The translations under genes and the position numbers were made by a program. DNA of 8,641 bases from a virus (taxonomy: Duplodnaviria; Heunggongvirae; Uroviricota; Caudoviricetes): the IMG/VR virus record IMGVR_UViG_2671180299_000012. The stretch is one strand, 5' to 3'. This document shows positions 1 through 8,641 of this stretch, piece by piece (within the stretch, counting starts at the first letter, position 1; each line of letters starts with the position of its first letter). The notes beneath the pieces were generated by a model. That model saw nothing but the letters and a program-made list of their open reading frames with translations. It was not told the origin of the DNA and searched no databases.

Positions 1-374
1 TGCCTCACGCCCACCAGCAAAACCCGCCACAGGAAAAGACGGTGGTCAGCATTGCCGTTGATCCTGAGTCTCCGGAATCTTTCATGAAACGACCTAAACG
101 TCGCCGCTGGGTTAACGAGAAATACACGCGCTGGGTGAAGACACAGCCGTGTGCGTGTTGTGGTAAGCCTGCTGACGATCCGCATCACCTGATTGGTCAT
201 GGTCAGGGGGGAATGGGGACAAAGGCCCACGATATTTTCACGTTACCGTTGTGCCGGGAGCACCACAACGAACTTCATGCAGACCCGCTGGAGTTTGAGA
301 AAAAGTACGGCTCTCAGATTGAGTTAATTTTTCGTTTTCTTGATCACGCCTTTGCGACTGGCGTGCTCGGGTAA
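1..374 (+). CDS. DUF968/NinG-like nin-region protein, C-terminal part (5-prime end lies outside the window)
   Basis: Frame 3 is open from position 3 to the TAA at 372-374 with no upstream stop, so the gene enters the window already in progress; the tracked ORF 42..374 starts at an internal GTG. The translation has a Cys/His cluster (CACCGKPADDPHHLIGHG ... LPLCREHHNELH) that I recognise as the conserved C-terminus of lambdoid nin-region DUF968 (YdfU-like) proteins. Its position directly upstream of rusA fits the nin region. Confidence 0.6.
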   Translation, partial: PHAHQQNPPQEKTVVSIAVDPESPESFMKRPKRRRWVNEKYTRWVKTQPCACCGKPADDPHHLIGHGQGGMGTKAHDIFTLPLCREHHNELHADPLEFEKKYGSQIELIFRFLDHAFATGVLG

Positions 375-386
375 AAGAGGTGACTG

Positions 387-746
387 ATGCTCATAGATTT
401 GGTTTTACCTTACCCGCCGACAGTGAACACTTACTGGCGACGTCGTGGCAGCACATATTTTGTATCAAAAGCCGGGGAGCGTTATCGCCGGGCAGTGGCG
501 CTTATTGTTCGCCAGCAGCGACTGAAATTAAGCCTGTCCGGACGGCTGGCAATAAAAATTATTGCAGAGCCACCGGATAAGCGTCGTCGTGACCTGGACA
601 ATATTCTGAAAGCACCGCTGGATGCGCTGACGCATGCGGGAGTGCTCATTGATGACGAGCAGTTTGATGAAATCAATATTGTACGTGGTCAGCCAGTATC
701 TGGTGGACGGCTGGGTGTGAAGATTTACAAAATTGAGAGTGAGTGA
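387..746 (+). CDS. rusA: Holliday junction resolvase RusA (crossover junction endodeoxyribonuclease)
   Basis: 119-aa ORF with an AAAAGAGG Shine-Dalgarno 6 nt upstream of the ATG. The translation (LPYPPTVNTYWRRRG ... PDKRRRDLDNILKAPLDALTHAGVLIDDEQ ... SGGRLGVKIY) aligns along its full length with E. coli RusA, including the catalytic RRRDLDN acidic motif. Typical nin-region position upstream of Q. Confidence 0.9.
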   Translation: MLIDLVLPYPPTVNTYWRRRGSTYFVSKAGERYRRAVALIVRQQRLKLSLSGRLAIKIIAEPPDKRRRDLDNILKAPLDALTHAGVLIDDEQFDEINIVRGQPVSGGRLGVKIYKIESE

Positions 747-754
747 GCGTAAAT

Positions 755-1183
755 ATGATATATCCGGAAATTACAGGCAAAAGCGGCGAACATTTACGCC
801 TGAACACGCTGGAAGCAGTCTGGATCCAGGGGAAATTACGGATGTGGGGGCGGTGGTCGTATATCGGTGGGGGTAAATCCGGAAATATGTTTAACCGGTT
901 ACTGGTTTCGAAAAAGCTGACGAAAACAGCAGTTAATGAGGTTTTACGCAGCATGAAGAAATCCGGGCTGGAAAAACCGGAACTTGAGGCATTTTTTCGG
1001 GATATGACCAGAGGGAAGCAGAAGAGCTGGTTGTCACATTGTACAGACACAGAGGCGTTGATTATTGATCGCGTTATCAGTGAGGTGCTTGGGGAATATC
1101 CCGGGCTAATAAGGAAAGCTACCGGGAAGAATTACTTGTTCTCTGAAGATGCCGCCGTCAACACTGCGGTCAGAAAAAGATGA
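755..1183 (+). CDS. Late-gene antitermination protein Q-like (candidate)
   Basis: ORF in the canonical Q position, directly after rusA and before the lysis genes. I prefer the ATG at 755 because a GAGAG/GAGTGAG purine run precedes it; the in-frame GTG at 743 overlaps the rusA stop. The N-terminal LRMWGRWSY and the D..A.II......L...Y pattern loosely resemble small Q proteins of the QuuD type (Phage_antitermQ family). The assignment rests mainly on synteny. Confidence 0.5.
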   Translation: MIYPEITGKSGEHLRLNTLEAVWIQGKLRMWGRWSYIGGGKSGNMFNRLLVSKKLTKTAVNEVLRSMKKSGLEKPELEAFFRDMTRGKQKSWLSHCTDTEALIIDRVISEVLGEYPGLIRKATGKNYLFSEDAAVNTAVRKR

Positions 1184-1370
1184 TGTTGAATCGCGTATTG
1201 AAAAACTGGAGTGCTATATCGCTGAATTGAAAAAAAGCACCCCAACAAAAAATGAGGTGCTTGCAGCAGACGAAATGAAAGAAGCTATTCCTGATCGCGC
1301 GGCGAATCTAAGCTGCGCTTCATGGTTGAAAGAGCATCTTCAGCAGCCTGAAAAAAAAACGCCGCGATGA
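1149..1370 (+). CDS. Hypothetical protein (questionable ORF overlapping the 3-prime end of Q)
   Basis: 73-aa ORF overlapping the Q candidate by 35 nt, with no convincing Shine-Dalgarno at the first ATG. The translation is charged with a coiled-coil-like N-terminus (ESRIEKLECYIAELKK). This interval is also where a lambdoid late promoter, qut site and leader would be expected, so it may be non-coding. Confidence 0.25.
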   Translation: MPPSTLRSEKDDVESRIEKLECYIAELKKSTPTKNEVLAADEMKEAIPDRAANLSCASWLKEHLQQPEKKTPR

Positions 1371-1407
1371 GCAGTTTGCTGCGTTTTACGATTATTGCCG
1401 GAAAGTG

Positions 1408-1812
1408 ATGAGCAGAAATCTCGCAGAGTGTTTCAGTATTCATAATGATAATTTCAGTGACCTGGAATGGGAGTGTAACCGGCCATCCTTTGTTGTATCC
1501 GGTGATGCTGGGAAAATAACCATCTCAGAAAATGGAAAAGTAACACCGCCATCGCACCAGCACAGTGAGGAGCTCATTGAATTTGCCATTGATTACCTGA
1601 AGAACAATAAAAAGCAGGGGCTGATGAAGTGCATTGGTCGTTGCATGGGATATCTTCAGGTAGCCGCTGAGATTGAAGCGCTGGCCAGTGGTGCTGATAA
1701 GGATGCAATTGTGCGGGAGGCTCTTCTTCGTGATTTTAATACTCCACCCTTTAAAAAAGTGCCGGCTTACTGGCTTCATCCGGGGCTGACTTATCTTAAA
1801 GTGCGTATTTAG
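1408..1812 (+). CDS. Hypothetical soluble protein in the Q-to-lysis cargo slot (holin position)
   Basis: 134-aa ORF from the ATG at 1408 (in-frame GTG at 1405), preceded by GGAAAG. It ends 36 nt before the endolysin start. There is no hydrophobic segment long enough for a transmembrane helix, so it is not a holin. No family recognised by inspection. Confidence 0.5.
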   Translation: MSRNLAECFSIHNDNFSDLEWECNRPSFVVSGDAGKITISENGKVTPPSHQHSEELIEFAIDYLKNNKKQGLMKCIGRCMGYLQVAAEIEALASGADKDAIVREALLRDFNTPPFKKVPAYWLHPGLTYLKVRI

Positions 1813-1848
1813 TGGGCCAGGGACAGCGGCTGAATATTTAATATATCC

Positions 1849-2382
1849 ATGAACACCAAAATCAAATACGGCCTGTCGGCTGCCGTTCTGGCGCTGATTG
1901 CCGCTGGTGCGTCTGCGCCTGAAATTCTCGACCAGTTTCTTGACGAAAAAGAAGGTAACCACACCACGGCATACCGTGATGGTGCGGGTATCTGGACCAT
2001 CTGCCGTGGAGCCACCCGGGTGGATGGTAAGCCTGTTATTCCTGGCATGAAGCTGTCGAAGGGGAAATGCGACCAGGTTAACGCCATTGAGCGTGATAAG
2101 GCGCTGGCATGGGTGGCGAAAAACATCAAAGTGCCACTGACTGAACCCCAGAAAGCGGGTATTGCGTCATTCTGTCCTTACAACATTGGCCCAGGTAAGT
2201 GTTTCCCGTCGACGTTTTATAAACGAATTAATGCAGGCGATCGCAGGGGGGCGTGTGAGGCGATTCGCTGGTGGATTAAGGACGGTGGCAGAGACTGCCG
2301 TATTCGCTCAAACAACTGTTACGGTCAGGTATCCCGTCGCGACCAGGAGAGTGCGCTGGCGTGCTGGGGAATTGACAGATAA
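1849..2382 (+). CDS. SAR endolysin (phage lysozyme, T4-lysozyme-like GH24 fold with N-terminal signal-arrest-release domain)
   Basis: 177-aa ORF. The N-terminus YGLSAAVLALIAAGASAP is a weakly hydrophobic Gly/Ala/Ser-rich segment typical of SAR domains. It is followed by the catalytic E-x8-D-x5-T triad (E-GNHTTAYR-D-GAGIW-T). Overall similarity to P21 R and P1 Lyz type endolysins. Confidence 0.9.
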   Translation: MNTKIKYGLSAAVLALIAAGASAPEILDQFLDEKEGNHTTAYRDGAGIWTICRGATRVDGKPVIPGMKLSKGKCDQVNAIERDKALAWVAKNIKVPLTEPQKAGIASFCPYNIGPGKCFPSTFYKRINAGDRRGACEAIRWWIKDGGRDCRIRSNNCYGQVSRRDQESALACWGIDR

Positions 2383-2471
2383 GCAGAATATTTTGCTGAA
2401 AAATGCGGTTTGCTCGCACGGACGGATAACACGAAATCCTGCGAACTGACAAAAACTAAGTGAATAAAAGT

Positions 2472-2510
2472 AAAAACCCCGTTTGTTGGCTGCAAGCGGG
2501 GTTTTGTGTT
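2472..2510 (+). terminator. Rho-independent terminator downstream of the endolysin gene
   Basis: AAAAACCCCG (2472-2481), a 15-nt loop, then CGGGG (2497-2501) followed by TTTTGTGTTT. This is a GC-rich stem with a T-tract on the + strand and an A-tract on the other side, so it may act in both directions. Confidence 0.6.
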
Positions 2511-2541
2511 TCCTGACTCTGGAAAAGTCAAAGGAGAAAGT

Positions 2542-2679
2542 GTGTTTGATTTTAGCAAACTGATTCGGGAGATTCGAGTGATGGCTGAAAAATTATCCAC
2601 CTGGAAGTTCATTCTTATCTGGCTGGTGTTTGTGATTATGGCCTCCGGTTATTTCATCGGTCAGATACGCTGGTGGTGA
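2542..2679 (+). CDS. Small single-pass membrane peptide between endolysin and spanins (function unknown; candidate lysis accessory protein)
   Basis: 45-aa ORF from the GTG at 2542 (AAGGAG at 2531-2536, 5-nt spacer), or 32 aa from the ATG at 2581. It ends at TGA 2677-2679, one nucleotide before the Rz ATG. It contains one strongly hydrophobic stretch, WKFILIWLVFVIMASGYFIGQI. Below the 60-aa threshold of the ORF track. Confidence 0.4.
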   Translation: MFDFSKLIREIRVMAEKLSTWKFILIWLVFVIMASGYFIGQIRWW

Positions 2680-2680
2680 A

Positions 2681-3148
2681 ATGAACCGCGTACTGTGCGT
2701 GGTCATCATTGCCCTGCTGGTGGCCTGTGGTGCGCTTAGTCTGGGGCTGAATCATTACCGTGATAACGCCATAACCTACAAAGAGCAGCGCGATAAAAAA
2801 GTCAGTGAGCTGGAGCAGGCAAATGCAACCATTACTGATATGCAGCAGCGCCAGCGTGATGTTGCTGCACTTGATGCCAGATACTCGAGGGAATTAGCCG
2901 ATGCGAGAGCTGAAAATGAAACTCTTCGCGCTGACGTTGCCGCTGGTCGTAAGCGCCTGCGGATCAACGCCACCTGTCCAGGCTCCGTGCGTGAAGCCCC
3001 CGCCACCTCCGGCGTGGATAATGCAACCGGCCCCCAACTGGCAGACACCGTTACACGGGATTATTTCACCCTCAGAGAGCGGCTGATGACGATGCACAAG
3101 CAACTGGAAGGGGCACAGGACTATATCCGCACTCAGTGCCTGAAATAA
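2681..3148 (+). CDS. Rz-like inner-membrane spanin (i-spanin)
   Basis: 155-aa ORF with an N-terminal TM helix (VLCVVIIALLVACGALSLGL) and a charged, coiled-coil-prone periplasmic domain. It lies downstream of the endolysin and carries a nested +1-frame lipoprotein ORF, which is the classic Rz/Rz1 architecture. Confidence 0.85.
   Translation: MNRVLCVVIIALLVACGALSLGLNHYRDNAITYKEQRDKKVSELEQANATITDMQQRQRDVAALDARYSRELADARAENETLRADVAAGRKRLRINATCPGSVREAPATSGVDNATGPQLADTVTRDYFTLRERLMTMHKQLEGAQDYIRTQCLK
2901..3086 (+). CDS. Rz1-like outer-membrane lipoprotein spanin (o-spanin), embedded in the Rz gene in the +1 frame
   Basis: 61-aa ORF wholly inside Rz (alternative ATG at 2916). It has a signal peptide with a lipobox (LPLVVSAC) followed by a short proline-rich mature region (CGSTPPVQAPCVKPPPPPAW), the hallmark of Rz1 proteins. 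Confidence 0.8.
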   Translation: MRELKMKLFALTLPLVVSACGSTPPVQAPCVKPPPPPAWIMQPAPNWQTPLHGIISPSESG

Positions 3149-3480
3149 GTTTTGTTGATGCGCCGTATCGTCGCTGTATTCCCTCATTAACAGAGACCGC
3201 AGCCCGACAGGGAGACTCCTCTGCGCGAGTGTGCGGGGATAATCAAAAACGATACACACCGGGGTTTACCGCGTTAACGGAGCGCGGCGTTGTCCCCTCA
3301 TGGTCGCTGGTTCGGTGCGATGGTGGAAGAAACCGGACGATGTGTTACCTCGCAAGACCTGTTATGTCATGTGTCTGATTTGTGATTTAAGTCGGATAAT
3401 TGTCGTTGCCATTAAGCAGAGGATTGATGGCCGACAGGGTGGCATTGTTAGAATAAGACTTATTCTTATCTGTGCCGGGA

Positions 3481-3813
3481 ATGAAAATGAAAAGAAATCT
3501 TCCGTTAATTATTTTGTTGTCTTCTCTGGTTATGGGCTGTACGCAACATAAAACAGATATGCCCCGACAGTTGGTTAAGGCATTACCACAATATCCGGCC
3601 TATGCAGCGGCAAATTATATAAAGGGACGGGTTGATGTGAAGTTTGATATTGGTGCTGATGGTACTGTCACCCGAATTGAGTTTATCCGTTCAGAGCCGC
3701 ACCATCTGTTTGATGAGCAGGTTGTAAAGGCGATGGCAAAATGGCGATTTGAGAAGGACAGGCCGCGTAAAGGCGTGAAGAAAACGTTTATCTTTAGTCC
3801 TTCTGCACCCTGA
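3481..3813 (+). CDS. Lipoprotein with TonB C-terminal domain (phage moron; function unknown)
   Basis: ORF with possible starts at GTG 3472, ATG 3481 or ATG 3487. It has a signal peptide with a lipobox (LSSLVMGC) and Thr at +2. The mature part (YPAYAAANYIKGRVDVKFDIGADGTVTRIEFIRSEPHHLFDEQVVKAMAKWRFE) aligns residue by residue with the E. coli TonB C-terminal domain ([54 protein letters not shown]). There is no proline-rich spacer or N-terminal TM anchor. A possible sigma70 promoter lies upstream (TTGATG, ~19 nt, TAGAAT at about 3424-3454). Confidence 0.7.
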   Translation: MKMKRNLPLIILLSSLVMGCTQHKTDMPRQLVKALPQYPAYAAANYIKGRVDVKFDIGADGTVTRIEFIRSEPHHLFDEQVVKAMAKWRFEKDRPRKGVKKTFIFSPSAP

Positions 3814-3944
3814 TTATTTCATCAGAAATTAATTATCACTCTGTTGTTATTCTGTACATTCCGGCTGGGTAAGTCTTGTTCCGCCGGGTATGAAGATGAA
3901 ATATTGTTGGAGGACAGTGGGTACCTGCTCCTGTAACCGAACGT

Positions 3945-4169
3945 TCATTTCTCGTTATTTGTCATGCTGGCCGGGCGCAGATGCGTTGCATCTGTTGCCA
4001 GCCTTCTCCTGCAGGCTTCAATAACCCACGCTGAAAAGTTACCGGAACCTTTATGTTCAAGGGCGATATTGATCTGTTCAATCATGTGATTGGGAAACGG
4101 ATATTGCGGGTTGTGGTTCTGCGGGTCCGGTTTTTCGATGACATATTTATTTCCTTTACTGATTGCCAT
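3945..4169 (-). CDS. Arc/Mnt-like ribbon-helix-helix DNA-binding protein
   Basis: 74-aa minus-strand ORF. The segment PQYPFPNHMIEQINIALEHKGSGNFSAWVIEA matches the Arc pattern PQFNLRWPREVLDLVRKVAEENGRSVNSEIYQRV, with the beta-strand, first helix and G-x-S/N turn in register. It is divergent from the HNH gene with only 16 bp between the two start codons. Confidence 0.6.
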   Translation of the reverse strand: MAISKGNKYVIEKPDPQNHNPQYPFPNHMIEQINIALEHKGSGNFSAWVIEACRRRLATDATHLRPASMTNNEK

Positions 4170-4185
4170 ATGACGGGGATTTTAC

Positions 4186-4551
4186 ATGGCTGAGCTTCGT
4201 ACACTCCAGAGCAGAATCAAAACACTGAATACCCGACGGGTGAATATTCTGAAGGGTGAACAGCGTCGTGTCAGTGGCAGTGCACGTGTTTCCCTCAAGC
4301 GTCATATCTGGCTCAGGGACGCCGGGCAGTGCCGTCTCTGTGGTCGTGTGGTTGACCTCTGTGACAGTGAACTCGATCACCGAATTGCACTTCAGTTCGG
4401 TGGTGGTAATGAGGAGACGAATCTCTGGACGCTCTGTACCGAATGCCATCGACAAAAGTCTGCTCGTGAAGCGGCGAGTGATATGCCGGACCCGACGCTG
4501 CCGGAGGTGTCCGGAGGTAGTGGCAGAGAGGACGACATCATCGGACTGTAA
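4186..4551 (+). CDS. HNH endonuclease (packaging-associated HNH of cos-type, HK97-like phages)
   Basis: 121-aa ORF with a CRLCG ... DHRIALQFGGGNEETNLWTLCTECHRQK HNH/zinc-finger motif. It sits immediately upstream of the cos-like region and terS, the characteristic position of HNH proteins that assist terminase in HK97-like phages. Its last 23 codons (from 4483) lie inside tandem repeat copy 1. Confidence 0.85.
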   Translation: MAELRTLQSRIKTLNTRRVNILKGEQRRVSGSARVSLKRHIWLRDAGQCRLCGRVVDLCDSELDHRIALQFGGGNEETNLWTLCTECHRQKSAREAASDMPDPTLPEVSGGSGREDDIIGL

Positions 4552-5003
4552 CCCGACCCCGGGGGGGGTATCATCCGGCGTAAAAAACGATCGCTTTGGA
4601 CACCGCCCCCCGTCTCACGCAGAGAAAAAATTCCCGTTTCAGGGCAGTTAACATGTTAACTGGCTGTCCGGGCATTTTTGCGGTTTTTATCTTTATTATT
4701 CAGTTTGTTGCGTGGAAAAAATGTTAACAGGCTTTTTCAGCAAATGTTAACCAGGCAGCAGTTAACATTTGCGGCATGAGACGCCGGGAAAAATGGGCTG
4801 AACCATACCCGGCTGAGTGCGTTATGGACCCGGGAGGAGGCTGTGCTGACAACGCAAAAACGAAAATTTGCGCTGGCGCTCATGTCCGGGAAAAACAAAA
4901 CAGCGTCAGCCATTGCCGCTGGTTATTCGGCGAAGACCGCCAGGGTTAAAGGCTCGCAGCTGGCAAAAGATCCGGAGGTGCTTGCGTTTATAGCCCGTAA
5001 ACA
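4483..5003. repeat. Tandem direct repeat, copy 1 (~521 bp): HNH 3-prime tail + cos-like intergenic region + first 161 bp of terS
   Basis: Direct comparison with 5008..5526 gives about 13 differences in ~520 bp, including a 2-nt indel (ACCCC versus AGC before a G8 tract). The 161 bp of terS coding sequence is identical in both copies. Confidence 0.9.
4645..4768. promoter_or_regulatory. Putative cos / terminase-recognition region: 18-bp perfect palindrome plus ATGTTAAC motif array (copy 1)
   Basis: CAGTTAACATGTTAACTG (4645-4662) is a perfect 18-bp palindrome. Further ATGTTAAC motifs lie at 4721-4728 and 4744-4751, with the inverted form GTTAACAT at 4761-4768. The region sits between the HNH gene and terS, where cos lies in HK97/lambda-like phages. 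Function is inferred. Confidence 0.4.
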
Positions 5004-5076
5004 AGGTATGCCGGACCCGACGCTGCCGGAGGTGTCCGGAGGTAGTGGCAGAGCGGACGACATCATCGGACTGTAA
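4843..5076 (+). CDS. Duplication-derived chimeric ORF: terS N-terminal 55 codons fused to the duplicated HNH C-terminal tail (possible pseudogene or decoy)
   Basis: GTG start at 4843 with the same GGGAGGAGG RBS as the full terS. Residues 1-54 are identical to the terS N-terminus (MLTTQKRKFALALMSGKNKTASAIAAGYSAKTARVKGSQLAKDPEVLAFIARKQ). At the repeat junction (~5004-5007) it switches to GMPDPTLPEVSGGSGRADDIIGL, the HNH tail with one E-to-A change. Confidence 0.5.
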   Translation: MLTTQKRKFALALMSGKNKTASAIAAGYSAKTARVKGSQLAKDPEVLAFIARKQGMPDPTLPEVSGGSGRADDIIGL

Positions 5077-5526
5077 CCCGAGCGGGGGGGGTATCATCCG
5101 GCGTAAAAAACGATCGCTCCGGACACCGCGCCCCCTCTCACGCAGAGAAAAAATTCCCGTTTCAGGGCAGTTAACATGTTAACTGGCTGCCCGGGCATTT
5201 TTGCGGTTTTTATCTTTATTATTCAGTTTGTTGTGCGGAAAAAATGTTAACTGGCTTTTTCAGCAAATGTTAACCAGGCAGCAGTTAACATTTGCGGCAT
5301 GAGACGCCGGGAAAAATGGGCTGAACCATACCCGGCTGAGTGCGTTCTGGACCCGGGAGGAGGCTGTGCTGACAACGCAAAAACGAAAATTTGCGCTGGC
5401 GCTCATGTCCGGGAAAAACAAAACAGCGTCAGCCATTGCCGCTGGTTATTCGGCGAAGACCGCCAGGGTTAAAGGCTCGCAGCTGGCAAAAGATCCGGAG
5501 GTGCTTGCGTTTATAGCCCGTAAACA
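5008..5526. repeat. Tandem direct repeat, copy 2 (~519 bp)
   Basis: See copy 1. The offset between copies is 525 bp before the indel and 523 bp after it. Copy 2 runs directly into the remainder of the full-length terS. Confidence 0.9.
5168..5291. promoter_or_regulatory. Putative cos / terminase-recognition region (copy 2)
   Basis: Same 18-bp palindrome (5168-5185) and ATGTTAAC motifs (5244-5251, 5267-5274; inverted 5284-5291) as copy 1. All motif cores are identical between copies; the substitutions fall between them. Confidence 0.4.
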
Positions 5527-5929
5527 GTGCGAGACGGTGGAGGTGGATGAGGTTCCTGTTTACCGGCAGAAAAAATCAGAGCAGGAGGATAAACCCCGTC
5601 GCCGTGAGGCGGCTGCAATACCACAGCCGGACGAAAACAATCCGGAGATGCCACCGTCCGCGGTGATGTCTCCTGGTATTGAATATATGGAGGATGGTCT
5701 TCCCGATCCGGTGAAAGCCATGGGGCGGATCCTGGTGGAAAACCTCTGCATTGATCCGAAACTGGCACTGGATGCGGCCTGGCGTCTGGCGCAGTTCACG
5801 CACCATAAAAAAGGGGATACCGGGAAAAAATCGGCAAAAGGTGATGCCGCGAAAAAAGCGGCTAACCGTTTTGCGGTGCCACCGCCACCCCGACTGGTGG
5901 TGAATAACGATAATGAGGAAAGCGGATGA
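5366..5929 (+). CDS. Terminase small subunit (Terminase_2-type)
   Basis: 187-aa ORF with a GTG start and GGGAGGAGG RBS. The N-terminus LTTQKRKFALALMSGKNKTASAIAAGYSAKTARVKGSQLAKDPEV matches the conserved HTH DNA-binding region of small terminases. Its stop overlaps the terL start (ATGA at 5926-5929), indicating translational coupling. Confidence 0.85.
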   Translation: MLTTQKRKFALALMSGKNKTASAIAAGYSAKTARVKGSQLAKDPEVLAFIARKQCETVEVDEVPVYRQKKSEQEDKPRRREAAAIPQPDENNPEMPPSAVMSPGIEYMEDGLPDPVKAMGRILVENLCIDPKLALDAAWRLAQFTHHKKGDTGKKSAKGDAAKKAANRFAVPPPPRLVVNNDNEESG

Positions 5930-7587
5930 TACCTGTATGGAGCACAGCCTGCCCGGACTGGGCAGAGCGCCTGAAAAAGGGGCTGTCGATTATTCCGGAT
6001 CCGATTTATCCGGACGAGGCCGCACATGCCCTGGCGATTTTTAAACAACTGCGGATTGTGGATGCACCTGGTAGCCCGACGTTCGGGGAGTCCTGTGCAC
6101 CGTGGGTGTTTGACCTGGTGGCGGCCCTGTTTGGCTCCTACGATGCGCAGACCGGTGTACGCCATATCAAGGAAGTTTTTATCCTTATCCCCAAGAAAAA
6201 CTCGAAGTCCACGCTGGCCGCGGGGATCATGATGACGGCGCTGTTACTGAACTGGCGGCAGGCGGCGGGTTACACGATTCTGGCCCCGACTGTGGAGGTG
6301 GCGGCCAACGCCTTCAACCCTGCCCGGGATATGGTACGACGTGACGATGATCTGGATGACCTCTGCCAGGTACAGACCCATATCCGGACCATCACCCACA
6401 GGGTGACAGACACCACCCTGAAGGTGGTGGCAGCCGATCCGAATACGGTGTCCGGTATCAAGTCCGTGGGTACGCTGATTGATGAGTTGTGGCTGTTTGG
6501 CAAGCAGTGCAAGGCGGAGGACATGTTACGTGAAGCCATAGGCGGCCTTGCCTCCCGCCCGGAAGGGTTTGTGGTGTATACGACCACCCAGTCGAATGAA
6601 CCGCCCGCCGGGGTATTCAGACAGAAACTGCAGTACGCCCGGGATGTGCGCGACGGCAAAATTCATGATCCGCACTTTCTGCCGGTGATATTTGAATACC
6701 CTCCTGAAATGGTGGAAAGCGGGGCTCACCTGCTGATGGAAAACCTCGCCATGGTCAATCCGAATCTCGGCTATTCAGTGGATGAGGCCTTTCTGTACCG
6801 GGAGTACCGTAAAGCCCGGGAAGCCGGTGAAGAGACATTCCGGGGGTTCATGTCAAAACACGCCAATGTGGAAATTGGTCTTGCCCTGCGCTCTGACCGC
6901 TGGGCGGGGGCTGATTTCTGGGAAGAGCAGGGCCGTTGTATCAGCCTGGACGATATCCTGCGTCGTGCTGATGTGGTGACGGTGGGGATTGACGGCGGAG
7001 GGCTGGATGATCTGCTGGGGATGTATGTGATTGGGCGTGACCGGGAGACCCGCGAATGGCTGGGCTGGGGCCATGCCTGGGCGCATGAAACCGCGGTGGT
7101 CCGACGGAAGAGCGAGGCGTCCCGGTTTCAGGATCTTGTTGCCTGTGGAGATATGACCATTGTCCGGCGTGTCGGGGATGACACGGCGGAAGTGGCGGAA
7201 TATGTGCGTCGCATTCATGAGGCTGAGTTACTGGACCATATCGGTATTGACCCGTCAGGGGTGGGGCAGATTCTGGATTCACTGGCGGAAGCCGGGATCC
7301 CCGACGGAATTGTGGTGGGGATAAGCCAGGGCTGGAAACTGGGCGGGGCCATTAAAACCACCGAGCGCAAACTGGCTGAAGGGGTGCTGGTGCATGGTGA
7401 CCAGCCCCTGATGGCCTGGTGTGTCGGCAATGCCCGGGTGGAGCCTAAAGGTAACGCCATTCTTATCACCAAACAGGCCAGTGGACGGGGAAAAATTGAC
7501 CCGCTGATGGCGCTGTTCAATGCGGTCTCCCTGATGTCCCTTAACCCGGAACCGAAAAAGAAAGAATATGCGGTTTTTTTCATATAA
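5926..7587 (+). CDS. Terminase large subunit (HK97-like Terminase_1 family)
   Basis: 553-aa ORF with a deviant Walker A-like PKKNSKST, a Walker B-like LIDELW, and nuclease-domain acidic motifs (VTVGIDGGGLDDLLG, GIDPSG, KIDPLMALFNA). Its size and position right after terS fit a large terminase. Confidence 0.9.
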   Translation: MIPVWSTACPDWAERLKKGLSIIPDPIYPDEAAHALAIFKQLRIVDAPGSPTFGESCAPWVFDLVAALFGSYDAQTGVRHIKEVFILIPKKNSKSTLAAGIMMTALLLNWRQAAGYTILAPTVEVAANAFNPARDMVRRDDDLDDLCQVQTHIRTITHRVTDTTLKVVAADPNTVSGIKSVGTLIDELWLFGKQCKAEDMLREAIGGLASRPEGFVVYTTTQSNEPPAGVFRQKLQYARDVRDGKIHDPHFLPVIFEYPPEMVESGAHLLMENLAMVNPNLGYSVDEAFLYREYRKAREAGEETFRGFMSKHANVEIGLALRSDRWAGADFWEEQGRCISLDDILRRADVVTVGIDGGGLDDLLGMYVIGRDRETREWLGWGHAWAHETAVVRRKSEASRFQDLVACGDMTIVRRVGDDTAEVAEYVRRIHEAELLDHIGIDPSGVGQILDSLAEAGIPDGIVVGISQGWKLGGAIKTTERKLAEGVLVHGDQPLMAWCVGNARVEPKGNAILITKQASGRGKIDPLMALFNAVSLMSLNPEPKKKEYAVFFI

Positions 7588-7612
7588 CCCTGTTCACACT
7601 GTAACCATCACG

Positions 7613-7637
7613 AACCGCTCCGGCGGTTTTTTTATTT
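7613..7637 (+). terminator. Weak terminator-like hairpin between terL and the protease gene
   Basis: ACCGC-tccg-GCGGT stem followed by TTTTTTTATTTT at 7627-7638. The stem is short; function is uncertain. Confidence 0.3.
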
Positions 7638-7650
7638 TCAGGAGGCTGAT

Positions 7651-8641
7651 GTGACTCTTAAACGGGCCTGTTCCCTGCTGACGGTGAAATCCTTCAGTGA
7701 GGATGAACGGGTGATCACCGGGATTGCGTCAACACCTTCTCCGGATCGGGATGGTGACATCCTGGAGCCGGAGGGCGCGGAGTTTGGCAGTGCGATCCCG
7801 TTTCTCTGGCAGCATGACCATTCCCGCCCGGTGGGGCAGTGTACGGTACGCCGGGTCAGCGAAGGGCTGGAAATCACGGCAACACTGGTGAAGCCCGTAC
7901 CGGATATGCCGTCGCAACTGGCTGCCCGGCTGGATGAGGTCTGGGCGGCCATTAAGACCGGGCTGGTCAGGGGGCTGTCCGTGGGCTTCCGTCCCCATGA
8001 ATACACCTTTCTGGACGGAGGCGGACTGCATTTTCTGCGCTGGGAACTGATGGAGGTGTCTGCCGTCACCGTGCCCGCGAATGCGGAATGCACCATCCGG
8101 ACCATTAAATCTTACGACCGCCCGTTTTCTGCCGCGTCCGGCAACCGGAAACCGGTGGTGAAAATCGCATCTTCTGCCGGCGCTGCGGCACAGTCAACAA
8201 CCGTTTTTCATAAGGAAAAGACCATAATGAATATTGGCGAACAGATTAAAAGTTTTGAAAACAAGCGTGCAGCGCTGGCAGCCTCCCTTGAGGAGGTCAT
8301 GACCAAAGCCGCAGAGGAAGGGCGCACGCTGGATGTGGAGGAGGAAGAGCATTACGACAACACCGCAGCGGAAATCCGTCAGGTGGATGCGCACCTGAAG
8401 CGTCTGCGTGAACTGGAAGCCGGTAAGGCCGCCACGGCGCAGCCGGTGAAACAGGCCGGTAACGGGAATGTGGCCGCGGTGGCTTCTGCGCCGGTGATCC
8501 GTGTGGAGCAGAAACTGGATAAGGGGATTGGCTTCGCCCGCTTTGCCAAATCGCTGGCTGCGGCTAAAGGCGTCCGATCTGAAGCCCTGGAAGTGGCCCG
8601 TCGTCAGTATCCGGATGACAGTCGTCTGCATCATGTCCTGA
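7651..8641 (+). CDS. HK97-family prohead protease continuing in frame into the major capsid protein N-terminal delta domain (3-prime end outside the window)
   Basis: GTG start at 7651 with AGGAGG 5 nt upstream. Frame 1 stays open to the end of the window, which is why it is missing from the ORF track. Residues ~1-150 carry prohead-protease motifs (ITGIASTPSPDRDGDILEP, FLWQHDHSRPVGQ, LSVGFRP, WELMEVSAVTVPANAEC). After a Ser/Ala-rich linker, an internal ATG at 8227 (AAGGA RBS 10 nt upstream) begins a coiled-coil sequence (MNIGEQIKSFENKRAALAASLEEVMTKAAEEGRTLDVEEEEHY...) typical of HK97-like capsid delta/scaffold domains. Confidence 0.75.
   Translation, partial: MTLKRACSLLTVKSFSEDERVITGIASTPSPDRDGDILEPEGAEFGSAIPFLWQHDHSRPVGQCTVRRVSEGLEITATLVKPVPDMPSQLAARLDEVWAAIKTGLVRGLSVGFRPHEYTFLDGGGLHFLRWELMEVSAVTVPANAECTIRTIKSYDRPFSAASGNRKPVVKIASSAGAAAQSTTVFHKEKTIMNIGEQIKSFENKRAALAASLEEVMTKAAEEGRTLDVEEEEHYDNTAAEIRQVDAHLKRLRELEAGKAATAQPVKQAGNGNVAAVASAPVIRVEQKLDKGIGFARFAKSLAAAKGVRSEALEVARRQYPDDSRLHHVL

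Follow-up and report, generated by a model that had tools for sequence, protein, structure and literature searches.

In the E. coli type I toxin-antitoxin (TA) system SymE/SymR and in RNA-IN/RNA-OUT of IS10, a short cis-antisense RNA is made from a promoter that lies within the target ORF, close to its 5′ end. SymR and RNA-OUT are about 70-80 nt long, run back across the start codon and the Shine-Dalgarno (SD) sequence, and end at an intrinsic terminator. In case of phage P22, the antisense RNA sar, which comprises about 69 nt and belongs to the immI region, lies over the ribosome binding site (RBS) of ant, and this gene is silent in the lysogen. Small membrane proteins of lysis cassettes are encoded by dual-start holin/antiholin genes in lambda (S105/S107) and phage 21 (S21 68/71), and in P2 the gene lysA lies between the endolysin and spanin genes. 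The type I TA system hokW-sokW of the Stx2 prophage Sp5 releases its peptide on induction, and the peptide helps killing and phage release (PMC8621323). The classical lambdoid moron, in the account by which it is cited (Juhala et al. 2000, cited in PMC4104026), consists of promoter, gene and terminator, and is expressed in the lysogen.

These systems are here compared with a hairpin and a 45-aa membrane peptide gene that lie between the endolysin gene R and the i-spanin gene Rz in a stretch of E. coli prophage DNA of 8,641 nt, in the following called the window (Table 1). With about as much confidence as doubt, we propose that the two form an autonomous type I TA-like unit, which would be silent in lysogens and expressed via Q-modified polymerase late in infection.

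Distribution of the insert at the R/Rz junction

The original prediction started from the statement that the endolysin gene abuts Rz in canonical cassettes, and this agrees with our comparison: in lambda-type and phage-21-type cassettes, R and Rz share an ATGA overlap without any insert, and the two genes overlap in Qin too. The arrangement of hairpin plus ORF was found in all 96 enterobacterial loci that were retrieved, and also in remote homologues. The exact interval is present in 869 of 5426 complete E. coli genomes, i.e. in about a sixth, and many Stx1 and Stx2 phages carry it, H-19B and TL-2011c included; a viral scan with the peptide locus returned near-identical copies only. The interval is unannotated or labelled “hypothetical”, and PGAP often omits the peptide ORF. 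In other prophages, the R/Rz junction is occupied by ant or other small ORFs and by several tiny transmembrane (TM) peptides, and we flag this junction as a hotspot that accumulates arrays of micropeptide genes.

Table 1. Positions of the module, its predicted elements and the neighbouring lysis genes in the window
Feature	Position	Strand	Basis or remark
R21-type SAR endolysin gene R (context)	1849..2382	+	PF00959, E = 2e-24; lysozyme/endolysin in homologous records
Conserved non-coding 3′ region of the endolysin gene	2383..2458	+	common to prophages with different downstream inserts
A tract of the + strand, terminator U tract (UUUUUACUUUUAUU) when read on the − strand	2459..2472	−	sequence
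Predicted cis-antisense RNA, about 80 nt, complementary to start codon, SD and leader	2463..2543	−	geometry of promoter motif and terminator
GC-rich hairpin, most probably a bidirectional intrinsic terminator	2473..2505	.	terminator scan, folding, compensatory changes
T tract of the + strand terminator (TTTTGTGTTT region)	2506..2514	+	sequence, terminator scan
Leader hairpin pairing UUUCCU with SD AGGAGA, RBS occlusion	2509..2538	+	MFE and centroid folds
SD AAGGAG for the 45-aa form	2531..2536	+	sequence; 5 nt 5′ of GTG
45-aa membrane peptide gene, PHROG 6632	2542..2679	+	PHROG match, purifying selection, family alignment, hydropathy
Predicted extended -10 promoter (TGCTAAAAT) in codons 3-6	2549..2557	−	conservation in diverged lineages
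Internal SD-like GGGAG (2567-2571), 9-nt spacer, Met14 ATG (2581-2583)	2567..2583	+	possible second start, 32-aa product (2581-2679)
Rz i-spanin gene (context)	2681..3148	+	PF03245, E = 4.5e-47; ATG 1 nt past peptide stop
Rz1 o-spanin gene embedded in Rz (context)	2901..3086	+	PF06085, E = 4e-20

The unit of hairpin, leader and ORF lies 1 nt 5′ of the i-spanin gene in three cassette types, which consist of a PF04971 holin, a PF00959 lysozyme and a PF03245 Rz (type 1), of a PF16080 holin together with a PF00959 lysozyme and a PF03245 Rz (type 2), or of a PF16931 holin, a GH19 endolysin and a DUF2514 spanin-like gene (type 3). E. fergusonii has two modules in tandem. Remote homologues of the peptide are encoded in tail, structural, accessory or TA-rich regions, and the hairpin is still present there. 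Linkage to an endolysin is seen in all enterobacterial loci and in none of the remote homologues L116-L119. With respect to what characterizes a moron, the module is an insert of atypical composition (43% GC, compared to 54-55% in R and Rz), and it has no promoter/terminator pair. Judged by this distribution, hairpin and peptide gene together are an autonomous accessory module, which interrupts a phage-21-type cassette at its R/Rz junction.

The same comparison bears on the assignment of the hairpin, which had originally been regarded as a terminator that follows the endolysin gene. The first ~156 nt past R have matches in >2000 E. coli genomes, regardless of what comes next. Because the recombination boundary in other prophages is located just 5′ of the hairpin, and because the hairpin accompanies the peptide beside unrelated endolysins, it is, by the evidence of these loci, the left end of the peptide module and not the endolysin terminator. 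It co-occurs with GH19 endolysins and is found in non-lysis contexts, so that this part of the original prediction has to be revised.

The peptide gene, its leader and the upstream hairpin

The peptide gene begins with a GTG at 2542, about 36 nt behind the hairpin, and ends with the TGA at 2677-2679. The peptide starts with a charged segment of amphipathic character, continues with a TM helix that corresponds to its single hydrophobic stretch (residues ~23-42, Kyte-Doolittle 19-residue maximum 2.13), and ends with RWW. The AAGGAG RBS, an ORF of 32-45 aa, the one hydrophobic helix and the end 1 nt before Rz had all been predicted, and each of them was found in place. A 57-aa ORF from 2506, which appears in the ORF finder list, is an artefact, as the PHROG profile begins at residue 13 of this ORF. 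The peptide is a full-length member of PHROG 6632 (E = 1.2e-29, residues 1-45 on profile positions 1-45 of 45) and 100% identical to a PGAP protein of strain JKHS016 (WP_000459345.1, “hypothetical protein”); neither of these entries has a functional annotation. Searches with the peptide in Pfam, NCBIfam and PADLOC gave no match (E <= 0.1-1), and literature searches by protein accession, on small proteins of lysis cassettes and on type I TA systems of the lambdoid lysis region found no description of the ORF.

The PHROG 6632 profile search yielded 41 clusters (50% identity) of 42-54 aa, down to ~35% identity, across which frame, length and hydrophobic character are preserved. In this family, E10, R12 and M14 are nearly invariant, F23 is invariant, W21 and K/R22 are highly conserved, and the TM segment follows. 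In comparison with the Salmonella and E. fergusonii homologues, the 45-aa ORF has a pS of 0.57-0.70 vs a pN of 0.09-0.22, with a dN/dS of about 0.1. For codons 15-45, pS and pN are 0.91 and 0.22 relative to Salmonella and 0.72 and 0.10 relative to E. fergusonii, which corresponds to a dN/dS of about 0.04-0.13 with the synonymous sites being saturated, and the other two reading frames have no such asymmetry. In codons 2-13, synonymous divergence is low (pS 0.23 vs 0.7-0.9). Going by these substitutions, the ORF is a real gene of the translated type and not a spacer. A lack of ORF conservation in relatives, named in the original prediction as the sign of a non-coding spacer, was not encountered: the ORF is conserved at the low dN/dS given above, with its SD and start codon kept.

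A leader hairpin that contains the SD, equivalent to the one in Table 1, is present in almost all variants, including those with non-homologous leaders. A strong SD 4-7 nt before GTG, ATG or TTG is kept in the enterobacterial variants and in the remote homologues L109, L111 and L118, and the SD is weaker or further upstream in the remote L116, L117 and L119. Within the gene, an SD-like motif precedes the internal Met by 4-11 nt in 10 of 11 lineages (P about 3e-9), and the Glu10 codon is GAG in all 11. The conservation of this internal SD and of the nearly invariant Met14 suggests that there may be two products, of 45 and 32 aa. At the 3′ end of the gene, the TGA-N-ATG junction with Rz is kept in 96 of 96 enterobacterial loci. 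This tight juxtaposition is in favor of the translational coupling that had been suggested, but the final peptide codons contain an SD-like GGTGGTGA that belongs to Rz itself, and coupling to the peptide is therefore not required.

With respect to transcription, either a Q-dependent read-through or a separate promoter for the peptide and spanin genes had been considered. The promoter scan detected no sigma-70-like promoter on the + strand between hairpin and ORF or upstream of the ORF, which argues against the separate promoter and leaves read-through by a Q-modified polymerase as the sole visible route for expression of peptide and spanins. A + strand candidate in the R 3′ region (TTGACA at 2366-2371, TGAATAAAA stretch) was rejected, as it has no acceptable -10 or spacing. 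The prophage of the window itself apparently lacks a holin and apparently has a truncated Q gene, and the module may never be expressed there.

The GC-rich hairpin with its flanking A and T tracts was recovered as predicted by terminator scan and folding, with 14 pairs and a 5-nt loop; AATAAAAGTAAAAA precedes it and TTTTGTGTTT comes after it. The intergenic RNA of 163 nt folds better than its own shuffles (z = -2.8). As expected for intrinsic terminators, a GC-rich stem and a short loop are combined with a TTTTGTGTTT on the + strand and, read from the other side, with a TTTTTACTTTTATT on the − strand. The outer 9 bp, which are the part covered by the MAFFT/RNAalifold alignment, are conserved, and 4 pairs show compensatory A-U/G-C changes; the inner stems, judged from single-sequence folds, are lineage-specific in sequence and yet pair within each lineage. 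The G-U pairs, as read by eye, favor the + or the − strand depending on the lineage, which fits a use on both strands, and the (A/T)AAAAGC(A/G)AAA tract 5′ of the hairpin is kept in all lineages. The hairpin is most probably bidirectional and would also terminate the predicted cis-antisense RNA. Rfam, searched with all families at E <= 1, contains no family for the module; the sole match over the hairpin, to the rimP leader, was sub-threshold (29.9 bits vs a gathering score of 47) and reflects generic terminator similarity.

The predicted antisense RNA and competing explanations

The promoter of the predicted antisense RNA corresponds to the minus-strand motif TGnTAnnnT, which 9 of 11 diverged lineages carry at identical codons (P about 1.6e-8 if the protein sequences are taken as given), as do 7 of the 9 most diverged ones (P <= 3.5e-7 for every AT3 bias tried), as calculated by a codon-resampling test that corrects for conserved Ser-Lys residues and assumes the lineages to be independent. 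The motif is retained where amino acids differ (e.g. Ile ATC, Arg AGG), and in L110 and L119 the full motif is missing. Across 90 E. coli-clade loci, the minus-strand TGCTAAAAT shows no variation, and neither does the entire region 2542-2566. Two non-homologous peptides that share the leader have the motif at the same position, where L005 reads TATACT and the first peptide of E. fergusonii has TGCTAGACT; in the related L005-type module of Sakai Sp14, the -10 is weaker and lacks the TG. With 3 of 6 matches, the -35 region of the antisense promoter is poor, and activity of this promoter would therefore depend entirely on the extended -10. The RNA is predicted to fold into a 5′ stem-loop, which is the complement of the leader hairpin, followed by the terminator (-21.9 kcal/mol). 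Within the codons, TGnTAnnnT partly coincides with conserved Ser-Lys residues. Another promoter-like site on the minus strand (2664-2635), obtained by consensus scan, was discarded, as neither the Salmonella nor the E. fergusonii homologues, compared by eye, preserve its hexamers.

Could the module simply be an ordinary hitch-hiking gene for a small membrane protein, i.e. a moron-like insert without an antisense regulator? The hairpin would then be only a Q-overridable terminator, an insulator or an mRNA-stabilizing 3′ stem-loop for the S-R message, and the minus-strand motif would have arisen as a side effect of residue conservation and preferred codons. The presence/absence polymorphism at a known insertion hotspot that also harbors ant and other small ORFs, the lower GC content compared to R and Rz, and the quality of the hairpin as a + strand terminator are all in line with this, as is the fact that there is no Rfam match and that no antisense RNA has been reported at related sites. 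Tree et al. 2014 list no Hfq-bound sRNA for the related module of Sakai Sp14 in their Hfq-CRAC table, and none of the Table S2 peaks that were mapped on Sakai Sp4, Sp6, Sp10, Sp14 and Sp15 falls within an R-Rz interval. EcOnc11 was dismissed as the module RNA, since it sits downstream of Rz, and so were the AsxR/AgvB-type anti-sRNAs and the Pas sRNAs of EHEC prophages, which lie near esterase and holin genes outside the R-Rz interval. However, a by-product of codon usage does not agree with the persistence of TGnTAnnnT across amino-acid changes and in non-homologous leader-sharing peptides, nor with the codon-resampling P of 1e-7 to 1e-8. Moreover, the conserved A tract would have no role in a purely rightward terminator, except for a possible stem lengthening with the T tract, and the hairpin is co-inherited with the peptide and not with R. 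We thus regard a hitch-hiking gene of this kind as unlikely.

In case of the type I TA-like unit, the parts that we infer from the sequence, i.e. an antisense RNA and its repressing effect, Q read-through, two products, toxicity and an effect on lysis, would work together as follows. In the lysogen, stray rightward transcription would halt at the hairpin, and the leader fold would hide the peptide RBS. A constitutive antisense RNA, fired from the extended -10 in codons 3-6, would run across start codon and RBS, stop at the shared terminator, and pair with any message that escapes the terminator, so that no peptide would be made. After induction, Q-modified RNA polymerase would ignore the terminator, sense RNA would exceed antisense RNA, and the peptide would be produced along with Rz and Rz1. 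The peptide would be tail-anchored in the inner membrane with a cytoplasmic N-terminus, where it would most likely perturb or depolarize the membrane and so assist late-stage killing or lysis without being essential for it. For a prophage type I TA system that aids phage release, hokW-sokW of Sp5 is a precedent. Like type I toxins, the peptide of the module has less than 60 aa (45 aa) and a hydrophobic stretch, but an own promoter as in type I toxins is missing, i.e. there is no sigma-70-like + strand promoter upstream. A membrane-depolarizing or toxic factor is the most reasonable guess for its function, and its role in lysis is likewise a guess, as remote homologues occur outside lysis cassettes. 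Such a mechanism would account for the apparent terminator in the middle of a lysis operon.

The original prediction had also considered a holin-like or antiholin-like peptide. A dedicated lysis regulator, be it an antiholin, a holin-like factor that triggers the SAR endolysin, or a peptide that partners with or regulates a translationally coupled Rz i-spanin, would agree well with the position between endolysin and i-spanin in 96 of 96 enterobacterial loci, with a stop 1 nt before the Rz ATG, and also with the single TM helix, the several other tiny TM peptides at the same junction, and the analogous position of P2 lysA. Nevertheless, the module is combined with three unrelated sets of holin, endolysin and spanin families, its remote members are surrounded by tail, structural or accessory genes with no lysis genes nearby, and it is absent from many functional cassettes (e.g. 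lambda, phage 21, Qin). The peptide matches no known holin family in Pfam, only R-W-W follows its TM helix in place of a charged C-terminal domain, and Rz has the SD-like motif of its own. These points weaken the holin or antiholin idea, and we consider a dedicated lysis regulator to be improbable.

Small prophage membrane proteins often serve lysogenic conversion or superinfection exclusion, and the moron-type position of the module would be compatible with such a peptide being expressed in the lysogen. The missing + strand promoter, the terminator immediately upstream, the occluded RBS and the predicted antisense repressor point to silence in the lysogen instead, PADLOC gave no match, and such a function is very improbable. 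A non-coding spacer with a fortuitous ORF, whose function would lie only in RNA elements (terminator, antisense or 3′UTR-derived sRNA), could explain the frequent omission of the ORF by PGAP and the nucleotide-level rather than clear protein-level constraint in its 5′ part, but it is contradicted by the dN/dS of codons 15-45, by frame, length and hydrophobicity being kept over 41 clusters, and by the conserved SD and start codon, and its probability is close to negligible.

The type I TA-like reading can be extended beyond the window, and this larger idea is tentative and more doubtful than the unit itself. PHROG 6632 peptides and their upstream hairpin may make up a family of “late-operon type I toxin-antitoxin” modules that is widespread in phages and so far unrecognized. 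In each module, a promoter-less toxic membrane micropeptide would be kept under three locks (the bidirectional terminator, the RBS-occluding leader and a SymR/RNA-OUT-like antisense RNA) that only antiterminated late transcription unlocks. Antagonistic long and short peptides from the two in-frame starts would tune membrane depolarization and lysis timing, and at the R/Rz junction, recombination would have joined a shared antisense-plus-terminator “head” to several micropeptides that are not related to each other. If the type I TA-like unit works as proposed above, a new family would join the short list of antisense-controlled membrane toxins. The unit would represent a way to embed a toxin safely in a phage late operon, with silencing by terminator and antisense RNA and licensing by Q, and Shiga-toxin phages and their toxin would be released with the help of an accessory factor that has so far escaped study.

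Comparison with known systems

The antisense layout of the module is like that of SymE/SymR and IS10 RNA-IN/RNA-OUT, though the antisense RNA is only predicted here. The module differs in its target, which is a 45-aa membrane peptide and not an RNase-like protein or a transposase, and which is promoter-less and lies behind a terminator in a Q-dependent late operon. With hok/sok and hokW-sokW, the module shares a small hydrophobic inner-membrane peptide, the occurrence in Stx-type prophages, and the control by antisense RNA, which is predicted in case of the module. Unlike the Hok peptides, its putative toxin has no sequence similarity to them (no Pfam/NCBIfam match) and carries the TM helix C-terminally and not N-terminally. 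Furthermore, the module has no mok-like leader ORF or fbi/tac fold-back, and it resides in a lysis cassette. P22 sar/ant is similar in that the predicted antisense RNA of the module spans the RBS of a gene that has to stay silent in the lysogen, but sar concerns a different gene and region and is not linked to a membrane peptide or a late operon.

As in the dual-start genes of lambda (S105/S107) and phage 21 (S21 68/71), a small membrane protein gene of a lysis cassette has two conserved in-frame starts, and as in case of P2 lysA this gene is placed between the endolysin and spanin genes. In contrast to these genes, the two starts of the module are 13 codons apart. Its peptide has a single TM helix that is not followed by a charged C-terminal tail, it has no match among holin families, and some of its relatives are encoded away from lysis cassettes. 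With lambdoid morons, as far as they are characterized in the account cited above, the module has in common that it separates two genes which are direct neighbours in related phages, and that this additional DNA is lower in GC content and has a mosaic distribution. Unlike the classical moron of that account, it has the order terminator-gene without a sense promoter, its ORF stop abuts the Rz ATG, and it is apparently built for silence in the lysogen.

The interval between the endolysin and i-spanin genes

Between the endolysin gene (R) and the i-spanin gene Rz, the window contains a terminator hairpin with A and T tracts and then a tiny peptide gene, as the original prediction had read from the sequence, including the AAGGAG ribosome-binding site, the 32- or 45-aa ORF and the stop codon 1 nt ahead of the Rz ATG (see table). 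The consensus scan classes the hairpin as a terminator (14 pairs, 6 G-C), and the fold of the intergenic RNA is more stable than those of its shuffled versions (z = -2.8). Canonical cassettes (K-12 Qin, lambda-type and phage-21-type loci) indeed carry no insert at this place, and their R and Rz genes overlap by ATGA. A sub-threshold Rfam match of 2449-2538 (minus strand) to the rimP leader (29.9 bits versus a gathering score of 47) reflects a generic terminator-plus-U-tract likeness, not homology.

Features of the window and the basis of their assignment
Feature	Position	Details	Basis
Q-like ORF	743-1183	match limited to positions 1-120 of 176	DUF1133 profile
Apparent frameshifted PHROG 1085 copy	1149-1812	73-aa and 135-aa pieces in different frames	
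R21-type endolysin ORF	1849-2382		PF00959 (Pfam)
Non-coding stretch directly 3' of endolysin stop	2383-2458	kept in >2000 E. coli genomes whatever its downstream neighbour; small inverted repeat GGATAACACGAAATCC, recognisable in Salmonella too	
Hairpin AAAACCCCGTTTGT-TGGCT-GCAAGCGGGGTTTT	2473-2505	AATAAAAGTAAAAA on upstream side, TTTTGTGTTT on downstream side	
Shine-Dalgarno AAGGAG	2531-2536		sequence
45-codon frame	2542-2679	GTG start 2542; in-frame ATG 2581; stop 2677-2679	sequence
Rz	2681-3148	ATG at 2681	PF03245 (Pfam)
Rz1, embedded	2901-3086		PF06085 (Pfam)
Lipoprotein-like ORF downstream of Rz/Rz1	3472-3813	TonB C-terminal domain	PF03544
YlcI/YnfO-family gene	3945-4169 (-)		
Tandem duplication of ~523 bp	4482-5530	95-97% identical; end of HNH-endonuclease-like ORF and start of terminase small-subunit gene	
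Terminase small-subunit gene, truncated first copy	4843-5076		
Terminase small-subunit gene, full second copy	5366-5929		

The peptide ORF is a real gene, and the possibility of a non-coding spacer, which the original prediction had named, is removed by Nei-Gojobori counts. Over the whole ORF, synonymous and non-synonymous divergence are 0.70 and 0.22 against the Salmonella homologue (67% identical), and 0.57 and 0.09 against the E. fergusonii homologue (82% identical); codons 15-45 give pS/pN values of 0.91/0.22 and 0.72/0.10, respectively, and the two other frames lack a comparable asymmetry. The ORF matches PHROG 6632, a 45-residue family without assigned function, over its full length (E = 1e-29), and searches of Pfam, NCBIfam and PADLOC with the peptide gave no match. 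An exhaustive profile search yielded 41 clusters of 42-54 residues, whose alignment has a conserved N-terminal segment (…SK[LI]I[RK]E[LIV]RxM..[KR]L..W[KR]F), a hydrophobic helix and a variable C-terminal end, often …RWW; F23 is invariant, and E10, R12 and M14 are nearly so. The TM helix of the window's peptide comprises residues ~23-42, and most of the charges are found in the first 20 residues, which form an amphipathic segment. The positive-inside rule predicts an N-in topology, which would leave only about three residues on the outer side. Glu10 is encoded by GAG in 11/11 lineages, and a Shine-Dalgarno-like GGAG/GAGG lies 4-11 nt 5' of the almost invariant Met14 in 10 of the 11 (P = 3e-9 given the proteins). 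The locus may have two products, of 45 and 32 aa, and the antisense RNA predicted below would directly cover the longer one only.

Hairpin and peptide gene as one module

H-19B, CP-1639, TL-2011c and many Stx1a, Stx2a and Stx2c phages share the 298-nt R-Rz interval with 97-99% identity. Of 5426 complete E. coli genomes, 2027 have a match to it, which in 869 covers at least 80% of the interval, and the ORF is not annotated or is called 'hypothetical protein' (WP_000459345.1). The GC content is 43% in the module versus 54-55% in R and Rz. The first ~156 nt 3' of R are common to far more prophages than the remainder of the interval, and they are followed by an antirepressor gene and a 48-aa ORF in Sakai Sp10 and Sp15, by two other micropeptide genes in O157 86-24 and Sakai Sp14, and by a row of four micropeptide genes in strain EcPF18. 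The recombination break-point between prophages lies just 5' of the hairpin, and therefore the terminator is not the endolysin's own element but belongs with the downstream DNA.

In the enterobacterial clade, the peptide stop lies 1 nt ahead of the i-spanin ATG in 96/96 loci. A hairpin flanked by A and T tracts is placed ~35-45 nt 5' of the ORF in all three cassette types, which have holin PF04971, endolysin PF00959 and spanin PF03245 in E. coli and E. albertii, PF16080, PF00959 and PF03245 in Salmonella, and PF16931, a GH19 endolysin and a DUF2514 spanin in E. fergusonii. In the latter (L092 2663-3142), two complete hairpin-leader-peptide modules stand in tandem between the GH19 endolysin gene and the DUF2514 spanin-like gene. 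The gene of the first peptide closes with …KWW-TGA-T-ATG, with a short remnant behind it, as if this module had formerly abutted the spanin start, which suggests a serial insertion of modules at that position.

Remote homologues (36-48% identity) occur on phage contigs at varied locations: 3' of a tail-tip gene (L119), adjoining a head-tail adaptor region (L116), amid ParE/RelB toxin-antitoxin genes (L118) and adjoining PrlF/YhaV (L109). Among the seven remote loci examined, the hairpin (GAAAGCCCCG…CGGGGCTTTC) is kept in L109, L111, L116, L117, L118 and L119 and was not found in L110. RNAalifold aligns the outer 9 pairs, with compensatory changes in 4, and the inner stems differ in sequence by lineage with pairing kept in each. 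By eye, the wobble pairs make the plus-strand hairpin the more stable one in the window, while the minus-strand version is perfect in E. fergusonii, a pattern that fits a use of the hairpin on both strands. In nearly all variants, non-homologous leaders included, the terminator's pyrimidine tail pairs with the Shine-Dalgarno sequence in a second small hairpin. What reads as a terminator within the operon forms the left arm of a conserved, autonomous module.

Other E. coli prophages have arrays of different tiny single-TM peptide genes, one to four in number, at their R/Rz junction (retrieved loci L005 2656-2982, L007 ~2640-3141, L115 5125-5271 and L120 5728-6054), for example for a 60-aa MGKYKR…, a 43-48-aa …SDKLIT… or a 28-aa MSAELIRAMAFAIRIVAIAVLVWAIRWW peptide. 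Several array peptides end with WW or VG just ahead of the Rz ATG, and one homologue of the window's peptide in EcPF18 lacks an annotation.

The window's prophage looks defective, as Q is truncated and no holin gene is recognisable in the stretch from the Q-like gene to R (743-1848); a deletion seems to have fused Q to the PHROG 1085-like gene. Escherichia sp. MOD1-EC7003 has the same R-proximal layout, and the module sequence in the window is identical to the common form. Further downstream, the label 'Rz-like spanin' of the best PHROG (1267) for the lipoprotein-like ORF looks carried over by position, not by similarity to Rz. In Sakai Sp10, a very strong Hfq-CRAC peak, EcOnc11, lies just downstream of Rz (L115 ~5820-5870, equivalent to window ~3150-3900) on the strand of a leftward YlcI/YnfO-family gene, which has its counterpart in the window, and EcOnc10 and EcOnc12 lie at equivalent sites.

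A predicted antisense RNA

Most probably, the module includes a cis-antisense RNA, predicted from the conservation of the start of the ORF. Synonymous divergence in codons 2-13 is unusually low (0.23 versus 0.7-0.9 downstream), and 2542-2566 show no variation among 90 E. coli-clade loci. On the reverse strand, codons 3-6 read TGCTAAAAT, an extended -10 promoter motif, and TGnTAnnnT is found at matching codons in 9 of the 11 lineages compared. The motif is likewise TGCTAAAAT in E. fergusonii, E. albertii, the distant EcPF18 homologue and L111, TGCTAATAT in Salmonella, TGCTAAGAT in L109 and in L116, which uses the rare Arg codon AGG, TGATAAACT in L117, where Ile replaces Ser, and TGCTAGAAT in L118; L119 keeps TAAGAT without the TG, and L110 has lost the motif. 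When synonymous codons were resampled per protein, the chance of the motif was 0.2-34% per lineage, resulting in P = 1.6e-8 for 9/11 lineages and, under any assumed third-position AT bias, in P <= 3.5e-7 for 7/9 most diverged lineages. A -10 is present at the matching place in two non-homologous peptides with shared leader, i.e. the 60-aa peptide of O157 and Sakai Sp14 (TATACT) and the first E. fergusonii peptide (TGCTAGACT), and by eye the motif is absent from array-interior peptides without a preceding hairpin.

Transcription would start ~7 nt downstream of the -10, at the peptide's own start codon (2541-2543), and the leftward transcript would cover the RBS and leader, meet the hairpin and then UUUUUACUUUUAUU on the minus strand, and end near 2465. 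The product would be an antisense RNA of ~80 nt, made up of a 5' stem-loop and the terminator, and this reading would explain the conserved A tract 5' of the hairpin. The literature searched contained no experimental record of the ORF or of an RNA at the R-Rz site, Rfam has no family for the site, and the Sakai Hfq-CRAC data have no peak within R-Rz intervals, including that of Sp14 with its related module and weaker -10. The EHEC anti-sRNAs and Pas sRNAs map elsewhere. In the passages searched, the comparison of Stx phages by Pinto et al. does not mention the ORF, and the type I toxin-antitoxin survey by Fozo et al. apparently does not list the module.

Possible working and relation to known systems

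Read-through or a separate promoter had been proposed for the expression of the peptide and spanin genes. A consensus scan found no plus-strand promoter between hairpin and ORF, so that sense transcripts must originate upstream and cross the terminator. In lambdoid late operons, transcription through a terminator is carried out by Q-modified polymerase, and such a polymerase would read through the hairpin to express the peptide. In the lysogen, the peptide would be silenced in three ways, by the terminator, by occlusion of the RBS and by the antisense RNA, which the late transcript would overwhelm once the prophage is induced. Silencing this elaborate, together with the form of the peptide, argues for a toxic, membrane-active product with a late action. 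A specific partnership of the peptide with holin, endolysin or Rz is unlikely, as the partners vary and remote relatives reside in non-lysis contexts, and the tight enterobacterial Rz junction may simply preserve the Rz RBS, because the W-W-stop codons contain GGTGGTGA.

The module is widely distributed among Shiga-toxin phages and consists of components of known types. The predicted antisense RNA has the geometry of SymR/SymE and IS10 RNA-OUT/RNA-IN. The module would work like a type I toxin-antitoxin system or an RNA-OUT-type guarded gene, with a predicted RNA and a putative toxin. In type I systems, however, the toxin has its own promoter, whereas none was found for the peptide gene, and the module, which thus lacks a defining feature, is not filed as a type I member. 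For a prophage type I system that aids release, there is a precedent in hokW-sokW of Sp5, for which faster killing and a doubled phage release are experimentally supported (PMC8621323).

Follow-up and report, generated by a model that had tools for sequence, protein, structure and literature searches.

A TonB C-terminal domain on a predicted outer-membrane lipoprotein encoded by a lambdoid prophage moron: a possible TonB-box decoy

The stretch of Caudoviricetes DNA analysed here (8,641 nucleotides from an E. coli prophage, hereafter the window) carries a moron cassette with a gene for a 108-aa protein, which is essentially a stand-alone TonB C-terminal domain (CTD) placed behind a lipoprotein signal peptide. 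We propose, tentatively and with a confidence that stops a little short of even, that this lipoprotein is anchored in the outer membrane (OM) and damps TonB-dependent uptake by competing for TonB boxes. A decoy or exclusion function is plausible on our analysis because TonB fragments in the periplasm act as dominant negatives: TonB(33-239), like shorter ones, abolishes ferrichrome transport when overexpressed (bioRxiv 10.1101/2020.01.05.895219). A search of the literature on TonB, prophage lipoproteins, superinfection exclusion and phage 21 found no functional study of this protein, and the PADLOC defence models gave no match to it.

The gene and the cassette that carries it

The features described in this work are collected in Table 1. 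The coding sequence, whose stop codon is at 3811-3813, is labelled 'TonB family protein' in RefSeq, with its start at 3487. ATG 3487 is the sole start common to the window allele and the allele of phage 21 (the ORF holds two other in-frame starts, ATG 3481 and GTG 3472), and an AGGA is kept in the phage 21 allele at the position aligned with the Shine-Dalgarno GGGA of the window. An earlier reading of the window, made from the sequence only, had opened the ORF at 3424; this position turns out to be noncoding, marking a hexamer that resembles a -35 element, and the supported start is ATG 3487.

Table 1. Coordinates of the lipoprotein gene, its parts and its surroundings in the window
Feature	Position	Strand	Basis
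CDS of the 108-aa TonB_C lipoprotein	3487..3813	+	ORF list; RefSeq, same frame and start; Pfam, NCBIfam and PDB matches
Shine-Dalgarno GGGA	3477..3480	+	Read from sequence; 6 nt 5' of ATG 3487
Lipoprotein signal peptide, codons 1-18	3487..3540	+	n-region MKRN, h-region LPLIILLSSLVM, lipobox V-M-G-C18; read from sequence
Short tether, residues 19-25 (TQHKTDM), lipidated Cys to domain	3541..3561	+	Low pLDDT before residue 26; PDB alignment from residue 24-26
TonB C-terminal domain, residues 26-105	3562..3801	+	AlphaFold2 model, Foldseek matches, HMM matches
Moron cassette, 604 bp (5' region, gene, 3' region)	3340..3943	+	Missing from collinear prophage L015; GC profile
Left junction repeat AACCGGACG	3331..3339	.	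9-mer, recurs at right junction (8/9 identical); single copy in L015
Right junction repeat AACCGAACG	3935..3943	.	Comparison with L015
Rz i-spanin with embedded Rz1 o-spanin (2901-3086)	2681..3148	+	Pfam Phage_lysis 4.5e-47, Rz1 4.4e-20
Generic lambdoid intergenic block, context outside the cassette	3159..3339	.	In 4145/5426 E. coli genomes
YlcI/YnfO (DUF3950) gene, convergent, right bound of the cassette	3945..4169	-	Pfam DUF3950 5.8e-20; RefSeq
Candidate promoter: -35 TTGATG (3424-3429), 19-nt spacer, extended -10 TGtTAGAAT (3446-3454)	3424..3454	+	By eye
Palindrome AGAATAAG-a-CTTATTCT (3450-3466) overlapping a weak Fur-box-like site (3452-3470)	3450..3470	.	13/19, 16 nt before ATG

The cassette has the signature of a moron, that is, a discrete insertion missing from collinear genomes and with deviant base composition, as judged against one prophage (L015) that is collinear with the window but lacks the cassette (window 3158-3339 corresponds to L015 2501-2682, and window 3935-5004 to L015 2674-3743). 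Its GC content is 43%, against 58% and 56% in the flanks. The moron slot after the lysis genes, already proposed by the earlier reading, was borne out, and phage 21 has bor and this gene adjacent there. The presence of the cassette varies between near-identical prophages.

The strongly conserved block at 3159-3339, in which Rfam found nothing, was considered as a cassette-specific regulator or RNA and rejected, since it is generic (4145 of 5426 genomes), is present without the cassette, abutting ylcI directly where the cassette is missing, and also lies upstream of iss on ColV-type plasmids. From one lineage to another, indels interrupt its reading frames.

Regarding expression, the promoter-like element that had been attributed to the gene itself is weak evidence, being a match found by eye: the allele of phage 21 keeps the extended -10 element, ATTGT(T/C)AGAATAAGAC, without keeping the -35, and a consensus scan of 3000-4300 returned neither a plus-strand promoter nor a terminator. 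The 3' region of the cassette folds no better than shuffles (z=-0.36). Since the gene lies on the same strand as Rz, with no terminator after Rz, late transcription would read it; we also expect it to be expressed in lysogens, where it may be read from its own weak, possibly iron-responsive promoter. The Fur-like site before the gene shares the top score within the window (13/19, equalled in 0.03-0.05 of shuffles or random windows), it has the same offset from the ATG as the Pantoea/Erwinia Fur boxes described below, and it is missing from the phage 21 allele. We take a Fur box on the window gene itself as a weak lead and make no claim of it.

The TonB C-terminal domain and its predicted lipid anchor

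The assignment of the domain is based on profile, sequence and structure comparisons. The protein matches Pfam PF03544 (E=5.5e-15, 56 bits against a cut-off of 24.6) and NCBIfam TIGR01352 (56.5 bits against a cut-off of 27.1), and phmmer relates it to the structures of the E. coli TonB CTD (1u07, 2gsk and 2grx; E from 4.5e-16 to 1.8e-15), pairing lipoprotein residues 26-104 with TonB 153-231; 31 of 78 residues are identical (40%). The full-length TonB equivalog models (NF008080-NF008084), whose cut-offs are 265-448 bits, give the whole protein a score of 50-73 bits. The AlphaFold2 model, obtained with a 35-sequence alignment, has a mean pLDDT of 86.7, with blocks over residues 31-100 at 95-98 (a first run, with a 6-sequence alignment and a pLDDT of 56, is superseded). 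It places strands at residues 28-30, 47-55, 61-70 and 94-103 and helices at 38-42 and 76-83, and its top Foldseek matches are 1u07_A, 2gsk_B and 2grx_C (target-normalised TM of 0.88-0.93, rmsd of 1.0-1.1 Å). The model has the alpha/beta fold of the TonB CTD, a three-stranded sheet with beta3 at the edge. Among the BFVD viral structures there was no match at E ≤ 0.001.

The likeness extends to individual positions. The YP motif (Y36-P37) aligns with TonB Y163-P164, and F53, F75, W86, F88 and F103 align with TonB F180, F202, W213, Y215 and F230; the position of TonB G186 is also kept in the lipoprotein, and P34, Y36 and P37 show little or no variation across the family alignment. The protein ends five residues past beta3, leaving TonB 232-239 without a counterpart. 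The positions of TonB Q160 and R166 are not conserved, being L33 and Y39 here (the former varies over the family), which was counted against a decoy.

At the N-terminus, the lipobox LVMGC18 and the residue at +2, Thr19, can be read directly, in agreement with the pattern that we adopted ([LVI][ASTVIM][GAS]C, with a residue other than Asp at +2). In all 29 of the 29 short family members aligned, the lipobox Cys is invariant and the +2 residue is T, S, A or V, never Asp. At the sequence level, the 108-aa protein thus combines the signal peptide, lipobox and non-Asp +2 of bacterial OM lipoproteins, and we predict an OM location for it. As the N-terminus is a cleavable signal peptide, it does not provide the inner-membrane anchor helix of TonB transducers, and the seven residues between Cys18 and the domain do not make a Pro-rich spacer; being 108 residues long, the protein has no room for either. 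Without the inner-membrane anchor, the spacer and a link to ExbB/ExbD, it cannot transduce energy.

What the sequence-only reading had said of the structure of the protein holds, whereas the function it suggested (a TonB-box decoy, with superinfection exclusion, a block on colicins or an effect on iron uptake) is treated below as a hypothesis. It had described, on a lipid anchor, a stand-alone TonB CTD, the domain on which Pfam, NCBIfam, phmmer, AlphaFold2 and Foldseek agree; its TonB motifs are located at residues 47-54 (GRVDVKFD) and 75-89 (FDEQVVKAMAKWRFE); its prediction of OM sorting from Thr at +2 fits both Thr19 and the family; and the absence of inner-membrane anchor and Pro-rich spacer is confirmed by the signal peptide and seven-residue linker being all that precedes the domain. 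It had also allowed for an HMM search pointing to an unrelated fold, and here PF03544 and TIGR01352 both came out above their cut-offs and far above chance.

Distribution, links to iron and possible roles

The window-type allele is found in 417, and the phage-21-type allele in 1225, of 5426 complete E. coli genomes, with STEC and the UPEC strain UTI89 among the carriers; the gene is also present in phage 21, a classic lambdoid phage. A dN/dS of 0.12, with dS saturated, separates the window allele from that of phage 21, and the gene is under purifying selection. In many alleles of the phage 21 type, a frameshift at the C-terminus removes beta3, so selection is not uniform. These frameshifts, together with older annotations of the gene as a 'partial tonB-like membrane protein' and the position of the E2863 prophage, ~12 kb from the host tonB, are what a non-functional remnant (a captured piece of tonB decaying in prophages) would have to be built on. 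We find this very improbable, in view of the low dN/dS, of a conserved signal peptide and lipobox of its own, which are not found in TonB, of the phage-21-type allele being at least 99% identical in 1203 of its 1225 genomes, and of a family that ranges across Escherichia, Klebsiella, Rahnella, Pantoea and Erwinia. The idea that the gene was recently captured from the host tonB near the prophage of strain E2863 was likewise rejected, as the identity to E. coli TonB is only 40%.

In prophages of Klebsiella and Rahnella, divergent homologues follow the lysis genes, and this post-lysis position of a lipoprotein, seen in four phage lineages, could suggest a spanin or a spanin accessory in lysis, as could the match to phrog_1267, 'Rz-like spanin', at 1.9e-42. 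Such a role is scarcely credible to us, and the PHROG label was rejected: a complete Rz/Rz1 pair is already present upstream, separated from the gene by 338 bp; the cassette is dispensable; the C-terminus (KKTFIFSPSAP) lacks the transmembrane segment required of a unimolecular spanin; the fold is that of globular TonB and not a short Pro-rich o-spanin; and the Pantoea/Erwinia homologues, which are chromosomal singletons, have no lysis genes nearby.

Five of the seven chromosomal Pantoea/Erwinia homologues have a Fur-box match of 14-17/19 located 11-17 nt before the ATG. The three sites at 16-17/19 were reached by 0 of 2000 shuffles, and the two at 14/19 by 0.005-0.008 of shuffles. Control of the chromosomal homologues by Fur would be surprising if the protein did nothing but inhibit iron uptake. 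Additionally, sitABCD, iss and the lipoprotein gene occur together in phage 21 and in the icd prophage of UTI89, whereas the STEC lineage of the window has T3SS effectors and no sitABCD. The Fur boxes on the chromosomal homologues and the co-carriage of sitABCD in the phage 21 lineage tie the family to iron/TonB physiology and are compatible with either sign of the effect.

In the decoy that we propose, the seven-residue tether would hold the folded TonB CTD at the periplasmic face of the OM, and the exposed beta3 edge (residues 94-103) would pair, by beta-augmentation, with the TonB boxes of transporters such as FhuA, BtuB, FepA and Cir, or of imported colicins. The lipoprotein would thereby act as a competitor of host TonB, which is scarce, and damp TonB-dependent uptake; the cell would become broadly resistant to phages, colicins and microcins that depend on TonB, with some cost in siderophore and B12 uptake. 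We infer both the binding of TonB boxes and the inhibitory sign of the effect. The more ambitious claim, that a phage-borne, OM-tethered TonB CTD uncouples many TonB-dependent transporters at once and gives lysogens broad exclusion of phages, colicins and microcins, we hold to be rather doubtful. In this wider reading, the TonB-independent Fe/Mn importer SitABCD of the phage 21/ExPEC prophage could offset the iron cost, and the Fur-regulated Pantoea/Erwinia homologues would be a host-encoded shield, switched on when the transporters are derepressed.

The link to iron can also be read with the opposite sign, the protein being a positive or homeostatic accessory of TonB-dependent uptake that brings the lysogen a benefit in iron acquisition or homeostasis and not exclusion. 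The OM-tethered domain would organise or tune transporters under iron limitation, with periplasmic binding proteins such as FhuD or BtuF, a substrate or the periplasmic domain of ExbD as candidate partners, besides or instead of TonB boxes. The CTD of TonB binds FhuD and BtuF. Direct substrate binding by a TonB-family CTD is exemplified by the FusB CTD with ferredoxin (PDB 9hi3), which is among the Foldseek matches of our model, and both the near-consensus Fur boxes, through which iron starvation probably induces the five homologues alongside the transporters, and the joint carriage of sitABCD, iss and the gene agree with such a role. We nevertheless consider it unlikely: a domain fixed to the OM cannot pull on the transporter plug, so that occupancy of the TonB box should inhibit; soluble TonB fragments are inhibitory when overexpressed (bioRxiv 10.1101/2020.01.05.895219); the STEC lineage lacks sitABCD; and the phage 21 allele lacks the Fur box.

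An envelope or virulence moron similar to Bor/Iss or Pal, using the TonB-like fold as a generic binding module, is in our judgement quite improbable. Such a protein would act in OM stabilisation, in peptidoglycan tethering or in altered serum/host interactions, and it has been proposed that the TonB CTD has an affinity for peptidoglycan. The slot shared with bor/iss (adjacent in phage 21 and UTI89), the Bor/Iss-like size of a predicted OM lipoprotein and the presence of TolA domain III, a related fold, among the weak Foldseek matches would fit this role. On the other hand, Bor/Iss have no sequence relation to the lipoprotein, the likeness to a bona fide TonB CTD is high (40% identity, rmsd ~1 Å, YP motif and aromatics kept), and the Fur boxes of the homologues point to iron and not to envelope stress.

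If the decoy reading is true, it would represent a new mode of exclusion, blocking the energy-coupling step common to all TonB-dependent gates, in contrast with Cor and Llp, which mask one receptor. Given its occurrence in 417 and 1225 of the 5426 E. coli genomes, the gene could affect phage-therapy host range, colicin and microcin ecology, the uptake of siderophore-antibiotics ('Trojan horse') and iron acquisition in pathogens. The domain is, in addition, a predicted natural TonB-box-binding module and a possible tool, and in Erwiniaceae there is an unstudied family of putative Fur-regulated lipoproteins.

Comparison with known systems

The E. coli TonB CTD (residues ~150-239; 1u07, 2gsk chain B and 2grx chain C) belongs to the same domain family and has the same fold as the lipoprotein, with the YP motif, the aromatic core and the beta3 strand (which in TonB pairs with TonB boxes) in common. 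Unlike TonB, the lipoprotein lacks an N-terminal transmembrane helix, a Pro-rich spacer and coupling to ExbB/ExbD; its predicted lipid anchor is in the opposite membrane, it ends five residues after beta3, and it has Leu and Tyr at the Q160 and R166 positions. The engineered periplasmic TonB fragments (33-239, 103-239 and 122-239) are likewise uncoupled periplasmic/C-terminal parts of TonB, and inhibit TonB-dependent transport when overexpressed, but they are soluble laboratory constructs derived from the host's own TonB, whereas the lipoprotein is natural, diverged and predicted to be lipid-anchored through a seven-residue tether.

Lambda Bor and the plasmid and prophage Iss are OM lipoprotein morons, as the protein studied here is predicted to be, and in lambdoid phages they share its slot after the lysis genes. 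The bor/iss genes, transcribed on the opposite strand, lie beside the lipoprotein gene in phage 21 and UTI89; the proteins have no sequence or fold relation, and the serum resistance of Bor/Iss is unrelated to TonB.

Phage T5 Llp and phi80/N15 Cor are, like the protein studied here, small phage-encoded lipoproteins, and both are OM lipoproteins acting on the periplasmic face of FhuA (bioRxiv 10.64898/2026.03.26.714494; PMC11436027). Searches of PHROG, Pfam and PDB folds gave no match to Llp or Cor and returned TonB instead. With respect to self-exclusion by the carrier phage, the annotation of the prophage stretches that we inspected includes no cor gene. Both Llp and Cor act on FhuA specifically, with an allosteric action on its surface loops, whereas the proposed decoy would act on many transporters, at the energy-coupling step and not at phage binding.

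The lipoprotein gene and its product

The gene under study, which lies next after Rz/Rz1 in the 8.6 kb late region of a lambdoid E. coli prophage, codes for a protein of 108 residues. Its supported start is ATG 3487, which is preceded by a Shine-Dalgarno GGGA 6 nt 5', is also the RefSeq start and is the sole candidate start common to this allele and that of phage 21; the start at 3424 chosen in the sequence-only reading falls on a -35-like hexamer, in non-coding DNA.

Features of the window and Fur-box matches in chromosomal Pantoea/Erwinia loci carrying lipoprotein homologues
Feature	Sequence	Coordinates	Strand	Remarks
RusA	window	387-746		
DUF1133/Q-like protein	window	743-1183		
Phage lysozyme	window	1849-2382		
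Rz	window	2681-3148		
Rz1	window	2901-3086		embedded within Rz
Candidate promoter, -35	window	3424-3429		TTGATG; by eye; 19-nt spacer
Candidate promoter, extended -10	window	3446-3454		TGtTAGAAT; by eye
TonB_C lipoprotein gene	window	3487-3813	+	
YlcI/YnfO (DUF3950) gene	window	3945-4169		convergent
HNH endonuclease	window	4186-4551		
Terminase small subunit	window	5366-5929		
Terminase large subunit	window	5926-7587		
Fur-box match	L017	4965-4983		17/19; TATAATGATAATCTTTATC
Fur-box match	L007	8037-8055		16/19
Fur-box match	L016	4966-4984		16/19
Fur-box match	L012	7971-7989		14/19
Fur-box match	L018	4971-4989		14/19

Both TonB motifs reported in that reading (GRVDVKFD and FDEQVVKAMAKWRFE) are found in the translation, which matches Pfam TonB_C (E=5.5e-15, 56 bits, cut-off 24.6) and TIGR01352 (56.5 bits, cut-off 27.1). 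Using phmmer against PDB sequences, we retrieved the E. coli TonB C-terminal domain (CTD) chains 1u07, 1xx3, 2gsk and 2grx (E 4.5e-16 to 1.8e-15), with lipoprotein residues 26-104 aligned opposite TonB 153-231 and 31/78 residues identical (40%). An AlphaFold2 model built from 35 aligned sequences reached pLDDT 86.7, with blocks over residues 31-100 at 95-98, compared with pLDDT 56 from six near-identical sequences. The top Foldseek matches of the model are again the E. coli TonB CTD (1u07_A, 2gsk_B and 2grx_C; target-normalised TM 0.88-0.93, rmsd 1.0-1.1 Å), followed by TonB homologues of Salmonella and Pseudomonas and by Pectobacterium FusB. HMM, phmmer and Foldseek searches all returned TonB and none an unrelated fold, and the proposed domain identity stands.

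The lipoprotein signal comprises residues 1-18 (MKRN followed by the hydrophobic stretch LPLIILLSSLVM and by G-C18), and Thr19 is present at +2, as had been noted. In E. coli, the residue at +2 sets Lol-dependent sorting, so Thr19 predicts that the protein goes to the outer membrane via Lol. The tether between the lipidated Cys and the domain is just seven residues long (TQHKTDM), and the protein ends five residues past strand beta3 (residues 94-103). Against the full-length TonB equivalog models it scored 50-73 bits, below every cut-off (265-448). By these sequence comparisons the protein is a carrier of the TonB_C domain and not a TonB, in agreement with the stand-alone, lipid-anchored CTD proposed earlier. 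The phrog_1267 label (match 1.9e-42) would instead make it a spanin, a barely credible reading that we rejected because Rz/Rz1 are already encoded upstream and the C-terminus of the protein lacks the transmembrane segment of a unimolecular spanin.

The gene itself is not new, being listed in databases as 'TonB family protein' or 'TonB C-terminal domain protein'. Full-text literature searches found no functional study of the lipoprotein and no TonB-domain decoy or TonB-domain lipoprotein described in phages; a 2024 superinfection-exclusion review lists Cor alone for TonB-dependent receptors (PMC11436027). PADLOC has no model for the lipoprotein, and BFVD returned no viral structure of the TonB CTD fold at E <= 0.001. 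What is new here is the unstudied architecture in which a known domain occurs, together with a plausible new exclusion mechanism.

The moron cassette and its expression signals

Comparison with L015, a prophage (NZ_CP028483) collinear with the window at 94-99% identity and lacking the gene, delimits a 604-bp indel at window 3340-3943 (window 3158-3339 corresponds to L015 2501-2682, and window 3935-5004 to L015 2674-3743). Its left border is AACCGGACG and its right border AACCGAACG, for which L015 has a single copy; the indel could have arisen either by insertion or by deletion through microhomology. At 43% GC it is poorer than its flanks (58% and 56%). The lipoprotein gene thus sits on a moron cassette, a discrete unit after the lysis cassette and before terminase/cos, which bears out the moron slot proposed from the sequence. 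The 601 bp around the gene (window 3300-3900) are 100% identical in STEC prophages and 98% identical in phage JLK-2012, Lys8385Vzw and four Stx1a-converting phages.

In cassette-free prophages the block upstream (window 3159-3339) directly abuts the ylcI/ynfO stop codon. This non-coding, unannotated block has no Rfam match. Since its conservation between the window and phage 21 exceeds that of the gene, it initially suggested a regulatory element specific to the cassette. We rejected this, as 4145/5426 complete E. coli genomes carry the block, with a maximum of 11 copies in one genome; on plasmids of the ColV type it is found upstream of iss, and it might be a bor/iss promoter region.

Since the gene is co-oriented with the late lysis genes and a scan found no terminator-like site between Rz and it, transcription by read-through from the late promoter is expected. 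A promoter of its own, as the sequence-only reading had suggested, is only plausible: the by-eye candidate has an extended -10 that is kept, within the element ATTGT(T/C)AGAATAAGAC, in the phage 21 allele amid an otherwise poorly conserved stretch, but its -35 is not kept and a consensus scan (spacers 16-18 nt) did not report it. The 3' part of the cassette is not significantly structured (z=-0.36).

Other features of the window were also observed. A tandem duplication of about 524 bp (4482-5006 and 5007-5530, copies 95-97% identical), present as a single copy in L015 and in another related prophage (L001), spans the 3' end of the HNH gene, an intergenic region (likely cos) and about 55 codons from the start of terS, yielding a chimeric ORF (4843-5076) with a terS N-terminus (Terminase_2, 4.9e-9) and an HNH-like C-terminal tail. 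Between the Q-like gene and the lysozyme gene, the adjacent ORFs 1149-1370 and 1405-1812 match consecutive parts (positions 110-160 and 162-296) of phrog_1085, a PHROG family without assigned function, and look like one frameshifted or split gene. No holin was recognised upstream of lysozyme within the window.

Distribution, selection and the link to iron

Of 5426 complete E. coli genomes, 417 have the window-type allele and 1225 the phage-21-type allele (1203 at >=99% identity), the latter including UPEC UTI89. Carrier phages include ev017, Perceval, PhiR phages and the classic lambdoid phage 21, whose depositors named the gene 'TonB C-terminal domain protein'. Homologues are found in Klebsiella phage ST13-OXA48phi12.4 (40% identity) and a Rahnella prophage (35%), and in all four settings (E. 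coli, phage 21, Klebsiella, Rahnella) the gene sits after the lysis cassette and before terminase or the cos site. A profile search of 1.84 billion representatives gave 212 proteins at E <= 1e-10, many of them short (104-133 aa) and aligned from the signal peptide onward; in a second profile search, which gave names, the short lipoproteins came from Escherichia, Klebsiella, Rahnella, Pantoea, Erwinia and one genome labelled Salmonella, and those of Pantoea/Erwinia are chromosomal singletons amid ordinary metabolic genes. The gene is very common and is found both in strains of medical relevance and in a classic phage; the proposed function is conjectural. One chromosomal homologue, in L017, adjoins a fragment of an integrase and a protein of 360 aa that contains a pore-forming colicin domain (PF01024; L017 2208-4739), which would be a telling neighbour should the family give protection from TonB-dependent bacteriocins.

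Older records name the lipoprotein a 'partial tonB-like' protein. Such a tonB fragment is opposed by a dN/dS of 0.12 between the window and phage 21 alleles (71% protein identity, dS saturated at about 1.5), by the lipobox Cys, invariant across all short homologues, and by just 40% identity to host TonB, which argues for a functional gene. The same selection and conservation led us to reject a decaying remnant, which is very improbable. In several phage-21-type alleles a frameshift close to the C-terminus removes beta3 (one such cluster holds 130 sequences); the frameshift, around codon 90-95 in many database copies (proteins P0012, P0013, P0015, P0018, P0019 and P0021), may be true pseudogenisation or a sequencing/assembly error at a slippery site. 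Host tonB lies about 12 kb from the end of the carrier prophage in E. coli E2863 (L023 12192-12911), probably by coincidence given that the lipoprotein and TonB are only 40% identical.

The 19-bp Fur-box consensus GATAATGATAATCATTATC was compared with the 150 nt 5' of every homologue. Strong matches occur at five of the seven chromosomal loci; they lie 11-17 nt before the start codon and overlap a TATAAT-like -10. Values of 16-17/19 were reached by 0/2000 upstream-region shuffles. From these boxes, the chromosomal homologues are very probably repressed by Fur and, on iron starvation, co-expressed with TonB-dependent transporters, implying a previously undescribed Fur-regulated TonB_C lipoprotein family in Erwiniaceae. 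The best match of the window gene (13/19, 3452-3470) lies 16 nt before the start, the same offset as in the chromosomal loci, shares the highest score in the window and overlaps the palindrome AGAATAAG-a-CTTATTCT; taken alone it is marginal, since 0.03-0.05 of shuffles or random windows score as high. For the Klebsiella phage the value is 12/19, at 18 nt, and the region upstream of the phage 21 allele has no match. Phage copies may keep a vestige of Fur control.

Phage 21 and the icd-integrated UTI89 prophage carry sitABCD, iss/bor and the lipoprotein gene together (L020 7468-10917 and L022 2848-6297, respectively); the UTI89 prophage also has an annotated ompC-like porin. SitABCD is a TonB-independent Fe/Mn importer, and the STEC lineage of the window has T3SS effectors in its place. 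Both the Fur boxes and this co-carriage agree with the main alternative, in which the protein would be a positive or homeostatic accessory of iron uptake; TonB-family CTDs can have other partners, such as ferredoxin for the FusB CTD (9hi3, among the fold matches). We consider this role unlikely, and a Bor/Pal-like envelope role distinctly more so.

Proposed TonB-box capture and comparison with known systems

Our tentative preference is TonB-box capture by a CTD tethered to the outer membrane, proposed by analogy and possible rather than probable. It builds on elements that are established or computed (a folded CTD with docking strand beta3 in the model, a very short tether, and the lack of any means of coupling to ExbB/ExbD) and on a predicted one (a lipid anchor in the outer membrane). 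At the periplasmic rim of TonB-dependent transporters, the domain would seize the TonB boxes of these transporters or of incoming colicins by beta-augmentation and compete with limiting TonB, which would damp TonB-dependent uptake.

In the TonB CTD structures 2gsk and 2grx, beta3 is the strand that pairs with TonB boxes, and the lipoprotein has that strand. It keeps TonB positions Y163, P164, F180, G186, F202, W213, Y215 (as Phe) and F230, whereas R158 is replaced by Lys, Q160 by Leu33 and R166 by Tyr39. In TonB, Q160L is the classical change that suppresses mutations in the TonB boxes of FhuA and colicin M (PMC11658791); we give this coincidence no weight, since the equivalent position varies across the lipoprotein family. 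Capture of this kind has two precedents: TonB fragments exported to the periplasm (33-239, 103-239 and 122-239) inhibit the TonB system and abolish ferrichrome transport (bioRxiv 10.1101/2020.01.05.895219), and two phage lipoproteins, Llp and Cor, act at the periplasmic face of the outer membrane to inactivate FhuA (bioRxiv 10.64898/2026.03.26.714494; PMC11436027).

Follow-up and report, generated by a model that had tools for sequence, protein, structure and literature searches.

Two natural prophage alleles joined head to tail at a cos region in an Escherichia coli draft contig: probably a product of assembly

How a single prophage contig comes to carry two cos regions in tandem, with a chimeric ORF across the join between them, is the question raised by the locus described here. 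The window is the entire 8,641-bp, all-prophage contig CYEX01000057.1 of draft assembly GCA_001286325.1. A first-pass annotation, made from the letters alone, had reported two back-to-back direct repeats in it, at 4483-5003 and 5008-5526, and had read them as a diverged tandem duplication. The repeats are indeed present; with the bounds refined here (Table 1), copy A measures 525 nt and copy B 523 nt. The divergence, put at about 2.5% or some 13 positions, was reproduced as 13 alignment columns, of which 11 are substitutions and the other two a single 2-nt indel (97.5% identity), and a 520-nt repeat at this level of identity is far outside chance. All of the differences fall within 4529-4824, one in the HNH tail and the others in the intergenic region. 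Downstream of these, 4825-5003 equals 5348-5526 over 179 nt with zero differences, a block that spans the ribosome-binding site (RBS) and terS nucleotides 1 to 161, much as had been noted. Each copy holds HNH codons 99/100 to 121 with the stop codon, the intergenic region, the RBS, and the first 54 codons of terS.

Table 1. Positions of the features discussed, in coordinates of the 8,641-bp window
Feature	Position	Strand	Basis or content
Second private blunt junction	1110..1111		5,114-bp gap relative to MB06102; 3′ end of DUF1133 gene joined to 3′ end of ydfR; spanned by GGGCTAATAAGGAAAGCTACC
HNH endonuclease gene, intact, 121 aa	4186..4551	+	ORF; Pfam PF01844, 33.8 bits (cutoff 21.4)
Interval of switch from MB06102-type backbone to X-type	4211..4319		109 nt the same in both alleles; last X-discriminating mismatch at 4210, first MB-discriminating mismatch at 4320
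Repeat copy A	4480..5004	+	HNH tail, cos region, terS codons 1-54; X-type allele
cos cleavage-site equivalent, copy A	4604..4613	+	CGCCCCCCGT; homology to Lys8385Vzw ends
Copy A ATGTTAAC array	4645..4768		Five motifs, orientations - + + + -; includes palindrome 4645-4662
77-aa chimeric ORF	4843..5076	+	TerS residues 1-54 plus HNH residues 99-121, in frame; RBS and GTG start as in terS
Novel blunt junction AAACAA/GGTATG	5004..5005		X-allele terS codon 54 to MB-allele HNH codon 99, in frame, no microhomology; spanned by ATAGCCCGTAAACAAGGTATGCCGGACCCG
Repeat copy B	5005..5527	+	HNH codons 99-121, cos region, terS codons 1-54; MB06102-type; runs into full terS
cos cleavage-site equivalent, copy B	5127..5136	+	CGCGCCCCCT; homology to Lys8385Vzw ends
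Copy B ATGTTAAC array	5168..5291		Five motifs; includes palindrome 5168-5185
Small terminase gene terS, full-length, 187 aa	5366..5929	+	PF03592, 36.0 bits (cutoff 26.1), residues 2-57 only
Large terminase gene, 553 aa	5926..7587	+	Pfam TerL_ATPase and TerL_nuclease

The three ORFs proposed for this region (intact HNH, full-length terS, and a 77-aa ORF) were confirmed at their positions. An identical HNH protein is common, and it is encoded ca. 290 nt upstream of terS in 10 of the 10 other genomes compared. The terS product is annotated as terminase small subunit in relatives; its Pfam match is confined to positions 1 to 56 of the 141-position Terminase_2 model, and residues 58 to 106 are of low confidence in a single-sequence structure model. 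By its N-terminal helix-turn-helix DNA-binding domain, judged from sequence and predicted structure, the protein fits Terminase_2 (SF6/SPP1 G1P type). The 77-aa ORF, which lies among the late-operon genes of the phage and has a gene call in the source contig's annotation, was correctly described as the TerS DNA-binding N terminus followed by the HNH tail. Terminase_2 is matched at its residues 2 to 54 (37.4 bits against a cutoff of 26.1), and it keeps the whole predicted helix-turn-helix domain of TerS minus 2 residues. AF2 yielded a confident four-helix domain at residues 1 to 56 (pLDDT of 84 to 91 over residues 1 to 50), for which the best fold match in Foldseek was the DNA-binding domain of the SF6 small terminase (4zc3; TM of 0.85, rmsd of 1.6 Å, probability of 1.00, but E = 0.02). 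No oligomerization region is predicted in the 77-aa product, and beyond the DNA-binding domain it has only the 23-residue HNH tail. A homology search of 5.8 billion clusters returned no protein bridging TerS and HNH, only ordinary or truncated TerS fragments, and an exact look-up of the 77-aa sequence in the protein collection was likewise negative.

Both copies carry the full set of elements expected around the packaging site. An 18-nt perfect palindrome, CAGTTAACATGTTAACTG, occurs in each, as do the terS RBS GGAGGAGG and its GTG start. The motif ATGTTAAC is present five times per copy; the window total of 10 compares with 0.14 expected and was reached in 0 of 200 shuffles, and the motifs are unvaried across all aligned relatives. 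The first-pass annotation had called these regions cos-like, and they prove to be the equivalents of a true cos. The Stx1 phage Lys8385Vzw has 3′ cohesive ends with the cos sequence CGCCCCCCCT, its termini having been mapped with PhageTerm (PMC7946995). When the ends of its virion genome record, MT225100, were aligned to the window, they fell in both copies with nearly identical flanks; in Lys8385Vzw itself they lie in the HNH-terS spacer, 59 nt past the HNH stop codon. Since the virion termini align in both copies, the deposited sequence has, by homology, two cos-equivalent sites 523 bp apart. The two 10-mers differ at 2 of 10 bases, and the copy A allele, CGCCCCCCGT, is also seen in L007 to L009 and in L018. 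The array of copy A begins 32 nt and ends 155 nt downstream of the cos cut, and we consider the arrays to be candidate TerS recognition sites.

Lambdoid and Stx phages with the HNH-terS-terL order, such as Lys8385Vzw, BP-4795, and Stx2 phage 1717, show 92 to 98% DNA identity to the window across the cos region and share its gene order (lysis genes, TonB-like, DUF3950, HNH, cos, terS, terL, and protease-capsid fusion). They differ from it in having one cos region each, whereas the window has two, with the overhangs given in Table 1 in place of the single overhang of Lys8385Vzw. The arrangement also recalls HK97-type packaging, in which, according to Kala et al. 2014 (cited in PMC11331095), an HNH protein helps the terminase to act at cos. 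As in HK97, cos and the terminase genes directly follow the HNH gene, the cohesive ends have a 10-nt 3′ overhang, and the neighboring genes are HK97-like capsid/protease and head-completion genes. On the other hand, HK97 TerS has no well-defined DNA-binding domain in structures solved without DNA and recognizes a site of 15 bp that begins 15 bp after the cut, on its downstream side, whereas the window TerS is a Terminase_2 protein with an SF6-like helix-turn-helix. Whichever origin is accepted for the repeat, homology locates the cos cut in a packaging module that is very common in E. coli/Stx prophages, and the 10-nt overhang of this module varies, no fewer than three alleles of it being present in phages that are otherwise nearly identical.

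The origin of the two copies was clarified by comparing each of them separately with single-copy relatives. Copy B and all that follows it (5005-8641) differ at 0 of 3,637 bases from the single-copy prophage of E. coli MB06102, and the stretch at 1111-3974 likewise has 0 mismatches to that prophage, all differences being within 3975-4824. The stretch at 4211-5004 belongs instead to another natural single-copy prophage allele, here called X (CAU16175, PEC240, and EPSSH018), from which it shows 0 differences in 794 bases, the A at 5004 included; the narrower stretch 4483-4842 is 100% identical to the same three prophages. The alleles switch exactly at the junction, where base 5004 is the X-type A (G in MB06102) and base 5006 is the MB-type G (A in X). 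Upstream of the repeat, the DNA of the HNH gene is itself a mosaic, its 5′ part being of MB06102 type and its 3′ part of X type from 4320 at the latest, and the switch in the interval between (Table 1) is either a homologous crossover or a change of path through an assembly graph. The G at 3975 remains a separate difference outside the match to X. A search for one donor of all of 3950-5004 found none, the best candidate reaching 99.0% and a perfect match being obtained only on restriction to 4211-5004. On these matches, the repeat is the same HNH-cos-terS′ locus from two pre-existing lambdoid-prophage alleles, placed head to tail, and the 13 differences are those between the two alleles, switching at the blunt junction.

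These matches bear directly on the original reading, namely, that the cos region of one phage was duplicated in tandem long ago within one molecule, drifted by 2.5%, and retained an identical terS 5′ end through gene conversion or purifying selection. That reading had drawn on the clustering of the differences in the noncoding part and on the identity of the first 161 nt of terS. However, drift could not have led, at every one of the 13 sites, to alleles that already existed; the X-type tract reaches some 160 to 270 nt upstream of the repeat and into HNH, and the parental alleles MB06102 and X were already identical to each other over terS nucleotides 1 to 161. An old duplication would also be expected in relatives. 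The relatives, which it had been proposed to search for single-copy versions, were single copy in every case examined, including some with no flank mismatch over thousands of bases, and the differences show a pattern handed down by two parents rather than acquired after a duplication. Since each copy is a perfect match to a separate natural allele (A to the CAU16175 type and B to the MB06102 type), the 13 differences are not the result of drift, gene conversion, or selection; the diverged-duplication model is refuted, and we give it the lowest probability of all the accounts weighed here. Sequencing error was rejected as the source of the divergence, every variant being a natural allele, and an untrimmed circular overlap or phage terminal repeat was rejected as well, given that the repeat is internal, its alleles differ, and the bounds of its unit are not at cos.

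There remains the matter of what joined the two alleles. We judge it moderately probable that the repeat is a false "heterotype" duplication of two coresident prophage paralogs made in the draft assembly; the evidence is circumstantial, and it points to the assembly, most likely, rather than the cell as the agent of the joining. By this account, an assembly contig would have tracked the X paralog to the end of the stretch common to both paralogs and would then have been set before a second contig, the start of which in the MB paralog lies 523 bp further back in homologous coordinates; because the copies differ by 2.5%, the two contigs would have been abutted and not merged. The organism would then possess two ordinary prophages with one cos each, and neither the 77-aa ORF nor the double cos would exist. 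The source is a short contig of a draft assembly and consists wholly of prophage, and coresident paralogs are usual: the module occupies a median of 2 and a maximum of 8 places per E. coli genome. Strain 19AR0254 carries, at separate loci, an MB-type prophage with 0 mismatches and one 1-base indel relative to 5005-8641 and an X-like prophage identical to 4211-4710, with one cos in each. The position of the junction is also suggestive. Its left edge is the end of the 179-nt block shared by the alleles plus one polymorphic base, and its right edge falls 3 nt after another shared block, of 143 nt, and so misses the exact prediction for a graph branch by 3 nt. Edges of allele-identity blocks are where assembly graphs branch, and by a rough estimate it is very improbable that a random in vivo breakpoint would fall there. 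Furthermore, a 52-aa partial TerS (P0015, in a cluster of 74 members and labeled "partial" at NCBI) ends ca. 2 codons before the junction, which we count as a sign that draft assemblies often break at this place.

Assembly errors in which divergent alleles are falsely set in tandem where contigs meet have been documented by the Vertebrate Genomes Project (bioRxiv 10.1101/2020.05.22.110833), and read depth is their usual diagnostic. The likeness is that two divergent alleles are kept in tandem, at what in the present case may be a contig boundary, that each has its own variants, and that identical or collapsed sequence separates the divergent parts; here too, the copies are two distinct, internally consistent alleles or paralogs of one locus. 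The differences are that the "haplotypes" in the present case would be paralogous prophages of a haploid bacterium and that the copies abut without Ns.

The main competing account is that the junction is a real hybrid tandem duplication, in which MB-type and X-type lambdoid phages, or coresident prophages of these types, recombined. This would have taken a homologous exchange within the 4211-4319 interval of HNH and an illegitimate blunt join of X terS nucleotide 162 to MB HNH nucleotide 295, leaving HNH intact and giving rise to the in-frame 77-aa fusion and to a pair of complete cos regions, spaced by 523 bp, whose 10-nt overhangs are not identical. Lambdoid prophages commonly recombine with one another, and a close relative does house donor-like prophages together with one of MB type. 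Neither copy lacks any element of the cos region, and the fusion runs codon to codon in frame, although at a chance of 1 in 9 this is weak evidence. The deposited contig contains no Ns, and graph assemblers require reads behind any novel junction. De Bruijn assemblers, in particular, cannot make a junction without supporting k-mers, so the artifact reading must assume a scaffolding or concatenation step. A route through SSPACE/GapFiller was considered as the cause and found to be unsupported; according to the GapFiller paper, an overlap of at least 10 nt between the two extensions is required before a gap is closed, which gives no support to closure without overlap, and we name no particular program as the cause. 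Also counted against an artifact is the contig end at 8641, which, with 19AR0254 as a proxy, was not found at a long run identical between MB and X.

Against a real hybrid stand, first, its breakpoints, which coincide with the edges of the allele-identity blocks, and second, the nature of the join. A few bases of homology are usual in illegitimate recombination in E. coli, and the junction is without microhomology. A third consideration is distribution. Among 5,426 complete E. coli genomes the 5004/5005 junction was absent (by 44-mer matching across the junction only), a 30-mer across it was absent from GTDB representative genomes, IMG/VR, and JGI metagenomes, and it was absent from the 19 loci fetched; the double-cos structure is thus seen in one draft contig only, against more than 3,000 copies of the module in complete genomes. 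Finally, a real hybrid needs a crossover, an illegitimate join, and a separate deletion, all of them private to one contig. We regard it as possible but the less probable of the two accounts. A third origin for the junction would be an in vitro chimera, in which template switching or ligation during library preparation or amplification joined fragments of the two prophages and the product was then carried through assembly. A blunt, homology-free join of two alleles that were both in the sample would fit such an event; even so, rare single molecules should not beat the true assembly paths, it is very unlikely that a random chimera would link homologous regions on the same strand with an offset of only 523 bp, and we hold this origin to be highly improbable.

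Should the junction be real, its consequences would be of some interest. In lambda, packaging starts at one cos and ends at the following one downstream (PMC4856287). By analogy, packaging from cos B to the next cos A would delete the duplicated segment and leave ends mismatched at 2 of 10 bases, while packaging from cos A to cos A would retain the duplication; because the former deletes the segment, the structure would be expected to be unstable in lytic growth and to persist mainly as a prophage. A search of the literature on tandem-cos phages yielded nothing useful. Laboratory derivatives of lambda with two identical cos sites were reportedly made or selected by Emmons in 1974 and by Feiss and coworkers. 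If the window structure is real, it would resemble these in that a direct-orientation pair of cos sites lets packaging start or stop at either one, excising the segment between; it would differ in its spacing of only 523 bp, in its overhangs, which are not the same, and in its terminase family. The window would then hold a rare natural double-cos prophage with two overhang alleles, a modest extension of the classic lambda work on cos duplications.

The first-pass annotation had gone further, with the suggestions that a truncated TerS could compete with the full-length protein at cos and that two cos sites could alter packaging. Both are speculative. A precedent of sorts is Rpp of the E. coli PICIs, which interferes with packaging by mimicking TerS and which has its own dimerization domain, forms a defined complex with TerS, and is satellite encoded (PMC6739421); the PICI EcCICFT073 also has two cos sites. 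As with Rpp, competition with TerS, or its redirection, would in principle be open to any small protein whose DNA-binding domain is like that of TerS. Unlike Rpp, the 77-aa ORF is a truncated TerS domain with a 23-residue tail, it sits in a phage late operon, and homologues spanning the fusion were not among the search results; having no dimerization module of its own and not being satellite encoded, it falls outside the Rpp-like class. That the junction is real, that the prophage carries complete cos regions captured from two phage lineages, their overhangs differing at 2 of 10 bases, that a free TerS DNA-binding domain is expressed from its late operon, and that either this domain is a competitor of TerS for the ATGTTAAC array or the two cos sites are used in alternation for packaging, is in our estimation very unlikely. 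If all this were nonetheless true, the locus would hold a built-in packaging switch or handicap, and it would amount to an experiment of nature on how specific cos is, and how compatible the ends are, where terminases depend on an HNH protein.

If, as we favor, the junction arose in assembly, the locus is a cautionary one: paralogous prophages in draft E. coli assemblies can mimic "diverged duplications," complete with invented fusion genes. The check applied here is reusable. When each copy is compared separately with single-copy relatives, a perfect match to different alleles together with a switch at the junction excludes divergence after duplication.

A second private junction, at 1110/1111 on the same contig, was considered from both sides. 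It is also blunt, with 0 microhomology, and as such was counted in favor of an assembly artifact. The contiguous sequence 1-1500 was not found in any complete E. coli genome, and the DUF1133 fusion protein that results is seen in one contig only. In four DUF1133 lineages compared, the junction did not coincide with a polymorphic site; alleles on the side of ydfR diverge by ca. 9%, so the position is uninformative there. Counted against an artifact were the result from the DUF1133 lineages and the length of the gap (5.1 kb), which is too long for ordinary read pairs to bridge. The junction looks like a genuine deletion, which would suggest a rearranged prophage and to that extent would favor a real hybrid at 5004/5005. 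The missing 5,114 bp include a methyltransferase gene, three tRNAs, an SASA/DUF6645 gene, and the holin gene; if the structure is real, the holin and a portion of the late regulator appear to be missing from the prophage, which is probably defective. The 1110/1111 junction may be a real deletion, and if it is, real blunt rearrangements do occur in this prophage.

The window comprises all 8641 bp of contig CYEX01000057.1 in an Escherichia coli draft assembly (GCA_001286325.1) and is the late region of a lambdoid prophage, with genes in the order DUF968, RusA, DUF1133, lysozyme, Rz, TonB_C-like protein, DUF3950/YlcI, HNH, TerS (Pfam Terminase_2), TerL, and protease-capsid fusion. Among 5426 complete E. 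coli genomes, about 1250 carry the HNH-cos-terS module (median, 2 copies per genome; maximum, 8), and many Stx1/Stx2 phages, e.g., BP-4795, 1717, and 2851, also use it for packaging. The first-pass annotation had described two adjacent direct repeats here, together with an intact HNH gene, a chimeric 77-aa open reading frame (ORF), and a full terS; all of these are present, and we have refined the repeat boundaries to those in the table. Each unit contains the HNH tail, the entire HNH-terS spacer, within which lies a perfect palindrome of 18 nt (CAGTTAACATGTTAACTG), and the start of terS. Between the copies there are 11 substitutions and a single 2-nt indel, all within 4529-4824, while their final 179 nt, including the ribosome-binding site and terS nt 1-161, are identical. 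The motif ATGTTAAC is found five times per unit; all 10 occurrences in the window lie in the two spacers (0.14 expected).

Coordinates of the repeat units and the features within and around them
Feature	Position in window	Length, sequence, or content	Basis
Copy A	4480-5004	525 nt	Alignment of the two copies and comparison with single-copy relatives
Copy B	5005-5527	523 nt	Alignment of the two copies and comparison with single-copy relatives
Intact HNH gene	4186-4551		ORF
77-aa ORF	4843-5076		ORF
Full terS	5366-5929		ORF
Cos cut equivalent, copy A	4604-4613	CGCCCCCCGT	Alignment with Lys8385Vzw ends
Cos cut equivalent, copy B	5127-5136	CGCGCCCCCT	Alignment with Lys8385Vzw ends
ATGTTAAC array	4645-4768 and 5168-5291	Five motifs, orientations - + + + -	

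Comparison with relatives revealed that the two copies are different parental alleles. The closest relatives, prophages of E. coli MB06102, 19AR0254, and NZRM4169, are each single copy. Relative to MB06102, the window has 0 mismatches over 1111-3974 and over the 3637 nt of 5005-8641; the differences are limited to positions 3975, 4320, 4333, 4477, and 4481 and the 13 sites separating the copies, and copy B is thus the resident (MB-type) allele. Over the 360 nt that distinguish copy A (4483-4842), the window matches the single-copy prophages of CAU16175, EPSSH018, and PEC240 (X-type) at 100% identity, and the whole of 4211-5004 likewise shows no difference from them, including the A at 5004 (G in MB06102); upstream of 4211, the window diverges sharply from these and agrees with MB06102. 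The contig is therefore a mosaic of the two types: MB-type to 4210, a switch somewhere within the 109 nt common to both alleles (4211-4319), X-type to 5004, and MB-type again from HNH codon 99 across a blunt junction (5004/5005, AAACAA/GGTATG). At 5006, the window has the G of the MB variant, the equivalent position of its own HNH gene (4481) being A. An old duplication is ruled out, because the prophages with zero mismatches in the flanks are single copy, and the duplication followed by divergence that had been proposed is scarcely credible, each copy being 100% identical to a different single-copy allele. The related suggestion of gene conversion or selection on the 5′ end of terS loses its basis as well, since the X and MB alleles were already identical over terS nt 1-161 (the first difference is at nt 162, and divergence becomes strong only deeper in the gene), so that the pattern of differences was simply inherited. 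As a separate observation, the G at 3975 (A in MB06102) is the sole difference outside the X-type tract and lies inside the DUF3950/YlcI-family ORF (3945-4169, minus strand), which is 74 aa in the window and 66 aa in most relatives, and which is annotated as frameshifted in MB06102, 19AR0254, and NZRM4169.

The 5004/5005 junction was not found in the 5426 complete E. coli genomes, GTDB representatives, IMG/VR, JGI metagenomes, or 19 individual loci, and no protein spanning the fusion occurs among 5.8 billion clusters. We consider, with modest confidence, that the most likely outcome is a false duplication created during assembly and that the feature is not real. The allele switch coincides exactly with the junction. 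On its left, a 179-nt stretch that is the same in both alleles is followed by one polymorphic base before the join, and the right edge lies 3 nt past a 143-nt identical block; the assembly graphs of two paralogs branch at such block ends, and this coincidence would be improbable for a random in vivo breakpoint (rough estimate, 0.001-0.01). Co-resident paralogs are usual in E. coli, and strain 19AR0254 provides an example: its MB-type prophage (L002) differs from 5005-8641 by one 1-base indel and no mismatches, the HNH-cos region of its second prophage (L027, 2972059-2982418) is identical to 4211-4710, and each prophage has one cos. False heterotype duplications, in which divergent alleles are set in tandem at contig boundaries, are a documented class of error, and the repeat would belong to that class if it is an artifact. 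Other draft assemblies also break nearly at this point, as seen in P0015, a “partial” TerS of 52 aa that represents 74 member sequences. Many draft E. coli contigs end in terS near codon 52 or in the DUF1133 gene at codons 99-124, and the frequency of such ends (P0015, P0025, and P0047-P0057) indicates habitual, repeat-induced break points in short-read assemblies. The two late regions of 19AR0254 lie about 0.5 Mb apart in opposite orientations; the X-like one is itself a mosaic, differing from CAU16175 at sites equivalent to 4711-4920, with MB-like bases at 4711, 4713, 4729, and 4824.

However, the support for an artifact is circumstantial. Graph assemblers require k-mers across a junction, so the step by which two ends came to abut must be assumed, and the GapFiller paper, which makes an overlap of at least 10 nt a condition of closing a gap, does not back closure by simple abutment. 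Moreover, the right edge misses the exact predicted branch position, and the contig end (using 19AR0254 as a proxy) falls where there is no long run identical between MB and X. These points leave room for a real hybrid duplication through interphage recombination, comprising a homologous exchange within 4211-4319 and a blunt illegitimate join, which we regard as possible though rather doubtful; a chimera formed in vitro is very improbable.

Another blunt junction, also private to this contig and also lacking microhomology, lies at 1110/1111. Positions 1-1110 correspond to MB06102 2407325-2408434 and the sequence from 1111 to MB06102 2413549 onward, skipping 5114 bp that encode the 3′ part of DUF1133, a DNA methyltransferase, tRNA-Ile, two tRNA-Arg, a SASA/DUF6645 gene, the holin, and most of ydfR. 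This join was found in no complete genome, and the 142-aa fusion ORF that it creates (755-1183, CTZ36678.1) is known from this contig only. It may be either a real deletion or a second misjoin; it does not fall at a polymorphic site in four DUF1133 lineages and looks like a genuine deletion, a point against the artifact reading of the repeat. A real deletion would make the prophage defective. As deposited, the prophage has no holin and only a DUF1133 late-regulator-like gene truncated at its 3′ end, and so it may not be inducible at all. At best, the repeat is a private variant in a prophage that is probably defective.

The 77-aa product joins TerS residues 1-54 codon to codon with HNH residues 99-121. 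Pfam Terminase_2 matches its residues 2-54 (37.4 bits; cutoff, 26.1), and single-sequence AlphaFold modeling of TerS predicts a four-helix domain with confidence at residues 1-56 but gives mostly low confidence elsewhere. The best PDB fold match is the isolated SF6 small terminase DNA-binding domain (4zc3; TM, 0.85; root mean square deviation, 1.6 Å; E-value, 0.02), and sequence-level PDB matches are weak (E = 0.2-0.4). The fusion therefore retains essentially the whole DNA-binding domain and nothing else of TerS, in agreement with the composition first proposed for it. No oligomerization region is predicted, and because it would be a lone domain, the protein would probably bind DNA weakly. 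If the structure is real, the protein would use the terS translation signals. Interference of the kind exerted by the packaging-interference protein Rpp (PMC6739421) is conceivable but purely speculative.

Homology allows the cos cut site to be located in this very common module. The Stx1 phage Lys8385Vzw (MT225100) has a virion-derived genome whose termini were assigned by PhageTerm as 3′ cohesive ends, with cos CGCCCCCCCT at the end of the genome (PMC7946995); in the record, the last base lies 59 nt past the HNH stop and the first about 229 nt ahead of the terS GTG. When the joined ends were aligned to the window, the last virion base fell at 4613 (copy A) and at 5136 (copy B), so the description of the region as cos-like was well founded. 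The two equivalents are 523 bp apart and unlike at 2 of 10 overhang positions. Near-identical phages carry at least three natural overhang alleles, and phages with unlike alleles would yield ends not fully complementary to one another. Across loci L001-L019 and L021/L022, the 10-mer is CGCGCCCCCT in 15 of 20 sampled copies and CGCCCCCCGT in 5, with CGCCCCCCCT as the Lys8385Vzw allele. The ATGTTAAC array (extended consensus, AAATGTTAAC(T/C)(G/A)G) begins 32 nt and ends 155 nt downstream of the cut, on the first-packaged side, and is unchanged in all aligned relatives; its first two motifs together form the palindrome. In lambda (cosB) and HK97, TerS recognition sites likewise lie downstream of the cut on the first-packaged side, and by analogy the array is a candidate for the site that TerS recognizes in this terminase family.

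Each copy contains a cut site with at least 122 nt before it and the complete motif array after it, so either could begin or end packaging if the structure is real. Lambda packaging proceeds from one cos to the next downstream cos. By analogy, a chromosome packaged from cos B to the following cos A would be without both the 523-bp segment and the 77-aa ORF and would have ends mismatched at 2 of 10 positions, and a cos A-to-cos A chromosome would retain the duplication; a real duplication would thus resolve itself in lytic growth and be stable only as a prophage. Laboratory lambda phages with cos duplications exist, and the double cos, if real, would be similar. The packaging module groups with the cos terminases that are associated with an HNH protein, for which HK97 is the paradigm (Kala et al. 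[2014], as cited in PMC11331095), although its TerS carries a helix-turn-helix domain like that of SF6.

A G-run (4557-4569 and 5082-5092) lies about 45 nt ahead of the cut; preceded by ACCCC or AGC, it is one arm of an imperfect inverted repeat whose other arm is the C-rich cut site, and it has 5 to 9 G's among loci L001-L019, a range that sequencing error in some records may alter. PPompW prophages of O157-type strains (LC567818, LC567822, and others), whose cos-region matches begin at query base 82, have an annotated ISEc20 (IS110 family) that separates the HNH stop from the cos cut and borders the G-run, at the equivalent of about 5088 in the window.

Follow-up and report, generated by a model that had tools for sequence, protein, structure and literature searches.

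The DNA analyzed here (the window, 8,641 nucleotides in full) is an ordinary member of the BP-4795-like (Marienburgvirus-type) lambdoid prophages of E. coli. Its genes run in the order lysis genes, a DUF3950 gene on the minus strand, HNH, terS, terL, and major capsid gene, and the cos region that concerns us sits within this late operon, between the lysis and head genes. The DUF3950/YlcI-YnfO gene (3945-4169, minus strand) precedes the HNH endonuclease gene (4186-4551, plus strand; Pfam PF01844, 33.8 bits), which is annotated as HNH in BP-4795 and its E. coli relatives as well. Such HNH endonucleases are packaging accessories typical of HK97-like cos phages. Farther downstream on the plus strand lie the intact terS (5366-5929, 187 aa; Pfam PF03592, PHROG 641), encoding a protein with an N-terminal SF6-like helix-turn-helix (HTH; H2 at residues 19-25, H3 at 33-41), and terL (5926-7587; Pfam PF03354 and PF20441), encoding the large terminase with its ATPase and nuclease domains. 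HNH is found immediately upstream of cos-terS-terL in the window, and this order is kept in most divergent loci.

The module is widespread. The HNH-terS segment matches 94 phage records, including Stx1a, Stx2c, and Stx2a phages, BP-4795, 1717, and 2851, and it occurs in 1,283 of 5,426 complete E. coli genomes (about a quarter), with up to 8 copies per genome. The best matches listed each cover approximately 1,220 bp of the 1,744-bp query, from which it follows that these relatives are single-copy. The cos region of the Lys8385Vzw, BP-4795, phage 1717, and phage 2851 Stx prophages is the same element (95-98% identity), but those phages carry the region once and the window alone carries it twice.

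This doubling is a tandem duplication of approximately 525 bp (4482-5006 and 5007-5530, 97% identical), whose unit comprises the final ~70 nt of HNH, the intergenic/cos region, and terS up to codon 54. Copy B (5007-5530, plus strand) is the native allele; it runs on into the intact terS and does not differ from the single copy that E. coli MB06102 carries, and the DNA downstream of it is likewise 100% identical to that strain. Copy A (4482-5006, plus strand; HNH 3′ tail, cos region, and first 54 terS codons) is a foreign allele with 13-14 differences from MB06102. The HNH gene to its left shares this different allele (292 of 296 nt identical to MB06102, the closest single-copy relative). Since copy B is the MB06102 allele and copy A together with HNH represents another, the duplication has the look of two related phage genomes joined illegitimately, or else of an assembly chimera. 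At the junction (5004-5006) a chimeric open reading frame arises upstream of the intact terS (4843-5076, plus strand), in which the TerS DNA-binding domain (residues 1-54; Pfam Terminase_2, 37.4 bits over residues 2-54) is fused in frame to the last ~22 HNH residues. With a 46-nt probe designed to seed nowhere but across the junction, no match was obtained in complete E. coli genomes, and an 81-nt junction probe aligned to single-copy genomes only in two separate parts. The doubled cos region is private to the window and recent-looking.

Within each copy we find five occurrences of the 8-mer ATGTTAAC, at 4647(-), 4653(+), 4721(+), 4744(+), and 4761(-) in the first set and at 5170(-), 5176(+), 5244(+), 5267(+), and 5284(-) in the second, there being two sets because of the tandem duplication. 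The ten matches in the window compare with 0.14 expected and with a maximum of 2 in 200 shuffles. In copy A, the first two sites, m1(-) and m2(+), together form the exact 18-bp palindrome CAGTTAACATGTTAACTG at 4645-4662. Site m3 (ATGTTAAC, plus strand) follows at 4721-4728, and m4(+) and m5(-) form the inverted repeat AAATGTTAAC-N9-GTTAACATTT at 4744-4768, which is hairpin-capable as RNA. The second array (5168-5291) repeats this arrangement, with its palindrome at 5168-5185, m3 at 5244-5251, m4 at 5267-5274, and m5 at 5284-5291. The initial annotation had described a palindrome of two inverted units and five above-chance copies of the 8-mer between an HNH gene and terS, and all of this is borne out by the exact match, the motif statistics, and the gene positions. 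It had also read the agreement of the motifs between the two repeat copies as a sign of functional constraint, and this argument has little force. Over the 229 bp that follow cosN, just 5 positions (4667, 4711, 4713, 4729, and 4824) distinguish copy A from copy B, and the chance that all five miss the 38 motif columns is ~0.4; as the copies are a recent-looking private duplication, their comparison says little.

The site spacings (8, 68, 23, and 15 bp) follow no simple helical register. Palindrome and m3 are separated by an A/T-rich spacer of conserved length (4663-4720, plus strand), which contains the block TTATTCA-N5-TTR at 4698-4710. This block is kept in both of the site classes described below, and its conservation suggests a candidate bend or IHF-like site. 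It has 2 mismatches to the IHF consensus WATCAANNNNTTR, and a scan with that consensus gave no enrichment.

To place the array relative to the genome ends, a mapped relative is available. For the Stx1 phage Lys8385Vzw (induced from E. coli O103 RM8385), PhageTerm analysis of virion DNA gave CGCCCCCCCT as the cos sequence, with cohesive ends of the 3′ type (PMC7946995). Its genome record, MT225100, ends in ...GATCGCTCCGGACAC-CGCCCCCCCT (...GGACAC-CGCCCCCCCT) and starts with CTCACGCAGAGAAAAAATTCCCGTTTCAGGGCAGTTAACATGTTAACTGG (CTCACGCAGAGAAAAAATTCCCGTTTCAGGGCAGTTAACATGTTAAC), and these ends align to window positions 4613/4614. Placed in the window by homology to this one relative, cosN of copy A is predicted to yield the 10-nt 3′ cohesive end CGCCCCCCGT at 4604-4613 (plus strand), with the packaged left end running from 4614. 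The corresponding cosN of copy B, CGCGCCCCCT (5127-5136, plus strand; left end from 5137), is the form common to most distant relatives. A BLAST search for phage records that end within the element returned none, those records being prophage-derived.

Counted from the predicted left end, the five sites span +32..+155, with the palindrome at +32..+49, m3 at +108..+115, and m4/m5 at +131..+155 (m4 beginning at +131 and m5 at +148), while the terS start in the copy A reading frame lies at +230. By this placement all five sites lie between cosN and terS, in a cosB-like position on the end predicted to be packaged first. The suggestion that this stretch holds cosN and/or cosB can accordingly be split: the palindrome itself is rejected as cosN, as the mapped Lys8385Vzw ends put the cut 32 bp upstream of it, whereas a cosB-like array is favored by its position and by the site constraint, concerted change, and TerS covariation discussed below. 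Headful (pac) packaging was also set aside, given the defined cohesive ends of this close relative. We regard the phage hosting the array as an HK97-style, HNH-dependent cos phage of the BP-4795/Stx1a/Stx2c prophage group.

Exactly five motifs are present in each of the 80 IMG/VR loci that cover the full region, and the five sites are found in all 94 matched phage records. These close relatives are uninformative on motif constraint, since positions 4660-4850 are nearly invariant throughout; their variation clusters in the G/C-rich stretch 4552-4612. Constraint was therefore tested in more divergent relatives with 65-85% TerS identity. Within the class that carries GTTAAC sites, 36 of 38 site columns are invariant versus 42 of 84 spacer columns (Fisher p = 4.8e-7). 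Three of these loci (L166, L179, and L183) have the same architecture and keep 36-38 of the 38 site bases versus 53-59 of the 84 spacer bases. The number of sites varies from five to six, the additional copy being exact in L183 and near-exact in L166 and L179. Motif conservation in homologous prophages, which had been put forward as a check, is thus seen in divergent relatives, where sites are held over spacers, and is not resolvable in close ones. The repeated short sites appear to be under selection of their own, distinct from that on their flanks.

A second lineage (L167 and L171-L178) has the same architecture and spacing, but every site reads ATGTTTAY (ATGTTTAT or ATGTTTAC). The palindrome has become ATAAACATGTTTAT and the inverted pair ATGTTTAC-N9-GTAAACAT, so that the same substitution is found at all sites in concert. 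This GTTTAY class is rare; it was detected in 11 of the 5,426 genomes, and a search of the phage collection for it found none.

The protein expected to read such sites is the small terminase. The window TerS scores 36.0 bits against PF03592 (Terminase_2; gathering cut-off 26.1), and its AF2 model has a pLDDT above 90 for residues 1-56. The modeled domain superposes on the SF6 TerS DNA-binding domain 4zc3 with a TM score of 0.84 and an rmsd of 1.6 Å (Foldseek). A PDB profile search with TerS (E<=1) returned only TerS proteins of the SF6/SPP1, PaP3/NV1, and Pam5 types, all of them small terminases. In the model, residue 32 caps the HTH recognition helix (N-cap) and residue 35 lies in its first turn.

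These two residues distinguish two N-terminal TerS alleles, AI(A/T)AGYSxK-T-AR-V-KG and AIEAGYSxK-S-AR-C-KG; the window TerS bears the marks of the GTTAAC-class allele (A25/T32/V35). The site class was first predicted from the TerS allele, and the loci were retrieved afterward. All 11 distinct alleles agreed with the prediction, GTTAAC sites occurring with 6 of 6 Thr32/Val35 (K-T-A-R-V) alleles and GTTTAY sites with 5 of 5 Ser32/Cys35 (K-S-A-R-C) alleles. The association is exclusive to the DNA-binding domain: TerS residues 1-56 are 93% identical within a site class versus 86% between classes, whereas the TerS C-terminus (77 versus 78%), TerL (92 versus 93%), and the HNH tail (83 versus 84%) do not track site class. 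Although no farther from the sites than terS, the HNH tail does not co-segregate with them. One of the five Ser32/Cys35 alleles, P0021, is a recombinant with a T-class HTH on an A-class body, its C-terminal part being that of the other class. As the sites lie just 75-230 bp from the TerS HTH codons, the covariation may partly reflect linkage, and the two classes in the E. coli lineage may descend from a single ancestral split. In these alignments, the sites co-vary with the TerS DNA-binding domain as a specificity cassette.

Taken together, we consider it probable that the five ATGTTAAC units (core GTTAAC) are TerS recognition sites and constitute a cosB-like array inside the packaged left end. 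Their kind would then be a known one, here with a predicted specificity switch. In the literature searched, we found no described repeats for this phage group, for which only the 10-nt cos sequence has been published (PMC7946995), and a full-text search for the motif sequences themselves gave irrelevant matches only.

The covariation also bears on the idea that the repeats are operators or sites of some other protein, be it the DUF3950 ("RHH") product, HNH, a host factor, or an RNA polymerase promoter. Palindromic repeats are indeed typical of operators, a DUF3950 gene is nearby, and a weak minus-strand sigma70-like match can be drawn with m4 as -35 and m3 as -10 (9/12). The initial annotation had mentioned an adjacent RHH protein as a possible ligand, but the only candidate is DUF3950, whose gene lies approximately 480 bp from the array, beyond HNH, and the array is intact in loci that do not have this gene (L171-L173 and L183), on which ground the DUF3950 operator was rejected. 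The HNH tail does not follow site class, only the TerS HTH does. A leftward promoter would have no gene to serve in the late operon, and its promoter-like hexamers degrade in the GTTTAY class. We consider another ligand unlikely.

A wider view of the family comes from distant TerS relatives (33-48% identical), which share a non-coding element of approximately 100 bp that reads G7-8 ... GGACACCGCGCCCCCTCTCACGCACAGAAAAAATTCCC..GGAGGGT-GTAAAC-ATGTTAAC. Its hosts include Atlantibacter, Kluyvera, Enterobacter, Serratia, Erwinia, Pantoea, Morganella, Citrobacter, and even Burkholderia and Janthinobacterium. Salmonella phage FSL SP-016 was among the relatives compared for the shared cos element. The most conserved part is the cos core GGACAC-[cosN]-CTCACGCAGAGAAAAAATTCCC, which corresponds to 4598-4644 of the window (plus strand), includes an A6 tract at +12..+17, and is kept in 23 divergent loci spanning several genera as well as in each of the 11 intermediate sequences. 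At its left edge stands a G8 run (4561-4568, plus strand; 5084-5091 in copy B), the length and flanks of which vary among relatives. On the other side of cosN, 18 bp leftward, many distant relatives have an additional half-site, GTAAAC, which in the window has decayed to GTAAAAAAC. The cos sequence of SfI/SfV (TGCCCGCCCC) was discarded as a comparison, as it belongs to a different packaging module.

The window palindrome is homologous to a GTAAAC-AT-GTTAAC element that most members of the family carry across the start codon of terS, at a distance of 7 nt from the preceding Shine-Dalgarno sequence. Among the distant loci, 19 of 23 use the ATG of the palindrome itself to start terS (ATG TTA ACn, Met-Leu-Thr). 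Compared with these, the Stx-type lineage of E. coli is derived: it has gained ~190 bp along with three or four additional sites, and its terS has a new start, GTG CTG ACA (GTGCTGAC). The correspondence between residue 32 and the sites extends to these distant genera when the non-coding half-site is considered, which is GTAAAC/ATAAAC in 14 of 15 Ser32 loci and GTTAAC/ATTAAC in 6 of 6 Thr32 loci. The rule holds for 20 of 21 loci in at least 4 lineages, with L095 as the one exception. Where distant relatives are of the Ser32 type, the half of the palindrome that encodes Met-Leu-Thr is kept at GTTAAC by those codons, so that a difference in specificity would be a matter of preference and not absolute.

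Could the inverted copies instead act at the RNA level, as late-transcript hairpins that control terS translation or mRNA stability? Here, m4/m5 would form a 10-12-bp stem and the palindrome a hairpin with its AUG in the loop. The m4/m5 pairing is predicted in both the minimum free energy and centroid structures, the A-to-T change of the second class is compensatory in this stem, and the position of the palindrome over the start codon in most of the family would suit translational control. However, the fold is barely better than that of shuffled sequences (z = -1.8; 9 of 200 shuffles), and Rfam gave no match at E<=1. The palindrome would have no workable loop, and its arms (GTAAAC/GTTAAC) are mismatched at one position in most genera. 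Moreover, m3, a lone direct copy, has changed in concert too, and pairing predicts no covariation with TerS residue 32. An RNA role, in either of its parts, thus strikes us as very unlikely.

The start-codon homology likewise invites the view that the copies are non-functional relics, with ATGTTAAC as the ancestral terS start and partial duplications of cos and the terS 5′ end leaving decaying copies behind. The palindrome ATG being the terS start in so many distant loci, the extra DNA and new start of the E. coli lineage, and the window itself, which shows that the region does duplicate, all fit such an origin. Relics should nonetheless decay like their flanks, but the 8-mers are near-invariant while the spacers are 60-70% identical. 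The five parallel substitutions in the second class need selection, as do the non-coding GTTAAC copies in Pantoea and Morganella (L099 and L101; terS start ATGCTGAC). Duplication may therefore explain where the copies came from and not why they are maintained, and we hold the relic view to be highly improbable. Neither L166 nor L171 conserves the 24-codon hydrophobic open reading frame that starts at the palindrome ATG (4653), and this frame was itself treated as a relic.

A last alternative accepts TerS as the ligand but makes the sites mainly an operator for its own expression and that of terL, rather than part of packaging. In most of the family a site covers the terS start codon and the Shine-Dalgarno spacer, which speaks for this proposal. 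In the window lineage, though, 75-190 bp separate the sites from the actual start downstream of them, which makes occlusion impossible, and their position beside cosN is conserved. As the main function we judge autoregulation unlikely; it is compatible with the packaging model and attractive for the wider family.

In the packaging model, the N-terminal HTH domains of a TerS oligomer would bind the palindrome (+32..+49), proposed as the primary TerS dimer site, and the downstream cluster (+108..+155). The A/T-rich spacer of conserved length, possibly bent by IHF, would join the two site groups on the oligomer. TerL and HNH would thereby be placed on the conserved core 32 bp upstream of the palindrome and would cut it to give the 10-nt 3′ cohesive end (4604-4613), after which packaging would proceed rightward through terS. 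What the sequences show is the position, constraint, and covariation of the sites; that TerS physically contacts them, what bending contributes, and how the steps are ordered, we infer.

A more far-reaching set of ideas is offered tentatively, as possible but speculative. In the E. coli lambdoid prophages of this group, many Stx1a/Stx2c phages among them, two packaging-specificity classes, set by Thr32/Val35 versus Ser32/Cys35 and a single A-to-T change in every GTTAAC site, might decide which co-resident or defective prophages are packaged by which terminase. The TerS site over the terS start in most of the family might couple recognition to autoregulation. The window might then be a natural "cos-duplication" phage with two non-identical cohesive ends, whose free-standing fusion of the TerS DNA-binding domain possibly acts as a decoy. 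The predicted rule (Thr32 with GTTAAC, Ser32 with GTTTAY) makes cross-packaging of prophages, defective prophages, and satellites directly testable. At stake in such cross-packaging is the spread of stx and effector genes, as strains often hold several copies of the module. The region would also serve as a cos cassette of ~250 bp, compact and defined in sequence, from an HNH-type system with an SF6-fold TerS.

Several known systems resemble the array in part. In lambda, cosB comprises the gpNu1 sites R3-I1-R2-R1, and lambda and phage 21 form a packaging-specificity pair. Like lambda cosB, the window has several short candidate TerS-HTH repeats in both orientations between cosN and terS, on the end packaged first, as well as an A/T-rich stretch with a possible IHF site between two site groups. 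As in the lambda/21 pair, the site sequence and the TerS N-terminal domain co-vary as a specificity cassette. On the other hand, the window TerS is a Pfam Terminase_2 protein with an SF6-like HTH, whereas gpNu1 has a winged helix, and the overhang (10-nt 3′ in the relative Lys8385Vzw) differs from the 12-nt 5′ overhang of lambda. The window system is, moreover, HNH-dependent, and its first site is a perfect palindrome that covers the terS start codon in most relatives. Membership in the lambda cos (gpNu1/gpA) family was rejected on the grounds of the different TerS fold and the relative's 10-nt 3′ ends.

HK97 (cos, gp1 TerS, and gp74 HNH) is closer in layout, sharing the order HNH, cos, terS, terL and a 10-nt 3′ overhang (PMC11331095); for the window, such ends are assigned by homology to Lys8385Vzw only (PMC7946995). 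In both, the cut is followed by an A-tract and, within a few tens of bp, by a TerS site (in the window, a candidate one). HK97 TerS requires a single 15-bp site at +15..+29, read via Arg128 and A-tract shape (PMC11331095), nearer to the cut than the multi-site array of the window at +32..+155. By analogy, the A-tract at +12..+17 could be part of the TerS contact, or even the main one. The window TerS belongs to the SF6/SPP1 sequence family, and no HK97 TerS was among its PDB sequence matches at E<=1.

The third comparison is with G1P of SPP1 and SF6, headful (pac) packagers of Bacillus, unlike the window type with its cohesive ends and HNH partner. Their TerS DNA-binding domain is homologous to that of the window (PF03592; TM 0.81-0.84 with 4zc3/2cmp), and they too use multiple sites. 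The window cos cassette would link this well-studied pac-type TerS DNA-binding domain to cos-type recognition. In SPP1 and SF6, pacL and pacR flank pacC, and in distant relatives of the window element half-sites likewise flank the cut on both sides.

The DNA around the predicted cut site, cosN, is conserved well beyond the prophage's close relatives. A cos core of ~100 bp, running from a G-run to GGACACCGCGCCCCCTCTCACGCACAGAAAAAATTCCC and lying at 4561-4644 in the window, is kept at the DNA level across the Enterobacterales and reaches into Burkholderia and Janthinobacterium (loci L082-L105 and L107), while the TerS proteins of these loci share a mere 33-48% identity. In most of them the terS start codon is overlapped by the palindrome of putative TerS recognition sites. 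Distant relatives (L083-L100) additionally carry a GTAAAC half-site to the left of cosN, at a distance of 18 bp (position -73 relative to the terS start), so that sites lie on both sides of the cut, much as they do in SPP1, where pacL and pacR flank it. The window's counterpart of this left half-site, at 4580-4588, has decayed to GTAAAAAAC. At the left edge of the core, an annotated ISEc20 element (IS110 family) is found at the G-run (approximately window position 4565) in several PPompW prophages of O157, e.g., LC567822, which suggests that such elements target the G-run or the edge of cos; insertion there would inactivate packaging.

Alignments show that the 10-nt cohesive-end sequence itself (4604-4613 and 5127-5136) varies among close relatives, occurring as CGCCCCCCCT, CGCGCCCCCT, CGCCCCCCGT, and CGCGCCCCCC, independently of whether the recognition sites belong to the GTTAAC or the ATGTTTAY class. 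Such polymorphism puts end compatibility at issue in mixed infections. Two of these variants are united in the window, where, through a tandem duplication of ~525 bp (4482-5530), the complete cos region is present twice at a spacing of 523 bp, and the two copies differ in their cohesive ends (CGCCCCCCGT and CGCGCCCCCT). Of the two, copy B (5007-5530) represents the native allele, and copy A (4482-5006) a foreign one. The duplication is private to the window, its junction (5004-5006) being found neither in 5,426 complete E. coli genomes nor in 80 IMG/VR loci, and the arrangement could either have arisen in nature, making this a "cos-duplication" phage, or be an assembly chimera. It also creates an in-frame ORF of 77 aa (4843-5076, plus strand), in which TerS residues 1-54, comprising the HTH domain, are joined to the last ~22 residues of the HNH protein. 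A free TerS DNA-binding domain lacking the oligomerization part could compete for the recognition sites.

The palindrome's ATG opens a hydrophobic ORF of 24 codons (MLTGCPGIFAVFIFIIQFVAWKKC; 4653-4727, plus strand) that ends at a stop codon within the third site, m3. Since this ORF is not conserved in the related loci L166 and L171, it is probably a relic of the ancestral terS start.

The ATGTTTAY class, whose TerS carries E25/S32/C35 (L171-L178 and L167), is rare: it occurs in 11 of the 5,426 complete E. coli genomes (H204-H211 among them), several of which are STEC, and no member was found in the phage collection.

Two further proteins deserve a short mention. The 202-aa TerS of Escherichia albertii (P0001) contains an internal tandem duplication of 15 residues, DKPRRREAAAIPQPD, situated in the low-complexity linker between the DNA-binding and oligomerization domains. 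In the lysis/late region of the window, Pfam assigns a TonB C-terminal domain (55.9 bits) to the ORF at 3472-3813 (plus strand), which is annotated as "protein TonB" in Lys8385Vzw; this ORF also matches a PHROG annotated as an Rz-like spanin.

Follow-up and report, generated by a model that had tools for sequence, protein, structure and literature searches.

Introduction

In phage HK97, the prohead protease (gp4) and the major capsid protein (gp5, with its N-terminal delta domain) each have a gene of their own, with the portal gene placed after terL and before the protease gene. In other phages the two proteins are joined in one gene, and the closest described cases are the Stx phages 2851 (Pankowvirus), BP-4795, YYZ-2008 and 1717 and O157-type lambdoid prophages. 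These encode a protein 95-100% identical to the one studied here, annotated 'major head protein/prohead protease', in a head module with the same order of HNH, terS, terL, fusion, orf73 and long portal. More distantly, ORF003 of Pseudomonas phage PAJU2 is 48% identical over its full length and is followed, in the same order from the terminase onward, by small ORFs and the portal gene; portal and repeat protein (ORF007) are separate genes in PAJU2, whereas the E. coli lineage has the two fused into one 859-aa 'portal'. The fusion is not new: phrog_617 already covers it, and the PAJU2 ORF carries the annotation "prohead protease fused capsid protein".

Comparable single genes are described in other lineages. 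PMC12315714 (citing Effantin 2010) presents Salmonella phage Gifsy-2, a lambdoid prophage, as an experimentally studied case in which protease, scaffold-like middle and coat are encoded by a single gene, which makes it a precedent for a protease-coat fusion. Actinobacteriophages of Arthrobacter clusters AM, AU and AN and Rhodococcus RRH1 likewise have a single gene for capsid maturation protease and major capsid protein, an arrangement that is unusual but recurrent (PMC5513430; bioRxiv 10.1101/2020.01.10.891226); they belong to other hosts and lineages, and we liken them by description. A different economy is seen in lambda C/Nu3, HSV-1 UL26/UL26.5 and HFTV1 gp17/gp17.5, where an in-frame internal start produces scaffold without protease, and in lambda a Shine-Dalgarno (SD) sequence precedes both the C and the Nu3 start (bioRxiv 10.64898/2026.09.13.751334).

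Here we analyse the head-gene end of an 8,641-nt stretch of viral DNA (the window; IMG/VR record IMGVR_UViG_2671180299_000012). A sequence-only reading of the window had proposed that a protease gene runs without a stop into a capsid gene, a layout it called known and not the commonest, which agrees with PMC5513430, PMC12315714 and the PAJU2 annotation. We ask how this gene compares with its relatives and whether it could hold a second start, at the beginning of its delta domain.

Results

The features of the locus are collected in Table 1. Between GTG 7651 and the end of the window there are zero stop codons (frame 1 translation of 7588-8640), in a frame that ATG 8227 shares. The GTG start coincides with the PGAP CDS start in an identical locus, L001, and the resulting N-terminus, MTLKRAC, agrees with ATG-starting homologues. 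In the 14-sequence enterobacterial alignment the SD sequence of this start has an invariant GGAG, with the complete AGGAGG in 11 of the 14. The window ends one codon short of where the delta domain is predicted to end, and the complete ORF, 645 aa, is taken from L001, a 100% identical E. coli prophage, on which the naming of the C-terminal part as 'capsid' also rests, the capsid body being outside the window. In L001, Phage_capsid (PF05065) matches aa 386-635 with 53.1 bits against a cut-off of 24.2, and TIGR01554 matches aa 204-584 with 78.1 bits against 27.5; the capsid C-terminus that the sequence-only reading wanted sought downstream is thus present, and with both Pfam domains in one ORF its claim of an uninterrupted frame holds. 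Positions 7651-8641 make up the opening half of a single gene of 645 aa that is genuine and conserved.

Table 1. Features at the head-gene end of the window (positions counted from the first letter of the window).
Feature	Position	Strand	Basis
terL, terminase large subunit, 553 aa	5926..7587	+	Pfam TerL_ATPase and TerL_nuclease; PGAP annotation in L001
Terminator-like hairpin and T-run, reaching the SD of the fusion gene	7612..7639	+	Terminator scan
Strong SD, AGGAGG, of the full-length product	7640..7645	+	Read from the sequence
Protease-delta-capsid fusion ORF, 5' part	7651..8641	+	330 of 645 codons, GTG start, ORF exits the window
Peptidase_S78 core (HK97 gp4-type), aa 48-152	7792..8106	+	Pfam PF04586
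Protease His55	7813-7815	+	WQHD motif
Protease Ser110	7978-7980	+	BLASTP, opposite gp4 Ser114
Variable, indel-rich linker, probably disordered, aa 156-192	8116..8226	+	Alignments A1 and A4; AF2
Internal SD-like AAGGA, 10 nt before ATG 8227	8212..8216	+	Sequence and junction comparison
In-frame ATG (Met193), residue one of the delta domain, candidate internal start	8227..8229	+	Lineage comparison
Delta (scaffolding-like) domain, aa 193-330 of about 331	8227..8641	+	Helices; TIGR01554

The N-terminal part belongs to the same S78 family as HK97 gp4. In a Pfam scan of the 645-aa ORF the PF04586 match scores 34.7 bits (cut-off 21), and the NCBIfam equivalog TIGR01543 scores 46.5, under its cut-off of 59; the protease is therefore an S78 family member and, by the NCBI criterion, not a gp4 equivalog. 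BLASTP against gp4 (E = 4e-8) pairs Ser110 with Ser114 and places His55 one residue off His65, the two catalytic residues of gp4, and both H55 and S110 are invariant in all three alignments (A1-A3). The scan finds Peptidase_S78 and neither the ClpP nor the S49 family, so that the protein is not of the Gifsy-2 type: the Gifsy-2 protease is reportedly ClpP-like, and its head lambda-like with a decoration protein. Gifsy-2 and S78 fusions are functional analogues, not homologous.

Beyond the protease, the linker is the least conserved region of alignments A1 and A4, with an AF2 pLDDT of 23-26. The delta domain has two modelled helices (195-222 and 229-261, pLDDT 75-78, the rest of the model being lower) and a conserved pattern EQI...KRA...EGRTLD. 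For the whole fusion, AF2 gives a mean pLDDT of 40.6 and a pTM of 0.24 from a shallow 18-sequence alignment, a poor model, and the capsid and fold assignment accordingly rests on sequence profiles. These place the capsid body in the Pfam/TIGRFAM family of HK97 gp5, and the assignment depends on profile HMMs because BLASTP of the capsid body against gp5 gives no significant similarity (E = 0.64). A PDB sequence search returns a single marginal match, the major capsid protein 9d9w (E = 0.0017). At the end of the delta domain, the segment SAVGAGTTTDPQWAGSL resembles the aligned segment of gp5, and the mature gp5 N-terminus is at Ser104; on these two grounds we predict a maturation cleavage site at K331|S332. 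The fusion is one polypeptide of S78 prohead serine protease, flexible linker, helical delta domain and HK97-family capsid body.

This gene is widespread. Annotated prophage CDSs with 100% identity exist, 1,258 of 5,426 complete E. coli genomes carry the fusion, as do the isolated Stx phages 2851, BP-4795 and YYZ-2008, and protease and capsid are fused in 92 of the 93 loci compared, the exception being a relative, L013, with separate genes. Clustering of relatives (50% identity, E <= 1e-30) gives 1,183 clusters, hundreds of them with the fusion and reaching into Alpha- and Betaproteobacteria and Pseudomonas, and most of the best 150 cluster representatives are 630-680 aa long. Thousands of sequences keep the ORF over its entire length, and its frame is also open in 38-53% identical relatives from other bacterial classes, a divergence that marks the fusion as ancient to judge by sequence identity. 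The phrog_617 profile (626 positions) matches aa 1-639 with E = 1e-261. NF045541 (scaf_prot_MCP2 prohead protease/major capsid fusion) reaches 54 bits where its cut-off is 525; this NCBIfam entry names another fusion lineage.

The arrangement of the surrounding genes is just as regular. Only 63 nt separate the end of terL (7587) from the fusion start (7651), and because the gap is so short a portal gene between them is ruled out. The portal, which the sequence-only reading expected elsewhere, is the next large gene after the capsid part, beyond the window in loci L001 and L002 and separated from the capsid part by a 73-aa ORF; in both loci it is of the HK97 type (TIGR01537, 349.5 bits against a cut-off of 112). 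The resulting order, HNH, terS, terL, protease-capsid fusion, small ORF, portal and head-tail connector, holds for each of the 13 genome loci, as it does for those metagenome contigs that are long enough. The order does differ from terL, portal, protease, capsid, as had been noted, but it is the norm of this lineage and not a local rearrangement. Compared with the Stx phages we find no substantive difference at the fusion; the source of the window has an apparent extra tandem duplication of ~523 bp upstream of terS.

Between terL and the fusion gene lies a hairpin (stem 7612-7618/7623-7629, loop TCCG) followed by a T-run, TTTTATTTTC, and this stem-loop and T-run together have the form of an intrinsic (Rho-independent) terminator, making it a putative terminator. 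Its folding energy of -10.9 kcal/mol (z = -1.4) is unremarkable alone. The hairpin is nevertheless conserved and not simply weak, as first described: it is found in 14 of 14 aligned enterobacterial relatives, with 100% of cells paired, variable loops and one compensatory C-G to A-U change. The covariation is modest, since 35 of 500 shuffles match the observed value. The hairpin is absent from the alphaproteobacterial relatives that retain the fusion, and an Rfam search of the window gives zero matches.

Now we consider the candidate internal start. The sequence-only reading had noted a ribosome-binding site and ATG at 8227 from which capsid protein might be made independently; the site and start prove to be conserved across lineages, which lends comparative support to what is still a candidate start. 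Seen only in the window the internal SD is moderate, with 21.6% of in-frame ORF positions scoring equally well, and the case for an internal start accordingly rests on comparison. Across relatives, (A)AGGA or GGAGG stands 7-11 nt before the start codon in 41 of 41 distinct junctions despite variation of the peptide, and a start codon is found at the equivalent of 8227, or at most 3 residues off, in all lineages examined. In three lineages Met is replaced by Val, and the codon used there is GTG in 3 of 3, which would arise by chance with a probability of about 0.065. The coincidence of an SD with ATG or GTG where the delta domain begins gives a Fisher p of ~1e-8 over 15-17 lineages that are not fully independent. 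The SD is weak in 2 of 17 lineages (L099 and L101), and an SD-like stretch likewise precedes one other conserved Met column, M580, in all sequences.

The codons of the linker favour an internal start. All junctions that have the linker Gly encode it by GGA or GGG, and all enterobacterial ones but L007 by GGA, while GGA makes up 8% of Gly codons elsewhere in the ORF and none of 27 invariant Gly columns reaches 90% GGA. Moreover, the point at which the delta domain starts in the fusion is where the capsid protein of the unfused relative L013 begins, and where the stand-alone capsid proteins P0198, P0229, P0257, P0262 and P0266 begin. PAJU2 has a strong internal AGGAGGG with an ATG at its delta domain start; in the PAJU2-related papers we found no virion protein data on the fusion. 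Like the internal start of lambda C/Nu3, the candidate start here has an SD, and both SD and start codon are conserved before the scaffold-like delta domain. A limited literature search turned up no report of an internal start in a protease-capsid fusion.

Discussion

We slightly favour the view that ribosomes also initiate at ATG 8227 behind AAGGA, which would yield a delta-capsid protein without protease. The further step, a three-in-one nested gene in which a minority of protease-bearing subunits come from 7651 and the bulk of delta-capsid from 8227, is in our judgement evenly poised between right and wrong. For the account as a whole, that is, a fused conserved gene with inferred self-processing and a probable nested start, our confidence is good.

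How firmly this account stands depends on what else could produce the same pattern. Separate protease and capsid genes are commoner (HK97), L013 has them apart, and the nearby tandem duplication hints at unusual assembly or recombination in the window, so the open frame might be a sequencing or assembly artefact, or the decay of a defective prophage, hiding two genes. The probability of this is negligible: the 1,258 complete genomes share the open frame, as do viable phages that were sequenced independently, 92 of 93 loci and the divergent relatives of other bacterial classes, and because the open frame is conserved we reject the artefact reading, and with it the earlier worry about a missed stop or frameshift. 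It is also improbable that the hairpin and T-tract fix the ratio of the head proteins by acting as an attenuating terminator. Their canonical terminator shape and conservation among enterobacterial relatives would suit such a role, and HK97 is annotated with a putative terminator at the analogous site before gp4. The hairpin, however, lies upstream of both starts, 7651 and 8227, and therefore exerts no control over the ratio of protease to capsid, contrary to the stoichiometric role first proposed for it; it could at most tune terminase versus head-gene expression, by reducing head-gene transcription. Its absence from alphaproteobacterial fusion relatives and its modest covariation count against attenuation too, as does the Q-dependent antitermination of late transcription in lambdoid phages, which carries it past such terminators.

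The alternative that bears directly on the internal start is a single product, every subunit being the full 645-aa protease-delta-capsid polyprotein, with the SD-like site and Met explained as a relic of the ancestral capsid gene, a pause site or a by-product of the Lys/Gly/Glu-rich linker. The full-length start does own the stronger SD, the internal SD is moderate in E. coli and weak in two lineages, purine-rich linkers readily look SD-like, and in PMC12315714 Gifsy-2-type fusions are described without mention of a nested start. We still consider a single product unlikely. In an ancient fusion a relic located in the least conserved region should decay, and yet motif, spacing and start codon persist; where Met was lost it was replaced by GTG each time; the linker Gly keeps GGA or GGG throughout against the low share of GGA elsewhere in the ORF; and a pause site needs no start codon 7-11 nt downstream.

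Assembly would proceed as follows. The capsid moiety would build the procapsid shell, so that the tethered protease and delta domain end up inside, tethering taking the place of the C-terminal targeting that carries a free protease into the shell. The protease would then cut near K331|S332 and remove itself together with the delta domain, so that about 314 aa remain as the mature capsid protein. Placement in the procapsid and self-cleavage are what we infer from established HK97 and Gifsy-2 biology. Internal initiation would mean that a minority of subunits carry protease, a logic like that of lambda C/Nu3, HSV-1 UL26/UL26.5 and HFTV1 gp17/gp17.5, except that the nested product there is a free scaffold and here would be delta domain plus capsid body; each procapsid's dose of protease would follow from the relative strengths of the two ribosome-binding sites.

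Both the fusion and the order of the genes are well-established traits of a very common prophage head module, found among others in the Stx1, Stx2a and Stx2c converting phages of medical importance, and we see nothing new in them. The nested start, if true, would explain how a covalent fusion avoids one protease per subunit. It would also be a bacterial capsid-gene example of the nested protease/scaffold strategy common to tailed phages, archaeal tailed viruses and herpesviruses, carrying the scheme over into a capsid gene throughout a large family of proteobacterial phages. Its importance, if real, would be modest. Automatic annotation names the product just 'major capsid protein' or just 'prohead protease', which masks half of its function.

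A single open frame joins protease and capsid

The sequence-only reading of 7585-8641 held that a prohead protease runs in frame into the delta domain of the major capsid protein, and every sequence feature that it listed is present in the window DNA. Frame-1 translation (window 7588-8640) contains no stop codon from the GTG start to the window end, and the downstream ATG lies in the same frame; the ORF is missing from the window's ORF listing because it extends past the window end. The last fusion residue in the window is 330, one codon short of the predicted maturation site, so protease, linker and delta domain lie inside and the capsid body lies wholly outside. We find the observation confirmed and its interpretation essentially right.

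Coordinates of the features discussed
Feature	Locus	Position	Sequence or basis
Rz-like lysis ORF	window	2681-3148	
Embedded out-of-frame ORF	window	2901-3086	LVVSAC lipobox, proline-rich tail
HNH endonuclease gene	window	4186-4551	
Tandem duplication	window	4482-5006, 5007-5530	
Truncated terS' ORF	window	4843-5076	
terL	window	5926-7587	TerL_ATPase, TerL_nuclease (Pfam)
Hairpin (7 bp), then T-run	window	7612-7629	terminator scan
SD of fusion gene	window	7640-7645	AGGAGG, 5' of GTG
Minimal ORF (ATG-TGA)	window	7649-7654	gctgATGTGActc
Fusion start	window	7651	GTG
Internal SD	window	8212-8216	AAGGA, 10 nt 5' of ATG
Candidate internal start (Met193)	window	8227	ATG
73-aa ORF	L001	15734-15955	phrog_829
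Frameshifted portal gene	L001	15901-18485	annotation
'Portal' of 859 aa	L002	12901-15480	
Unfused protease and capsid genes	L013	6001-8024	GGAGG-N6-ATG at the capsid gene

Over 5900-8641 the window is 100% identical to a prophage of E. coli MB06102, and in the identical prophage locus L001 the fusion is a CDS of 645 aa. This protein matches Peptidase_S78 (aa 48-152; 34.7 bits, cut-off 21) and Phage_capsid (aa 386-635; 53.1 bits, cut-off 24.2) in Pfam, TIGR01554 major_cap_HK97 (aa 204-584; 78.1 bits, cut-off 27.5) in NCBIfam, and phrog_617 over its whole length (E = 1e-261, PHROGs); in the NCBIfam scan, TIGR01543 proheadase_HK97 falls under its equivalog cut-off. By BLASTP the protease part matches HK97 gp4 (E = 4e-8), with Ser110 opposite the gp4 catalytic residue Ser114 and His55 (WQHD motif) one residue off His65; both residues are invariant in alignments of relatives. 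HK97 gp5 is too remote from the capsid body for BLASTP to pick up a match. The minimal ORF overlaps the fusion's GTG, and relatives have a plain ATG at the homologous position.

Spread of the fusion and its gene order

Of 5,426 complete genomes of E. coli, 1,244 contain the region 5900-8641 at 80% coverage or more (1,258 have any match); it also matches 93 phage records, Stx phages 2851, YYZ-2008 and 1717 among them. A word-indexed search returned 2,494 relatives; almost all of the best 120, which come from Salmonella, Enterobacter, Klebsiella, Serratia, Kosakonia and Pantoea, measure 644-647 aa and carry both Pfam domains. Fusions of full length, 46-49% identical, sit on genome contigs of Methylobacterium, Haematobacter, Brucella and Chelatococcus. 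When 50%-identity representatives were searched exhaustively with HMMER, 1,183 clusters matched at E <= 1e-30, the top 150 being nearly all 630-680 aa and matching residues ~4-641. Both halves are fused in 92 of the 93 loci that have them; the exception, L013, is a second copy in Brucella daejeonensis, where the protease stops at a TAA and the capsid gene is separate, and the same genome has a fused copy (L011). Three longer matches (P0001, P0123 and P0132; 1,079-1,094 aa) carry ~440 extra residues ahead of the fusion, P0001 also matching TerL_ATPase, and may have arisen where frameshift or assembly errors let terL run on into the fusion.

The absence of a portal gene between terL and the protease had led to the expectation that it lies elsewhere. 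The gap from terL to the GTG is 63 nt, into which a portal gene cannot fit, and tblastn places the portal downstream of the capsid gene in all 13 genome loci, in the order terL, protease(-)capsid, small ORF, portal, head-tail connector, L013 included. Gene order is identical in PAJU2 and three metagenome contigs (L099, L102, L103); in contig L101 the ORF next after the fusion has no Pfam match on record. Whereas HK97 has its portal between terL and protease, terL, fusion, small ORF and portal is the standard order of this lineage. The open frame is no artefact and the layout no local rearrangement.

Such fusions had been said to be known, and the record bears this out. In GenBank the gene goes by 'major head protein/prohead protease', the label on PAJU2 ORF003 reads 'prohead protease fused capsid protein', and an NCBIfam model named 'prohead protease/major capsid protein fusion protein' covers a different lineage. 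Arthrobacter and Rhodococcus phages with capsid-protease fusions have been reported (PMC5513430; bioRxiv 10.1101/2020.01.10.891226), and PMC12315714, citing Effantin et al. 2010, gives the prohead protease and coat genes of Gifsy-2 as fused. The feature is real, common and previously annotated.

A conserved candidate start at the delta domain

The one part that goes past existing annotation is the proposed internal start. Aligned relatives from Enterobacterales all keep Met193, while the protein is at its most variable and indel-rich over the ~20 residues that precede it. All 41 distinct sequences of the junction (the linker-to-delta-domain boundary) have (A)AGGA(A) or GGAGG 7-11 nt 5' of the ATG, while the residues encoded there vary (K-E-K, K-G-N, Q-G-N, T-G-N, K-G-T, K-G-I, K-E-G). 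The linker Gly, where present, is always GGA or GGG, and GGA in every enterobacterial case but L007; only 8% of the Gly codons are GGA, and not one of the 27 invariant Gly columns reaches 90% GGA. Among 36 sequences of <97% identity, 100% have an SD-like site (dG <= -4.3 kcal/mol) at the junction Met, a value equalled by one of eight other conserved Met columns.

Ten other divergent lineages (38-53% identity) all have a start codon within 3 residues of the delta-domain start: ATG in seven, and GTG in all three with Val for Met (chance probability ~0.065). When the SD energy of every junction is ranked among those of the in-frame positions in the same ORF, the combined Fisher p is ~1e-8 over 15-17 lineages, which are not fully independent. 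L013 starts its separate capsid gene at the homologous Met, in a different frame and preceded by GGAGG, and the alignments of stand-alone capsid proteins (P0198, P0229, P0257, P0262, P0266) open at one of the first 1-5 residues of each, facing query residues 193-196. The window's own internal SD is ordinary, 21.6% of positions scoring equally well, and two lineages have weak SDs at the junction. The suggested ribosome-binding site and ATG are present, and initiation at 8227 is about an even call, leaning slightly towards a functional start; we regard it as a modestly interesting, testable lead. Nested protease/scaffold genes are known in lambda C/Nu3, HSV-1 UL26/UL26.5 and HFTV1 gp17/gp17.5 (bioRxiv 10.64898/2026.09.13.751334); this gene would use the same logic but additionally include the capsid body.

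Proposed maturation

In the mechanism we propose, the capsid moiety would build the shell with the tethered protease and delta domain pointing inward, and the protease would then cut off itself and the delta domain near a site predicted between K331 and S332. The prediction draws on SAVGAGTTTDPQWAGSL, which resembles the aligned HK97 segment, and on Ser104 being the N-terminus of mature gp5. The AF2 model of the fusion is poor (pLDDT 40.6), with only two long delta-domain helices (195-261) moderately confident; the linker appeared disordered in it.

The hairpin between terL and the fusion

The hairpin (stem ACCCGC/GCGGGT) and T-run reported between terL and the protease gene exist and directly adjoin the SD, but they precede both start codons and therefore cannot set the protease:capsid ratio as had been suggested; any influence they have would fall on the balance of terminase and head-gene levels or on the stability of the mRNA. 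Both elements occur in all 14 enterobacterial relatives aligned, with all cells paired and loops variable; the hairpin is absent from the alphaproteobacterial relatives. The window's lineage shows one compensatory change, C-G to A-U; covariation is modest, 35 of 500 shuffles reaching the observed value. HK97 has an annotated putative terminator ahead of gp4. Q-modified late transcription should read through the hairpin described here.

Neighbouring genes

In L002, downstream of the window, the 'portal' joins an HK97-type portal (aa 45-388) to a ~440-aa extension with ~62-aa tandem repeats, homologous to PAJU2 ORF007 (BLASTP E = 1e-27). In PAJU2, ORF007 stands as its own gene following the portal, and so does an ORF of similar size in L099 and L103, whereas in the window's lineage it is joined to the portal, a second gene fusion in the head module. 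The portal gene of L001 is annotated as frameshifted, so this prophage may be defective. Between the capsid and portal genes, just past where the window stops, sits a conserved 73-aa ORF that reaches into the start of the portal gene. Neither Pfam nor NCBIfam matches it; it is 53-58% identical in six of seven enterobacterial relatives from genome contigs and has no match in L007.

The HNH gene lies directly 5' of terS/terL, a known arrangement of HK97-like cos packaging modules, and its position is conserved in enterobacterial relatives except L007, and in L099 and L101 by weak Pfam matches. The tandem duplication (~523-525 bp, 95-97% identity) runs from the last ~23 HNH codons through the HNH-terS intergenic region to ~codon 55 of terS, and yields a truncated terS' whose end duplicates the HNH C-terminal peptide. 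The region is single-copy in all top-ranked complete E. coli genomes (1,251-nt query onto ~727 bp); unequal crossover of co-resident paralogous prophages and an assembly artefact are possible origins. Farther upstream, the Rz-like ORF, annotated 'lysis protein' in L001, and its embedded ORF look like the Rz/Rz1 nested pair typical of lambdoid phages.
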